Assembly: GCA_963666735.1 (NCBI GenBank)
Contig: OY762926.1
Location: 3,712,001-3,776,000, forward strand
Length of the DNA stretch: 64,000 nt
From: Gemmatimonadota bacterium
GTDB taxonomy: Bacteria > Gemmatimonadota > Gemmatimonadetes > Palauibacterales > Palauibacteraceae
Reading direction: 5' to 3'
The first letter of the stretch is position 1. Every line of letters begins with the position of its first letter. The translations under genes were made by a program, and so were the position numbers. The notes beneath the pieces are model-generated. The model worked only from the letters and a program-made list of their open reading frames with translations. It was not told the origin of the DNA and did not search any database. Below, piece after piece: positions 1-64,000 of the stretch.

Positions 1-349
1 CACGTTGCTTTGGTCCATTCCGGTTTCCCGAGGATTTGGCCGACGGCTTCGATTTCTGGTTCGTGATCGCCACAACGGCTCCCTAATCGGGCTGTTCGCT
101 CTTGGAGATCCCGTCTTCAATCTCAATGCGCGCGACTCTTGGATCGGATGGTCTCACAGGGACCGGGCTTCCCGCCTCGTCCATGTAATGGATGCTTACG
201 TGCTCGGTGCTGTCCCACCCTACTCGCTTCTGATTGGTGGCAAGCTGATCGCGGCACTCATGGGAAGCCAGGAAGTCCAGGACGCATACGACCGCAAATA
301 CTTGGGCAAAAAGGGCATCATAAGTCAAAAGGCGAACCAGGCTAGCTAG
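1..349 (+). pseudogene. Druantia DruA / DUF4338-like protein fragment (5' part outside window, C-terminally truncated)
   Basis: Motifs WSIPVSRGFGRRLRFLV..LIGLFALGDPVFNL..RDSWIGW..MDAYVLGAVPPY..LIGGKL recalled from DruA-family proteins; visibly lower GC than flanks; stops right after GIISQK, where the family normally continues. Confidence 0.65.
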
Positions 350-401
350 TTCCGCCGGGAGCAGGGTAGCTTGTGCAGATATGGGTTGCGGGGACAACTA
401 C

Positions 402-1109
402 CTACTGCGGCTGGCTGTCGCCGCCCTTCAGCACGAGCAGGGTGTCGATCGCCGAGGAGAACGTCCCGAAGTCGGCGGCGCCCCGAAGGGCCACGCTGTC
501 GCCCAGGATGAAGTAGGGCGTACTCGAGATCCCGGCCTGCGTGACGCTGGTGTAGTCGCGGAGCACGAGCGGGGCCAGCGTGCTGTTCCGGACGCAGGAG
601 CCGAACGACGCGGGGTCGATGTCGATGTCCTCCGCGTACCCGACGAACAGTGCATAGGGATCGGCCGCGCCGCTCCACTCGTCCTGGCGCTCGAACAGGA
701 TGTCGTGCATGGGCCAGAACTTGCCCGCGGCCCCCGCGCAGTACGCCGCCTCGGTGGACACGAAGGCCTGCGCGTGTCCGGGATTCGCGTAGGCGATCCA
801 CAGGTAGCTGACCTTGCCCTCGGCGATGTAGGCGCTATCGATCCTCCCCAGCGTCTGCTCGTGGAACTGCCGGCAGTAGGGGCACTGGAAGTCGGAGATC
901 TCCACCACCCGCACGGGAGCTCCCTCTTCGCCCTTGATGCGGTTGCGGTCGGCCCGCTCGCGGGCCACCTGGGCATCGGGCGGCACGATGGAGCGCTCCT
1001 GCGTGCTCCCGGCCTCGGCCTCCGCGGCGCAGCCCGCCACGAGGACGACGAGGCCGGAGAGCAGGGCGGCAACGGGTACGGCGGGTCCGAAACGGAATCT
1101 GGCGTTCAA
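402..1109 (-). CDS. DsbA/thioredoxin-fold lipoprotein
   Basis: EISDFQCPYC CxxC motif, cis-Pro motif GISSTP, signal peptide ending LVAGC; TTG start overlaps upstream TGA (TTGA). Confidence 0.85.
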   Translation of the reverse strand: MNARFRFGPAVPVAALLSGLVVLVAGCAAEAEAGSTQERSIVPPDAQVARERADRNRIKGEEGAPVRVVEISDFQCPYCRQFHEQTLGRIDSAYIAEGKVSYLWIAYANPGHAQAFVSTEAAYCAGAAGKFWPMHDILFERQDEWSGAADPYALFVGYAEDIDIDPASFGSCVRNSTLAPLVLRDYTSVTQAGISSTPYFILGDSVALRGAADFGTFSSAIDTLLVLKGGDSQPQ

Positions 1110-2620
1110 CCCGGTTCTCCTGGTGAGAGGTCGGCGGCGGCCCGATGGAGCGCGTCGAGCACCTCGTCGAGGTGGCGCTCCTCCGTGTGAACGCTCCCGA
1201 CGGACAACCGTACAGTATAACGTCCGCCCAGTTCCGTGTGCGAGAGAAACGAGCGTCCCCCCGCGTTGACCCGGGCGAGAATCTCTCGGTTCAGCCGCTC
1301 CTCGCCCGCGGCGTCGTCTTCGCGCGGGGCACGAAAGCAGACGGTGCTGAAGGAGACGGGCGCCGCGAGTTCGAACGCGCCGCCCTCGACGAGGCGGGTC
1401 GCGGCCGCTTCGGCCATCGCGATGTGCCGGCGCATCGTCTCGGCCAGGCCGTCCGTCCCCACGCACCGGAACAGCACCCACAGCTTGAGCCCGCGGAAGC
1501 GGCGGCCGAGCGCCAGCCCGACGTCCATGAGGTTCGTCTCGTCGTCCTCCGATTCGAGGTAGGTCGGCGTCAGCGCGAGCGAAGCCCGGAAGGGGGCTAC
1601 GTCGCGATACAGGAGCACCGAACAGTCGAGCGAGGTCCCGAGCCACTTGTGGGGGTTGAGGACGATGGAGTCCGCCGCCTCCCAACCGCGGAAGTGCGCC
1701 CGCTGCTCCGGCGCCATGGCCGCCGGCCCCGCGTAGGCGGCATCCACGTGAAGCCAGACGCCGGTACGTTCGGCGATGGCCGCGAGGGCGGGGACGGGGT
1801 CGACGCTCGCCGTGGAGGTCGTGCCGATGGTCGCGCACACCATCGCCGGCAGAATCCCGCTCTCGAGGTCGGCGGCGATGGCCGCCTCGAGCGCCTCCGG
1901 GCGCATGCGGAACGCGGCGTCGGTCTCGATGCGCCGCACCGAGCGCCGGCCGAGTCCGGCCGCGATGGCCGATTTCTCCACCGAGGAGTGGGACTGCTCG
2001 GAAGTGTAGACCGCGAGGGGAGGGCCTCCGAGGAGTCCGTCGTCCCGCACTTCGGCGCCCGCGCGCTCCCGGGCCGCGAGCAGGGCCGTGAAGGTGGAGG
2101 TCGACGCCGTGTCGAAGATCAGCCCGGAGAAGGTGTCCGGGAGGCCGACGGCCTGCCGCAGCCAGTCGACGGCGGTTCGCTCGACTTCGGTCGCGGCGGG
2201 AGAGGTGCGCCACAACATTGCGTTCACGCCGACGGCGGCGACGAGCAGTTCCGCCGCGATGCTCGGCGCCCGCGTCGAACTCGAGAAATAGGCGAGGAAG
2301 CCCGGATGATTCCAGTGGGTGAGACCGGAGACGATGTGCTCGTCGAAGTCGGCGAGCACGCGCTCGAAGGGTTCCGGGGCGCGCGGCGGCGCCTTCGCGA
2401 GCGCGCGGCGCACATCGCCCGGCGCCATGTCGGGGAGGACGGGTCGTTCCTCGACGCGCCTCCGGTAGTCGACGGTCCACTCGGAGGCGAGCCCGAGCGC
2501 GTCGCGCAACGTCTCCGCGCTCCAGTCCCGGTTCCCGTCCCGCGCGCTCGCGGCGCCTGCGGCGTTGCGGGTGGCTTCGCGGGCGGCCCCGCCGTCCGGT
2601 CGATCGATGTGGTCCGGCAT
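1106..2620 (-). CDS. PLP-dependent aromatic-L-amino-acid decarboxylase (group II)
   Basis: THWNHPGFLAYF, SPAATEVE, HSSVEK, WLHVDAAY, NPHKW PLP-lysine motif; AGGAG RBS 5 nt before ATG at 2620. Confidence 0.9.
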   Translation of the reverse strand: MPDHIDRPDGGAAREATRNAAGAASARDGNRDWSAETLRDALGLASEWTVDYRRRVEERPVLPDMAPGDVRRALAKAPPRAPEPFERVLADFDEHIVSGLTHWNHPGFLAYFSSSTRAPSIAAELLVAAVGVNAMLWRTSPAATEVERTAVDWLRQAVGLPDTFSGLIFDTASTSTFTALLAARERAGAEVRDDGLLGGPPLAVYTSEQSHSSVEKSAIAAGLGRRSVRRIETDAAFRMRPEALEAAIAADLESGILPAMVCATIGTTSTASVDPVPALAAIAERTGVWLHVDAAYAGPAAMAPEQRAHFRGWEAADSIVLNPHKWLGTSLDCSVLLYRDVAPFRASLALTPTYLESEDDETNLMDVGLALGRRFRGLKLWVLFRCVGTDGLAETMRRHIAMAEAAATRLVEGGAFELAAPVSFSTVCFRAPREDDAAGEERLNREILARVNAGGRSFLSHTELGGRYTVRLSVGSVHTEERHLDEVLDALHRAAADLSPGEPG

Positions 2621-4691
2621 GCAAACTCCTGACTCCCTCGGGTCGTCCCCCGAATCTTCCGTCGAATCTGCCCTCGAGTCCCTGTGGCTCCTGCTGGCGG
2701 ATCTACGGGGTGCGGTCGAGGACGAGATCGAGGCCGTCACCACCGACCTCTCCCGCCGCCGTCTGAACCGGCCGATTCCGGCGCTCTCCGGACGCCTGCG
2801 GGGAGAAGCGGGGACCGGCTATCGCTACACGTTCCAGATCGCGGGGGGAACATACGACATCCGCGCGGACGACCGCGTGCGCATCCAAGCGGGCGGGCGT
2901 GACGCGCTCGGGACGGTCCACCGCTTCGACCGCACGCTCGGGCTCCTGCAGGCCGTGAGCCCGGAGTGGCTCGGCGAACGCCTCGACGGCGCCGACCTGG
3001 AGTTCGACCCCACGTGGCTGCTGCGCGAACTCTCCACGCGGCTGGCCGAGGTGGGCCAGGATCCGGAGGACTTCTTCCCGGACACCGTGCTCGGGACCTT
3101 CGGCCGGCTCCCTCCGCGCCTCGGCCGGGGGACTCCGCGACTCGACTCCTCCGATGACCTGAACGCGCCGCAGCGCGACGCCCTGGAACGGGTGCTGGGA
3201 AGCAGCGCCCAACTGGTCTGGGGTCCGCCCGGGACCGGCAAGTCCCGCCTCGTGGCGCGCGCGGCGCTGGAACTCGCGCTCGGCGGCCGAGTGCTCGTGG
3301 CCGCGACGACCAACGGAGCCGTGGACGAGATCGCGCGCCGCCTCGCCGCCATCGCCGACCCGTCGATGCTCGACCGCGACCGGATCATCCGCGTGGGCTT
3401 CGATCTGGGCGCTGCGCCCGACACGCGCATCGACCTGGGCGCGGCGCTGGCCCGGCGAATCGAGGGCGGCGCCGGCGGGGTGGACCGCACGCTCGCCGAG
3501 CACGAGGGGCGGCTGGGGGCCCGCCCGCCCTCAGGGTCGCGCGGGGCGTCAGGGGCGCGCGGGACGCGCGAGGAAGCCCCCGCCCTCAGTCCCTACGCCC
3601 GGGCCGGACGCCTGCTCTCGCTCGCCCGCGCCCGGAACGACACGGAGTCCGCCCGCAGCCTGGGCCGCGCCATGCTCGAGATCGCGCGCCAGGCGGAACT
3701 CGCGCTGGAAGAGGCGGACATCGTCCTCACCACCTTCGCCCGCCTCTCGATCCGAGAGGAACTCCGCGACCTGAGATTTGAATCCCTGCTCATCGACGAG
3801 GCGAGCACCGCGCCGCTCCCCTACGTGGCGCTCGCCGCCTCCAGGGTGGCGGGCCCCGCGATCGCCGTCGGCGATTTCCAGCAGCTCCCACCGGTCGTGT
3901 CGAGCACGGCCCCCGCGGCCGCGCGCTGGCTGCGCACGGACCTGTTCCGGGAAGCCGGCGTCGTGCCCGACACAGGGGCCGACGCGGGAGCCGGCGGCGC
4001 GCTGCCGTCTCCGAACGACGGGCTGTGCGCGATGCTCGATCTCCAGTACCGGATGGCGCCCGACATCCGCGAACTCGTGAGCGAGTTCTTCTACGGCGGA
4101 CGGCTCAGGGATGCGCCGGAGGTGGCGGAGCGCGCGACGCAGCGCGCGACGGGGCAGGGGACGGCGCACGCCGCCCTGGCCGTATTCGACACGAGCGGTC
4201 TCGATCCGCGGGTAGAACGCGTGGACGGCTCGCGGCGAAACCGGGCCCACGCCGAGGCCGTGGCGGACTTCGTGGGCGCGGCGGCCCGCGACGGGATCGA
4301 CGACATCGCGGTCGTCTCGCCCTACCGCGCCCAGACCCGTCACCTGAACGATCTCATCCGGCGCCGCCTCGGCCGCGCCGCCCCCGCCGGTCTCGAGGTG
4401 AGCACGATCCACCGCTTCCAGGGGCGGGAGAAGCGCCTCGTCATCATCGACACCGTGGATGCGCCCCCCGGCCGCAGCTGGTTCCTCGACGAGCGGCGGA
4501 ACCGGGACTTTCCCCGCCTGCTCAACGTCGCCCTCTCACGGGCGCGCGAGCGTCTCGTCATCGTCGCCACCGTCGCCGGCCTCAGGCGGACCCTGCCTCG
4601 CGAAGCTCTCCTGAACCGCCTCCTCGTCCACGTGGAACGATCCGGCTCGCGCATCGCCGCCGCTCCGACCGATCTCTGGCACGGCCGCTGA
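2619..4691 (+). CDS. Superfamily 1 (Upf1/DNA2/NAM7-like) helicase
   Basis: GPPGTGKS Walker A, IDEAS, VGDFQQLPP, QYRM, SPYRAQ, TIHRFQGREK, LNVALSRAR motifs; start approximate. Confidence 0.88.
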   Translation: MQTPDSLGSSPESSVESALESLWLLLADLRGAVEDEIEAVTTDLSRRRLNRPIPALSGRLRGEAGTGYRYTFQIAGGTYDIRADDRVRIQAGGRDALGTVHRFDRTLGLLQAVSPEWLGERLDGADLEFDPTWLLRELSTRLAEVGQDPEDFFPDTVLGTFGRLPPRLGRGTPRLDSSDDLNAPQRDALERVLGSSAQLVWGPPGTGKSRLVARAALELALGGRVLVAATTNGAVDEIARRLAAIADPSMLDRDRIIRVGFDLGAAPDTRIDLGAALARRIEGGAGGVDRTLAEHEGRLGARPPSGSRGASGARGTREEAPALSPYARAGRLLSLARARNDTESARSLGRAMLEIARQAELALEEADIVLTTFARLSIREELRDLRFESLLIDEASTAPLPYVALAASRVAGPAIAVGDFQQLPPVVSSTAPAAARWLRTDLFREAGVVPDTGADAGAGGALPSPNDGLCAMLDLQYRMAPDIRELVSEFFYGGRLRDAPEVAERATQRATGQGTAHAALAVFDTSGLDPRVERVDGSRRNRAHAEAVADFVGAAARDGIDDIAVVSPYRAQTRHLNDLIRRRLGRAAPAGLEVSTIHRFQGREKRLVIIDTVDAPPGRSWFLDERRNRDFPRLLNVALSRARERLVIVATVAGLRRTLPREALLNRLLVHVERSGSRIAAAPTDLWHGR

Positions 4692-4824
4692 CCGTTCACC
4701 CCATTGGCCGGATCGTCCTCATGCCGGGCGCGCCCCCTGACGAGCGCGCCCGAGGTTCCTCCCTGTGGGTGGTTGCTGTGACGTCCGTATGAAACCATAT
4801 GCAGATTGCAGATCGGCAATCGCA

Positions 4825-4854
4825 TTGACGCCGGCGGAAGCCGCCGGCTAAATT
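4825..4854 (+). promoter_or_regulatory. sigma70-type promoter P1 (TTGACG-N18-TAAATT)
   Basis: Near-consensus -35/-10; spacer is itself a GC inverted repeat; palindrome GATTGC-N6-GCAATC just upstream (4804-4821). Confidence 0.5.
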
Positions 4855-4939
4855 CCGATTTTCCTCCGCGAATCGCTGCGGGAAACGGACATCCCATCAA
4901 CGAATCTTTCAAAAAAATACAACGGACGGCCGTTCGAGG

Positions 4940-4968
4940 TTGACGTCCCAAAAAAATCTTTTTAGAAT
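4940..4968 (+). promoter_or_regulatory. sigma70-type promoter P2 (TTGACG-N17-TAGAAT)
   Basis: One mismatch to each consensus hexamer, 17 bp A/T-rich spacer, A-tract upstream (~4909-4921) in a GC-rich genome. Confidence 0.75.
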
Positions 4969-4974
4969 CAGAGC

Positions 4975-5269
4975 GTGCCAAGGGAGGCGGCACCGACCGA
5001 CCGGAGGTCGAGGCCGATGACCGCACCGCGAGTTGTCCGACGCGAGATCGCAAGACCGGGACGCGAGTCCCGGGCCGGAGGGAGCGGAGTTCCGGCAACG
5101 GAATGAGGCGACCAAGGGAAGAGGGATCAAGCACAGCTGGTCGGACAGACGGTACCAAGCTCGGCGGGGATTCTGGAAGACCGCGCAAGCTACCAGGATC
5201 GAGCGGAAGTTGGCTGTAAACAAGCTTCCTCGCTCAGCCCCTGACACCTTCGGGTGGCCAGGGGCTGAG
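4975..5269 (+). ncRNA. Candidate structured non-coding RNA, family not recognised
   Basis: Follows promoter P2; nested long-range helices and GNRA/UUCG-capped hairpins; no convincing CDS. Confidence 0.55.
5233..5269 (+). terminator. Strong GC hairpin with C(UUCG)G loop closing the candidate RNA
   Basis: CTCAGCCCCTG...CACC-TTCG-GGTG...CAGGGGCTGAG; no U-tract, so it may be a 3' stability hairpin rather than a classic intrinsic terminator. Confidence 0.5.
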
Positions 5270-5499
5270 TGCATCTACCCGTCCCGCTCGCGATCTCCAG
5301 AGTCCCCGGGCGGGTCCCGTCGCAGGGGTCGCGCGGAGGGATGGCGGAGGGATGTCGGACACCCGAGCGACGATGGACGTGCGCCCGGAGAGCGCCCGGA
5401 ATCCGATCCCCTGCACGCGCCCCGCCGGATTCGGACCGGTCGGCCGACTTTGAAGCCGTTGCGGCGAGGCGCACCACTCCGGACGACTTGTTTCGGTCT

Positions 5500-5660
5500 C
5501 ATTTTTTTGAAAAAAAGAGTGTCCACAAACTGTGGATATCTTGTCCAAATATCGTGGATTTTGAAATCGACGGGCAGCGCGCCCGCGAGCGGAGTCGCCG
5601 AGGAGCGAGTGCTGTCGCATCTTTCGGCCCTTCACGGCTTTCCGCGTCATGTGGAAAACC
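5500..5660. other. Cluster of DnaA-box-like 9-mers with AT-rich tract (possible oriC or DnaA-regulated site)
   Basis: GTGTCCACA 5519-5527, TGTGGATAT 5531-5539, TTGTCCAAA 5541-5549, TGTGGAAAA 5650-5658 (fits TTWTNCACA); T7-G-A7 tract 5502-5516. Confidence 0.45.
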
Positions 5661-5690
5661 GGTACGCCGAAAACCAACCGGGCGGTGCGA

Positions 5691-6125
5691 TTGAGAGTCG
5701 TGATCCAGCGGGTGAGCGGGGCCCGCGTGCGGGTCGGAGACGAGGTCGTGGGGACGATCGGCCTCGGACTCGTCGTCCTCGTGGGTTTCGCGCCGGACGA
5801 CTCCGAGGCGGAGATGATCTGGATGGCCGACAAGCTCTGGGGCCTGAGGGTGTTCGCCGACGAGGAGGGCCGCATGAACCGCTCCGCGCGTGACGCCGGG
5901 GGGGCACTGCTCATCGTCTCACAGTTCACGCTGTACGGTGATGCGGCGCGGGGCCGGCGTCCGTCCTTCACGGGCGCCGCGCGACCGGAGGCCGCGAGGA
6001 CGCTCTACGAGCGTTTCGTCGAGTTGTGCCGGGCGCGCGGGGAGGTGGCGGAAGGAGAATTCGGGGCGATGATGGAAGTGGAACTCACGAACGACGGCCC
6101 CGTCACCCTCCTGCTGGAGCGGTGA
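5691..6125 (+). CDS. dtd: D-aminoacyl-tRNA deacylase
   Basis: RVVIQRV start, SQFTLYGD, GRRPSF, GEFGAMMEVELTNDGPVT. Confidence 0.95.
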   Translation: MRVVIQRVSGARVRVGDEVVGTIGLGLVVLVGFAPDDSEAEMIWMADKLWGLRVFADEEGRMNRSARDAGGALLIVSQFTLYGDAARGRRPSFTGAARPEAARTLYERFVELCRARGEVAEGEFGAMMEVELTNDGPVTLLLER

Positions 6126-6679
6126 GTTTGGGTCCGCTGCGTCCCCCGCGTCCCCTGCGGATCGGAGTCATCGGCCCGGGAGAGGCGGCGCCGGCGGAGG
6201 CGAGCCTGGCCCGCGCGGTGGGAGCGGCCCTCGCCCGCGCCGGAGCCATCGTCGTGTGCGGCGGGATGGGTGGCGTCATGCGGGCGGCGGCCGACGGAGC
6301 CTCCTCGGAAGGGGGGACGGTGGTGGGGATCCTGCCCGGCGGCGATCCGCATGCCGCGGCGGACGGGGTCACGATCCCGATCCCGACCGGGCTGGGCGAG
6401 GCGCGTAACGTCGTCGTCGCGCGGGCATCGGAGGCGGTGGTCGCGATCGCCGGCGAGTGGGGCACGCTCAGCGAGGCGGCCTTCTGCCGGAAGTTTGGAA
6501 TGCCCGTGATCGGCCTCGCGTCCGCGTTGCCCGACGGCGTGGTCGAGGAGATAGCGGACGGCCCGGCGGAAGCGGCCGCCAGGGCGCTCGAACTGGCGGC
6601 CGCGCGTCGGGAGCGGCAGGAGCGGCACGGGCGGCGGGAGCGGCAGGAGCGGCAGGGACGACAGGAGGTGGACGGGTGA
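6122..6679 (+). CDS. TIGR00725 / LOG-family Rossmann-fold nucleotide-binding protein
   Basis: IGVIG..VCGGMGGVM..VGILPG..TGLGEARN..GEWGTLSE; GTGA overlap with dtd. Confidence 0.85.
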   Translation: MSLGPLRPPRPLRIGVIGPGEAAPAEASLARAVGAALARAGAIVVCGGMGGVMRAAADGASSEGGTVVGILPGGDPHAAADGVTIPIPTGLGEARNVVVARASEAVVAIAGEWGTLSEAAFCRKFGMPVIGLASALPDGVVEEIADGPAEAAARALELAAARRERQERHGRRERQERQGRQEVDG

Positions 6680-7062
6680 CCGGATTCGTGCTGTTCGGCA
6701 GCATTCTCCTCGTGCTCCTGATCACGATCATCTGGGCCGCGATCCGGGCCGGGGAGGACACCGGCGCGTCGCTGGGCGCCGCGGAACGGCGCGACGCGGC
6801 CATAGAGGCGCTGCGTGACCTCGAACTGGAGTACCGCACGGGCAAGCTTCGCGAGGAAGAGTACGCGACCCTGCGCGCCCGCCTGGAACGGACGGCCATC
6901 GACGCCCGCGACGCGGCCGCCCGGAGAGGGACGGGGGGCCCGGCGCCGGAGCCTGCGGAGCCGGCCGCATCCTCCCCATCGTGCTCGGAATGCGCCGCGC
7001 CCCTGGCCGGCGGCGAGGCCTTCTGCCCCACCTGCGGAGTCGGCCTCCGGCCCGACGCCTGA
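6676..7062 (+). CDS. Membrane-anchored protein with C-terminal zinc ribbon
   Basis: N-terminal TM, LRDLELEYRTGKL..EEY segment, CSEC...FCPTCG. Confidence 0.75.
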   Translation: MTGFVLFGSILLVLLITIIWAAIRAGEDTGASLGAAERRDAAIEALRDLELEYRTGKLREEEYATLRARLERTAIDARDAAARRGTGGPAPEPAEPAASSPSCSECAAPLAGGEAFCPTCGVGLRPDA

Positions 7063-7127
7063 TGGGCCTTGATGTACCCCCCGCGGTCTCAAGCGAGACC
7101 GCCGACCACGCCTATGGTCCCTGGGCG

Positions 7128-7479
7128 ATGCAAGCAGCAGTCGAATCAGGAGGTCGCAATCTGGCGCGACTCGGGGAACGGCTGGCGAGGGTCGAAGGGA
7201 TCATCGGGGGCTGGCGGCGGGTCCGCGCTGCGGATGCTGCGGAACCCGAACGCGGGTCACGGTGGGCTTGTTCATCGTCTTGGGCACCGTGGCCTGGCTG
7301 ATGCTCGACGGCTTAAGGGGGGAGATTGCCGCCGTCGAATTCCGCCTGAGCGCCGATACCAGGGAGACCGGAATCGCCTCGACCGGCGGTTGTCCGTATC
7401 GAGGACCGCATCGACCGCATCATTGAAATCCTGCCCGCCAGTCCCCGCGCGAGCCCCATGGAGCAGGGGCCCGCGGTAG
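7128..7479 (+). pseudogene. Degraded remnants of small coiled-coil/membrane protein gene(s)
   Basis: Protein-like pieces in shifting frames (LARLGERLARVEGII; VTVGLFIVLGTVAWLMLDGLRGEI; IEDRIDRIIEIL). Confidence 0.35.
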
Positions 7480-7676
7480 ACGCCCTTCGGGTGCGGTTGA
7501 TACCCCGTTGAGACGCCGCCCCATCCTGATCCTGGACGGTCGGATGCCACGGGTGGAGCAAAACCGAAGAAATTGCGAAAGGTCATCCGGCGTGGTATCC
7601 TCAACCTCCGCGGCGGCGGGTGATCGACTCCCCGTCATCTGCCCTGCGGGCCCTTCGAGAATCGGGAGAGCGTGAA

Positions 7677-8807
<1,131 letters not shown>

Positions 8808-8888
8808 GTTTCGGCCTCGGCCGCGACGCACGCGGGGACCCTTCCGTTAGGGACGGCGGCCACGGGCGGCCCTGACAGCTGGCGCCCT

Positions 8889-9539
8889 GTGAACGAGATC
8901 ACCGGCCTCGTCCCGGTCAAGCGCCGCTCCGGCTGGACCGAAGTCCAGTTGGACGGCGTTTCCCTCTGCCGGATTCCCGACGAAGACGTCCACCGGCTTC
9001 GGCTCGATGTCGGGCTCACGCTCGGATCCGCGGAACTCGACGCGGTCCAGGCCGCGGGCGGTCGCGCCGAAGCGATGTTCGTCGGGCTGCGCTACCTTTC
9101 CGTGCGCCCGAGGAGTCGCCGGGAAGTGGAACGCCGGCTGTGGCGAGACCGGATCGACCAGGCCGCGATTCGACACGCACTGGAACGTCTCGCGGCGCTG
9201 GGGTATCTCGACGACGCGCAGTTCGCCGCCAGCTTCGCACGGGATCGTATCCGGCTCAGGCCCTGTGGCACCCGTCGCATGCAGTCCGACCTTCTCGCCC
9301 GAGGCGTGTCGCGAGAGGATGCGGATCGCGGCATCCGCGAAGCGATGGCGGAGGAGGGCGCGACGGAGGAGGCGCTACTCGAGCGGGTCGCGGCGGCCCG
9401 GGCGCGGAGGCTGGCGGGGGTGGACCCGTCGAAGGCGCGTCGACGGCTGTTCGACTACCTGGCGAGACGCGGGTTCGCCGCGGGCAGCGTTCGCGCCTGG
9501 ATCAAGGTCAACTGGCAGGCCGAGGCGGATAAACGATGA
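8889..9539 (+). CDS. recX: Regulatory protein RecX
   Basis: Downstream of recA; LRYLSVRPRSRREV, GYLDDAQFA, LARRGF. Confidence 0.9.
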   Translation: MNEITGLVPVKRRSGWTEVQLDGVSLCRIPDEDVHRLRLDVGLTLGSAELDAVQAAGGRAEAMFVGLRYLSVRPRSRREVERRLWRDRIDQAAIRHALERLAALGYLDDAQFAASFARDRIRLRPCGTRRMQSDLLARGVSREDADRGIREAMAEEGATEEALLERVAAARARRLAGVDPSKARRRLFDYLARRGFAAGSVRAWIKVNWQAEADKR

Positions 9540-12247
9540 AGGCGGACGAACTCCGGCGGAGTTTCATCTCCTATTTCGAGCGGCAGGGGCACGAGCATCG
9601 GCCCAGCGGCCCGCTGGTCCCTGCGGATGATCCGACGCTCATGTTCACGAATGCCGGGATGGTGCAGTTCAAGGGCATCTTCACGGGAGAGGCGGAACGC
9701 CCGAGTCCCCCGCGCGCGGTCACGTCACAGAAATGTCTCCGCGTCAGCGGCAAGCACAACGACCTCGAGGAAGTGGGGCGGACCGCCCGCCACCACACCT
9801 TCTTCGAGATGCTCGGGAACTTCTCCTTCGGCGACTACTTCAAGCGCGACGCGATCGCCTTTGCCTGGGAGTGGGTGACCGGGGACCTCGGCCTGGAACC
9901 CGACCGCCTGTGGGCCACGGTTCACCACGACGACGATGACGCGTTCGACCTCTGGCTGGAACTGACCTCGATCCCGGAATCGCGGATCCGGCGCATGGGG
10001 GACAAGGACAACTTCTGGCAGATGGGCGACACGGGTCCGTGCGGCCCCTGCTCCGAGTTGCACTACGACCTGCGCACGGAACACGACGACGGCATCACCG
10101 ACGCGCAGTTCGAGGCAGCGGGCGAGGCGGACGCGATCATCGAGTTCTGGAATCTCGTCTTCATGCAGTTCGACCGCGCGCCGGACGGGACGGACACGCC
10201 GCTCCCCGCGCCCTCGATCGATACGGGGGCGGGACTCGAGCGGATCGCGGCGCTGCTGCAGGGCGTGGGGACGAACTACCACACGGACCTCTTCCTCCCG
10301 ATCATCGAAGCGGCCGAGGACGGACTCGGGCTCCCGTATTCGCGGGCGGCCGAGGACTGGGAGGACGGCGTCGCCTTCCGCGTCCTGGCGGATCACGCCC
10401 GGGCCGTGGCGTTCCTGCTCGCCGACGGCGTCTTCCCCTCGAACGAGAAGCGGGGATACGTGCTGCGGCGGATCCTGCGCCGGGGGGTCCGGCACTACTG
10501 GCTCCTCGGCCGGCGCGACCCGCTCCTGCACGACCTCGTGGGCGTCGTGGCGGACCGCATGCCGGGCACGTTCCCCGAACTGGAGACGCGCCGGGAGCAC
10601 CTGCTTTCGACGACGCGGGCGGAGGAGGAACTCTTTCTCTCGACCATCGAGGGCGGCATGCGCGAGATCGACCGCGCGATGCCCGAGAGAGGTTCGGGCA
10701 CGGTCGCGGGCGGCGTCGCGTTCAAACTCAAGGACACGTACGGCATCCCCGAGGATCTGACCGGCCTCATCGCGCGCGAACGCGGTTACAACGTCGACTG
10801 GGAGGGTTTCAACGAAGCGCTCGAGGCCCAGCGCACCCGCTCTCGGGGTGTCGTCGAATCGAAGGGCGGTGTCACCGCCGCCGCGGAGTTCGGGGGCGGT
10901 CTCACGGTCATCCCGGCCGCCGGGAATGCCGGAGATGCGAGACAGGAATTCGTGGGTTACCGGGACCTGGAGATCGAGACGGACTGCCGGCGCTGGGCTC
11001 GGGACGGGCGCCACGCGTTCCTTCTCGAGCGGAACCCCTTCTACCTGGAGAGCGGGGGGCAGGTCTCCGATACCGGGCGGGTCGTGGGGGACGGCTGGGC
11101 GGTCGACATCTCCGCCGTCTGGGGCGCCGACGGGCGGACGGTGGTCGCCGGATCGCTGGCCGCGGGCTCGCTGCCCGAAGCCGACGGCGTGGTCGAGGAC
11201 TACGTGTGCGCGCAGGTGGATCCGGCGCGGCGAGAGACGGAGCGGAACCACACGGCGACGCACCTGTTGCACGCCGCGCTTCGCAACCGGCTGGGCGAGC
11301 ATGTGCAGCAGGCCGGATCCCTCGTGGCCCCGGACCGGCTTCGCTTCGACTTCAGCCACAGGGGTCCGCTGACCCCGGAGGAACGGTCGGACATCGAGGC
11401 GGAGGTGACGGAGGCGATCCTCGGAAACCGGGACGTCGATGCGTCGCAACGCGACTATGACGAGGCGATCGCGGCCGGGGCCATGGCCCTGTTCGGAGAG
11501 AAGTACGGCGACATCGTGCGCGTGATCGAGGTTCCGGGACTCAGCCTGGAGCTGTGCGGCGGCACGCACGTCCGCACGACGGGCCAGATCGGGACGTTCC
11601 GGATCGTGTCCGAGACGGGCGTCGCGGCGGGGATCCGGCGCATCGAAGCGGTGACGGGGCAGGGGGCTTACCGGCGCGAGCTGGAGAGGGACCGGCTCCT
11701 CGCCGAACTGGCCGCGCGGCTGCGCTGCCAGCCGTCGGACCTGGCGGCGCGCATGGACCGGATCCTCGAACAACACGAGGCCCTCGCAGAAGAAGTGCGG
11801 GGCCGGCGAGGCGATGCCGCGGAGCGTCAACTGGAGACGCTGCTCGCTCGCGCGGCGGCGCCGGGCGCGGGAGACGCCGCGGACGCGGGGAACGCGAACA
11901 GCGCCCGTTTCGTGTCGGGGCGCCTGGAAGTGCCGGCGGGGACGGACCTCGGGGCGCTCGGCGATCGCCTGCGCGGCGGGATGGGGTCGGGCGCCGCCGT
12001 CGTTCACGTCGTGTTCCCGGACGAGGACCGTCACGCGTTCATCTCCGTCGTTTCCGACGACCTCATCCGGCTGGGCGTGAAGGCCGGAGACCTCGTCCGC
12101 GTTTCGAGCCGGGCAACGGGTTCCGGCGGAGGCGGGAGCGCGCGTTTCGCGCAGGGGGGCGTGGGCGATCCGTCGCGGACCGAAGACGGGCTCGGGGCGG
12201 CCCGGGCCTGGGCGTCCGAGCGGGTGCCCGCGTTGGGCAGTGGCTGA
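9536..12247 (+). CDS. alaS: Alanine--tRNA ligase
   Basis: DDPTLMFTNAGMVQFK, RHHTFFEMLGNFSFGDYFK, NHTATHLLH, ELCGGTHV. Confidence 0.99.
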   Translation: MKADELRRSFISYFERQGHEHRPSGPLVPADDPTLMFTNAGMVQFKGIFTGEAERPSPPRAVTSQKCLRVSGKHNDLEEVGRTARHHTFFEMLGNFSFGDYFKRDAIAFAWEWVTGDLGLEPDRLWATVHHDDDDAFDLWLELTSIPESRIRRMGDKDNFWQMGDTGPCGPCSELHYDLRTEHDDGITDAQFEAAGEADAIIEFWNLVFMQFDRAPDGTDTPLPAPSIDTGAGLERIAALLQGVGTNYHTDLFLPIIEAAEDGLGLPYSRAAEDWEDGVAFRVLADHARAVAFLLADGVFPSNEKRGYVLRRILRRGVRHYWLLGRRDPLLHDLVGVVADRMPGTFPELETRREHLLSTTRAEEELFLSTIEGGMREIDRAMPERGSGTVAGGVAFKLKDTYGIPEDLTGLIARERGYNVDWEGFNEALEAQRTRSRGVVESKGGVTAAAEFGGGLTVIPAAGNAGDARQEFVGYRDLEIETDCRRWARDGRHAFLLERNPFYLESGGQVSDTGRVVGDGWAVDISAVWGADGRTVVAGSLAAGSLPEADGVVEDYVCAQVDPARRETERNHTATHLLHAALRNRLGEHVQQAGSLVAPDRLRFDFSHRGPLTPEERSDIEAEVTEAILGNRDVDASQRDYDEAIAAGAMALFGEKYGDIVRVIEVPGLSLELCGGTHVRTTGQIGTFRIVSETGVAAGIRRIEAVTGQGAYRRELERDRLLAELAARLRCQPSDLAARMDRILEQHEALAEEVRGRRGDAAERQLETLLARAAAPGAGDAADAGNANSARFVSGRLEVPAGTDLGALGDRLRGGMGSGAAVVHVVFPDEDRHAFISVVSDDLIRLGVKAGDLVRVSSRATGSGGGGSARFAQGGVGDPSRTEDGLGAARAWASERVPALGSG

Positions 12248-12641
12248 CGTGCCGGCCGAACCCGGCCGTCTCACGCTCGAGGCGTGGTTCACGCGGCGGC
12301 TTGAGGAGGCTCCGGCGGAACTGGCGGAAGCGGTGTGGCCGCTGGTCCGGGGACGCCTGGCGGAGGGCGAGGAGGGACTCGTCCACGCGGCGCTCGACGC
12401 TCTGGCGATCGCCGCGCACGGCGCGGCGGACGGAGCGCCGAACCGCGCGGAGGCGGTCACCCTGCTCGCCGCGGACGCGATTCTCACCTATGCGCTCGAA
12501 GCAGCCGCGGATCCGGCCCTGGGCGGGAGCGCGGCGCGAGCCATCCGCCTCGCCGAGTGGGCGGGCCCGCGCGGCCTGATCGGTGACCGATTCAACGAAG
12601 AAGAGACGGCAGGGGATGACACGGAGATGACGGGGAGATGA
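12240..12641 (+). CDS. Hypothetical protein
   Basis: Overlaps alaS stop, protein-like composition (LLAADAILTYALE), fills the gap to the next gene. Confidence 0.65.
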   Translation: MADVPAEPGRLTLEAWFTRRLEEAPAELAEAVWPLVRGRLAEGEEGLVHAALDALAIAAHGAADGAPNRAEAVTLLAADAILTYALEAAADPALGGSAARAIRLAEWAGPRGLIGDRFNEEETAGDDTEMTGR

Positions 12642-12648
12642 TACGGAG

Positions 12649-13437
12649 ATGACGGAGTCCTCGAGCGGCCCGGGGTTGCCCGGCCTCGCGGGCAAGCGCG
12701 TGCTCGTCACCGGAGGTTCGCGCGGGATCGGGCGCGCCACCGTAAGGTGCCTCGCGGCGTCCGGTGCTTCCGTCGGCATCGCCTACCATCGGGCGGAGGC
12801 CGAGGCGCGGCGGGCCATCGAGGAGGCCCGCTCGCTGGCCCCGGACGGGCGCCACTGGCGTGCCGGCGCGGATCTGGCCGACCCCGCGGAGTGCCGGACC
12901 CTGTTCGAGCGCGCCGACGCCGAGTTCGGCGGGCTGGACGGGTTCGTGGGCAACGCGGGGATCTGGAACGTGGACCCGCGGCCCATCGAGTCGCTCGAAG
13001 CGGACGAGTGGCGCCGCATGATCGAGACGAACCTTACGTCGATCTATGCGAGCACGCGCGAGGCCGCGCTTCGCCTGCCGGCGGGCGGGAGCATCGTCCT
13101 CGTCTCCTCGACGGCCTCCCAGCGCGGAGAGGCGGAGCACAGCCATTACGCCGCGTCGAAGGGGGCGATCAACGCGTTCTGCAAGTCGGTCGCGACCGAA
13201 CTCGGTCCGAGGTCGATCAACGTGAACGCCGTCGCCCCCGGCTGGGTCGACACGGACATGTCCGCGCCGGCGCTTCAGGGAGATGCCGGTCGCGCCGCGC
13301 TGACCCTCATTCCGCTCGGGCGCGTCGCCACCGCCGAGGACATCGCGGGGCCCATCTGTTTCCTCCTCTCCGACGCGGCCCGGCACATCACGGGAGAGAT
13401 CCTCAACGTGAACGGCGGCAGCGTGCTGTGCGGCTGA
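12649..13437 (+). CDS. SDR family oxidoreductase (FabG-like)
   Basis: VTGGSRGIG, NAG, YAASK catalytic motif, VAPGWVDTDM. Confidence 0.93.
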   Translation: MTESSSGPGLPGLAGKRVLVTGGSRGIGRATVRCLAASGASVGIAYHRAEAEARRAIEEARSLAPDGRHWRAGADLADPAECRTLFERADAEFGGLDGFVGNAGIWNVDPRPIESLEADEWRRMIETNLTSIYASTREAALRLPAGGSIVLVSSTASQRGEAEHSHYAASKGAINAFCKSVATELGPRSINVNAVAPGWVDTDMSAPALQGDAGRAALTLIPLGRVATAEDIAGPICFLLSDAARHITGEILNVNGGSVLCG

Positions 13438-13444
13438 GAACGTC

Positions 13445-14833
13445 GTGAGCGCGATCGATCCGGGTCGATTCTCCCCGCCGCCCGGGTTTTCCCGCACCGC
13501 GGAACGGCTCGAAGCCGCGGGTTTCGAGGCCTGGGCCGTGGGCGGTGCGATCCGCGACGCCTACGTCCGCCAGATCGGTCGGCCCGGCGACTTGGCCGAG
13601 CCGGCCGAGCCAGAGCCGAACTGGGAGGACCTCACGACGGACGCGCGGCCGGACGACGTCATGCGGCTCTTTCCGCGCACCGTCCCGGTGGGCCTGTCGC
13701 ACGGGACGGTGAAGGTGCTCGATGGGGACGACGGGTACGAGGTGACGACTTTCCGGTGCGATGTCGAGACGGATGGCCGCCACGCGCGGGTGGCCTTCGC
13801 CGACTCCATCGGGGAGGACCTGAGCCGCCGGGACTTCACGGCGAACGCGATCGCCTGGCGGCCCGCCTCGGGCGAGGTGCGCGACGAGTGGGGCGGCGCG
13901 GAGGACATCGAAGACGGGATCCTGCGCGCCGTGGGAGACCCCGGTGCGCGCTTCCGCGAGGACTACCTGCGCATCCTGCGCGGCTTCCGGTTCGCGGGAC
14001 GATTCGAGTGGGCGGTGGAGGCGCGCACGGACGAAGCGATGCGGGAGGCCGTGGGCGGCCTGGCCGGGCTGTCGGCCGAGCGCGTGCGGGAAGAGTTGCT
14101 CAAGGTCATGGCGGATCCGAAGCCTTCGGCCGCGCTGCACCTGTACGCGGCCTGCGGGGCGCTGGGCCACTGGTATCCGGAGCTGCTGGGAATCGCGGCC
14201 GCCGGCGACGCGTGGAGATCCGCGCTCGGCGCCGTCGATGCGGCCCCGGCGCAGACCGCCAATGTGCGCCTGGCGAGTCTGCTCGTATCCGCCTCCGACA
14301 CGCCCGAGGGCCGGGCCGAAGCCGCCGAGTCGCTGCTGTTCCGGCTCAAGTTCTCCAACGCGGATCGGCGCTACGTCACCCGGCTCGCGCGGCTGTACCT
14401 CCCCTTCGTGGGCGCCATGGACTCCGCAGCGGAGCACCGACGCTGGCTCGCATCGGTCGGCGACGCGTGGCAGGATCTGTTCGCGCTCCACTTCGCCGTC
14501 GCCCGCGCCGCGGGAGAGACGCGGGCGGAGCGCTACCTGGAGGCGACGCGGGAGTGCGTGCGGGAAGAGCGCGACGGAGACCCGCCTCTCGATCTCGCGA
14601 GTCTCGCCCTCAAGGGAGACGACCTCCTCGAGCTCGGCATGTCGCCGGGTCCGCTCGTTCGGATGCTGCTGGAGGAGTTGCTCGAACAGGTCATCGAAGA
14701 CCCCGGCCGCAACGAGCACGAGTCGCTCCTCGAAGAGGCCCGCCGGCTGATCGAGATCGGCTCGCTCGCGGAGGCTTCCCGGCCGCTCGACGCCCCCGCC
14801 GCCGGCAACGGGCTGCCCGGCGCCGATGACTGA
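13445..14833 (+). CDS. cca: CCA tRNA nucleotidyltransferase / poly(A) polymerase family
   Basis: VGGAIRD, EVTTFR, DLSRRDFTANA, RFREDYLRILR, SAERVREE. Confidence 0.88.
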   Translation: MSAIDPGRFSPPPGFSRTAERLEAAGFEAWAVGGAIRDAYVRQIGRPGDLAEPAEPEPNWEDLTTDARPDDVMRLFPRTVPVGLSHGTVKVLDGDDGYEVTTFRCDVETDGRHARVAFADSIGEDLSRRDFTANAIAWRPASGEVRDEWGGAEDIEDGILRAVGDPGARFREDYLRILRGFRFAGRFEWAVEARTDEAMREAVGGLAGLSAERVREELLKVMADPKPSAALHLYAACGALGHWYPELLGIAAAGDAWRSALGAVDAAPAQTANVRLASLLVSASDTPEGRAEAAESLLFRLKFSNADRRYVTRLARLYLPFVGAMDSAAEHRRWLASVGDAWQDLFALHFAVARAAGETRAERYLEATRECVREERDGDPPLDLASLALKGDDLLELGMSPGPLVRMLLEELLEQVIEDPGRNEHESLLEEARRLIEIGSLAEASRPLDAPAAGNGLPGADD

Positions 14834-16256
14834 CGAGCCGAGCCTCTTCGCCGGCGCGGAACCGGGACTCGGGTTCGCGGGTGCCGCGGATGCCGCCGGG
14901 CCGGGCCGGGCCGCCGCCGCGCGACCTGCCAATTTGGCGGATTCGCCGCTCGCCGCCCGCATGCGGCCGCGGACGCTGGAGGAGTTCGTCGGACAGCCGA
15001 AGCTCGTGGGCGAGCGCCGGCCCCTGCGCCAACTCATGGAGAGCGGACGCGTCCCGAGCCTCATCTTCTGGGGCCCGCCGGGCACTGGTAAGACCACCCT
15101 CGCCGGCCTGCTCGCCAGCCGGATGGCAGCCGCGTTCATCCCCTTCTCCGCGGTGACCGACGGCATCCCCCGCGTCCGCCGCGTTCTGGAAGAGGCGAAG
15201 GCGCGCCGCGCCGCGACCGGCCGCGGCACCGTCCTCTTCGTCGATGAGATCCACCGCTTCAACCGGGCGCAGCAGGATGCCCTCCTCCCGCACGTCGAGC
15301 GCGGCGCCGTCACCCTCATCGGGGCCACGACGGAGAACCCCAGCTTCGAGGTCGTCGGTCCGCTGCTGTCCCGCACACGCGTCTTCGTCCTCGAGCCGCT
15401 GGCGCCGGAAGACGTCGCGGAGATCTGCGCCCGCGCGCTGCGGGACCGGGAGCGCGGACTCGGAGACAGCGGCCTCTCCATCGATGAGGACGCCCTGGCC
15501 CGGCTCGGGATCGAGGCGGACGGGGACGCCCGCCGCGCCCTCAACGCGCTCGAGACGGCGGCGGATCTGGCCGGCGTGGACGATCTCGCCGCGATCTCGG
15601 CGGGTCACGTGGCGGCCGCGCTGCAGAAACGGCTTGCCCGTTACGACAAGTCGGGCGAGGAGCACTTCAACCTCATCTCCGCCCTGCACAAAGCCGTGCG
15701 CGGCTCGGACGTGGACGCGGCGCTCTACTGGCTCGCGCGGATGCTGGACGGCGGCGAGGATCCCATGTACCTGGCCCGCCGCATCGTGCGCATGGCCGCC
15801 GAGGATGTCGGACTCGCGGATCCCGGCGCGCTGGCGGTCACGATCGCGGCGCGCGACGCGTACCACTTTCTCGGCAGCCCCGAAGGCGACTTGGCCCTGG
15901 CCCAGGCGGTCACCTACCTGGCCATCGTCCCGAAGTCGAACGCCGTCTACCGGGCGTTCGGCGCCGCTGCCCGGGCGGCGCGCGAAACGCCGGCCGACCC
16001 CGTCCCGTTCCATATTCGAAACGCGCCCACGCGGCTCATGAAGGAACTCGGGTACGGATCGGGGTATCGCTACGATCACGATGAGGAAGACGGCGTGGCC
16101 GCCCAGTCCTACCTTCCCGAGTCGCTGCGCGGAAGCCGCTGGTACGATCCCGTGGCGCGCGGCTGGGAAGTGAACGCGAGGCGCCGGCTCGAAGCGATCC
16201 GCGGCAGCCGGGCGCGCGCCGCGGACGAAATGGAGGAGGATCGATCGACGGAGTGA
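14826..16256 (+). CDS. rarA: Replication-associated recombination protein A (MgsA)
   Basis: PLAARMRP, WGPPGTGKTT, DEIHRFN..QQD, ATTENPSF, ISALHKAVRGSD. Confidence 0.96.
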   Translation: MTDEPSLFAGAEPGLGFAGAADAAGPGRAAAARPANLADSPLAARMRPRTLEEFVGQPKLVGERRPLRQLMESGRVPSLIFWGPPGTGKTTLAGLLASRMAAAFIPFSAVTDGIPRVRRVLEEAKARRAATGRGTVLFVDEIHRFNRAQQDALLPHVERGAVTLIGATTENPSFEVVGPLLSRTRVFVLEPLAPEDVAEICARALRDRERGLGDSGLSIDEDALARLGIEADGDARRALNALETAADLAGVDDLAAISAGHVAAALQKRLARYDKSGEEHFNLISALHKAVRGSDVDAALYWLARMLDGGEDPMYLARRIVRMAAEDVGLADPGALAVTIAARDAYHFLGSPEGDLALAQAVTYLAIVPKSNAVYRAFGAAARAARETPADPVPFHIRNAPTRLMKELGYGSGYRYDHDEEDGVAAQSYLPESLRGSRWYDPVARGWEVNARRRLEAIRGSRARAADEMEEDRSTE

Positions 16257-17539
16257 CTTCGGATCGGATGGCGGAGCGCGCGGTTCTCGTGGGCGCGCCG
16301 CCGCCCGACATGCCCCAGGAGACGGTGGACGAACACCTCGAGGAACTCGCCCGCCTCGCGGCGACGGCGGGAGCCGATGTCCGGGGCTCGGTCGTCCAGC
16401 GTCTGCGCAGGCCGAACGCCTCGACCTTCATCGGCAAGGGAAAGGTGGAACGCCTGGCGCACGCGCTCCGCGAGCACGACGCGACGCTCGCCATCTTCGA
16501 CGAGGAACTCACGCCCGCCCAGGGGGCGAATCTCGAAGCGGCGCTGGGCGTGCGCGCGCTCGACCGGACCGAACTCATCCTCGACATCTTCGCGCTCCGG
16601 GCCCGGACCTCGGAAGCGAAGCTTCAGGTCGAACTCGCCCAGCTTCAGTACATGCGGACGCGGCTGAAGCGGATGTGGACCCACCTCTCGCGGGAAGGCG
16701 GGGGCATCGGCGCGCGCGGGCCCGGGGAGCAGCAGATCGAGACCGACCGCCGGCTCATCGACCGGCGCCTGGCCCGGCTGCGGCGCAAGCTCGACCACAT
16801 CGCGCGGGCGCGGGTCACGCAGCGCCGGGCACGGAGCGAGCAGTTCACCGTGGCGCTCACGGGCTACACGAATGCGGGCAAGTCCTCCATCCTGCGCGGC
16901 CTCTCGGGCTCGGATGTCTTCGTGGAGGACCGGCTGTTCGCGACGGTGGACTCGACGACCCGGGTTTGCGATCTCGAGGGTCCGGGTCCGATCCTCCTCA
17001 CCGACACCGTCGGGTTCATCCGGAAGCTGCCGCATCATCTCGTGGCGTCCTTCCGGGCGACGATGGAGGAACTCGCCGAGGCCGACCTCCTGCTGCACGT
17101 GATCGATGCCTCGTCGGCGAGCCGGGACGCGCAGCGAGAGGCCGTGGAGGGAGTGCTGGCGGAGGCCGGCGCGGCGGATCGCCCGGTGGTCGAGGTCTTC
17201 AACAAGATCGATCGGCTCACGCACGAGGAGGAGCGCGCGCTGCGCGAGCGGGCCGCGGCGGACGGACGGCCGCACGTCCTGACGTCGATCATGGAGCGGG
17301 GCGGGCTGCAGCCGTTGCGCGAGGCCCTTCAGGCCACGATGCGGGCCCGCCTCGAGACGGTGCGGGTGAGCCTGCCCGCCGGTGACGGCGCACGGCTCGC
17401 CGAGGCGTACCGGGAGGGCGAGGTGCTGGAGCGCGCGTACGAAGCCGGGTGTGTGGTCATCGTGGCCCGCGTACCCGTCGCGGTGGCCGGCCGCTGGCGG
17501 GAGAGCGGTTTGGCCGTGGAGCAGGCCGACGCCGCCTGA
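16253..17539 (+). CDS. hflX: GTPase HflX
   Basis: [44 protein letters not shown]. Confidence 0.97.
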
Positions 17540-17574
17540 GGGGCGGACCGTCGAGCCGAAAACGGGAGCAAGCC

Positions 17575-18330
17575 ATGGCGAACAGCAGCTTCTCGCACCT
17601 GATCGATTGCCGGCTCTGCGTGAACATCGATCACGTGGCGACCGTCCGGCAGGCGCGCGGCACGGACGAACCCGATCCGGTGAGGGCCGCCGTGCTCGCA
17701 GAACTCGGCGGCGCGAACGGGATCACGGTGCACCTGCGCGAGGATCGCCGTCACATCCAGGACCGCGACGTGGAACTTCTGCTGGGGATTGTCCGCACGT
17801 TCGTCAACCTCGAACTCGCGGCCGAGGAGGAGGTGCTCGCCCTCGCCGAACGCTGGCGGCCGGCGCAGGCCACGCTCGTCCCCGAGAAGAGGGAGGAACT
17901 GACGACGGAAGGCGGGCTGGACCTGTCCGCCGATCCGGCCCGCATCGCCGCCGCCGTGGCGCGGCTGCAGGACGCCGGGATCCGCACCTCGCTCTTCATC
18001 GATCCCGATCCCGCGGCCGTCGATGGCTCGACCGAGGCGGGCGCCGCCGCGATCGAACTCCACACCGGCGAATACGCCAACGCCGCGGACCAGGCGGCCG
18101 CCGACCACGAACTCGCGCGGCTGGAGGACGCGGCGGCCCGGGCCGAAGCCGCCGGCCTCGGCGTGCACGCCGGACACGGGCTCACCTATGAGAACGTCCA
18201 GCCGGTGGCGGCGATCGCCGAGTGCGAGGAACTCAACATCGGCCACTCGATCGTGAGCCGCTCGGTGCTCGTGGGGATGGAGCGGGCGGTGCTCGAGATG
18301 TTGGAACTCGTGCGCGAGGCGCGCGGGTGA
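17575..18330 (+). CDS. pdxJ: Pyridoxine 5'-phosphate synthase
   Basis: [52 protein letters not shown]. Confidence 0.97.
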
Positions 18331-19346
18331 GAGGCCGTCTCACAGTCCTCATCGGCGTGCTCGTCTCCGTCGCGCTCCTCGTCTGGGCGCTGCGGGACGT
18401 CTCGGCCGCCGAACTCCTGAGACACCTGGGCGAGGCGAACGTCTGGCTGCTGCTGGCCGCGACCGTCGTCGCCACGCTCACCTTCAACATCCGCGCGATG
18501 CGGTGGCAGACCCTCCTCCGCGCCTCCAACGGGGATCTTCCGTTCAGTTCGCGGTATGCGGCTGTGTGCATCGGCTTCATGGCGAACAACGTGCTGCCCG
18601 GCAGGCTCGGAGAGTTCGCCCGCGCCTACTCGCTGTCGCGGATCACCCCGGTGCCGCTGACCGCGGCGCTGGCCTCGCTCATCGTGGAGCGCCTGCTCGA
18701 CGCGATCGTCCTCATGGTCTTCCTCGTCCCCGCCTTCTTCATCGTCGGGGTCGACGAAGCCGCCTCCGGGACGCTGCGGGACCTGTTCACGGTGGGGGTC
18801 ATCCTCGTCAGCGCGAGTTTGATCGCGCTCGCCGTGCTCGTCCGCTTCCCCAACCGCTTCCTCCGCATGGCGGCCAAATGGTCTCACCGGCTCGCGCCCG
18901 ACCGCGTCGCCGACCGGATGACGGACGTGCTTTCCGCTTTTGTCGATGGTCTCGGGGCGCTGCGTCACGCGCACGTCTTCGCCCGCGCGATGCTGTGGTC
19001 GTTCGCCGTGTGGGGCTGGAACGCCGTCTCGTTCTTTCTCGGGTTTCTCGCCTTCGACATCGTGAGACCCGGGTTTCTCGGCGCGCTCGTCCTCCAGACG
19101 ACGATCAGCTTCGCCGTCGCGATTCCGTCGACGCCGGGGTTCTTCGGACCGTTCGAGACGGCGGCCCGCGTCGCGCTCGAACTCCACCAGATCGAGCCGG
19201 CGCGGATCATCAGCTTCGCCGCGGGCTACCACATCCTCACCTTCCTGCCCATCACGGTGCTGGGGATCTTGTACATGCGACGCCTCGGGATCAGCCGCCG
19301 CGAACTGGGACGAAGCGAGGCTCCGCCGCCGGAGACCTCGGAGTGA
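18327..19346 (+). CDS. Lysylphosphatidylglycerol synthase TM / UPF0104 flippase-like membrane protein
   Basis: [35 protein letters not shown]; multiple TMs. Confidence 0.88.
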
Positions 19347-20323
19347 CGGCGGCCGGAGAGGTGACGGCCGACGGAGAGGTGACGGCCGGCGTGGAGATAG
19401 CGGCCGGCGTGGAGATCGGGACGGCGGAAGCGCGCGCGAAGGTCAACCTGCGCCTGCGCGTCTTCGCCCGGGACGAAACGGGCTTTCACGGCGTCGAGAC
19501 GGTGCTCGCCCGCACGAGCCTGTCCGACACCGTGAGGCTCTTCAAGGCCGGGTCCGATGGGGGCCGGTCCAAGGGCGCCGGGGGGCGCGGTGTCACCCTC
19601 TCCGTCGATGGGCCGCTGGCGGATGGCGTGCCCGAAGGCCCGGACAACCTGTGCCGGCGGGCGGCGGAGCGTTTCCTGGACCGCGCGTTCGGACGGCGGG
19701 GACGGCCTGCCGTACACATCCGGCTCACCAAGCGGATTCCGATGGGCAGCGGACTCGGCGGAGGGAGCGCGGACGCGGGCGCGACGCTCCGCCTGCTCGC
19801 CGACCGCTGGCCCCGTCTGGACGAGAGCGAACTCCTGGCGCTCGCCGGCGAGATCGGCAGCGACGTGCCGTTCGCTCTCCTCGGCGTGCCGATGGCGCTG
19901 GGCTGGGAGCGCGGCCGCCGGCTCCTCCCGCTACGCCCTCCGCGGCCTCGTCACGCGCTGCTGGTCTGCCCCCCGATTCATGTCGCCACCCCCGACGCGT
20001 ACCGTTGGCTCGGCCGCACGGGCGAGGACGCCGGCGCCGCCTCCGTGCTGCCCGGCACGACGCGGCTGGCGGAGTGGGATTCCCTCGAGCGCCTGGCCCG
20101 AAACGACCTCGAGGCCCCCGTCCTCGCCCGGCACCCGGAACTGTCGGAACTGCTCGCCCGGCTTCGCGCGTGCGACCCGGCTATGGCCGCGATGACGGGA
20201 TCGGGCTCGACGCTGTTCGCAACCTTCCGCGACGCCGAAGAGCGCGCCCGCGCCCGCCGAACGCTGGCCGCCCCGGAACGCGCGGGAAGTCTCCGAATCC
20301 TTGACGCCTCACTCCCCGCCTGA
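19343..20323 (+). CDS. ispE: 4-diphosphocytidyl-2-C-methyl-D-erythritol kinase
   Basis: AKVNLRL, KRIPMGSGLGGGSADA, GSDVPF, NDLE, MTGSGS; N-terminal 18-bp repeats make the start uncertain. Confidence 0.93.
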   Translation: MTAAGEVTADGEVTAGVEIAAGVEIGTAEARAKVNLRLRVFARDETGFHGVETVLARTSLSDTVRLFKAGSDGGRSKGAGGRGVTLSVDGPLADGVPEGPDNLCRRAAERFLDRAFGRRGRPAVHIRLTKRIPMGSGLGGGSADAGATLRLLADRWPRLDESELLALAGEIGSDVPFALLGVPMALGWERGRRLLPLRPPRPRHALLVCPPIHVATPDAYRWLGRTGEDAGAASVLPGTTRLAEWDSLERLARNDLEAPVLARHPELSELLARLRACDPAMAAMTGSGSTLFATFRDAEERARARRTLAAPERAGSLRILDASLPA

Positions 20324-20358
20324 GCCAGCGCCCGAACCGCGGCAAATAGACTGACTCC

Positions 20359-20642
20359 ATGAGCGCTTACTTGATTTGCCTGAAGGAGCCCGCCGCCGAG
20401 GTCTCGCCTCCATTCGCGAGGAGTGGCCCGATGATCGCTACGAAGTGAGCGATACCCAGGTTCTCGTCGTCAAATCCAACGGTGGGGACTCAGTCTACCA
20501 TCGGATCTACCATCGGATCGAAGAGCGTCTCGGCCAAGACATCCACGTCTTGATCGTCCGGACCCGGTACTACCACGGTCGTCACAACGTCGATCTCCGG
20601 GAATGGCTTGAATCTCGCGCCCAGGTCGGACGACGCCGGTAG
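20359..20642 (+). pseudogene. Small hypothetical gene with apparent 1-bp frameshift near 20403
   Basis: MSAYLICLKEPAAEV in one frame joins LASIREEWPDDRYEVSDTQVLVV...LREWL in another if one base is added; lower GC; internal 12-bp duplication 20494-20517. Confidence 0.5.
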
Positions 20643-20649
20643 CTACCGG

Positions 20650-20753
20650 AGCGCCCCGTGGGTTCCCGGGAGTCCCTGTGAAGGGTTAAGCCAATTGAAG
20701 ATCGGACTTTCGATTGGCTTAAGCCGATGCACGGGGCGCTGACTCCTCCCACG
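20650..20753 (+). other. Compact multi-helix structured element (candidate ncRNA or mobile-element end)
   Basis: 11-bp helix 20650-60/20730-40, GTGA-tetraloop hairpin 20674-85, long hairpin 20686-20722, extra pairing 20669-74/20741-46. Confidence 0.5.
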
Positions 20754-20832
20754 AGTGCTTGAGATCTCGCGCCCGCCGAGGCGTTGGCGCGGTTTGACGC
20801 CGCTGGCCGGATCGCGCCATCTTCGGCGCCGC

Positions 20833-20903
20833 TGGCCCCTCGTCTAATGGCAAGACACCGGCCTTTGGAGCCGATGATCCAGGTTCGACCCCTGGGGGGC
20901 CAA
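20833..20903 (+). tRNA. tRNA-Gln (TTG), CCA not encoded
   Basis: TGGCCCC/GGGGCCA acceptor stem, GTCT/AGAC D-arm, anticodon loop CTTTGGA, T-arm CCAGG-TTCGACC-CCTGG; usual position after ispE. Confidence 0.95.
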
Positions 20904-20907
20904 TCCC

Positions 20908-23088
20908 ATGCCTGATCCGACCCCCCGCTCCGATGCGCGCTCCGACGCGCGCCCCAACCGACTCGCGCGGGAGAAGAGTCCCTACCTTCTCCAGCACGCC
21001 TTCAACCCCGTGGACTGGGTTCCGTGGGGGGAGGAGGCCTTCGCGCGCGCTCGAGCCGAGGATTGTCCGATCTTCCTCTCGATCGGGTACGCCACCTGCC
21101 ACTGGTGCCACGTGATGGAGCGCGAGTCCTTCGAGGACGCGGACGTGGCCGCGCTCCTCAACCGGGATTTCGTGTCGATCAAGGTGGACCGCGAGGAACG
21201 GCCGGACATCGACGGCGTCTACATGACCGCGTGCCAGCTCATGACGGGGCAGGGGGGCTGGCCTCTCACGATCGTGATGACGCCGGACAAGCAGCCCTTC
21301 TTCGCGGGGACCTACTTTCCGCGCGAGGGCGTGGCGGGGCGGGCGGGGATGCTGGACCTGCTGCCGCGACTCGCGGCCCTGTGGCGCGAACGGCGGGAGG
21401 ATGTCGAGGCGGCCGGGGCCTCCGCGCTGGCGGCCATCCGGGAGGTCGAGGTCCGCGGGGTGGGTTCCGGGGAGGGCGCGCTCGGCGAGGAGACGCTCCG
21501 CCGCGGCTTCAGCGACCTGCTGGCCCGCTTCGATCCGCACCAGGGCGGGTTCTCCCGGGCTCCGAAGTTTCCGGCGCCGCACCAACTCCTCTTCCTCCTG
21601 CGTTGGAGCGACCGCACCGGCGACCGGCGCGGCGTGGAGATGGTGGAGAAGACGCTCGTCTCCATGAGGCGGGGAGGCGTGTTCGACCACCTCGGGTACG
21701 GCTTCCACCGCTACTCGACCGATGCCCGCTGGCTCGTCCCGCACTTCGAGAAGATGCTGTACGACCAGGCGCTGCTCGCCATGGCGTACACGGAGCTGTG
21801 GCAGATGACGGGCGACGACGCGCACCGGACGGTGGCTCGCGAGATCCACGAGTATGTGGCGCGCGAACTCACCGACGCTGAGGGCGGCTTCTATTCCGCG
21901 GAGGATGCGGATAGCGAGGGGCGCGAAGGGGCGTTCTACGTGTGGACCCGGGCCGAGTTCGACGAGGTGCTGTCGGAGGCGCTCGGGGAGGACGCGGCCG
22001 GGCTTGCGCGGCGCGCCTTCCGGGTCGAGGCGCGCGGCAACTTCGCGGACGAGGCGTCGGGGCTCCGGACCGGCGAGAACATCCTGCACGCCGGAGAAAC
22101 GCCCGCCGAAATCGCGGCGGCGCTAGGGGAAGACGCCGGCCGCGTCGAGAAACGACTGGAGGAGGCGCGCCGCGTCCTGTTCGAGAAGCGAACCACGCGG
22201 GAGCGCCCGCTGCTCGACGACAAGATCCTGACCGACTGGAACGGGCTCATGATCGCGGCGCTGGCGCGGAGCGGCCTCGCCTTCGGCGACGAAGCGCTCG
22301 TCGCGGTGGCGGGGCGGTCCGCGGACTTCATCCTCGAGCAGCTCCGGGACGACGAGGGGACGCTGCTCCACCGCTACCGGGACGGGGAATCGGCCATCGT
22401 CGCGGGCGCGGCGGACCACGCCTGCCTCATCTGGGGGCTGATCGAGCTGTACGGGGCGACGTTCGATCCGCGTTGGCTGCGGTCGGCGCGCGAACTGCTG
22501 GATCCGCTGCTGGAGCGCTTCTGGGACCCGGACCGGCTTGGCGTGTTCAACGTGGACGCGACGCAGAGCGACGTGCCCATCCGCCAGAAGGAGCTGTACG
22601 ACGGGGCCACGCCCTCGGCCAACGCAACGACGTGGTACGTGCTCCTCCGACTGGGCCGGCTCACGGGCGACGTCGAACTCCTGGACCGGGCGGAAGCGCT
22701 GCGCCGGGCGCTCGCCGGCCCGGTCGGCGAGGCCCCCTCGGCGTACACGATGTCGCTCGTCGCGCTCGACCTCGCGCTGGGCCCGTCGCAGGAAGTCGTC
22801 GTGGCCGGCGACCCGGACGAGCCCGGCACGCGGCGCATGCTGGCCGCGCTCGCCGGCCGCTACGCGCCCCGCACGGCCGTCCTCTTCAAGCCGGCGGGCA
22901 GCCGGACGGAAGCGCCCGGCGGGCCTCCGGCGGACCTGCTCGCGCAGCTCGCTCCCTTCACCGAGCCGCACGACCTCCTGGACGGGAAGGCAACGGCATA
23001 CGTTTGCACCGACTTCGCGTGCCAGCGTCCGACGGCCGACATCCCGGAGATGCTGACGCAACTCGGCCGGCCGTCGCCGGACTCCTGA
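20908..23088 (+). CDS. Thioredoxin-domain protein YyaL/SSP411 (DUF255 plus six-hairpin glycosidase-like)
   Basis: [63 protein letters not shown]. Confidence 0.93.
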
Positions 23089-23137
23089 TCGCCCCAAGAC
23101 AGCCGACCGCCCCACGACAGACACTGGAGTTCGAGGC

Positions 23138-24208
23138 ATGGGCCTGGACCAGACAATCTACGGAAACACGCTCTCGGCCTGGCTGATCGCCGTCGGCATC
23201 TACGCCTTCACGACCCTGGCGCTGTGGCTGCTCGAACGCTACGCGCTGCGGGCGTTCGCGCGCTTCGCGAGCCAGACCCGGACCTCGATCGACGATCTCG
23301 TCGCCCACCTGCTCGGCGAGACGAAGTTCGGTCTCATCCTCTTCGTGGGGCTCTTCGCCGCCTCGCTCGTGCTCGAACTCGATGCCGTGGTGGCGCTCGT
23401 GATTCGCCGCGCCGCCGTCATCGCCATCGTCGTCCAGGGCGGAATCTGGGCGAGCGCCGCGATCGCCTTCTGGGTGCGGCGGTTCGTGGATGCCACGGCG
23501 GGCGAGGATGCGGAGGCCGTGACCATGGTCGGCGCGCTCTCGTTCGTGGGCCGGCTCGCCGTGTGGTCCGTCGTCCTCCTCCTCATCCTCGACAACCTCG
23601 GGGTCGAAGTCGCGGCCCTGCTCGCGGGCCTCGGCATCGGAGGCATCGCCGTCGCCCTCGCGGCGCAAAACGTCCTCGGCGACCTGCTCGCGTCGCTCTC
23701 CATCATCCTCGACAAACCCTTCGTCATCGGCGACTTCCTGGTCATCGGCGACTTCCAGGGGTCGGTGGAGCACATCGGCCTCAAGACGACCCGGCTGCGC
23801 AGCCTCGGCGGCGAGCAACTCATCCTCGGAAACAGCGATGTGATCAATACGCGGATCCGGAACCTCGGGCGCATGGCGGACCGGCGCGGGGCGCTGAAGG
23901 TCGGCGTGACCTACGACACGCCGCGCGAACTGCTGGCGCAGATCCCCGGCTGGATCGAGGAGATCGTGGCGGCCCAGGAGGAGACCCGCTTCGACCGCTG
24001 CCACCTCTCGGGCTTCGCGGACTCCGCGATCGAGTTCGACACCATCTTCTACATGACCGTCCCCGAATACGATCGTTTCATGGACGTGAAGCAGGCCGTG
24101 CTGCTCGCGATCCACGAACGGTTCGACCGGCACGGCGTCGAGTTCGCGTACCCGACGCAGGTCGTCTACACGATTCCGACGGCGCCGGCGGCTCCGGCGG
24201 CAGAGTAG
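23138..24208 (+). CDS. Small-conductance mechanosensitive channel (MscS family)
   Basis: LAGLGIGGIAVALAAQ, DKPFVIGDF, GSVEHIGLKTTRLR, FAYPT. Confidence 0.93.
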   Translation: MGLDQTIYGNTLSAWLIAVGIYAFTTLALWLLERYALRAFARFASQTRTSIDDLVAHLLGETKFGLILFVGLFAASLVLELDAVVALVIRRAAVIAIVVQGGIWASAAIAFWVRRFVDATAGEDAEAVTMVGALSFVGRLAVWSVVLLLILDNLGVEVAALLAGLGIGGIAVALAAQNVLGDLLASLSIILDKPFVIGDFLVIGDFQGSVEHIGLKTTRLRSLGGEQLILGNSDVINTRIRNLGRMADRRGALKVGVTYDTPRELLAQIPGWIEEIVAAQEETRFDRCHLSGFADSAIEFDTIFYMTVPEYDRFMDVKQAVLLAIHERFDRHGVEFAYPTQVVYTIPTAPAAPAAE

Positions 24209-24238
24209 CGCCCCCCCCCGCCCGAGACCGCGCGCTCG

Positions 24239-24268
24239 TTGACAGGAACCCGCGCGAACCGATAGTCT
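24239..24268 (+). promoter_or_regulatory. sigma70-type promoter for prs operon (TTGACA-N18-TAGTCT)
   Basis: Perfect -35 and plausible -10 in the intergenic region ~145 nt upstream of prs. Confidence 0.55.
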
Positions 24269-24413
24269 GGGCGGCTGTCGCCGTGGGGTTCGGCCTTGCG
24301 GCACACGGGTTCGGGACCCACACGGTTTCTCTCCATTCCGGCACGACCTCCGCGGGCGGCATGCGCGCGGAGCGGCGAGCGCCGGAACCAGACCAGCGAG
24401 CCAGTCGACACGC

Positions 24414-25379
24414 ATGGACACCACGGACTTCTCGTTCCATACGAGTCCGATCATGCTGCTTTCGGGTACGGCGAATCCCGCCCTCGCGCAGGGGATCGCC
24501 GATGTGCTCGGAGAGCGGCTGTGCGACGTCACGATCAAGCGGTTCGCCGACGGCGAGATCTTCGTGCGCATCAACGAGAACGTGCGCGGGCGCGACGTCT
24601 TCCTCATTCAGCCCACGAACCCGCCTGCGGAGAACGTGCTCGAACTCCTGATCCTCATCGACGCGGCGAAGCGCGCCTCCGCGGCCCGGGTCACGGCGGT
24701 CGTCCCCTACTACGGATACGGCCGCTCCGACCGGAAGGATCAGCCGCGCGTGTCGATCGCGGCGAAGCTGCTCGCGAACCTGATGACGGCCGCCGGCGCG
24801 GACCGCGTCCTTTCCATCGACTTCCACCAGCACCAGATCCAGGGCTTCTTCGACATTCCCGTGGACCACCTCTACGCGGCCCCGGTCTTCCGGCGCTACT
24901 ACGAGATGAAGAAGCTGGACAACCTGGTCGTCGTCGCGACGGACGTGAGCGCGGCGAAGATGGCGCGGGGCTACGCGCGCCGCCTCGGGGGGGACCTCGC
25001 GATCATCGACAAGCGGCGTCCGGCGCCGAACGAAGCCGAGGTCTCGAACATCGTGGGCGATGTCGAGGGGAAGCACTGCATCGTGCCCGACGACATGATC
25101 GACACGGCCGGGACCATGGTGTCGGCCATCGAAGTGCTCAAGGAGCGCGGGGCGCTGGACGTCTATGTCCTCGCCACGCACCCGCTCTTCTCGGGCCCGG
25201 CGCTCGAGCGCCTCGCGTCGGCCGACGTGAAGGCGATCACGGTGACGGACACCGTGCCGCTCGCGCCGGGAGTGCAGGAAGCGCTCCCCAATCTGACCGT
25301 GCTGTCCGTGGCGAGCCTGCTCGCGCAGGCCATCGAGAGCACGCACGCGAATACCTCCGTGAGCAAGCTGTTCAAGTAA
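24414..25379 (+). CDS. prs: Ribose-phosphate pyrophosphokinase
   Basis: FADGEI..NENVRGRD, PYYGYGRSDRK, DDMIDTAGT. Confidence 0.98.
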   Translation: MDTTDFSFHTSPIMLLSGTANPALAQGIADVLGERLCDVTIKRFADGEIFVRINENVRGRDVFLIQPTNPPAENVLELLILIDAAKRASAARVTAVVPYYGYGRSDRKDQPRVSIAAKLLANLMTAAGADRVLSIDFHQHQIQGFFDIPVDHLYAAPVFRRYYEMKKLDNLVVVATDVSAAKMARGYARRLGGDLAIIDKRRPAPNEAEVSNIVGDVEGKHCIVPDDMIDTAGTMVSAIEVLKERGALDVYVLATHPLFSGPALERLASADVKAITVTDTVPLAPGVQEALPNLTVLSVASLLAQAIESTHANTSVSKLFK

Positions 25380-25380
25380 C

Positions 25381-25436
25381 GAGAAATCGAGAAAACCGAG
25401 CGAGACCGAGAGAAACCGAGAGAAGTCGAGAGAAAG
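25381..25436. repeat. ~10-bp degenerate tandem repeat (CCGAGAGAAA-like) between prs and rplY
   Basis: gagaaatcgagaaaaccgagcgagaccgagagaaaccgagagaagtcgagagaaag. Confidence 0.75.
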
Positions 25437-26087
25437 ATGACGAACGAATCCGCCAGACTGACGGCGCGGACACGGACCACCTCCGGAAAGGGCGCCGCGA
25501 GACAGCTTCGCCGAAGCGGCGGGTTGCCCGCGGTCGTGTACGGCCGCCGGGACGAGGCCGAGTCGCTGGCGCTGGACACGCATGAGCTTTCGCGCCTGCT
25601 GAGCCGGATCCACGCGGCCACGACGGTGATCGACCTCGAGGTCGACGGCGGCAAGCCGCGCCCGGTCCTGATCCGCGAGATCCAGCGCCACCCGTATCGG
25701 CCCCAACTCCTGCATGTGGACTTCTTCGAGATCCGCGCGGACGTGAAGATCCGGGTGCCGGTCCCGGTCCACCTCGTGGAGACGCCGGCCGGCGTGGAGA
25801 TGGGCGGAATGCTGCAGTTCCTCCGCCACGAACTCGAGGTCGAGTGTCTGCCGAACGAGATTCCCTCCGGGTTCGACCTCGATGTCTCGGCCCTCGAAAT
25901 CGGCGACTCGCTTCATGTCTCGGACGTGGATGCGGGCGATGTCACGATCATCGACGATGAGACGGTCACGATCTGCACGGTCGTGCCGCCGGCCCTCGAG
26001 GAAGAAGAGGAAGTGGACGAGGCACTGGACGAGGCAGTGGAAGGCGAGGAGGCCGAAGCCGCGGGCGACGAGCCGGAGGAGGGCTGA
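25437..26087 (+). CDS. rplY: 50S ribosomal protein L25/general stress protein Ctc
   Basis: GKGAARQLRR..LPAVVYG, QRHP..LHVDF, LEIGDSLHVSD. Confidence 0.96.
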   Translation: MTNESARLTARTRTTSGKGAARQLRRSGGLPAVVYGRRDEAESLALDTHELSRLLSRIHAATTVIDLEVDGGKPRPVLIREIQRHPYRPQLLHVDFFEIRADVKIRVPVPVHLVETPAGVEMGGMLQFLRHELEVECLPNEIPSGFDLDVSALEIGDSLHVSDVDAGDVTIIDDETVTICTVVPPALEEEEEVDEALDEAVEGEEAEAAGDEPEEG

Positions 26088-26117
26088 GCCGGAGGCCGGG
26101 TCGGGTCCGTCGGCGGG

Positions 26118-26711
26118 ATGCGGTTGCTGCTCGCGCTGGGCAACCCCGGCGCGAAGTACCGGGATACGCGGCACAACATCGGTTGGTGGCTCGCGGATCG
26201 CCTGGCGCTCCGATGGGGAGCCGACCCGTTTCGCCCGGACGGGGCCACAGCCGGGGCCACCGCGTGGACGACGGGATCCGGGCGGCCGGGCGTGGAGATC
26301 CACAAGCCGCTGACGTACATGAACCGGAGCGGCGAGGCGCTGGCGGCGCTGCTCGCGGCCCGGCCCGCGGCGCCGCGGCTCGACCCGGCGGCCGACATCC
26401 TCGTCCTCGTCGACGATGTCGCGCTCCCGGCCGGCCGCTTTCGCGTGCGGAAGAGGGGATCGCCGGGCGGGCACAACGGCCTCGCCTCGATTTCGGCGAG
26501 TCTCGATTCCGACGGTTACGGCCGCCTCAGGCTCGGCGTCGGGCGGCCGCCGGACGACCGCATCGACCTGGCGGCCTGGGTGTTGTCGCGGATGTCGCGA
26601 GCGGAGGAGGAGGAAGCGCTGGGTGCCTTCCCCCGAGCCGCGGAAGCGGTGGAGTACTGGCTGGACCATGGTGTGGAAGCGGCGATGAACCGCTTCAACC
26701 GTCCGGGGTGA
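26118..26711 (+). CDS. pth: Peptidyl-tRNA hydrolase
   Basis: LGNPGAKYRDTRHNIG, KPLTYMNRSG, GGHNGL, AMNRFN. Confidence 0.97.
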   Translation: MRLLLALGNPGAKYRDTRHNIGWWLADRLALRWGADPFRPDGATAGATAWTTGSGRPGVEIHKPLTYMNRSGEALAALLAARPAAPRLDPAADILVLVDDVALPAGRFRVRKRGSPGGHNGLASISASLDSDGYGRLRLGVGRPPDDRIDLAAWVLSRMSRAEEEEALGAFPRAAEAVEYWLDHGVEAAMNRFNRPG

Positions 26712-26763
26712 ACCCCCCGCTGATCAGAGGATAATCAGAGGATAATCAAGGGAGCAGGGAAAC

Positions 26764-28890
26764 GTGGTCGGAAACATCGATTTTGCGATCTGGCTCGGCG
26801 TGATCGGGCTCTTTTTCTCCTTCGCGCTCTTCATGTACGTGAAGGCGCAGCCCGTTGGAAACGAGAAGATGGCCGAGCTGTCGGAGGCGATCCATTCGGG
26901 CGCGATGGCGTTCCTGAGGCGCGAATACACCGTGCTGCTGCCGTTCATCATCGTCGTCGCGGCCCTCCTGTTCTGGCTCGTGGGCCCGCACACGGCGATC
27001 GCCTACGGACTGGGCGCGGCGTGCTCGGTCATGGCCGGCTTCTTCGGCATGCAGGCCGCGACGTCGGCGAACGTCCGCACCTCCGAGGCGGCGCGCGCGG
27101 AAGGCCAGGCCAAGGCGCTCCGGGTCGCCTTCTCGGGCGGGGCCGTGATGGGCATCGCGGTGGCGGCGCTCGGCCTGCTCGGGATCGGCGCCGTGATCAC
27201 GATCTACGATCCCCAGGCGACGGGCTTCCGTCCCTTCGGCGAGATCATCTCGGGTTTCGCGATGGGCGCATCCTCGATCGCGCTCTTCGCGCGCGTGGGC
27301 GGCGGCATCTACACGAAGGCGGCCGATGTCGGCGCGGACCTCGTGGGCAAGGTCGAGGCCGGCATCCCGGAGGACGATCCCCGCAACCCGGCGACGATCG
27401 CCGACAACGTGGGCGATAACGTGGGCGACGTGGCGGGGATGGGGGCGGACATCTTCGAGTCGTACGTGGGCTCGGTCATCGCCACGATCGTCATCGGCGT
27501 GACGAGCGCGATGATCCTCGATGGAGCCCGGCTCCAGGCCGTGGCGCTGCCGATCCTCTACATCATGGCCGGCTTCCTCGCGAGCGCCGTCGGCGTCCTC
27601 TCCATCCGCGTCCTCGATCGCATGAGTCCCGCGGCGGCCCTGCGCTGGGCGCCGATCATCGGGGCCGTGCTCTTCTGGATCGCGGCGTACGCGATCACGG
27701 TGAACCTCCAACTGTTCGACGCGGCGGCGCAGGGCAAGTGGGTCTTCCTCCACCCGAACGCCGGCCCCTTCTGGGCCATGCTGTTCGGTTCGCTGGTCGG
27801 CATCGCGATCGGCCTCGTGACGGAGTACTACACGGCGGAGAAGCCGATCCGGCGCATCGCCGCGGCCTCCGAGACCGGCTCCGCAACGAACATCATCACG
27901 GGACTCGCGGTCGGCATGGAGTCGACCCTGATTCCCATGCTTCTGATCTCCGCCGCCATCTTCCTCGCCTTCAACTTCGCCGGTCTGTACGGGATCGGGA
28001 TCGCCGCCGTGGGCATGCTGGCCACCGTCGGCGTGACGATGTCCGTGGACGCGTACGGCCCGGTGGCGGACAACGCGGGCGGCATCTCGGAGATGGCGGA
28101 ACTGGGCCCCGAGGTCCGCTCGGTGACCGACTCGCTCGACTCGCTCGGCAACACGACGGCGGCGATCGGGAAGGGCTTCGCGGTCGGCTCCGCCGCGCTC
28201 ACGGCGCTGGCCCTGTTCTCCGCCTACGCGAACGCGGTGGGTCTGCGCGAGACCGGGATCAACCTCATCAATCCGCTCGTCGTGATGGGCCTCTTCATCG
28301 GCGGCGTGACGCCCTTCTTCATCGCCGCGCTCACGATGACGGCGGTGGGCCGCGCGGCGGCCGGGATGGTGGCGGAAGTCCGTCGCCAGTTCCGCGAGAT
28401 CCCCGGCATCATGGAGGGGACGGCGAAGCCGGATTCGGCGCGCTGCGTGGACATCTCCACGAGGGCGGCGCTTCGCGAGATGATCGTGCCGGGCCTGGTG
28501 GCGATCATCGTCCCCATCATGGTCGGCCGCTTCCTCGGCGTCGAGGCGCTCGGCGGCGCGCTGGCCGGCGCGACCGTGACCGGCGTGCTGCTCGCGCTCT
28601 TCATGGCGAACTCCGGGGGCGCGTGGGACAACGCCAAGAAGTACATCGAGACGGGAGCCCACGGGGGCAAGGGCTCCGACCCGCACAAGGCGGCCGTGGT
28701 CGGCGACACGGTGGGCGACCCCTTCAAGGACACGTCCGGTCCGTCGATGAACATCGTCGTGAAGCTGATGAGCGTCGTCTCGCTCGTTCTCGCGCCCTGG
28801 TTCGTGGACGTGCACGGGATGGCCGCGGGCGCGCCGGAAGCCGCCCTCGCCGCGGTCGGCGGTGTGCTGCGGGCTCTGGGATGGTTCTAG
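26764..28890 (+). CDS. hppA: Membrane-bound cation-translocating pyrophosphatase (K+-dependent type)
   Basis: [61 protein letters not shown]. Confidence 0.97.
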
Positions 28891-28936
28891 CCGCCTTGAC
28901 AGCGGCGCTACATTCAGTTGCCGCTCCAGCTGTCGC

Positions 28937-28976
28937 TGCCTTCACGTAAGCGGTTGCCTTCACGGTTGCCTTCACG
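28937..28976. repeat. TGCCTTCACG x3 direct repeat upstream of rpsF
   Basis: Copies at 28937, 28955 and 28967. Confidence 0.8.
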
Positions 28977-29025
28977 TAGCGGTGCATATACCGGCTCGCC
29001 GTCCTCCGGCGCGCCGACAAATCCA

Positions 29026-29074
29026 GACTCCTGCTCCGACCGTGCGGGTCGGGGCCGACGAGACCGAAGGAGCC
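29026..29074 (+). promoter_or_regulatory. rpsF (S6:S18) autoregulatory leader RNA
   Basis: CTCCT pairs with SD AGGAG; inner hairpin GCTCCGACC/GGTCGGGGC; unpaired CCG just 5' of the SD, as in the known S6:S18-binding motif. Confidence 0.7.
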
Positions 29075-29079
29075 CGCGC

Positions 29080-29793
29080 ATGCGCGATTACGAGATCGTG
29101 TACATCTTCCGTTCGAGCCTGGCCTCCGAGGAGATCGGGGAGAAGATCGAGCGCTACCACGCCATCATCACGGCCGACGATCCGGGCGAAGTCGCCGCCT
29201 CGGTCCACTGGGGCAAGCGGCAACTCGCCTACCCCATCCGGAAGCAACGGAACGGCTACTACGTCGTCGCCCAGTTCACTTCGACGCCCGACCCGCTCAG
29301 GGAACTGGAGCGCGTGCTGAAGCTCGAAGATGACATCCTCCGGTATCTGATCGTGATCGCGGAACAGCCGCTGCCGGTTCCCGAGGCGGCGCCGACGGCC
29401 CCCGAGACGGAGGACGCCGGCGCCGACGAAGCGGGCGCGGACGCCGAGGCTCCGAAGGCCGAAGAGGAGGCCGAAGGGGCGGACGCGGAGGCAGGCTCTG
29501 AAGAAGCGGCCGAGGAAGATGCCGAGGGTCCGGCGGACGCAGCGGCCGGAACCGCGGAGGCTGAGGAAGCCGAAAGCGCGGCGGACACGGCGGAAGACGA
29601 GGTTGGGGACGCGCCGGACGATGCTGCCTCCGACGCTGAAGCCGAAGCTGATACCGACGCTGAAGCTGAAGCCGACGCTGAAGACGAGGCGCCTGCGGAC
29701 GAAGCCGAGACGGAGCAGGACGGTGCGGACGCGGATGCCGGGGAACCGGAAGAGTCCGCCGCCGCGAAGTCCGCCGATGCGAAGGAGGAATAG
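29080..29793 (+). CDS. rpsF: 30S ribosomal protein S6 with long acidic tail
   Basis: MRDYEIVYIF, WGKRQLAYPIRK..GYY, ILRYL; AAGGAG RBS. Confidence 0.96.
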   Translation: MRDYEIVYIFRSSLASEEIGEKIERYHAIITADDPGEVAASVHWGKRQLAYPIRKQRNGYYVVAQFTSTPDPLRELERVLKLEDDILRYLIVIAEQPLPVPEAAPTAPETEDAGADEAGADAEAPKAEEEAEGADAEAGSEEAAEEDAEGPADAAAGTAEAEEAESAADTAEDEVGDAPDDAASDAEAEADTDAEAEADAEDEAPADEAETEQDGADADAGEPEESAAAKSADAKEE

Positions 29794-30012
29794 ATGGCCT
29801 TTCGAAAGGCGTGCCGGTTCTGCGAGGCCCGGATGCCCGGCGTGGACTACAAGGATGAACGCACGCTGGACCGCTATATTTCGGATCGCGGCAAGATTCT
29901 GCCGCGGCGAGCCACGGGGACGTGCGCCCGGCACCAGCGGGGCGTGGCGGCGGCGATCAAGCGGGCGAGATACCTCGCGTTGCTGCCGTACATCCGCGGC
30001 TACTACGACTAG
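29794..30012 (+). CDS. rpsR: 30S ribosomal protein S18 (zinc-binding type)
   Basis: [37 protein letters not shown]. Confidence 0.98.
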
Positions 30013-30024
30013 TTCGGCCCCGGC

Positions 30025-30960
30025 GTGGGGCGGCTGAGGGAACGCTGGAGCGGCCTCTGGCCGGCCGCGGGTCTCCTCGGACTGGTCATGCTGCTGTCGC
30101 CGCTGAGTTCGTCGCCGCTCGGACTCATGGCCATCGTCGGCGTACCCGCGGCCGTGGCGATTCTGACCTTCGAACCGCCTCAGTCCGGGTCGGCCGCCCT
30201 GGCGCTGCTGCTCCTGGCCGGAGCGGCGCTCGGGTTTCGGGAGGCGGGGCCGATGTGGTCCATCGAACGCGGCTGGGCGCTGCTTTTGGCCGGCGGATTC
30301 GCCGTCAGCACGGCACTGGCGCCGGATCGGAGAGTGTTCGACCGGTCGCTGGCGGCGGTCGCGATCGCGGGAGCCGCGGTGGCGGCCCTCGCCGTGCTGC
30401 GACCCGAGCTTCCCGCGGACCTCGACTGGCGGATCTCGGCGCAGTTCAACCAGGCGCTGGCCGCGGTCGAGTTCAACGCGTGGGGCGGTCCATCGGTGGA
30501 AGCGGCCGTGCGCCGTCTCGTGAGCGTGTGGCAAGCGGTGTACCCGGCCATGCTCGCGCTCGCTTCGATCTCGGCTCTCGGGGTCGCCGGTTACATTAGC
30601 GGACGACTCCGGGGAGAACAGAGACCTCTCCCGCCGCTGCGGGAGTTCCGGTTCGGCGATCACCTGGCCTGGGTGCTCGTGCTGGGGCTCGTGCTGCTGG
30701 TCCTCCCCGCGGGAGCGTGGGCGGAGCGCGCGGGGGGCAACATGGTTACGGTGATGGGCGGCCTCTATCTGCTCCGGGGTCTTGCGGTGCTCGTGTGGCT
30801 TGGGGCTTCCCTGCTAAGCTCGGGCTGGGCGATCGGCGCGTGGGTGCTCGCGGCGCTGATCCTCTACCCGGTGACGGCGGGCGCGGCCCTCGTCATGGGA
30901 GTCAGCGATACGTGGCTGGACCTGCGGTCGCGTCCGGGGGTGAAAACCAACGGCGCGTGA
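30025..30960 (+). CDS. DUF2232/YybS-like membrane protein
   Basis: Multi-TM protein between rpsR and rplI; ends G..DTWLDLR. Confidence 0.75.
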   Translation: MGRLRERWSGLWPAAGLLGLVMLLSPLSSSPLGLMAIVGVPAAVAILTFEPPQSGSAALALLLLAGAALGFREAGPMWSIERGWALLLAGGFAVSTALAPDRRVFDRSLAAVAIAGAAVAALAVLRPELPADLDWRISAQFNQALAAVEFNAWGGPSVEAAVRRLVSVWQAVYPAMLALASISALGVAGYISGRLRGEQRPLPPLREFRFGDHLAWVLVLGLVLLVLPAGAWAERAGGNMVTVMGGLYLLRGLAVLVWLGASLLSSGWAIGAWVLAALILYPVTAGAALVMGVSDTWLDLRSRPGVKTNGA

Positions 30961-30983
30961 TGTGAAAAAAATTGGAGGGATCG

Positions 30984-31433
30984 ATGGTGGAAGTGATTCT
31001 GAGAAAGGACATCGCGGATCTCGGCCTCGCCGGCGAGATGGTGAACGTGCGGCCGGGGTATGCGCGCAACTACCTCATTCCGCAGGGAATGGCGCTCGTG
31101 GCGACGGAGGGGAACCGGAAGCGGTTCGAGGAAGAGCGGCGCCAGGTCGAACAGTCGGCCGAGCGGGAGCGCGCAGCGGCCCAGGAACTGGCCGGCGAAC
31201 TGGAGGGCAGAACCATGAGCTTCGTCCGCAGGGCGAGCGAGGGCGGACGCCTGTTCGGTTCGGTCACGGCCGCGGACATCGCCGACGAACTGGAGAAGGA
31301 GGGCCTCTCCGTGGACCGGCGCGCGATCCGGCTGGACGACCCGATCAAGGACCTCGGCGAACACGACGTCCCGGTGAGACTCCATATGGACATCGAGCCC
31401 AGCGTCAAGGTGTCGGTGGTCACCGAGGCATAG
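30984..31433 (+). CDS. rplI: 50S ribosomal protein L9
   Basis: EVILRKDI..LG..G..VNVRPGYARNYLIP, GRLFGSVT. Confidence 0.98.
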   Translation: MVEVILRKDIADLGLAGEMVNVRPGYARNYLIPQGMALVATEGNRKRFEEERRQVEQSAERERAAAQELAGELEGRTMSFVRRASEGGRLFGSVTAADIADELEKEGLSVDRRAIRLDDPIKDLGEHDVPVRLHMDIEPSVKVSVVTEA

Positions 31434-31446
31434 CGGGCCGCGGTTG

Positions 31447-31857
31447 ATGAGGCACGATCCGCTCCCGCACGATCCGCTCCCGCTGGAGGAGGTGTGGCGC
31501 CGGCTCTCGGAACGGGGAACCCCCTCCCCGGAACTCCGCAGCGTGGCGGAGGCCGCGCTCGAGCGAAACGCGCGCCTCGCGACGATCCTCGATTTGCGGG
31601 GGTTGTCGGATGTCACCGACTTCTTCGTCATCGCGACGGGCGACTCCGACACGCACGCCCGCGCGATCAGCGAGAACATCCTCGATCGAACGCGCGAGGA
31701 CGGTTTCCGTCCCGTCGGCGTGGAAGGGCTGAACGCGGGTCGCTGGGTGCTGATGGACTACGTGGGGCTCATCGTGCATGTCTTCCTCGATGAAGTCAGG
31801 GAGTTCTATCAGCTTGAGCGGCTGTGGGGCGACGCCCCCCTCTTCGAACTGGAGTGA
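31447..31857 (+). CDS. rsfS: Ribosome silencing factor
   Basis: TDFFVIATG, WVLMDY..IVHVF..REFYQLERLWGD. Confidence 0.95.
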   Translation: MRHDPLPHDPLPLEEVWRRLSERGTPSPELRSVAEAALERNARLATILDLRGLSDVTDFFVIATGDSDTHARAISENILDRTREDGFRPVGVEGLNAGRWVLMDYVGLIVHVFLDEVREFYQLERLWGDAPLFELE

Positions 31858-31954
31858 ATCGGATTCGGGGCGGTTCCGCGACCGGCGGCCGTTTCCCCGG
31901 CCGGAGGCGCGTCGCTAGCTTTGGAGCGCAATCCGTGAGGGTGGGCCGGAGGAT

Positions 31955-33544
31955 GTGGCAGACGTGACGAGTTCGACGAGTTCATTGGGTCGCAAGACGC
32001 CGGCTGCGCTCCTTCTCCTGCTGGGCGTCGGGAGTGCTTCGGGCGCCTGCGGCGGTCCCCCGGAAGATCAGCCCGACCCCCTCGAAGGCCCGACCCTCGT
32101 CTCCGGCTCGTCGCTCGACCGGTACGGACTTCTCGTCATTCCGCGCGCTGGCGGCGTCGCGCAGTTCCGTGCCATCGAGAGTCCGTCCACCGTGCGCTGG
32201 ACCGGACGCCTTCCCCTTGACGGCGTCACGGCGGCCCATTCGCTCGGTTCGGCGGTCGTGCTGCGGCGGGGCCGGCAGCTTCGCCTCTACACGACCTCGC
32301 CGGTCGAGGCCGAGACCCCGCTTCCCGACGCACCCGCCGACGGGCGCTGGATCGCCTCGCCCGCCGGGGGCGCCTTCGTGTCGCAGGATCGGATCCTCGC
32401 CGTCACCTCCACGCGCGCCGCGGAGGTCACCGCCGATGGCGCCGTGCACTGGGCGGCCCCCGCCGCCGGAGACCGGGTCGTCGCCCTCGTCGAAGGCGCG
32501 GACGGGCCCGAACTCGCGGTCTGGGAAGCCGGGGAATCGCGGCCCGCGACGACGCGGGCGGTCGGCACGAGAGGTCCCGTCACGCTCGCGGGCTGGGGTC
32601 GAACGATCGTGACGGCGTCCGAGGATGGCCGGGGACTCACGGAGTGGTCGGTCCCCGACCTCGAACCGGCGGAAGGAGCGGAGATCGACGGCGCGCCGTC
32701 CGCGCTGGCCATCTCCCCCTCCCAGCACCGCGTGTTCGCCGCGTCGGTCGACCGGCCGCGTTTCGTGGTGATCGATCGCTACGACTGGAGCGAAGTCGGA
32801 TCCTCGCGACTGGAGGCGCCCTTCGAGACGTTGCGGCCCGGCATGACGGGTGGCCGGCTCGTGGCTTGGGATGGTTCGAACGCGTGGTCCGCGAGGGCGG
32901 GAGAGATCGACTTGGACGCGGTGCCCGGAGAGTGGCGGGCGGACCTGCCGCTCGCGCTGCCGGGCGGGGCGATCCTGGTGTCCACGGCGAGCGGCCTCGG
33001 CCTCCTCCGCCCGGGCGGTGAAGTCGACGCCGTGGAGGGCTCCGCCGACGCGTGGTGGCTCCCGTTCCGGTGGGGGCGCCGCCTGCCCGTCGCGTCCGCC
33101 GCCATCGTGCCGGAGGACACGCTGGAAGATGCCGAAGAGGCGCTCGATGCGCTCGCCGACAGCGTTCCGCCCGGCCGCATCGGACTGTTGACCGTGGGGA
33201 GGGCGGGGAGGACGGGGAGGACGTCGAACCGGAGCCCGGAAACGTCCGATGATCCGGCGCCGGCTCCGCTGCCCGAGCTTCCCGGCGGCTTCTACGCCGT
33301 CGCGCTCTCTTCGCGGCAGTTGGCCGCGCTCGGACAGATGCGCCAACTCCTCGACCGCTCCGGCTATTCGACGCATGTGTTGCGCCGGATGGACGAGGCC
33401 AACGACATCTGGTATCGGCTTCTCGTGGGCCCGTATGCGACGCGCCCCGATGCCGAGGACGCCGCGCTGGAGTTGCGGCGAGAGAGGGGGATCGACGCGT
33501 GGGTTCACGAGGAGGGAGACCGAGCGGCGAGGCGAGGCCCATGA
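31955..33544 (+). CDS. Lipoprotein with beta-rich region and C-terminal SPOR domain
   Basis: Signal peptide ending ASGAC; C-terminal FYAVAL...WYRLLVGPYATR.DAE SPOR-like motif. Confidence 0.7.
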   Translation: MADVTSSTSSLGRKTPAALLLLLGVGSASGACGGPPEDQPDPLEGPTLVSGSSLDRYGLLVIPRAGGVAQFRAIESPSTVRWTGRLPLDGVTAAHSLGSAVVLRRGRQLRLYTTSPVEAETPLPDAPADGRWIASPAGGAFVSQDRILAVTSTRAAEVTADGAVHWAAPAAGDRVVALVEGADGPELAVWEAGESRPATTRAVGTRGPVTLAGWGRTIVTASEDGRGLTEWSVPDLEPAEGAEIDGAPSALAISPSQHRVFAASVDRPRFVVIDRYDWSEVGSSRLEAPFETLRPGMTGGRLVAWDGSNAWSARAGEIDLDAVPGEWRADLPLALPGGAILVSTASGLGLLRPGGEVDAVEGSADAWWLPFRWGRRLPVASAAIVPEDTLEDAEEALDALADSVPPGRIGLLTVGRAGRTGRTSNRSPETSDDPAPAPLPELPGGFYAVALSSRQLAALGQMRQLLDRSGYSTHVLRRMDEANDIWYRLLVGPYATRPDAEDAALELRRERGIDAWVHEEGDRAARRGP

Positions 33545-35118
33545 GCGCCGCCGATCCGAGACCGTTCACGTGGGAACTGCCCGGGGATGCGCGGATCGTG
33601 GCGCTCGTGTTCCAGGGTTCGGAAGCCGAGCGAAGCGCGACGGTCGTTGACGCGATCGCCACCTCCGTCGCCCGGCGGCGGGGACGGACGCTCGTCCTCA
33701 ACTCCGAGTCCGGGTCGTCGCCCCTCGACGAACTCGCCGGCGCGCCCGAACGGGCCGACTCCGGCGGAATGGCCGCGTTCCTCGCGGGCCAGTCCGGACT
33801 CGCCCGGGTCGCCGTGCGGCGCGCGGACTGTCCGTATGTGTACCTGCCGGCGGGACAGGTGCCGGAAGGCGTCGTCGGCCTGCTGGAGTCCCCCGCGCTC
33901 GGGCGCTTCGTTTCTCGCGTGAAGGAGGGGGGCGGGACGCTCTTTGTCGCCATGTCCGAGCACGGGCGGCCCCCCCCCGATCTGCTCGGTCTCCTGGACG
34001 GGTACATCGCCGTGGGAAGCGTCCCCCCCCCGGCGCGCGACCTGCGGTGCTACGGTCTCGTGCCCTTCGAGTCGAGCGCGGCCCCCGGGCCGACGCCCGT
34101 GGAGGACGCAGCCGCGCCTCAGCCGGAGCCCGAGCCTCAGCCGGAGCCCGAACCCCCGTCGGAGTCCGCCGAACCCGCGCCGGGGCCCGCGCTTCAGCCG
34201 GCCCTCGAGCCCGAGCCTGACGCGGCTCCGGCGCCCGCGGCGTCGGCGGTGTCGGCGGCGTCCGCAAGAGCCCGAGGCGGCCGCTCGCGAGCGGCGCTCG
34301 CCGCGGCGCTGGCCATCGCGGCGCTGGCGGTCGGCAACTGGTGGGCGTACAGGAACGGATGGCTCGACAGCGCGATCTCCCGCGTCGGGTCGATGATCGC
34401 GGCCGGGGAGGAGGCTCCGGCGGCTGCGGTGATGTCCGCCGAGGGTGGCCCGGCGGCCGAGGCTGGCTCAGTCGCCGAGGATGGCCGGCCCGCTGCGGAT
34501 CGCCTGGCCGCCGGCGAAGCGGGCACGCCGACGGATCCGCCGGACGTTGCCGAGCCAGCCTCCATCTGGCAGGCACCGGATGAAGCCGCGGTCGCCGCCG
34601 CGTTCGAGTCGGCTGCGGAGCGACCGTACTCCGTGCTCCTCGGGAGCTTCACGAGTCCGGTCGACGCGGCCGAGCGCATGGCGGAATTCCGTGCGCTCCA
34701 TGGAGGGACGCTGTACTTCATGGCTCCCACGACGATTCGGGACGGCCGGTATCAACGGATCCTCGCCGGGGCCGTCGCGAGCGAGACGGAGGCCTCCGCC
34801 CTCATGGACGAACTCGTGGCGGCCGGCGCCGCCGAGGAGGCCAATGCGTGGCTCCTCCGTCCCGTGAGATTCGCGTACGATCTCGGCGTGTTCACGGATC
34901 GCCCGCTCATGGAGGCGCGGATCGCCGAACTCGCCTCGCTCGGCGTCCCCGTGTACGGCCTGGAGACGACGCTCGACGGCACGCCGGTCTTCAGGGTGTA
35001 CGGGGGCGCGTACGAGGACGCGGAGGCTGCCGCGCCCATGAGCGATGTCCTGGAAGCCGCCGGCGAAAGCGCGCCGCTCATCGTGAGGCGCGGCGACGCC
35101 ATTCCTTCAACCCGCTGA
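33541..35118 (+). CDS. Membrane protein: degenerate MinD/ParA-like N-domain, Pro-rich linker, TM, SPOR-like C-terminal domains
   Basis: ATGA overlap with upstream gene; YSVLLGSF and FRVYGGAYED SPOR-like strands; single TM. Confidence 0.65.
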   Translation: MSAADPRPFTWELPGDARIVALVFQGSEAERSATVVDAIATSVARRRGRTLVLNSESGSSPLDELAGAPERADSGGMAAFLAGQSGLARVAVRRADCPYVYLPAGQVPEGVVGLLESPALGRFVSRVKEGGGTLFVAMSEHGRPPPDLLGLLDGYIAVGSVPPPARDLRCYGLVPFESSAAPGPTPVEDAAAPQPEPEPQPEPEPPSESAEPAPGPALQPALEPEPDAAPAPAASAVSAASARARGGRSRAALAAALAIAALAVGNWWAYRNGWLDSAISRVGSMIAAGEEAPAAAVMSAEGGPAAEAGSVAEDGRPAADRLAAGEAGTPTDPPDVAEPASIWQAPDEAAVAAAFESAAERPYSVLLGSFTSPVDAAERMAEFRALHGGTLYFMAPTTIRDGRYQRILAGAVASETEASALMDELVAAGAAEEANAWLLRPVRFAYDLGVFTDRPLMEARIAELASLGVPVYGLETTLDGTPVFRVYGGAYEDAEAAAPMSDVLEAAGESAPLIVRRGDAIPSTR

Positions 35119-35124
35119 GCGCCT

Positions 35125-38100
35125 TTGAAGATCAAGGCCCTGACGCTGCGCGGATTCAAGTCGTTCGCCGACCGGACGCGGATCGAACTGCATCACGGCA
35201 TCACCGCCGTCGTCGGCCCCAACGGCTGCGGAAAATCGAACCTCTCCGATGCGCTGCGCTGGGTTCTGGGAGAACAACGCCCCACCGCCATCCGCGGGTC
35301 CCGCATGGAGGAGGCGATCTTCGGGGGGACGGAGGCGCGGCGGCCCATCCACCGGGCCGAAGTCCTGCTCGAAATCTCGAACGAGGACGGCGTGCTTCCG
35401 GTGCCCTACGCCGACGTCGCGATCGGCCGCACCGTCTACCGCGGAGGCGAGAGCGAATACACGCTCAACGGGACGGCTTGCCGGCTCAAGGACATCCTGG
35501 ACCTGTGCCGGGACACCGGGCTGGGCTCGAACGCCTACGCGATGATCGAGGGCCGCATGGTGGACGCGATCCTCTCGGACCGCGCCGAGGAGCGCCGGAC
35601 GCTGTTCGAGGAAGCGGCCGGAATCGGGCGCTACAAGGACCGCCGCAGGATCGCGACCCGCCGGATCGAGCAGGCGGACGGCGACCTGCAGCGGCTCGAG
35701 GACGTGCTGATCGAGGTGGGATCCAAGGTCCGCTCACTCGCGCAGCAGCGCGGGCGGGCGGAGCGCCATGCGAAGCTCCGGGCCCGGCTCCTGCAACTCG
35801 AGATCGCCGTCGCGGACGCCCGGCTCGAGGAGACGGCCGGGCGGCTGGCCGAAGCACGGGCGGAACTCGAACGCCTCGAGCCGGAAACCGGGTCGGACAC
35901 CGGGCCGGACCATGTGGATCTGCGCACGGCGGAGACCCGCGCGGAGACGCTGCGCCTGGAGTACACCGACATGGAGCGGGACCGGGCCGGCCTCGCCCGG
36001 CGCCTGGAGGAGGCCCGGCGCGCCGTGGAGGAGCAGGAGCGCACCCGTCTCCTGGCCGGGGAGCGAGGCTCGAACGCGCGTGATCGGCTGGGGACCCTGG
36101 AGGAGGAAGTGCGCCGGAACGAACGTCGGCGCGAGGACCTCCGGGAGCGCGTGGCGGAAGCACGGGCGGCCTTGAGGGAGGGACAGTCCCTCGCCGCCGA
36201 AGGCGCCGCCGCGGCGGCTCAGCTCGCGCTTCGAGCGGAGGCTCTGGCCGAGACGGCCCGCACCGCCGCGAGCGAGCGTGACGCCGCCCGGGAAGCGCTC
36301 GAGGACGCGCGCCGGGAGGTGGAGCGCTGGCGGCTCGAACTCAGCGTGAAGGAGGTAAGGGCCCGCGACCGCAGCGAGGAACTCAAGCGGCGCCGGCCGG
36401 CCCTCGACGCGCTCGCCGCCCAGGAGCATGGCCTCCGGACGGAGGCTGAGAGTGCGTCGGAACGCGAGGCGCAGGCGGGCCGGACGCTGGAGGCTGCGCG
36501 CGACCGGCTGCAGGCGGCGCGTGACACCGCGTCCTCCGCGGACGGGGCGCTGCGCCGAGCCCGCGAAGCAGCGGCCGACCTGGAGGGCCGCCTCGCCGCC
36601 GCGCGCGCCCGTGCTTCGAGTCTCGGGTCTCTGGTAGGGTCGAGCGCGCTGCTCCCGGAGGCCGTCGCCGAACTGCTGAAGGACCGGAACGCGATCCCCG
36701 GTCTCCACGGCGCGCTGTCGGAGTTCATGGAAGCTTCCGCCGACTGGGCATCCGCGGTCGAGTCTCATCTCGGCCCCTACCTGCACGGCGTCGTCGTGCG
36801 CGACTGGTCCGCGGTCCAGGCGGTCGAGGCATGGCTTGAACGGCGCGGCGGAGAGGGCGGCATCCTGGTGCTCCCGCTCGATCCCGGGCCGCTGCCGGGC
36901 CCCGCGGAGGCCGACGCGCCGCTCATGCGACACGTCGACGCCAAGGGTGCCGGTGCGGCCTGGGTGAAGGCGCTGCTGGCGGGCGTCGGGGTCCCCTCTG
37001 GCGGCGAACTCGCGCCGCGCCCGCACCCGTGGGTGGATGCCGGGGGGCGCCGACAGGATCGGTGGGGCGGCGTCTACGTGGGAGGCGCCGCTTCGGAGGG
37101 ACTCCTGAGCCGCCGGGCCGAACTTCGGACGCTGCGCGAGGAAGTGGCGGCGCTGGAAAAGGATCGCGCGCGCTCGCGAGAGGCGGTCGGGGAGTTCGTG
37201 GACGCCGCGGCGGACGCGTTCGCGCAGGTGAACGCGCTGCGGCGCTCGGTGTCCGATGCGGAGTCGACCCGCCGCGAAGCCGAAACCGACCGGACCTCCG
37301 CGGAGGCGCGGCTCGTCCGTCTTGACCAGGAGCGCAGCGAACTCGCCGGCCGCATCGAACAACTGGAAGCCTTCAGCGAAGATGAGGTGTCGCTCTCGGC
37401 GGACGACGACGCGCGCCGCGGCGAACTCGATGAGCGGGTCGCGCAGTTGTCCTCCACGTACGCGGACGCGCGAGAGAAGGCCGGCGTCGCCCGTGCCGCC
37501 GCCGACACCGGGAGGGCCGAACTCCACGAAGCGCAACTGGCGCAGGCGCGGCGGGAAGCCCAGGTCGAGAATCGACGCGGAGTGGAAAGCCGCCTCGCCG
37601 AGGCCGCGGGCGACGCGGAGGCGCGCTCGCGGACGCAGGCCCGGGAAGTGGACCGGCTCAACGCTCTGATCGCGGAGAGCAAGGCGCAGTCGGAGGAACT
37701 GGAGACGTCCATCGGCGCCGGGCTCGAAGCGAGAACGCGGTGTGAAGCGGATCTGGCGGCGCTGGAGCGCCGCATCGTCGAACGCCGCGGGCGACTGGAC
37801 AGACTCGAGTCGGAGCTGAGCGACGCGCGGCGCCTCGAGCGCGAGCGCGTGGATGCCCGGCATCGGCTCGAGCTGGAGATCACGCAACTGGAGGCGAGGG
37901 AGTTCGGGATTCGGGGCCGCGTGGAAGCGGAATGGGATGCGCCGCTCGCGGAACTCCGGGAACGCGCCGACCCCGTCGACGACGGGGCGCCCGCCGAATG
38001 GGAACCCGAACTGGAGCGCGTGCGGCGCTCGATCGCCCGCATCGGCCCGGTCAATCTCCTCGCGCAGCAGGAATACGAGGAAGAGCAGAAGCGTCTCGAC

Positions 38101-38652
38101 TTCCTGACGGAGCAGCGCGACGACCTGACCCGGGCGCGCGACGACCTCCGCACCTCGATCCGCCAGATCAACCGGCAGGCCACCTCCGCGCTCCTGGAGA
38201 CGTTCGAGCAGGTGAGGGCCAACTTCCACCGCACCTTCGACTCGCTGTTCGAGGGCGGGCAGTGCGACCTCCGGTTCGAGAATCCCGACGACGCCCTGGA
38301 CTCCCCGATCGAGATCTCGGCCAGCCCGCGCGGCAAGAAGACGCAGCGGATTCACCTGCTTTCCGGCGGTGAACGGGCCCTGACCGCGCTCGCCCTGCTG
38401 TTCGCCATCTATCTCGCGAAGCCGAGCCCGTTTTGTCTGCTGGACGAGGTGGACGCGCCGCTGGACGAAACGAACATCCTGCGGTTCGTCGGCATGCTGA
38501 AGGAATTCAAGGAGGAGACGCAGTTCATCGTCATCACCCACAATCCGCGAACCATCGAGAACGCGGACTGGATCTACGGCGTGACGATGCAGGAAGCCGG
38601 CGTCTCCTCGATCGTCGGCGTGGAGTTCAACTCCGCCACGCAGGTGGCGTGA
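35125..38652 (+). CDS. smc: Chromosome segregation protein SMC
   Basis: GFKSFAD, GPNGCGKSN, long coiled coils, LLSGGE, LLDEVDAPLD, FIVITH. Confidence 0.97.
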   Translation: MKIKALTLRGFKSFADRTRIELHHGITAVVGPNGCGKSNLSDALRWVLGEQRPTAIRGSRMEEAIFGGTEARRPIHRAEVLLEISNEDGVLPVPYADVAIGRTVYRGGESEYTLNGTACRLKDILDLCRDTGLGSNAYAMIEGRMVDAILSDRAEERRTLFEEAAGIGRYKDRRRIATRRIEQADGDLQRLEDVLIEVGSKVRSLAQQRGRAERHAKLRARLLQLEIAVADARLEETAGRLAEARAELERLEPETGSDTGPDHVDLRTAETRAETLRLEYTDMERDRAGLARRLEEARRAVEEQERTRLLAGERGSNARDRLGTLEEEVRRNERRREDLRERVAEARAALREGQSLAAEGAAAAAQLALRAEALAETARTAASERDAAREALEDARREVERWRLELSVKEVRARDRSEELKRRRPALDALAAQEHGLRTEAESASEREAQAGRTLEAARDRLQAARDTASSADGALRRAREAAADLEGRLAAARARASSLGSLVGSSALLPEAVAELLKDRNAIPGLHGALSEFMEASADWASAVESHLGPYLHGVVVRDWSAVQAVEAWLERRGGEGGILVLPLDPGPLPGPAEADAPLMRHVDAKGAGAAWVKALLAGVGVPSGGELAPRPHPWVDAGGRRQDRWGGVYVGGAASEGLLSRRAELRTLREEVAALEKDRARSREAVGEFVDAAADAFAQVNALRRSVSDAESTRREAETDRTSAEARLVRLDQERSELAGRIEQLEAFSEDEVSLSADDDARRGELDERVAQLSSTYADAREKAGVARAAADTGRAELHEAQLAQARREAQVENRRGVESRLAEAAGDAEARSRTQAREVDRLNALIAESKAQSEELETSIGAGLEARTRCEADLAALERRIVERRGRLDRLESELSDARRLERERVDARHRLELEITQLEAREFGIRGRVEAEWDAPLAELRERADPVDDGAPAEWEPELERVRRSIARIGPVNLLAQQEYEEEQKRLDFLTEQRDDLTRARDDLRTSIRQINRQATSALLETFEQVRANFHRTFDSLFEGGQCDLRFENPDDALDSPIEISASPRGKKTQRIHLLSGGERALTALALLFAIYLAKPSPFCLLDEVDAPLDETNILRFVGMLKEFKEETQFIVITHNPRTIENADWIYGVTMQEAGVSSIVGVEFNSATQVA

Positions 38653-39515
38653 GCGAGGCCGAACCCGCGGCACACGCGGCGGACGGTAAGGCGCCGGACG
38701 GGACCGGGGCGGACGAACTGATCGTCGTCGGGTGCGGCACCGTCGTCCCCGAAGCGGACCGGGCCGCCTCCTCCTACTGGGTCTCGTCCCCCGGCACGGG
38801 ATCCGCGGGGGGCACGCGCATCCTCTTCGACTGCGGTCCCGGAGCTCTCCAGGCGCTTGCCCGACTCGGCCTGCCCTGGGGGAAGATCACCGATCTCGCG
38901 ATCACCCACTTTCACGCCGATCACGTCGGCGCGCTTCCAGGGTTCTTCTTCGCGCTCAAACACGGTCTCGCCCGACCCCGCACACGACCGCTCACGGTGT
39001 GGGGCCCCCCGGGCACCCGCGGGTTCTTCGAGAAGCTGGCGGGCGCCTACGGCGACTTCGTCCTGGATCCGGGGTTCTCCGTCCTCATCGAGGAACTCCC
39101 GCCGGGCGCGTCCCGCGACCTGAGCGGAGGTCCGCGACTCGAAGCCCACAAGACACCGCACACGAAGGAGAGCGTCGCGTGGCGGCTTGAGGGCGGGGCG
39201 TTCAGCTTCGGTTACACCGGCGACACGGGGCCGTCCACTGGGCCGTCCACGGAACTGGGCTCGGTCATGCGCGGGGTGAGCGCCCTCGTCTGCGAGTGCT
39301 CGCTCCACGACTCGCAGGCGTCGCACAACCACCTTTCGCCCGCGCGCGTCGCCGAGTTGGCGACCTCCGCGGCTCCGCGCCTTCTTGTGCTCACACACAT
39401 CTACCCGCACTTCCGAATGGGCCACGATGTTTCCCGTCTCGTGGCCGAGGCCGGATACGCCGGCGATACCTGCGTCGCGAGGGAGGGACTCCGGGTCTCG
39501 TTGACGAACAGGTGA
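38649..39515 (+). CDS. MBL-fold metallo-hydrolase (RNase Z-like)
   Basis: LFDCGPG, THFHADH, YTGDT, LVLTH. Confidence 0.88.
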
Positions 39516-39579
39516 TGCCAGTGGAGTATCCTGCTCCGGGCGCGCGCACGACGGGCGAAAGACACTCACGGGGGGAACG

Positions 39580-40623
39580 ATGCTGGTGGTCATGAAGCAC
39601 GGCGCCACGGACGGGCAGGTCGAAGACGTGGTCCGCGCGATCGAGGATATGGGGTATCGGGCCCGGCCCATGCCGGGTGCCCAGCGCACGACCGTGGGCC
39701 TGGTCGGCAACGATGGAAGCGTCGAGGCGAGCCGGCTCGTGGGGATCGAGGGCGTGCTCCGAGTCATTCACGTGTCGCCGCCGTACAAGCAGGTGAGCCG
39801 GGAATGGTGCCCCGAGGACACGGTCATCGAACTGCCCAACGGCGTGCGGATCGGCGAGAAGGACGTCGCCGTCATGGCCGGCCCGTGCTCCGTGGAATCG
39901 CGCGAACAGATTCTGGAGACCGCGCACCGGGTCGCGGAAGCCGGGGCGACCGTCCTGCGCGGCGGAGCCTTCAAGCCGCGGACCTCGCCCTATTCCTTCC
40001 AGGGGCTGGGAGAAGAGGGGCTGGAGTTGCTCGCCCGCGCGCGGGAGGAAACGGGCCTCGCGATCATCACCGAGGCGCTGGACATGGACAGCATGGGCCT
40101 CGTCGCGGAATACACCGACATCATCCAGATCGGCGCGCGGAACATGCAGAACTACTCCCTGCTGCGGGCGGCGGGCCGGGTCGGCAAACCGGTTCTCCTC
40201 AAGCGGGGGATGGCCGCGACGATCAAGGAGTTGCTGCTCGCCGCGGAGTATATCGTCGCCGAGGGAGAGTCGCGCGTGATGCTGTGCGAGCGCGGCGTCC
40301 GCAACTTCGACACGCACGCGCGAAACCTCTTCGACCTCACCGCCATCGTGACGATCCACGAGTTGTCGCACCTCCCGATCGTCGCGGACCCCAGCCACGG
40401 CACGGGGGCCCGGTCGAAGGTAGGACCGATGGCCCGCGCCGCGGTTGCGGCGGGCGCGGACGCGCTCATCCTCGAGGTCCATCCCGATCCCGCGAAGGCG
40501 GCTTCGGACGGCCAGCAGTCTCTCACGCTCGAGCAGTTCGACGCGCTGATGGCTGAGCTCCACCCCATCGCGAACGCCATCGGCCGCCGGATCGCGCGTC
40601 CCCGCGTCCCCGCCCACGACTGA
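39580..40623 (+). CDS. aroF: DAHP synthase (type I-beta with N-terminal regulatory domain)
   Basis: [47 protein letters not shown]. Confidence 0.96.
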
Positions 40624-41011
40624 CCGGACCCGGCGCGTCCAGCCCCGGACGAAGAGCGGCCTCGGCAGCCTCGGAGAGCGCATCGCCGCGCGCCACCTGG
40701 CGGACGCGGGATACGAAATCCTCGATCGAAACTGGCGCGTGGGGCGGCTGGAGATCGATCTGGTCGTCAGGGATGGAGACACGGTGGCCTTCGTCGAGGT
40801 GAAGACGCGCCGCTCCGGTGTGCAGGCGCCCGAGGAGGCGCTCTCCCGGGCCCAGCGGGGGAGAATCCGCCGCGCGGCCGGAGCGTGGCTCGGCCGGCAC
40901 CCCGCCGCCGCCACGGAGGCCCGCTTCGACCTCGTCGCCGTGGAGGTCGGCCGCCGCGGGACGTGCCGGGTTCAGCACATCCCGGAAGCCTTCTACGGCG
41001 ACGATGCATGA
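40616..41011 (+). CDS. YraN family endonuclease-fold protein (probable ACG start)
   Basis: [42 protein letters not shown]; conserved N-terminus lies upstream of the first canonical start. Confidence 0.85.
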
Positions 41012-41057
41012 CGGTTTTTTCTGGCCGCTGCCCCTGCGTGCCGATAAGTTGAACAGT

Positions 41058-41152
41058 GCCCCAGGCCCGTGGGGCCGGAGCGCGTGAATCCCGTCAGGAC
41101 CGTGAAGGTAGCAGCGGTAAGCGTGTGACGGTCGCCACGGCCCGCCTGGGGT
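41058..41152 (+). ncRNA. ffs: Signal recognition particle RNA (4.5S, small type)
   Basis: GTCAGGACC-GTGAA-GGTAGCAGC domain IV core, terminal stem CCCCAGGC/GCCTGGGG, usual position before dnaX. Confidence 0.92.
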
Positions 41153-41253
41153 CGTTCGCCCGACGTCGTCGGCGTTCTCGCGTCGCGGGGCGCGGGCGCC
41201 CTCAGACCCGAAGGAGTCGAAGCCGGCCGGGACCGTGACCCCGGCCGACCCAG

Positions 41254-43047
41254 ATGGCTCACGAGCCTTTGTACCGCACCGCGCTGGCCAGGACCTACCG
41301 GCCCCGAGGCTTCTCGGAGCTGATCGGACAGGACCACATCGGGCCCACGCTGAAGGCCGCGATCGAGTCCGGCAGGGTCGGCCACGCGTATCTCTTCTGC
41401 GGCCCGCGCGGGATCGGGAAGACGACGACGGCGCGCATCCTCGCGATGGCTCTGAACTGTCCCGACCGCTCCGCCGGCGAACCGTGCGGCGCGTGCCCCT
41501 CGTGCGAGCGGATCTGGTCCGGAGGCGCCTCGCTCGACGTCGTGGAAATCGACGCGGCGAGCCACCGGGGCGTCGAGGATGCCCGGGACCTCCGCCGCCG
41601 GGCCGCGTACGCGCCCACGAGCGAGGAACGCTACAAGATCTACATCCTCGATGAGGCGCACATGCTCACGCGCGACGCGTGGAACGCGCTCCTGAAGATC
41701 CTCGAGGAGCCGCCGCCACGCGTGATCTTCGCTTTCGCCACGACCGAGCCGCAGAAGATCGAGCGCGGCGCGGCGCCCGTCATGTCCCGCTGCCAGCGGT
41801 TCGACTTCCGGCGAGTCTCCGTGCAGGACATCACGAGCCGGCTGGAGACGGTGCTCGAGGCGGAGGGAATCCCGGCCGAAGCGGGGGCGCTGCGGGCGAT
41901 CGCGCGGCGTGCCGAGGGCGGCGTCCGCGACGCGCTCTCCTCCCTCGACCAGGTGTTGTCCTTCCGCGGAGACACGGTGGAACTCGCGGACGTCCGCCGC
42001 ATGCTCGGGCTCGTCGACGAGGATCGATACCTGGCGTTCTTCGAGATCGCGGCGAACGGGGACCGGGCCGGAGTGTTCGCTTTCGTCCAGGACCTCCTCG
42101 ACGATGGGCACGACCCCGCGGAGTTTCTGCGCGGACTCGGCGACGCGCTGCGAACCCTCCTGGTTCTGAGGCTCGATCCGGAGGCCGAGGCGGTCGAACT
42201 CCTGCCGGGGTCACGCGAGCGTTTCCTCGCCGCCGCCGAAGCGCTGGTTCCGGCGGACCTGCTCAGGATGCTGGCCGCGCTCAGCGAGTTCGAGGCCTCG
42301 GGCATGCTCCACCGGTCCTCCCAGCCGCGCATCCAGCTCGAGGTCCTGCTGCTGCGTCTCGTCCGCATGGAATCGACCGTCGAACTCGAGGAAGTCCTGG
42401 CGGCCCTGGGCGCCCCCCCCGCCGAGCCCGGGCCTCGCACGCGCCCGCCGCATCCGCCCCGGCGCCAGCGCGAGAAGCGGTCTCCACCGCCGACGCCCGC
42501 TCCCGCGTCCCGGCCGCCGCTCCCGGAGCCGCCTCCGCCGACACCAGCCGCCGGAGAGCCCGTGGCCGCCGCCGAACCCGCGACCGCGGGAGGGGAGGAG
42601 GCTCCCCCGCCGGAGTCCGCGCCGGCCCCCGCACCCGCGCCGGCCCCCGCGCCGGAAAACCGGTCCGGCACGGCGTCGGCATCCCGCGTCCGCGACGCCT
42701 GGGCCGCCGCCGTCGCCGAAATGCCGGGGCTGGGTGGAGTGTCCGGACTGGCCCTGCGCGCCACCGAAGTCGACGGCCTCGTGGAAGGCGAGGTTCGGCT
42801 CCGCGTCCAGGCCGGGTGGCGCGAGGAACTCGAGAAGCTGTTCAAGGACGACCAGCGTTCCGGCCCTCTCCGCGCGAATCTCGCGGAACGCGTGGGGTTA
42901 CCGGCCGTCAGGTTCGCGATCGTCGACCGCAAGGGCGGCCGCATGACCGCCGGAGAAGCCGCCCGCACGCGCGTGGAGCGGTTGATGGACGGAAACCCGC
43001 ACCTCCGGGAAGCCGTGAAGGAACTCGACCTCACCCTGAAGGAGTAG
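41254..43047 (+). CDS. dnaX: DNA polymerase III subunit gamma/tau
   Basis: LARTYRP, GPRGIGKTT, CGACPSC, EIDAAS, DEAHML, LKILEEPP, SRCQRF. Confidence 0.97.
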   Translation: MAHEPLYRTALARTYRPRGFSELIGQDHIGPTLKAAIESGRVGHAYLFCGPRGIGKTTTARILAMALNCPDRSAGEPCGACPSCERIWSGGASLDVVEIDAASHRGVEDARDLRRRAAYAPTSEERYKIYILDEAHMLTRDAWNALLKILEEPPPRVIFAFATTEPQKIERGAAPVMSRCQRFDFRRVSVQDITSRLETVLEAEGIPAEAGALRAIARRAEGGVRDALSSLDQVLSFRGDTVELADVRRMLGLVDEDRYLAFFEIAANGDRAGVFAFVQDLLDDGHDPAEFLRGLGDALRTLLVLRLDPEAEAVELLPGSRERFLAAAEALVPADLLRMLAALSEFEASGMLHRSSQPRIQLEVLLLRLVRMESTVELEEVLAALGAPPAEPGPRTRPPHPPRRQREKRSPPPTPAPASRPPLPEPPPPTPAAGEPVAAAEPATAGGEEAPPPESAPAPAPAPAPAPENRSGTASASRVRDAWAAAVAEMPGLGGVSGLALRATEVDGLVEGEVRLRVQAGWREELEKLFKDDQRSGPLRANLAERVGLPAVRFAIVDRKGGRMTAGEAARTRVERLMDGNPHLREAVKELDLTLKE

Positions 43048-43057
43048 GAGAATCGGA

Positions 43058-43393
43058 GTGGACGGCGTGGACATCCAGCAATTGATTCAACTCAGTCAAC
43101 AGATGCAGTCGCGCATGACCGAGATGCAGGAGAAGCTCGAGCGCGAGACGATGGTCGCGGCTTCGGGCGGCGGCATGGTCGAGGTGACGGTGGACGGCCA
43201 GGGCGGCATCAAGGGCATCTCCATCGACCCCGCCGTCGTGGACCCGGAGGAGGTCGAGATGCTCGAGGACCTCATCGTCGCCGCGGCCTCCGCGGCGCAG
43301 CGGCGGGCGAAGGATCGAATGGAGAGCGAGATGCGCCAGGCGGCGGGCGGTCTGCCGTTGCCGGGCCTGGGTAACTTCCCCGGCCGTCCGTGA
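43058..43393 (+). CDS. ybaB: YbaB/EbfC nucleoid-associated protein
   Basis: SGGGMVEVT, EMLEDLI; between dnaX and recR. Confidence 0.93.
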   Translation: MDGVDIQQLIQLSQQMQSRMTEMQEKLERETMVAASGGGMVEVTVDGQGGIKGISIDPAVVDPEEVEMLEDLIVAAASAAQRRAKDRMESEMRQAAGGLPLPGLGNFPGRP

Positions 43394-43977
43394 ACGCCAT
43401 CGAGGCGCTCGTGGGCGAACTCGGCCGGCTCCCCGGGATCGGCCGCAAGACCGCGCGCCGGCTCACCTATCACCTCCTCAAGAGTTCGAGGGACGATTCC
43501 CGGCGGCTGGCGAAGGCCATAGAACGGGTCGCGGCGGAAGTTCGCGTGTGCGGCGCCTGCGGCAATCTCAGCGATATGGAGCCGTGCGAATACTGCCGCA
43601 GTCCGAGGCGCGATCCCGCGCAGGTGTGCGTCGTGGAGGAAGCTTCGGACATTCCGGCGATCGAGAACTCGGGGAACTTCGGAGGCCTGTATCATGTACT
43701 TGGCGGACGGTTGTCCCCTCTCGATGGGGTGGGCCCCGACGACCTGAACATCCGGGCCCTGCTTCGGCGTCTCGACACGCCTGTCCGGGAGGTGATCATC
43801 GCGACGAACGCGAGCGTCGAGGGAGAGGCCACGGCGACATACCTGCAGCGCCTGCTGGCCTCGGCCGCCGACGTCACTGTCACGCGCCTCGCCCGCGGGC
43901 TGCCCGTGGGGGGGGACCTCGAGTACGCCGACGGGGTGACGATCGCCGAAGCCTTCGCCGGCCGACGGGAGATGTAA
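43390..43977 (+). CDS. recR: Recombination mediator RecR
   Basis: LPGIGRKTARRL, C4 zinc finger, YHVLGGRLSPLDG, EGEATA, GLPVGGDLEYAD. Confidence 0.98.
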   Translation: MNAIEALVGELGRLPGIGRKTARRLTYHLLKSSRDDSRRLAKAIERVAAEVRVCGACGNLSDMEPCEYCRSPRRDPAQVCVVEEASDIPAIENSGNFGGLYHVLGGRLSPLDGVGPDDLNIRALLRRLDTPVREVIIATNASVEGEATATYLQRLLASAADVTVTRLARGLPVGGDLEYADGVTIAEAFAGRREM

Positions 43978-43988
43978 CGACCAATGAG

Positions 43989-44351
43989 ATGCAGCGACCG
44001 ATGATGACTCGAATCGAATACGAAGACGCGGACCGCGGCGCCGCGACGGGATGGAAGATCGCCGCCGCCGCCCTGCTCGGCGCCGCCGCGGCCGTCGGCC
44101 TCGGGATCTATCTTGCGCGAGACCAGATGCGGCGACACCGGCGCGAACTGTTCAGTCCGCACCCGCTCCGGCGCCTGGCGGCCCTCGGATACCTGAGATC
44201 GCACCCGTCCGTGGACGATCTGCCGCTGCTGAGAGACTACCTGGCATGGGAAGAGCGACCGCTCCTCCGCAAGCGCGCCACGGCAGTCCTGGAGAGTCTC
44301 GAGAGCGTGCTCGCGAGCGACGAGGTCCTTGAGAGCGGAGACCCACACTGA
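43989..44351 (+). CDS. Hypothetical membrane-anchored protein (HEAT-like C-terminus)
   Basis: TM segment then RRLAALGYL..LLRDYL; fills operon gap. Confidence 0.65.
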   Translation: MQRPMMTRIEYEDADRGAATGWKIAAAALLGAAAAVGLGIYLARDQMRRHRRELFSPHPLRRLAALGYLRSHPSVDDLPLLRDYLAWEERPLLRKRATAVLESLESVLASDEVLESGDPH

Positions 44352-44977
44352 ATCTCCCGAACGCGATTACCACGGGCAGGATCCTCGCGGCCCCCGTCGT
44401 GACGGCGCTGCTCCTGCAGCCCCGGCCGGCGCCCCGCATGATCGCGTTCGTCGTGTTCGTCTTCGCCGCGCTCTCGGACCTGTGGGACGGACACCTGGCC
44501 CGGGCCCGCGACCAAGTGACCTCCTTCGGCAAGATCGTCGATCCGCTGGCCGACAAGCTGCTGCTCGTCGCCGCCCTCCTCCCCGTCTACAGCATCAATC
44601 TCGGGCAGGTGGGAAGCCCCTCTCTCCCCCTGTTCCGCGTCATCCCGCTCTGGGCCATCGTCATCTTCCTGGGGCGCGAAGCGCTGATCACGCTGCTCCG
44701 GTCCTTCGCCGCGCGGCAGGGCCGGGTGGTCGCGGCGCAGATCCTGGGCAAGCGGAAGGCGCTCGCGCAGAACATCTTCATCGGCTCAGCGATCCTGTGG
44801 GTGGCGTTCCTGACCCCCGGTTTCGTGGCTCCCGGCGGCTGGGCGTGGCAGTGGTTCTCCGCTTTCCACGGCTGGTTCACCACGACCTTTCTCGCCCTCG
44901 CGGTGCTGCTCACCGTGGTCTCCGCCGTGACCTATCTGGGCATGTTCTCGCGCATCATGGCGGGCCGCCATTCGTAA
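44348..44977 (+). CDS. pgsA: CDP-alcohol phosphatidyltransferase (PgsA-like; probable CTG start)
   Basis: (M)NLPNAITTGRI, DLWDGHLARA..VTSFGKIVDPLADK; CTGA overlap and GGAG RBS. Confidence 0.88.
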   Translation: MNLPNAITTGRILAAPVVTALLLQPRPAPRMIAFVVFVFAALSDLWDGHLARARDQVTSFGKIVDPLADKLLLVAALLPVYSINLGQVGSPSLPLFRVIPLWAIVIFLGREALITLLRSFAARQGRVVAAQILGKRKALAQNIFIGSAILWVAFLTPGFVAPGGWAWQWFSAFHGWFTTTFLALAVLLTVVSAVTYLGMFSRIMAGRHS

Positions 44978-44990
44978 GCGCTGTCCGTCG

Positions 44991-45455
44991 CTGTCCGAGG
45001 CCGCCGCGGCGCTCGTCGAAGGCCTGCGGGAGAGGGGTCACACGCTGGTGCTCGCCGAGAGTTGCACCGGCGGCCTGATCGGCGCCGCTCTCACCGCGGT
45101 ACCCGGAGCTTCGGAGGTTTTGTGGGGTGGGCTGATAAGCTACGATGACGCCGCCAAGAGGTCGCTGCTGAACGTGTCGGAGGCGTCGCTCCAGCGGCAC
45201 GGCGCCGTCTCGCGGGCCGTGGCGGAGGAGATGGCCGCCGGGGCGCGGCGCGTGGCGGAAAGCACCTGGTCCATCGCCGTCACGGGGATCGCCGGGCCCT
45301 CGGGCGGGTCCGCCGACAAACCCGTGGGCACGGTGTGGATCGCCCACGACGGCCCCTCTCGCGACGCGTGGTGTCACCGTTTCGGTGGGAGCCGGGACGA
45401 GATCCGGGAAGCGGCCGCGCGCGAAGCGATACGTTGGCTCGATTCACGGCTTTGA
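44991..45455 (+). CDS. CinA C-terminal domain / nicotinamide-nucleotide amidohydrolase (PncC-like; start uncertain)
   Basis: AESCTGGLI, PGAS, GAVS..AEEMA, VTGIAGP.GG..KPVGTV. Confidence 0.88.
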   Translation: MSEAAAALVEGLRERGHTLVLAESCTGGLIGAALTAVPGASEVLWGGLISYDDAAKRSLLNVSEASLQRHGAVSRAVAEEMAAGARRVAESTWSIAVTGIAGPSGGSADKPVGTVWIAHDGPSRDAWCHRFGGSRDEIREAAAREAIRWLDSRL

Positions 45456-45477
45456 CGAGCATACTCGAGGATATTCG

Positions 45478-46044
45478 ATGGGAAAGAAGGATCGGGAGCA
45501 GGAGATGGAGAGCGCGGCGCCCGGGGAGGCTCCGGAAACGCCCGGGCACGTTGACGAGGTCGGCGCGCCCGAGCCGGAAGAGGACGCCGGCCCCGAAGCG
45601 GAACTCGCGGCCCTGCAGGACCGGCACCTCCGGCTCGCGGCGGAGTTCGACAACTTCCGGCGCCGGACGAGACGCGAACTGGGCGACGCGGGAGAGCGGG
45701 CGCGCGCGGAACTCGCCGGCAAGCTGCTCGAACTGATGGATGATCTCCAGCGCGTGGCCGAAACGCCGCTCGAGGGCACGACGACCGACGCGCTGCACGA
45801 GGGGATCGGGCTCGTGGCCCGGAAGTTCGCGAAGGTCCTCTCCGACACCGGAGTGGAACCGGTGAACCCCGTGGACGAGCGCTTCGACCCCAACCTCCAC
45901 GAAGCGCTCATGATGACCCCGACCGACGACCCGGAGCAGGACGAACGGGTGTCGCGCGTCGTCCTCATCGGATACCGGCTCGGCGACCGGCTGCTGCGCC
46001 CCGCGCGCGTCACGGTCTACCGCTACGAAGCCGAAACCTCCTGA
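45478..46044 (+). CDS. grpE: Nucleotide exchange factor GrpE
   Basis: [34 protein letters not shown]. Confidence 0.96.
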
Positions 46045-46048
46045 TCCG

Positions 46049-47149
46049 ATGGCGACGCAGGCGAAGGATTACTACAAGATTCTCGGGGTCGCGGAGAACG
46101 CGAGCGCCGACGAGATCCGGAAGGCGTACCGCAAGCTCGCGAAGGAGCACCATCCGGACGCGAACGCGGGCGATCCAAGGTCGACGGAGAAGTTCAAGGA
46201 GGTGTCGGAGGCCCACGGCGTCCTCTCCGATCCCGGCAAGCGCAAGAAATACGATCGCGTGCGGAAGTACGGAGGTCTCGGAGCGTTCGGGCCCGGCCAG
46301 CCGGGCGGAGCGCCCGGGGGCGCCGGCAACTTCAAGTTCGAGGACTTGTCCGACCTGGGCGGCATCGGCGGCATCTTCTCCTCCATCTTCGACTTCGGGA
46401 AGAAGGCGAAGCCGGAGCGGGAAGGGCCGGAGCGGGGCCGAAACGTCGAATACCTGGTCACGGTGCCGCTCCGCACCGCGGCGCGGGGCGGCCGGGTCGC
46501 GGTCACGGTGCCGATCAACGAGGAGTGCGCGACGTGCGACGGGAACGGCGCCGCTCCCGGCACGTCGCTCAAACGCTGTCCGGAGTGCGAGGGCAGGGGC
46601 GAGGTCACGTTCGGGCAGGGCGGGTTCTCCGTCACGCGCCCGTGTCCCGTCTGCGTGCGCCGCGGGATGGTGCCGGAGACGCCGTGCTCGAGTTGTTCCG
46701 GCCGCGGCCAGGTGAACTCGCGGCGCAAGCTCAGCGTCAAGGTGCCCGCGGGGGTCGAGAACGGTTCGCGCGTCCGCATCTCCGGCAAGGGCGAACGCGG
46801 CCCCGGCGGCGGCACCGCCGGCGACCTCATCATCAAGTTCCAGGTCGACCCCGACCGCTTCTTCACCCGGGACGGACTCGACCTCGCCTGCGAGGTGCCG
46901 ATCAACGTGGCGCAGGCGATTCTCGGCTCGAAGGTCAAGGTGAGGACGATCGGCGGGAACAAGGTCGTGCTCAGAATTCCGCCGGGCACGCAGAGCGGCA
47001 CCATGTTCCGGATCCGCGGCCAGGGCATCCGGCGGGGCGAGAACCGCGGCGACCAGCTCGTTGAGGTGGTCGTGGAGACGCCCGACCTCTCGGGCGACGG
47101 CCTGAAGACGGTGAAGGATCTCGCGCAACAGGAGGGCCTCTCCTACTGA
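46049..47149 (+). CDS. dnaJ: Chaperone DnaJ
   Basis: [12 protein letters not shown]-domain, four CxxCxxxG repeats, C-terminal domain. Confidence 0.96.
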
Positions 47150-47201
47150 CCCGCGGCCCGGCCGCTGGCGGGCGCGGCCCCCGCACCCGCGGCGCCGGCC
47201 G

Positions 47202-48299
47202 TCAGCTCGAGGCGATGATGCCGCCGCCGAGGACCCGTTCCTCCCGGTAGAGCACGGCGCTCTGTCCCGGCGTGATGGCCGACTGCGGGATGGGCAGCTC
47301 CAGCGAAAAGCCGGTCGGCGTCGCCTCGACCACATCCGCGTCGACGATCGCGGCCCCATGCCGGATCCGCACTCCGACGCGCTCGCCGCCGGCGGGAGGC
47401 TCGGCCAGCCAGTTCACGCCCCGGGCGCCGATGCGCGAGCGGGCCAGCGAGGCCCGCGGCCCGATGATGACGTCGCGCGACTCCGGCCGGATCTCGAGCA
47501 CGAACATCGGCTCGCGAAAACCGCCCGGGAGCCCCTTGCGCTGTCCCACCGTGTAGTGGGCGTAGCCCGGATGCTCGCCCGCGCCGGAGCCGTCCTCGAA
47601 GCGGATGGCGCCGGGTGAGAGCGCCGGGTGGTCCTCCGGCAGGTAGCGGCGCAGGACCCCGGCGTAGTCGTTGTCGGGGACGAAGCAGATCTCGAACGAC
47701 TCCGGCTTGTCCGCCGTGTCGAGGCCGAGGCGCCGCGCCTCCGCCCGGACCTGCGGCTTCGTAAGTTCTCCGACCGGCAGGAGAAGGCGGTCGAGCGCCT
47801 CGCGGGGCATGCCCCACAGGAAATACGTCTGATCCTTGTGGTCGTCCGCGCCGAGGTGGAGTTGCGGAGGGCCGGAGCGGGGGCGGACCACGCGCGCATA
47901 GTGCCCCGTCGCCAGCCAGCGGCAGTCCAGCGCGTCGGCCCGCACGAGGAGGTCCCGGAACTTCGTGAAGCTGTTGCAGCGCACGCACGGGATCGGGGTG
48001 CGGCCGGCCGCGTACTCGGACACGAAGTCGTCGATCACGTCGCGCGTGAAATCCTCCTCCACGTCGAACACGTGGTGCGGCATGTCGAGCTGGGCGGCGA
48101 CGGACTTGGCGTCCGCGATCCCGTCGAGGCCGCAGCAGGTGCGCGTCGGGCCCTCGCTGCCGGTGTAGCAGAACGTCTTCATCGTCACGCCGATGACCGG
48201 GCGGCCCTCGCGCGCCAGCAGCGCGGCGGTGAGCGAAGAGTCCACGCCGCCCGACATGGCGACGAGCACGGAGTCCGCGAGGCGGCTCGGGGCGATCAT
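47202..48299 (-). CDS. mnmA: tRNA-specific 2-thiouridylase
   Basis: AMSGGVDSS, GRTPIPCVRCN, ATGHYAR, KDQTYFL, YTVGQRKG, TPGQSAV. Confidence 0.97.
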   Translation of the reverse strand: MIAPSRLADSVLVAMSGGVDSSLTAALLAREGRPVIGVTMKTFCYTGSEGPTRTCCGLDGIADAKSVAAQLDMPHHVFDVEEDFTRDVIDDFVSEYAAGRTPIPCVRCNSFTKFRDLLVRADALDCRWLATGHYARVVRPRSGPPQLHLGADDHKDQTYFLWGMPREALDRLLLPVGELTKPQVRAEARRLGLDTADKPESFEICFVPDNDYAGVLRRYLPEDHPALSPGAIRFEDGSGAGEHPGYAHYTVGQRKGLPGGFREPMFVLEIRPESRDVIIGPRASLARSRIGARGVNWLAEPPAGGERVGVRIRHGAAIVDADVVEATPTGFSLELPIPQSAITPGQSAVLYREERVLGGGIIASS

Positions 48300-48311
48300 G
48301 GGCGCGGGATC

Positions 48312-49493
48312 TCAGGCCGTGAGCGCGACGACCCGCGCGGCCACCCGCGCCAGCGCGTCCGCCGCCGCATCGATGTCCGCCCGGGACGTCTCGTGGCCGA
48401 AACTGAAGCGCACCGCCGCATACGGGACATCGCTCGTGATCCCGATGGCCTCCAGCACGTCGGAGCCGACGCTCGAATCGGACCCGCAGGCCGACCCGCC
48501 CGAGACCGCGATGCCCTCGAAGTCGAGCGACACGAGCACGGCCCCGCTGTCACACCCCGAAATCCCGGCGCTGACGAGATTCGGCATCCGCAGCGGCGCG
48601 TCCCCGCCGTGGATCCGGGCATCCGGAATCTCCGCCCGGATCCGCCCCTCGAGGTGATCGCGCAGCGCGGTCCAGCGGGCGACCTCCGCCTCGCGGCCCT
48701 CGAGCGCGAGCGCGAACGCGGCCGCGAAGCCCGTCGCGCCGATCGGGTTCTGCGTGCCCGGCCACATGGACCGTTCCTGGCCGCCGCCGTAGCTGAGCGG
48801 CTCCAGCCTCACCCCCGGCCGCCGGTAGAGGAGGCCGATCCCCACGGGCCCGCCGAGCTTGTGCGCCGTGGCCGACAGGAGATCCACCGGCGTCCGCTCC
48901 AGATCGCAGTCGACCTTCCCCAGCGCCTGCACGGCATCCGTGTGCACGAGCGCCCCGTATTCGTGGCCCAGCTCCACGATGTCCCCCATCGCCTGGACCG
49001 TGCCGATCTCGTTGTTCGCCCACATCACTGAGATCAGCGTCGGTGCGTCCGGGTCCGCCGCGAGTTTCCGCCGCAGCCACGCGAGGTCGACCGTCCCCGA
49101 GCCGTCCACGGGAATCCGCGCCACGCGCGCCCCCTCCACCGCCCCCCGGTCCGCCGCCTCGAGGCACGCCTTGTGCTCGATCTCGGACACGAACACGCGC
49201 GGGCTCCGCTCCGCATGCCCCGCGTGCGACCGCACGAAGCCGAGGATCGCGAGGTTGTCGGACTGCGTGCCGCCGCCCGTGAAGCAGATGGATGACCGCG
49301 GGCACCCGAGCAGATCCGCGATCCGCCCGCGCGCGACCTCGAGACAGCGATGGGCCCGGCGCCCGGGGGCATGCGCGCTCGCGGGATTGAAGCCGTGCCG
49401 CAACTCCGCTCCCATCGCGTCCCACACCTCCGGCCGCATGGGCCAGGTCGCCGCGTAGTCGAGGTAAAGCCGCTCTTTTTCGGGCTGTATCAT
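48312..49493 (-). CDS. Cysteine desulfurase (IscS/NifS family)
   Basis: YLDYAAT, NNEIGT, HTDAVQ, AHKLGGP, SGGSAC; upstream of mnmA. Confidence 0.94.
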   Translation of the reverse strand: MIQPEKERLYLDYAATWPMRPEVWDAMGAELRHGFNPASAHAPGRRAHRCLEVARGRIADLLGCPRSSICFTGGGTQSDNLAILGFVRSHAGHAERSPRVFVSEIEHKACLEAADRGAVEGARVARIPVDGSGTVDLAWLRRKLAADPDAPTLISVMWANNEIGTVQAMGDIVELGHEYGALVHTDAVQALGKVDCDLERTPVDLLSATAHKLGGPVGIGLLYRRPGVRLEPLSYGGGQERSMWPGTQNPIGATGFAAAFALALEGREAEVARWTALRDHLEGRIRAEIPDARIHGGDAPLRMPNLVSAGISGCDSGAVLVSLDFEGIAVSGGSACGSDSSVGSDVLEAIGITSDVPYAAVRFSFGHETSRADIDAAADALARVAARVVALTA

Positions 49494-49539
49494 CGTCGCT
49501 TTCCGTCCGGATTCGCCCGTTCGGCGAAGAGCGTCTATT

Positions 49540-49974
49540 GTGTCGAAGCTTCAAACGACGCCGCAACTCGGGATGGAGTACATGGAACCACCACGTTCCG
49601 CGCCGGGGCCCACCCCCCCGGCGCCAAGCCCCACCGGGCCCACGTCCGACGAGCAGAGCATACCACCGCTCGGGGCCCCGGTGTTCCGCACCACCGTGCA
49701 CGGACTCGCTTTTGAAGACCGTGCACGCCACCTCGACACGGTAAGCCCGCAGGAGGAACTCCTCCTGATCCCCGACCCGCCCGGAGGCGAACCCGACGAT
49801 GTCTGGGTCCATATCCGCGATGGCGACCCGGTCGGCCACCTCCCGCGCGAGATCGGCGCCTGGCTCGCCCCCTGGATGCGGCGCGGCGGCGCGGCGCGCG
49901 TGCAGGTGATCAAGGTAGGCGCCGAGTCGGTCCCGAGCTGGAAGCGTCTCCTCGTCGAGGTTCGCTGCGGCTGA
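49540..49974 (+). CDS. Stand-alone HIRAN-domain protein
   Basis: VHGLAFEDR..L.LIPDP...D.VWVH....VGHLPRE pattern; start uncertain. Confidence 0.7.
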   Translation: MSKLQTTPQLGMEYMEPPRSAPGPTPPAPSPTGPTSDEQSIPPLGAPVFRTTVHGLAFEDRARHLDTVSPQEELLLIPDPPGGEPDDVWVHIRDGDPVGHLPREIGAWLAPWMRRGGAARVQVIKVGAESVPSWKRLLVEVRCG

Positions 49975-50022
49975 CGGCGCCATTGGATGCTCAGCCGGGC
50001 TCCGATCGACCGCGGCGCTTTT

Positions 50023-50748
50023 CTACAACGAGCGAACTCCGAGGCGTGTGACATCGCTCACCCGCATCGTCTCGTCGGCATGGAACGGTTCGCCGTGTGG
50101 AGCCCGGATCAGCGAGCCGTAGTGCCGCGACGCGGTCTCGACGCGTTCGATGAGCGGTTGTCCGGTGGGGAAGATCTCACCCGCCGCCCTCGCGCCCTCG
50201 AACTGTGACGCGTAGCACCGCACGGCCTCGACCTTGCGCTGGAACTGCTCTTCCGTGAGCGGGACGACGAAGGTCGGCTTCACGGCGTCCTCCCGGTACG
50301 CCAGCGCGTAGAGGATCTTCTCCGGCCGCCGCCCCGGGCCGCCTTCATACTCCCGCAATCCCGCGAGGAAACAGGCGTCGCGCGCGAGTTCCGAGGCGGT
50401 CCGGTGATCGGGATGGCGACCGCGCGGATAGGGCAGGATCACGGTCGCGGGTGCGAGGTCCCGCAGGTGCCCGGCGACGATCCGCCGCGCCTCCAGCGAG
50501 TTCTCGATCCGCGCGTCGGGGAGTCCGGCGTTGACCCGAACCGCGACCCCCAGCGCCGCCGCCGCCCGATCCGCCTCTTCGGCCCGAATCTCGGGGGTCC
50601 CGCGCGAGGCCATCTCGCCGCGCGTCAGGTCCAGGATCCCGGCCCGGTGCCCCTGTTCGGCCGCACGGGCCAGCGTCCCGCCGCAGGTGAGTTCGGCATC
50701 GTCCGGGTGTGCGGCTATGGCAAGGAGGTCCAGCGGTTTCTCCGTCAT
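50023..50748 (-). CDS. bshB1: Bacillithiol biosynthesis deacetylase (PIG-L family)
   Basis: AHPDDAELTCGG, LTRGEM..RGT, RHPDH, YASQF. Confidence 0.85.
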   Translation of the reverse strand: MTEKPLDLLAIAAHPDDAELTCGGTLARAAEQGHRAGILDLTRGEMASRGTPEIRAEEADRAAAALGVAVRVNAGLPDARIENSLEARRIVAGHLRDLAPATVILPYPRGRHPDHRTASELARDACFLAGLREYEGGPGRRPEKILYALAYREDAVKPTFVVPLTEEQFQRKVEAVRCYASQFEGARAAGEIFPTGQPLIERVETASRHYGSLIRAPHGEPFHADETMRVSDVTRLGVRSL

Positions 50749-50776
50749 CGGGCGGTCAGGCTCGCCTTTCGGTCGG

Positions 50777-52081
50777 CTACTCGTAGCGTAGCGCGTCGAT
50801 CGGATCCAGTCCCGCGGCCCGCGAGGCCGGGTAGAGCCCGAAACCGATCCCTGTCAGCACCGATGCCGCAAGGGCAGCCATGATCGACCACGGCGGCACG
50901 ACCGCCGGCAGCGGCGTCAATTGGTTCACGATCCAAACGATCGCCCCGCCCAACAGCATTCCGGTCGCCCCGCCGAGCAGCGTGAGCGTGGCCGCCTCGA
51001 CCAGAAACTGCCACATGACATCGCGCCGCCGCGCCCCCATCGCCTTGCGCAGCCCGATCTCCCGGGTCCGCTCCGTGACGGAAATCATCATGATGCCGAT
51101 GACCCCCACGCCCCCCACCATGAGCCCGATGCTCGACAACCCCAGCATCGCCGCAAACAGGACGTTCGTCAGCTGGCCCCAGAGATTCAGCAGTTGTTCC
51201 TGGCTCAGCACCGCGAAGTCGTCCTCCTCGCCCGGCTCCAGGCGACGGAGTTGCCGCATCCGCGCGTGCGTCGCGTCGAGCGCCGCCTGAAGGTCGGCTT
51301 CGGCCTCCGGCCGCACGATGATGCTGACAGCCCGGTCCCAGATGGGCAGCAGCTTGTCCGCGCTCGCGAACGGCACCCACACGAAGTGCGACGCGAAGCC
51401 GGCGAACAGGTTGGCAGGCACCCGGTACACGCCGATCACGCGGAACATGGCTCCGCGGCTCCCTTCTCCGATCCGGATGTCGCGGCCGACCGGATCGAGC
51501 GACCCGAACAGATCGGCCGCCACCACGGAATCGATCACGGCGACGGGGGCCCGCCGCTCGGCCTCCGGGCGCGTGAACCAGCGACCCGAGATGATGTCGC
51601 CGCTGTAGATCTCGAGGTAGTCGGCGCCCACGCCGTAGAACAGGATCTCGACGCGATCCGACCCGACGCTTGCCTCGAAGGCCGGCGTGCCGAAATCGCC
51701 GGTGATCTCGACGAACGGGGACGCGCTCTGGATGCCGGGGATGCGTCCGAGTTCCCGGGCCCACCGCGGATCGAGCGGCTCGTTGCGGAGCAGGTCCGGC
51801 TCCTCCTCGCTCATCGGACCGCCGCCGAACCCCGCCGACGTGAAGTCCCAGTGCGCCACGTAGAACGTCGCGATGCCGTTCGGAGACATCGCAGCTTCGA
51901 AGCTCTTGTTGACGCCGGTGATCGCGGCCGCCATCACCATCACGACGAGCACGCCGATGGTGACGCCAAGGATTGTGAGGCCGCTCCGGACCTTGTTGGC
52001 TCCGATCGAATCGAAGGCGACCGCGATCCCTTCGGTGACCGTCGAAAGGAACCCCATGCCGCCGCGTGCACGAGCGGTCAT
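50777..52081 (-). CDS. MacB/FtsX-type ABC transporter permease (copy 3)
   Basis: NKVRSGLTILGVTIGV, VGGVGVIGIMMISVTERTREIGLRKA, LDPIDALRYE. Confidence 0.93.
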   Translation of the reverse strand: MTARARGGMGFLSTVTEGIAVAFDSIGANKVRSGLTILGVTIGVLVVMVMAAAITGVNKSFEAAMSPNGIATFYVAHWDFTSAGFGGGPMSEEEPDLLRNEPLDPRWARELGRIPGIQSASPFVEITGDFGTPAFEASVGSDRVEILFYGVGADYLEIYSGDIISGRWFTRPEAERRAPVAVIDSVVAADLFGSLDPVGRDIRIGEGSRGAMFRVIGVYRVPANLFAGFASHFVWVPFASADKLLPIWDRAVSIIVRPEAEADLQAALDATHARMRQLRRLEPGEEDDFAVLSQEQLLNLWGQLTNVLFAAMLGLSSIGLMVGGVGVIGIMMISVTERTREIGLRKAMGARRRDVMWQFLVEAATLTLLGGATGMLLGGAIVWIVNQLTPLPAVVPPWSIMAALAASVLTGIGFGLYPASRAAGLDPIDALRYE

Positions 52082-52155
52082 ACGCGCCTCCCCATCCCCC
52101 GCGGCTCCTGTCGCCCGCCGGAGTCAGGTCGCGCGTTCCCCGCCGCGGGAGAGAA

Positions 52156-53442
52156 CTACTCGTAGCGCAATGCGTCGATCGGGTCCAGACCGGCGGCCCG
52201 CGAGGCGGGGTACAGTCCGAATCCGATCCCGGTCAGCACCGAGGCCGCGAGCGCGGCCACGATCGACCAAAGCGGCACGACGGCGGTCAGCGGCGTTGCC
52301 TGGTTCACGACCCACACGAGCCCGCCTCCGAGCAGCATGCCCGTCGCCCCGCCAAGCAGCGTGAGCGTGGCCGCTTCGACGAGGAACTGGCACATGATGT
52401 CGCTGCGGCGTCCGCCCATCGCCTTGCGCAGCCCGATCTCGCGGGTCCGCTCCGTCACGGAGATCATCATGATCCCGATGACGCCGACGCCACCGACCAT
52501 GAGCCCGATACTCGACAGGCCCACCATCGCCGCGAACAGCACACCCGTCAGCTGGCCCCAGAGCGCCACCACCTGGTCGGCCGTGATGATGGCGAAATCG
52601 TCATCCTCTCCCGGCCTCAGTCTCCGCAGCTGCCGCATGCGGGCGCGGGTCGCGTCGAGCGCGGTCTGAAGCTCCGTTTCCGGTTCCGGCCGCACCACGA
52701 AGCTCATCTCCCGGTCCCACACCCGCAGCAACTTGTCCGCCGTCGCAAAGGGCATCCACACATAGTGCGATGCGAGGCCTGCGAAGAGGTTGGCGGGTGC
52801 TCGGTAGATGCCGACCACGCGCACCCTCGCGTTCTCGCTGCCCCTGCTGATGCGGATGTCCCGCCCGATCGGGTCGCGCGTCCCGAACAGCCCCACCGCG
52901 GTGGCCGAGTCGATCACGGTGACCGCGGCGCGCCGGTTGGCCTCCAACTGCGTGAACCAGCGGCCGGCGATCACATCGCCGCCCGAGATCTCGATGTAGT
53001 CGGCGCCCACTCCGTAGAGCCCGACCTCGACCCGGTCGCCCCCGGAAGAGGCCTCGTTGCCTGACCCGAGATTCACTACAGACACCGCGCTCTGGATCCC
53101 CTGGATCCGCTCCAGTTCCTTCGCCCATTCCGGCTCCAGCGGAGGGTTCCTGAAGAAGGCGTGTTCCCCCTCGTCGAGGGGGCCGGTGATCTGCATGGAG
53201 AAAAAGTCGAAGTGAGCCACCCAGAACGTAGTGATCCCCTCCGGGGCCATCAGTTCCGAGAAGCTCTTGTTGATCCCGGTGATCACCGCCGCCATGACCA
53301 TGACGACGAGGACTCCGATCGTCACGCCGAGGATCGTGAGACCGCTCCGCACCTTGTTCGCTCCGAGCGAGTCGAAGGCGACGGCGATCCCCTCGGTGAC
53401 CGTCGCGATGAACCCCATGCCGCGGCCCGAACGAGCGGTCAC
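52156..53442 (-). CDS. MacB/FtsX-type ABC transporter permease (copy 2)
   Basis: Same motifs; long near-identical stretches with neighbours. Confidence 0.93.
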   Translation of the reverse strand: MTARSGRGMGFIATVTEGIAVAFDSLGANKVRSGLTILGVTIGVLVVMVMAAVITGINKSFSELMAPEGITTFWVAHFDFFSMQITGPLDEGEHAFFRNPPLEPEWAKELERIQGIQSAVSVVNLGSGNEASSGGDRVEVGLYGVGADYIEISGGDVIAGRWFTQLEANRRAAVTVIDSATAVGLFGTRDPIGRDIRISRGSENARVRVVGIYRAPANLFAGLASHYVWMPFATADKLLRVWDREMSFVVRPEPETELQTALDATRARMRQLRRLRPGEDDDFAIITADQVVALWGQLTGVLFAAMVGLSSIGLMVGGVGVIGIMMISVTERTREIGLRKAMGGRRSDIMCQFLVEAATLTLLGGATGMLLGGGLVWVVNQATPLTAVVPLWSIVAALAASVLTGIGFGLYPASRAAGLDPIDALRYE

Positions 53443-53520
53443 ACGCGCCTCCCCGTAGCCCGCGGCTTCCGGAGACCCCGTGGGCGTAAGGTCACCCCTG
53501 TGTTGTCGTGGGTGCGGAAC

Positions 53521-54816
53521 TCACTCGTAGCGCAATGCGTCGATCGGGTCCAGACCTGCGGCCCGGGAGGCGGGGTACAGTCCGAAGCCGATCCCGGTCA
53601 GGATCGAGGCCGCGAGCGCGGCCACGATCGACCACAGCGGCACGACGGCGGTCAGCGGCGTGACCTGGTTCACGATCCACACGAGCCCACCCCCGAGCAG
53701 CATCCCGGTCGTCCCGCCCAGCAGCGTGAGCGTGGCGGCCTCGACGAGGAACTGCCACATGATGTCACGGCGGCGCCCGCCCATCGCCTTGCGCAGTCCG
53801 ATCTCGCGCGTCCGCTCCGTGACCGAGATCATCATGATCCCGATCACCCCCACGCCACCGACCATGAGCCCGATACTCGACAGGCCGACCATCGCCGCGA
53901 ACAGCACACCGGTCAGTTGGCCCCACAGATCCATCATCTGCTCGGAGGTCATCATGGCGAAGTCGTCTTCCTCGCCGACGTCCAGTCCCCGCAACTGCCG
54001 CATGCGGGCGCGCGTCAAGTCGAGCGCGGCCTGCAGTTCCATCTCCGGTTCCGGCCGCACGACGATGCTGATCTGCCGGTCCCACACCCGCAGCAGCTTG
54101 TCCGCCGTCGCGAAGGGCACCCACACATAGTGCGAGACCAGCCCGGCGAACAGGTTGGCCGGCACCCGGTAGATGCCGACCACGCGCACCCTCGCGTTCT
54201 CGCTGCCCCTGCTGATGCGGATGTCCCGCCCGATCGGATCCCGAGTCCCGAACAGCCCCACCGCGGTGGCCGAGTCGATCACGGTGACCGCGGCGCGCCG
54301 GTCGGCTTCCGACTGCGTGAACCAGCGGCCGGCGATGATGTCGCCGCCCGAGATCTCGATGTAGTCGGCGCCGACTCCGTAGAGTCCGATCTCGACGCGG
54401 TCGCCCTCGGAGGAGGCCTCGTAGCCTGACCCCGCCAGATCCACGAAGGGCGCCGCGCTCTGGATCCCCGGGATCCGCCCCAGTTCCTTCGCCCATTCCG
54501 GCTCCAGCGGAGGGTTCTTGAAGAAGGCGTCCTCCCCCTCCTCGAGCGGTCCGCTGATCTGCATGGAGGAGAAGTCGAAGTGCGCCACCCAGAACGTGGT
54601 GATCCCCTCCGGGGCCATCAGCTCCGAGAAGCTCCGGTTGATCCCGGTGATCACCGCCGCCATGACCATGACGACGACGACACCGATCGTCACGCCGAGG
54701 ATCGTGAGACCGCTCCGCACCTTGTTCCCTCCGAGCGAGTCGAAGGCGACGGCGATCCCCTCGGCGACTGTCGCGATGAATCCCATGCCTCGCATGCCTT
54801 TCCTGCCCGCGCTCAC
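53521..54816 (-). CDS. MacB/FtsX-type ABC transporter permease (copy 1)
   Basis: Same motifs; long near-identical stretches with 52156-53442. Confidence 0.93.
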   Translation of the reverse strand: MSAGRKGMRGMGFIATVAEGIAVAFDSLGGNKVRSGLTILGVTIGVVVVMVMAAVITGINRSFSELMAPEGITTFWVAHFDFSSMQISGPLEEGEDAFFKNPPLEPEWAKELGRIPGIQSAAPFVDLAGSGYEASSEGDRVEIGLYGVGADYIEISGGDIIAGRWFTQSEADRRAAVTVIDSATAVGLFGTRDPIGRDIRISRGSENARVRVVGIYRVPANLFAGLVSHYVWVPFATADKLLRVWDRQISIVVRPEPEMELQAALDLTRARMRQLRGLDVGEEDDFAMMTSEQMMDLWGQLTGVLFAAMVGLSSIGLMVGGVGVIGIMMISVTERTREIGLRKAMGGRRRDIMWQFLVEAATLTLLGGTTGMLLGGGLVWIVNQVTPLTAVVPLWSIVAALAASILTGIGFGLYPASRAAGLDPIDALRYE

Positions 54817-54823
54817 GGCAACC

Positions 54824-56068
54824 TCACTCGAACCTGAGGGCTTCGATCGGGTCGAGCCGGGCCGCGCGATAGGCGGGGTAGAGGCCGGAGGTGATCCCGA
54901 CGCCGAGCCCGAGCACGAGGGAGACGATCATCGCGGGAACCGAGATCGCTGCCGGGAGGCCCCAGACCCCTTCGACGATGAACGCCAGCCCGAATCCGAT
55001 TCCGATTCCGAGCGCCGCCCCCACAATCGAGAGCGTGGAGGCCTCGGTCAGGAACTGGAAGAGGACATCGCGCCGCCGCGCCCCGAGGGACTTGCGGAGC
55101 CCGATCTCGCGCGTCCGGTCCGTGACCGAGAGCAGCATGATGTTCATGATCACGATGCCGCCCACCACGAGCGAGATTCCGACCAATCCCGGCAGCGCCG
55201 TCATCAGCACCCGGTTGATCGCCTCCCACGCGTCGAGCAGCCCGCTCGAAGTGTCGATGCCGAAATTGTTCGGTTCGGAGGGCCGCAGGCGCCGGTCGGA
55301 TCGCAGCGCGCCCTCGACTTCCGCCATGGCCGGGTCCAGTTCGTCGAGCGACCCCATCTTGACGGTGATGCCGTCCACCTCCAGCCGCCGGCGCGCTACC
55401 GTGCGCTGGAACGTTTCGAAGGGAATGAGGACGGCCGCATCGCGCAGGTTGCCGGCCAGGCCCCCCTGGGCCTCCAGCACGCCGACGACTCTGAACCCGT
55501 GCCCGCCCGCTCGGATGCGCTTGTCGATGGGCGAGGTCGTGGGGAAGAGCCGTTCGGCGATCTGGGCGCCGATCACGGCGACGGGAAGCGCCTGCTGGTC
55601 ATCGATCGGCGTCAGGCCCCGCCCATCCACCACCTTCCATCCCTGGACCGCCTCGTACTCGGGCGAACCCCCGACCATGAGGACATTGCGCCGTTCGTAC
55701 TGCCCGTAGCGCACCGAGCCCGCGACATCTCGCGCATAATAGGCCCGGTATTGGGCGTCGGGCGTCGCGGCCAGCACGACTTCCACGTCCTCCATGGTGA
55801 GCTGTGGATTGCGCCGCTGCCGGCGTCGTTCCGCCTCGTCGATGCGACCGGTGGTGATCTGGGGACGCCGGACCACCGTGAAGGTGTTCACGCCGAAGAG
55901 CGAACCCGCGAAGTCATCGCGCACGTAGCTGTTCATGCCCTCGACGATCGTGATCACCGCCATGAGGAACGTGATTCCGATGCTGATGCCGAGGAGCGCG
56001 AAGAACGACTTCAGCTTCTGCGACCGGACCTGCTGCAGCGACAGGCGGATGCCCTCCCAGAATCTCAT
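54824..56068 (-). CDS. MacB/FtsX-type ABC transporter permease (divergent partner)
   Basis: VGGIVIMNIMLLSVTDRTREIGLRK, LDPIEALRFE. Confidence 0.93.
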   Translation of the reverse strand: MRFWEGIRLSLQQVRSQKLKSFFALLGISIGITFLMAVITIVEGMNSYVRDDFAGSLFGVNTFTVVRRPQITTGRIDEAERRRQRRNPQLTMEDVEVVLAATPDAQYRAYYARDVAGSVRYGQYERRNVLMVGGSPEYEAVQGWKVVDGRGLTPIDDQQALPVAVIGAQIAERLFPTTSPIDKRIRAGGHGFRVVGVLEAQGGLAGNLRDAAVLIPFETFQRTVARRRLEVDGITVKMGSLDELDPAMAEVEGALRSDRRLRPSEPNNFGIDTSSGLLDAWEAINRVLMTALPGLVGISLVVGGIVIMNIMLLSVTDRTREIGLRKSLGARRRDVLFQFLTEASTLSIVGAALGIGIGFGLAFIVEGVWGLPAAISVPAMIVSLVLGLGVGITSGLYPAYRAARLDPIEALRFE

Positions 56069-56089
56069 CGGCGGGGAATCGCGCGGCCG

Positions 56090-57043
56090 CTAGCGCCCGC
56101 CATCGACGGGCGGGGTGCGGGGGGGTGCCCACGGGTTCGAGATGGGGCGCGGTGTTGCCGGGGTCTGAGGCGCGGCCTCGGGCGTCACGGGGTCCGGCGG
56201 AGCCGCCGTCGGGGGCGCCGGGGCACCCTCTGGGGTGGCTTCCCGCGGGGGAGCCGGTGCAGGCTCGGCCTCCGGGCTCGCCGGTGGGTCCGCCGCGACC
56301 GCAGCCGCCACGGGCTGCTTGATGCCGCGCGCGAGGTAGTAATCCACGGACATCTCCGCCTCGACCTTGCCGTCGACGAGCGTGATCACGCGCTGGGAGC
56401 GAGCCGCGATGTCGTACTCGTGCGTGACCATGATGATGGTCTGGCCGTTCTCGTGGAGCGTGTCGAAGACGTCCATGATCTCCTCGGACGTCGAGGAGTC
56501 GAGGTTACCCGTCGGCTCGTCCGCGAGGAGGATCGAGGGGTCGTTGACGAGCGCCCTCGCGATGGCCACGCGCTGGCGCTGGCCCCCGGAGAGTTCGTTG
56601 GGTTTGTGGTCCATCCGGTCGGCCAACTGCACGATCTCGAGCGCGTGCGCCGCCTTCCGCTGACGGTCCCTGCTCGATACCCCCGCGTAGATCAGCGGCA
56701 ACTCCACGTTGTGCAGCGCCGTTGCCCGCGGCAGGAGATTGAACGTCTGGAACACGAAGCCGATCTCCTGGTTTCGAATCCGGGCCAGGTTGTCGTCGCT
56801 CAGATCCTGGACCGCCTGCCCGTTGAGGACGTACTCGCCGCTCGTCGGGGAATCGAGGCAGCCGATCATGTTCATGAGCGTCGACTTGCCCGAGCCCGAG
56901 GGGCCCATGATCGACACGTACTCGTTCCGGAGGATCTCGATGTCCACGCCCGCCAGCGCGTGGACCGTCTCCGTGCCCATCACGTAGTCCTTCTTGAGAC
57001 CGCGCGCGACGATGATCGACTCCATCTGTCCGTTCCCGCTCAT
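56090..57043 (-). CDS. ABC transporter ATP-binding protein (MacB/LolD-like) with Pro-rich tail
   Basis: [33 protein letters not shown]. Confidence 0.96.
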
Positions 57044-58362
57044 CGTCCGTCCTCTCCGTTGGCCGATCCGTCGGCCGCGGCGTCGCTCCCTCCGCTCCCG
57101 TCGCCGTTGACGGCGGCCTCGGGGGCCGGCCCGTCGATCTCGATCCGGCTTCCGTCCTGGAGTTCGCGGATCGCCTGGAACGAGCCGGAGACGACCGTCG
57201 TGCCGACTTCGATCCCGGACACGACCTCGAAGTAGTTCTCTCCGGCGATGCCGATCTCCACCGGCCGGAAGCGGACGACGTCGCCCTCCACGACAAAGAC
57301 GCCCTCGATATCCCGCACCGCGTCGGAACGCGGAGCGCTCGGGAGGTTTTCGTTCGGGATCTCCTCGTACTCATCCGCATCCATCAGCGTGAGCGCCGTG
57401 ATGGGGATGCTGGGCACGTCGTCGCGGGTGGCCGTGATCACGTCGGCCGTGGCCGACAGGTCCGGCCTGATCCCTTCGGGCGGTGCGCGCAGTTCAATCT
57501 TGACCTCGAAGTCAATGGCCTGGGCCGAGCCGCCCGCCGCGGAGGGGTTCAACGGAATGATCGAACTGTTGCCGATCTCCGTGACGGTCCCCACGAAACG
57601 CCGGTTCGGAAAAGCGTCGATCTCGACGTAGGCGGAGTCGCCGATGGCGATATCGGGCACGTCCGTTTCGTCCACCTCGATTACGGCTTCCATGACGGAA
57701 AGGTCGGCGACCGTTAGCAGTACGGTTCCCGGATTGTTCATCGTCCCGACGATCGCGGTCTCGCCGCGCTCGACGTTCAGCCGCGTGATCCGGCCCGACA
57801 TGGGCGCCCGGATCGTGGTCTTCCCGAGCCGGTCCCGTTCCTGGTCCAGGCTCGCGTCGGCCTGCTGGACCTGGTGCTCCGAGGCCTCCAGGAGCCGCTT
57901 CTGGACGTTGGCGTTCGTCACCGCCTGCTCGACTTCCGCCTCGGTCACGAAGTCGGTCCCGCGCGCCTGCAACGCCGTGAGACGGTCCGCGTCCCGCTGC
58001 GACTGCTGGTACGTCGCCTCCTGCTGGGCGAGGTTGGCCTCCGCCTGCGCGAGAGCGGCCTCGGCCCGGTCCACGCCTGCCCTGTAGAGGGCCGGGTCGA
58101 TCTGCAGCAGGAGGTCTCCCTCCTCCACGTCCTGCCCTTCCTCCACCGGGAGTTCGATGATCCGTCCGGCGACGTCCGTGGTGATGTCCACGTGCGTCTT
58201 GGGCTCGATGTGGCCCGTAGCGGAGACGTCGTCGACGAGATCCCGCAACCCGACGGCCTCCACGCGGACTTCGACGGCGCCACGCCCTTGCCGCTGCGTG
58301 GCGAGAAATCCCATGGTCGCGAGAAGTCCAACCACGACGACCGCGATGATCGCTTTCTTCAT
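57040..58362 (-). CDS. Efflux periplasmic adaptor (MacA/YknX-like)
   Basis: N-terminal TM, lipoyl half-motifs ([22 protein letters not shown]), coiled hairpin, VDETDV. Confidence 0.93.
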
Positions 58363-58492
58363 CCTTCACAAGGACCTTTATTTCGAGACTCGGCGGGCAG
58401 TCCGGGCAACTGCAGGGCCCGCGCCCAGGGGCACATCATCGGTACATCGGTACGTCACGGGTACGTTGGCGCGACCTGAGCGGTTTCACGTG

Positions 58493-59236
58493 CTATCCGG
58501 CCAGACCGGCGAGGAGACCGGAGAACATTGCGAGCGCCGCCACGAAGATCAGGTAGAGCACGAGCAGATACGTCGTGCCCGCCGCCACGGACCGTCCCGG
58601 ATAGAAACGGCTCACCGCCACCCCGAGCACCCCGCACGTCCAAACAGAGAAGATGTTGATTCCGTTTAGGAACCTGCCCAGGAATCCCTCCATCTCGGGC
58701 AGGAAGAGACCGGGCGAGAGGGTCGTGACCTCGGCGCCGACCGCCAACAGGCCGATGGAGAGGACGCCTCCCGCCGTTCCGATGTACATCGAGTGTGTGG
58801 CGGCGCTCAGCAACTGCTTGAAGCTGGCCTCGCCTCCCAGGATGACGTTGAACGCGATGAGGAGGAGGCCCGCGATGATCAAGAGTACGATGGGCGTCAT
58901 GATGATGGTGCCTACGATGACGCCGACTCCCGGCGAAATGGCTGCGTCGACCTGCTGTTCCAGCACCGCAGGATCCGTTCCCGCCGGTATGAAGTCCGCG
59001 ATCCGGGCCTCTGCCGCCCTCCGCAATACCTCCTCGGGGACGACGACGGGCGTAAGGAACTGCAGCGCGATGCTGAGGCCGATGAGCCCCACAACGGCTC
59101 CGATCCAGGCAGGGCGGTGGCGGAGAGCGTCGAACAGCTTCGCCGGCGAGACGAAGACCTGCACGATGCGCACGGGCAGGGAGGGAATCCCTTGTTCCTC
59201 CACCGCTGCGTCGGACGATTCCGGATGGTGTTCCAT
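58493..59236 (-). CDS. Yip1-domain membrane protein (YknW-like)
   Basis: VFVSPAKLF, GGEASFKQLLS, NIFSVW; multiple TMs; upstream of the adaptor gene. Confidence 0.8.
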   Translation of the reverse strand: MEHHPESSDAAVEEQGIPSLPVRIVQVFVSPAKLFDALRHRPAWIGAVVGLIGLSIALQFLTPVVVPEEVLRRAAEARIADFIPAGTDPAVLEQQVDAAISPGVGVIVGTIIMTPIVLLIIAGLLLIAFNVILGGEASFKQLLSAATHSMYIGTAGGVLSIGLLAVGAEVTTLSPGLFLPEMEGFLGRFLNGINIFSVWTCGVLGVAVSRFYPGRSVAAGTTYLLVLYLIFVAALAMFSGLLAGLAG

Positions 59237-59272
59237 TTTCTCCTCTTTCTCCTCTTTCTTCTCCAGTTTGCC

Positions 59273-59971
59273 TCAGCCCTCGGCCGGGGCTCGCACGGCC
59301 TCGCGTCCCGCCGCGTCCACGACGCGGAGCAGCCGGTCGTCCGCGTCGAGCCACACCCGGTGCAGGGCGCCCTCCACGTCCACGTCGTAACGGGTCGCGT
59401 CCACCGACTCATCGCCGAGCGAAACGCCTTCCTCCGTCCGCCCGGTCAGGCCCACGGTCACGGTCCGGCCGTCAAGGGGCAGGATCGCTGTCATGCGCCC
59501 GTCCGGCGCTGCTCTGAGCGCGCGCACGAGGACGAGATAGTGATGTGCGACCCCCGGTTCGAGGATCGCGGCCGCCTCCTGAACCGGGTACTCCTTCCAG
59601 CGCTCGCCCTCCGGGGTCGCGAAGTGGAAGCGGATCCGGTCGGGAAAGCGTTCCCCGCTCACGAGAGGCGATACCCCTTCGCGAATCTCGTATTTCACGG
59701 GAAGCAGGTCGGGGTCCATCTGGAGCCGCACCTGCCAGGCGGTTCGCTGCACCCTCTCGACGCTGGCGACGGCGTTCACGGTGAATCCGGTCCGCCAGAT
59801 CCGGAAGCGCTCCGTCCCCACGCGGCGCCCCGCTTCGCGGAGATAAAGGTGGCCCGCGTCGAGTTCCTGCGCGTCCAGCGGCAGGGGGGTCGGCAGGTCC
59901 GCGAGCAGCGGGCTCAGGAGGAGCGCTCCGAGCACCCGCGTCCTGCCTGACCTTCTCACGCTCTTCGCCAC
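59273..59971 (-). CDS. Hypothetical exported beta-rich protein
   Basis: Signal-like N-terminus, G.E.F.I motif, VWLDADDRLLRV end; fills gap. Confidence 0.65.
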   Translation of the reverse strand: MAKSVRRSGRTRVLGALLLSPLLADLPTPLPLDAQELDAGHLYLREAGRRVGTERFRIWRTGFTVNAVASVERVQRTAWQVRLQMDPDLLPVKYEIREGVSPLVSGERFPDRIRFHFATPEGERWKEYPVQEAAAILEPGVAHHYLVLVRALRAAPDGRMTAILPLDGRTVTVGLTGRTEEGVSLGDESVDATRYDVDVEGALHRVWLDADDRLLRVVDAAGREAVRAPAEG

Positions 59972-60095
59972 TCGTCCGCCTCGCTTGTAGCCCGTTTGAG
60001 TGCAGCCGTTTGAGAACCGGTTGAGACCGGCGCCGATCTTCGACTCACGGTGAAGTTACAAGACTACAAGGCTGTGCGGACGGGAGCGACGAAGA

Positions 60096-61637
60096 ATGCC
60101 GAAGTGGTTGGGGTCGGCCTCGGTGATGTCGGCGGCGGTGATGGGGCTCGACGTGCGGCCGGTGAGCGTCGAGGTGTCGCTGGTCAAGGGGACGCCGATC
60201 ATCCAGATCGTCGGTCTCGCGCAAAGCGCGGTGCGCGAGGGTCGCGAGCGCATCCGGGCCGCCGCGGCGCAACTGGGCCTTCACGTGCCGGGGCTTCGCA
60301 TCACGGTGAATCTCGCGCCGGCGGACCTTCCCAAGACCGGGGCCGCGCTGGACCTGCCGATCATGCTCGGGATTCTGTGCGCCAAGGGGGATCTCCCCCA
60401 GGATGCCCTGGAGGGGACGCTGGCGGTGGGCGAACTCGGGCTCGACGGTTCGTTGCGTTCCATCCGCGGCGGCCTCCCGATCGCCCTCTTTGCGGCTGCG
60501 AACCCCGGTGTCGAGCGCCTCCTGCTGCCGGCCGCGAACCTGCGGGAAGCATCGGTCGCGGAAGGGGTCGCCCTGGGCGGCTCGGACTCGCTGACCGATA
60601 TCCTCGCCGCGCTGAACGGCGACGTCCCGTTGCGCGGGCCCGCGGCGCTGCTGCCCGCCGCCGGTCGGACGGATCGGACGGAGACGGGCGGCAGGCCACG
60701 AAACGGCGGGTTCGACCTGTCGGCCGTAAAGGGGCAACCGGTCGCCAAGCGGGCGCTGGAGATCGCGGCCGCCGGAGGGCACAACCTCCTCCTTTCCGGC
60801 TGCCCGGGCTCCGGAAAGACGAGTCTCGCGCGCTGCCTCCCCGGTCTCCTCCCCGCCCTCGACGTCCGGGAGGCGGTGGACGTGACGGCGATCCACAGCG
60901 TCGCCGGCCTGCTGGCCGATGGTTCGGGACTCCAGCGGGTCCGACCCTTCCGGGCGCCGCACCATTCCATCAGCGAGGCCGGGCTCATCGGCGGCGGGAG
61001 CCGTCCCCGGCCGGGCGAGGCATCGCTCGCGCACCACGGCGTGCTCTTCCTCGATGAACTCCCGGAGTTCGGGCGGCGCACGCTGGAGGCCCTGCGCCAG
61101 CCGATCGAGGAGGGGCAGGTGCGGATCGTCCGCGCAGCCGGGTCGGCCTGCTTTCCCGCCGAGTTCACGCTCGTGGCCGCGATGAACCCGTGTCCGTGCG
61201 GCTTCCTGGGCGTGCCGGGCCGCTGTCGCTGCCCCGAGGAAACGGTGCGGCGCTACCGCCGCCGGGTCAGCGGACCGCTCCTCGACCGGATCGACATGCT
61301 TGTCGACGTCCCGGCCGTGCGCTGGGAGCAACTCGCGGATCCGGCGCCCGGCGAGACGAGCGCGGTCGTGCGGGCCCGGGTGTCCAGGGCCCGCGCCCGC
61401 GCCGCCCGCCGGCACGGCACGACCAACGCGCGGATCCTGCCCGCCCGTCTCGAGGAGGCGTGCCGGCTCGAGCGGGTCGGCCGTTCGCTCCTGCGGAAGG
61501 CCGTGACGCATCTTGGCCTGACGGCCCGCGGCTACCACCGCACGCTTCGCGTCTCCCGGACGATCGCGGACCTGGAGGGGCAGGCCCGCGTATCCGGGGA
61601 CCACGTCGCCGAGGCGATTCGTTTCCGCGGACCCTAA
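60096..61637 (+). CDS. comM: YifB/ComM family Mg-chelatase-like AAA+ ATPase
   Basis: VNLAPADLPK, AAAGGHNLL.G.PGSGKT, PFRAPHHS, GEASLAHHGVLFLDE, MNPCPCG, SGPLLDRID. Confidence 0.93.
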   Translation: MPKWLGSASVMSAAVMGLDVRPVSVEVSLVKGTPIIQIVGLAQSAVREGRERIRAAAAQLGLHVPGLRITVNLAPADLPKTGAALDLPIMLGILCAKGDLPQDALEGTLAVGELGLDGSLRSIRGGLPIALFAAANPGVERLLLPAANLREASVAEGVALGGSDSLTDILAALNGDVPLRGPAALLPAAGRTDRTETGGRPRNGGFDLSAVKGQPVAKRALEIAAAGGHNLLLSGCPGSGKTSLARCLPGLLPALDVREAVDVTAIHSVAGLLADGSGLQRVRPFRAPHHSISEAGLIGGGSRPRPGEASLAHHGVLFLDELPEFGRRTLEALRQPIEEGQVRIVRAAGSACFPAEFTLVAAMNPCPCGFLGVPGRCRCPEETVRRYRRRVSGPLLDRIDMLVDVPAVRWEQLADPAPGETSAVVRARVSRARARAARRHGTTNARILPARLEEACRLERVGRSLLRKAVTHLGLTARGYHRTLRVSRTIADLEGQARVSGDHVAEAIRFRGP

Positions 61638-61796
61638 TGTGGTGTCGCAGAAATTCCACGGCCATTCGAGCGCCGATGCATCCGCCCCTGCGGCGTTGCT
61701 CCTCCTCGCAATAGCTCTGCTATTCCTCGCCGGAGCGCCTTGCAGTACTCGGCGCCTCGACGCTCTCGGTGGCTCGCGGACTCCTGCGACACCACA

Positions 61797-62435
61797 CTAG
61801 CGCAGCGCGTCGGCCGGGAGTTCGGGGCAGGGGGCGGCTTCCACGGGCCCGGAGGCGGGAACGTCCCCCCTTCCGAGCGCGAGGAAATTCCCGAGCAGGC
61901 GGCGTCCCCCCGCCGTGAGTACGGCTTCCGGATGGAACTGTACGCCCCACACGGGCCACGACACGTGTTCGAGGGCCATCACTTCGCCCTTTTCCGTCCG
62001 GGCCGTGACGCGGATGTCGGTCCCCGGCTCGCCGGGATCCACGACCAGCGAATGGTAGCGGGTGACCTCGAGCGGCGAGGGGAGGCCCGCGAAGAGCCCG
62101 CGTCCCTCGTGCCGGATCGCCGACAGGCGGCCGTGCATCGGGCGCGCGGCCCGAACGACGCGTCCGCCGCTCGCCGCGGCGATACACTGGTGGCCGAGAC
62201 AGACGCCGAGAATCGGGATCTCCGCGCCCACGGCCCGGATCACCCCGATGGAGGCGCCGGCTTCGGCGGGCGTGCAGGGACCGGGCGAGATGACGATGTG
62301 CGAGAAGCCTTCGTCCCCCAGGGTCCCCGGATCGACGTCATCGTTGCGCCGCACGCGCACGGTCTCCCCAAGTTCCTCGAGATACCGGGCGAGGTTGAAG
62401 GCGAACGAATCGTAGTTGTCGACGAGGAGGATCAT
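61797..62435 (-). CDS. Anthranilate/aminodeoxychorismate synthase component II (glutamine amidotransferase, TrpG/PabA)
   Basis: MILLVDNYDSF, ISPGPC, GVCLGHQ, TRYHSL, GVQFHPE. Confidence 0.95.
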   Translation of the reverse strand: MILLVDNYDSFAFNLARYLEELGETVRVRRNDDVDPGTLGDEGFSHIVISPGPCTPAEAGASIGVIRAVGAEIPILGVCLGHQCIAAASGGRVVRAARPMHGRLSAIRHEGRGLFAGLPSPLEVTRYHSLVVDPGEPGTDIRVTARTEKGEVMALEHVSWPVWGVQFHPEAVLTAGGRRLLGNFLALGRGDVPASGPVEAAPCPELPADALR

Positions 62436-63048
62436 GGCAGGCGCAGGATATGTCTCCCCAGACGTTCGGTCGAGGCTCTTCGCGGCCGTCCTCCTTCCCT
62501 CCGCGATCCGCGCGGACCTCGCTCGCGCGACCGGGCGCCTGCGGGCGCTGGAGGGCGTGCGGCCGGTGCGCGCGGAGCAACTGCACCTCACGCTGCGTTT
62601 CATCGGGGAGGTCGACCGCGACCTGGAGACGCCGCTCGCGCGCGAGATCGCCGCCGCCGTGGCGGAGTTGCCGCGCTTCCCGATCCGGCTGCGCGCGGCC
62701 GGCGTCTTTCCCTCCCACCGGCGCGCGCGCGTCCTGTGGGCCGGCGTCGAGGAGGCCCCCGCCCTCGCCACGCTGCAGCGATCCGTGGAGGAGGCCGTGG
62801 TCCGCGTCGGCGTGGCCCCCGACCCGCGTCCGTTCCGCCCGCACGTGACGGTGGGACGAATCCGTCGCCCCCCGCCGCCCGTAGGTCTGGCGGGCGCCGT
62901 CGCGGGCGTCCGCTTCGAGGCCACGGTGGATGTCCGGCGCGTGTCGCTGATGCGGAGCGAACTTCTCTCCCGCGGGGCGCGGCACACCGAAGTCGCCGCC
63001 GGCCGGCTGGCGGGCGGCGCCGATGACGCCCGCCGCGCACGGCACTAG
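62434..63048 (+). CDS. thpR: RNA 2',3'-cyclic phosphodiesterase (2H phosphoesterase)
   Basis: RLFAAV, HLTLRFIGEV and PFRPHVTVGR HxT motifs. Confidence 0.92.
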   Translation: MAGAGYVSPDVRSRLFAAVLLPSAIRADLARATGRLRALEGVRPVRAEQLHLTLRFIGEVDRDLETPLAREIAAAVAELPRFPIRLRAAGVFPSHRRARVLWAGVEEAPALATLQRSVEEAVVRVGVAPDPRPFRPHVTVGRIRRPPPPVGLAGAVAGVRFEATVDVRRVSLMRSELLSRGARHTEVAAGRLAGGADDARRARH

Positions 63049-63087
63049 CTTCTGCTCTTTCCCCGATTCCGGTCGGAGGCGGTCGAC

Positions 63088-63735
63088 ATGGGTATCTTCC
63101 GAAGGCTTTTCACAGGTCTGGGCTTTCTCACCTTCCTTCTGATTCTGCTGCTCGCCGGCTGGATCTTCCGGGAAGACATCGAGGCGTGGCTCGCGAACGT
63201 GGGCGCGGACGAAATCGTCGTCGTCGAGACCACGCCCGAATTCGGCCCCGAAGCCGCGGCGGACGTGGACGCAGCTCTCGAGGAGTTGGCGGCCGGCGGC
63301 GGGGCGGCCGAGACGCGGTTCACCGAGACGGAACTCCAGAGCTACGTTCGCTACGAGTTGACCCCCCGACTGCCGGCCGGCGTCGGAGAGCCCGCCGTCG
63401 AACTGCGCGACTCGACCGTCGCTTTTTCCGTCATGCTCGACTTCGCGCGGCTCCCGATCGACGCGGACCAGGCGGCGAGCCTGGCGAGGCTGCTCGGGGA
63501 TTCCGCCCGGGTCGCCGGAGAGGTCCTCCCGCAGGTGGGGGAGAGCGGCGAGGGACGCCTCCACCTCGTGAGCATCCAGGCGGGCGTCATCCCGGTGCCC
63601 CCGTTGATGCTGGGCATGGCCGCGCAGCAACTGGGGTTGCGTGCGGACGGACGAACCGTGCTCTTCGACATCCCCGAGGCCATCGTCGACGTCCGGGTGG
63701 AAAACGAGGAGATCGTCCTCCTCGTGAATCGCTGA
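63088..63735 (+). CDS. Hypothetical membrane-anchored protein
   Basis: GGAGG RBS, N-terminal TM, protein-like composition. Confidence 0.7.
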   Translation: MGIFRRLFTGLGFLTFLLILLLAGWIFREDIEAWLANVGADEIVVVETTPEFGPEAAADVDAALEELAAGGGAAETRFTETELQSYVRYELTPRLPAGVGEPAVELRDSTVAFSVMLDFARLPIDADQAASLARLLGDSARVAGEVLPQVGESGEGRLHLVSIQAGVIPVPPLMLGMAAQQLGLRADGRTVLFDIPEAIVDVRVENEEIVLLVNR

Positions 63736-63760
63736 ATGAATCGCTGAATGAATCACTGAA
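63726..63760. repeat. 12-bp tandem repeat (TGAATCGCTGAA) x3 spanning a stop codon
   Basis: gtgaatcgctgaatgaatcgctgaatgaatcactgaac seen directly. Confidence 0.85.
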
Positions 63761-63778
63761 CACGGAGTCTCTCCGGCA

Positions 63779-64000
63779 ATGGCTGAGAAGTTCCTCAACT
63801 ACATCGCGGGCGAGTGGACCGAGCCCGCCACCGGCGAATACATCGAGAACCGAAACCCGGCGCGCACGCCGGACCTCATCGGTCTCTTCCCGGACACCGG
63901 CGCGGCGGAACTGGACGCCGCCGCGGCCTCCGCGCAGCGCGGCTTCGAGGAGTGGTCCCGGACCCCGGCCCCCGAGCGGGGCCTGGTGCTGAAGAAAGCG
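63779..64000 (+). CDS. Aldehyde dehydrogenase family protein (partial, runs off window)
   Basis: MAEKFLNYIAGEW....YIENRNPA..LIG.F...AAAASAQRGFEEWSRTPAPERG (translated by hand; not in the ORF track). Confidence 0.88.
   Translation, partial: MAEKFLNYIAGEWTEPATGEYIENRNPARTPDLIGLFPDTGAAELDAAAASAQRGFEEWSRTPAPERGLVLKKA

What the first reader, a model, noticed from the sequence alone, without database searches (positions are those of the whole stretch)
4940..5269. Candidate uncharacterised ~300-nt structured RNA behind a near-consensus promoter
Seen: TTGACG-N17-TAGAAT (4940-4968), followed by sequence with no convincing CDS but extensive pairing. There are 5' hairpins GTGCC/GGCAC (4975-4993) and CGACC-GGA-GGTCG (4998-5010), and nested long-range helices 5013-17/5161-65, 5025-28/5150-53 and TGTCCGAC/GTCGGACA (5034-41/5140-47). 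These enclose GNRA-capped hairpins (CCGGGAC-GCGA-GTCCCGG 5056-73; TTCCG-GCAA-CGGAA 5090-5103). Next come a 5169-76/5193-5200 helix with a GCAA loop, a 5201-5235 hairpin and a C(UUCG)G hairpin (5233-69). Established: GNRA and UUCG loops are typical of functional RNAs and point to the + strand. It does not match my recollection of tmRNA, RNase P, SRP or common riboswitch cores. Inference: an abundant lineage-specific ncRNA. Possibilities are a divergent 6S-like RNA, a CsrA-sponge-like RNA (about 14 GGA trinucleotides, two in hairpin loops, though purine richness alone could explain many) or a new class.
Basis: partly seen in the sequence, partly recalled or inferred. Interest (0 to 1): 0.8.

Follow-up and report, generated by a model that had tools for sequence, protein, structure and literature searches.

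The report
Self-pairing RNA beside DnaA boxes
This is a real, abundant 299-letter RNA gene of uncultured marine bacteria that matches no catalogued RNA family, folds into a knot, and carries mirror-image patches suggesting that copies of the RNA stick to each other.

Summary
The stretch is a stand-alone non-coding RNA gene, 4975-5273 (+), behind a conserved sigma-70-type promoter. RNA contigs from three studies cover only this interval at high depth. Adapters abut 4975 (3 of 4 runs) and 5273 (2 of 4). There is no Rfam match. It occurs in 89 of 114 genomes of one Gemmatimonadota family (Ca. Palauibacter and kin), with no credible hit outside. Homologues support a three-way-junction fold closed by a pseudoknot between the 5' loop (GGGAGG) and a 3' CUUCCU. 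An unpaired tetramer is self-complementary in 90 of 90 sequences (AGCT/CGCG/CTAG/CATG), and adjacent bases covary, which points to RNA-RNA kissing, as in OLE. DnaA-like boxes follow in 83 of 88 loci, but this is not oriC: it lies mid-replichore, like datA/DARS sites. A CsrA sponge, 6S membership and a coding role are rejected. The partner is inferred only: DnaA module 0.35, an unrelated protein 0.3, RNA polymerase 0.25. The scan noted this RNA before on other DNA (two notes); this report adds transcript ends, the tested pseudoknot and palindrome swaps, and the non-oriC position.

The parts
2565..4691 (+). Upstream SF1 helicase gene (AAA_11/AAA_12); conserved neighbour of the main copy, not of the paralogue
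4907..4917 (.). T-tract/A-tract upstream of the -35 (possible UP element or nucleoid-protein site; role inferred)
   Evidence: a loose TT..AAAA match in 86 of 88 loci, no background control run; seen also in paralogues
4940..4968 (+). Sigma-70-type promoter TTGACG-N17-TAGAAT
   Evidence: -35/-10 kept in all 35 loci printed; RNA contigs start 7 nt after the -10
4975..5273 (+). The RNA gene, 299 nt (homologues about 249-311 nt)
   Evidence: RNA contigs confined to this interval, adapter directly before 4975 (X5, X6, X13) and after 5273 (X5, X6); models R1/R2
4975..4993 (+). P1 5' hairpin; its loop 4982-4987 (GGGAGG, Shine-Dalgarno-like) is the 5' strand of the pseudoknot
4994..5010 (+). P2 hairpin (4994-98/5006-10)
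   Evidence: 100% of cells paired, two pairs with two-sided change
5012..5215 (+). P3 (5012-18/5209-15 and 5021-24/5203-06), closing a three-way junction with the long arm P4 (5026-34/5158-67), P5 (5035-41/5140-46), P6 and a variable tip domain (about 5050-5124), and with P7
5134..5139 (+). Kissing site 1: CAGCTG in a 7-nt bulge; core tetramer always self-complementary
   Evidence: 90 of 90 rows: AGCT 69, CGCG 17, CTAG 3, CATG 1; also 13 of 13 full metagenome copies
5151..5156 (+). Candidate kissing site 2: GGTACC in an 11-nt bulge
   Evidence: core GTAC 76, GATC 2, GTGC 2; 8 rows with a central A-A mismatch, 2 replaced by a GAAA hairpin
5169..5200 (+). P7 hairpin; loop holds an invariant self-complementary GCGC (5183-5186)
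   Evidence: GCGC in 90 of 90; stem 217/217 cells paired in 31 genus rows
5225..5230 (+). 3' strand of the pseudoknot (CTTCCT; anti-Shine-Dalgarno-like)
   Evidence: 156/156 cells paired, three pairs with two-sided change; at least 5 bp in 82 of 90
5233..5269 (+). 3' terminal hairpin; followed by a U-run in some homologues, by GTRCATC in most (likely a weak or relic intrinsic terminator)
   Evidence: RNA contigs end at 5273
5502..5658 (.). T-tract/A-tract followed by DnaA-like boxes (5519-27, 5531-39, 5542-50, 5650-58): distal DnaA-box cluster, not oriC
   Evidence: a box with at most 1 mismatch lies within 500 nt downstream in 83 of 88 loci, upstream in 0 of 88
5691..6125 (+). dtd, D-aminoacyl-tRNA deacylase (likely TTG start at 5691); downstream neighbour of the main copy only

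Best explanation
A new class of stand-alone, abundant, self-assembling bacterial RNA. SHOWN: a strong promoter makes a discrete ~299-nt RNA that ends at its own 3' hairpin. SUPPORTED BY COVARIATION: it folds into a long arm plus a side hairpin on a three-way junction, and the 5' loop clamps onto a segment just before the 3' hairpin (pseudoknot). This hides an SD/anti-SD-like pair and ties the ends. STRONGLY INFERRED: the bulge at 5134-5139 pairs with the same bulge of a second copy (symmetric kiss), probably helped by GGTACC and the GCGC loop, giving a homodimer or small oligomer that serves as a scaffold or sponge. WEAKLY INFERRED (0.35, the single most likely client): the gene is one half of a promoter-RNA-DnaA-box module that tunes DnaA activity from mid-replichore, in the manner of tRNA-Gly/datA. 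Transcription into the boxes would act in cis, and the RNA dimer would bind DnaA or a nucleoid protein. The confidence given is for the self-assembling RNA; the client has the separate odds stated.
For: Transcript ends and depth. Fold: 90.4% and 96.9% of cells paired, 31 and 20 pairs with two-sided change, 0 of 500 shuffles, slid controls 31-48%. Pseudoknot. Site 1: four different tetramers, all palindromic; it is the only one of 214 windows that is both variable and 100% palindromic. The adjacent positions 5136/5137 are each other's best covarying partner (GC 86, TA 3, AT 1). The tree needs about four double changes (AGCT to CGCG once, CTAG in each paralogue clade, CATG once) with no single-mutant core. 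The outer pair also swaps (AAGCTT, TAGCTA). Kretsch et al. use the same argument for OLE bridge B3, because adjacent bases of one chain cannot pair (PMC12286853, passages). Paralogues in one genome differ at site 1 in 3 of 9 genomes read (G096, G101, G103), as expected for like-with-like pairing. DnaA link: 83 of 88 loci; promoter, RNA and box array sit together at a second locus in genus g18 (two hits in 10 of 12 genomes); RNA and array are both missing at the helicase-dtd locus in G019, G021, G077, G079, G105 and G107; position 47-58% along the replichore in 5 same-genus genomes; precedent PMC10950094 (abstract).
Against: No experiment shows a dimer or any partner. The site-1 swaps are about four events, all in one genus. 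The terminal pair of site 1 is mismatched in 15 of 90 rows, and site 2 is imperfect or replaced in 10 of 90. My blind whole-alignment covariation test was weak: only 3 pairs reached E<=0.5, 5135-5138 had E=3, and the structure-free alignment slips between clades. Base 5138 could also pair with 5013 (97% compatible, a single lineage event). G015 and, more decayed, G141 keep the box array but have lost the RNA, so the two are separable. Read-through control would not need an ornate RNA. No RNA contig from the three clean runs covers the boxes. DnaA binding is inferred from consensus only. The mid-replichore genomes are close kin.
Confidence: 0.65

Rival explanations
1. The RNA self-assembles or binds a protein as OLE does, but its job has nothing to do with DnaA; the boxes hitch-hike as a neighbour (or only regulate dtd or the RNA's own termination).
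For: The array survives without the RNA in G015/G141. The RNA is a discrete product that stops about 250 nt before the boxes. One co-duplication event explains all paralogues.
Against: Both elements stay conserved in both paralogues while the spacer between them and the flanking genes changed. dtd is not behind paralogue B, nor directly behind the copies L217 and L218.
Confidence: 0.3
2. It is the lineage's RNA-polymerase-binding RNA, a non-homologous stand-in for 6S like Ms1 or CoRP.
For: No 6S hit in 40 of 40 family genomes, whereas 13 of 19 genomes from other classes of the phylum have one. The slot that holds 6S in those genomes is not conserved in 5 family members. Size and abundance are Ms1-like. 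Lineage-specific replacements exist (PMC11077062, passages).
Against: 6S is also unseen in 20 of 20 genomes of other families of the class that lack this RNA. Family genera without the RNA (g14, g16, g19) lack 6S too. The fold is branched and pseudoknotted, not an open-promoter mimic. It explains neither the palindromes nor the DnaA boxes.
Confidence: 0.25
3. The module is the replication origin (oriC) or a replicon relic, and the RNA is a primer or activator transcript.
For: Promoter, RNA, A/T tracts and DnaA boxes form a duplicable unit.
Against: dnaA (2.695 Mb) and parS (2.702 Mb) lie opposite dif (0.716 Mb), 1.02 Mb away, and KOPS polarity does not switch at this locus. No match in phage or plasmid collections or viral contigs (one pattern). 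A relic origin in the family ancestor is not excluded.
Confidence: 0.04
4. A riboswitch or 5' leader controlling dtd through the SD/anti-SD pseudoknot and the 3' hairpin.
For: dtd follows on the same strand in most main copies. The terminator lacks a U-run in most rows.
Against: It lies about 420 nt before dtd with DnaA boxes between. Paralogue B has no dtd behind it, and in L217 and L218 another gene follows. The product is a discrete high-depth RNA with no dtd cover. No antiterminator covaries.
Confidence: 0.03
5. A CsrA/RsmA sponge.
For: 14 GGA; purine-rich variable domain.
Against: No CsrA family hit in the genome. GGA is not enriched, and only one is conserved, inside the pseudoknot.
Confidence: 0.02

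Closest known systems
OLE, ROOL and GOLLD RNAs (RNA-only homo-oligomers; PMC12286853, passages read)
   Same: Large orphan ncRNA with many covarying stems; a symmetric kissing element whose adjacent bases swap between palindromes (OLE L9.3: GGCC/GAUC/AGCU; here AGCU/CGCG/CUAG/CAUG).
   Different: No Rfam match at all. About 250-310 nt, i.e. much shorter (their sizes of roughly 600-800 nt are recalled). The kiss is in a helix bulge, not a hairpin loop. The ends are tied by an SD/anti-SD-like pseudoknot. Chromosomal, family-restricted and linked to DnaA boxes.
Ms1 and CoRP (abundant RNAP-binding RNAs replacing 6S; PMC11077062, passages)
   Same: About 300 nt (Ms1), abundant, own promoter, lineage-restricted, in genomes with no recognisable 6S.
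   Different: No Rfam Ms1 or 6S score; different architecture and synteny; RNAP binding untested.
E. coli glyV-X-Y/datA and DARS1/DARS2 (PMC10950094 abstract; PMC4585315 passages)
   Same: A stable-RNA gene with a strong promoter directly upstream of a non-origin DnaA-box cluster at a conserved distance from oriC.
   Different: The upstream RNA is a novel ornate RNA, not tRNA. IHF/Fis sites and any DnaA nucleotide-exchange or hydrolysis activity were not tested.
Retroviral dimer-initiation kissing loops and the raiA motif RNA (both recalled, not tested)
   Same: Palindrome swaps that keep self-pairing (dimer-initiation site); a 200-300 nt pseudoknotted orphan RNA (raiA).
   Different: No sequence or model similarity found in Rfam scans; bacterial chromosomal gene.

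Membership tests
6S RNA (RF00013) | Scores against the 6S covariance model | tested here: not met
   No hit in the stretch or genome; 0 of 40 family genomes
6S RNA (RF00013) | Long rod with a central bubble mimicking an open promoter (recalled) | tested here: not met
   Covariation gives a branched, pseudoknotted fold
6S RNA (RF00013) | Same gene slot as 6S in the phylum | tested here: not met
   That slot maps to genome position ~0.582 Mb, not here, and shows no conserved 6S
6S / Ms1 / CoRP | Binds RNA polymerase | not testable with these tools
   Needs RIP or in-vitro binding
CsrB/RsmY-type sponges | Many conserved GGA in hairpin loops and a csrA gene | tested here: not met
tmRNA, RNase P RNA, SRP RNA | Model score; the genome's own copy | tested here: not met
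   All three are present elsewhere in the genome; no score here
OLE/ROOL/GOLLD families | Rfam model match | tested here: not met
   (window plus 8 homologous loci)
RNA-only homo-oligomers (as a way of working) | Covariation between adjacent bases that keeps a palindrome | tested here: met
   criterion from PMC12286853
RNA-only homo-oligomers (as a way of working) | Oligomer seen in solution or by cryo-EM | not testable with these tools
   Experiment needed
oriC | Opposite dif, at the strand-polarity switch, near dnaA/parS | tested here: not met
datA/DARS-type DnaA control sites | Cluster of DnaA boxes away from oriC at a conserved relative position | tested here: met
   47-58% of the arm in 5 same-genus genomes; boxes judged by consensus only
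datA/DARS-type DnaA control sites | DnaA binding with ATP hydrolysis or nucleotide exchange; IHF/Fis sites | not testable with these tools
   Activity needs biochemistry; IHF/Fis sites were not searched
Riboswitch / cis leader | Constant downstream gene and alternative expression platform | tested here: not met
   Paralogue B, L217 and L218 have other genes directly downstream; discrete product

The most novel reading that the evidence does not exclude
A self-pairing structured RNA acts as a trans-acting part of bacterial replication control: it is made beside a mid-replichore DnaA-box cluster, dimerises through palindromic bulges, and thereby captures DnaA or couples sister copies of the cluster. 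I know of no RNA with such a role in chromosome initiation (from memory; not searched beyond).
Probability: 0.15. Interest if true: 0.92.

Novelty: new variant of a known kind. Interest (0 to 1): 0.72.

Why it matters
Few large bacterial RNAs are known to assemble with themselves, and those solved so far are much bigger. A 250-300 nt RNA with a natural series of orthogonal palindromes (AGCU, CGCG, CUAG, CAUG) is a small, ready-made test case for RNA quaternary structure. It is very abundant in sponge-associated metatranscriptomes, in a family that shows no 6S RNA. Its tight link to a non-origin DnaA-box cluster gives a direct way to ask whether a structured RNA takes part in replication control.

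Tried and rejected
Rfam at gathering and E-value thresholds on the window and on 8 homologous loci: only chance hits. ARAGORN: no tRNA or tmRNA here. A resemblance of the GGTACCA bulge to T-box or CCA-binding motifs (recalled) was dropped: there is no Rfam T-box score, and the segment varies in a way that mostly keeps self-complementarity. Coding: lengths fall in all three frames (47/22/21 of 90), indels are scattered, and the ORFs crossing the stretch were not tested further. Homologues outside the family: R1 gave 2 and R2 1 weak hits (20-24 bits) among 144 other phylum genomes, and R2 0 of 31 in the sister family. The best weak hit looked like chance on re-scoring. These searches score only 11-16 candidates per genome, so the result is 'not found', not 'absent'. 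Forty dtd-upstream loci from other families gave nothing. Phages, plasmids and viral contigs: no match. The blind covariation scan with a home-made tree null was weak. The 6S slot of this genome folds no better than shuffles (z -0.72) and is not conserved. Cumulative GC skew alone was ambiguous for the origin; dif, parS and KOPS were used instead. Absence of RNA cover on the flanks and boxes is not evidence that they are untranscribed. Run X1 gave one low-depth contig spanning promoter and RNA, which may be DNA. G093 was left out of the replichore figures because its dif-like hit has 2 mismatches. The helicase+dtd tree is a quick tree with weak deep branches.

Full report
Observation. The promoter is real and rare by chance, and the 302-nt stretch folds better than all 100 shuffles (z -4.34). 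Rfam 15 gives nothing here or on 8 homologous loci. The genome's tmRNA, RNase P RNA and SRP RNA are elsewhere. The gene lies between an SF1 helicase and dtd.

It is transcribed. Logan contigs of 4 RNA runs (4 of the 23 listed) were laid on 4300-6200. In X5, X6 and X13 (three studies) contigs fall only within 4975-5273, at summed depths of 60 to 77,000 per bin, with zero on the flanks. Illumina adapter lies directly before 4975 in all three and directly after 5273 in X5 and X6. Position 4975 is 7 nt after the -10 box. These reads come from relatives 90-100% alike, and contigs do not give the strand. The + strand is inferred from the promoter, from U-runs after the last hairpin in some homologues, and from G-U pairs and GNRA/UUCG loops. 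X1 gave one low-depth contig across the promoter, possibly DNA.

Distribution. Model R1 hit 86 of 114 genomes of the family (one of them weak). Model R2 hit 89 of 114, and 0 of 31 in the sister family. Among 144 other phylum genomes only weak 20-24-bit hits appeared; that draw includes G200 and G236, flagged as unpublished, which enter only this tally. A promoter-plus-P1 pattern over all GTDB species gave 69 loci, of which 38 score with R1. Of these, 36 are titled Gemmatimonadota, Gemmatimonadales/-etes or Ca. Palauibacter, one 'uncultured bacterium' and one 'Akkermansiaceae'. All 15 metagenome hits were homologues, 13 of them full length. No match in phages, plasmids or viral contigs. Genomes lacking the RNA nest among those that have it, suggesting several losses (quick tree). 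Genus g18 has two paralogues (two hits in 10 of 12 genomes).

Fold. On alignments not fitted to a structure, the hand-derived model pairs 96.9% of cells in 14 genus members and 90.4% in 26 other family members. It has 20 and 31 pairs with two-sided changes, 0 of 500 shuffles reach these values, and slid registers give 31-48%. The structure was derived from these same sequences and kin are not independent, so these controls overstate. The model is P1, P2, then P3 closing a three-way junction with a long arm (P4-P5-P6 plus a variable tip) and P7, then a 3' hairpin. The P1 loop pairs with a pyrimidine run before the 3' hairpin: 156 of 156 cells, at least 5 bp in 82 of 90 sequences, and more Watson-Crick pairs with its own partner than in any of 300 shuffles. 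RNAalifold picks the same helix unprompted. Completed, the nested model is -136.4 kcal/mol without the pseudoknot, against an MFE of -140.3 for a stretch 3 nt longer. Against: a blind all-pairs test with my own tree-based null gave only 3 pairs at E<=0.5, although the top four pairs are all in the model; the alignment slips between clades. Several first-reader helices are not the conserved ones.

Self-pairing. For 90 full-length copies (94 hits minus 4 truncated or chimeric: L070, L142, L215, L216) the tetramer 5135-5138, in a bulge, is self-complementary in 90 of 90: AGCT 69, CGCG 17, CTAG 3, CATG 1. Of 214 four-column windows only one other is 100% palindromic, the invariant GCGC of the P7 loop. 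The neighbours 5136 and 5137 are each other's best covarying partner and are always Watson-Crick. The tree needs about four double changes and shows no single-mutant core. Neighbouring bases of one chain cannot pair, and Kretsch et al. use exactly this signal to support the OLE dimer bridge B3 (PMC12286853, passages). All 13 full metagenome copies, found by a pattern that ignores this site, obey the rule (some are duplicates). Flanks also swap, to AAGCTT and TAGCTA. Paralogues of one genome differ at this site in 3 of 9 genomes read. A second bulge, GGTACC, is palindromic in 78 of 90, wobble-compatible in 2, has a central A-A mismatch in 8, and is replaced by a GAAA hairpin in genus g20. Caveats: few events, one genus, a mismatched outer pair in 15 of 90, and template-switch mutation (recalled) can also create palindromes, though it would not explain their retention.

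DnaA boxes. A box within one mismatch of the consensus (recalled) lies within 500 nt downstream in 83 of 88 loci and upstream in none. The array is a T/A tract, two or three tandem TGTGGAWAA-type boxes and a further pair about 60-100 nt on. It is not oriC: dnaA and parS sit at 2.70 Mb, opposite a dif-like site at 0.716 Mb, and this locus is 1.02 Mb away with no switch in KOPS polarity. In G000, G006, G010, G011 and G023 it lies about 47-58% along the arm (same genus, not independent). Paralogue B carries promoter, RNA and array to a different gene neighbourhood. At the helicase-dtd locus, RNA and array are both missing in G019, G021, G077, G079, G105 and G107, but G015 and G141 keep the array without the RNA. 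E. coli datA is controlled by read-through from an upstream tRNA operon (PMC10950094, abstract and outline), and datA/DARS keep their distance from oriC (PMC4585315, passages).

6S and CsrA. No CsrA in the genome, and GGA is not enriched. 6S is found in 13 of 19 genomes of other classes, in 0 of 20 from other families of this class, and in 0 of 40 of this family. Its slot maps to 0.582 Mb and has no conserved RNA. A Ms1/CoRP-like role (PMC11077062, passages) is therefore possible, but the loss of 6S is wider than this RNA's range.

Mechanism and odds. Shown: gene, ends, abundance in relatives, family-wide conservation. Supported: fold and pseudoknot. Inferred: homodimer or oligomer by symmetric kissing (about 0.7). 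Client, inferred only: the DnaA module 0.35, an unrelated partner 0.3, RNA polymerase 0.25, others about 0.1.

Novelty. I found no description in print in searches (open-access library only). PMC11109978 has no mention of Gemmatimonas in its main text (supplements not seen, and supplements of motif surveys could list it). PMC10469786 was seen only as a listing. Two earlier notes of this scan report the same RNA and boxes on other genomes. One pointed me to PMC12286853 and is marked 'part of it fell', without saying which part; I tested the claims myself. Verdict: a new RNA family of a known rare kind (ornate, probably self-assembling); interest 0.72.

Noticed in passing
G000:C1 about 2,694,560-2,694,650 (outside the window): Between dnaA and dnaN lie DnaA-box-like TGTCGAA repeats next to GTAGTAGTAG and GGCC, resembling a DnaA-trio unwinding element (motif recalled): likely the true oriC.
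   Followed up: partly
G000:C1 2,695,393-2,695,877 (L093/L094): The DnaA domain match is split into two overlapping pieces in different frames, probably an assembly indel.
   Followed up: no
L216:1142-1415 (G135): A second, partial copy: helicase end, promoter and the first ~90 nt of the RNA run into an unrelated reading frame; promoter capture or assembly chimera.
   Followed up: no
window 5177: Adapter abuts 5177 inside P7 in two studies (X5, X6): a processing site or a reverse-transcription stop.
   Followed up: no
L262 and L267 (G015, G141; small genomes): The RNA is deleted but a -35-like TTGAC and the DnaA-like array remain upstream of dtd.
   Followed up: partly
L204, L211 (genus g18, paralogue B): The second copy sits between a long secreted-looking peptidase-like gene and a gene with a JAB-like motif (both guessed from the translation, not scanned); the g18 copies also have an extra hairpin before the pseudoknot strand.
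   Followed up: no
L021 (G018) near the 3' end of the RNA: The pseudoknot strand reads CACCTCCTTA, like the 3' end of 16S rRNA (recalled); probably chance, but the segment is anti-Shine-Dalgarno-like throughout.
   Followed up: no
G000:C1 about 582,010-582,240 (L288): The slot that holds 6S in other classes keeps a terminator but no recognisable 6S; 6S seems lost or unrecognisable across the class.
   Followed up: partly
window 20833-20903 and 41059-41154: tRNA-Gln(TTG) and the small SRP RNA.
   Followed up: no
L186: A full homologue (102 bits) on a contig titled Akkermansiaceae; likely a mislabelled or mis-binned record.
   Followed up: no
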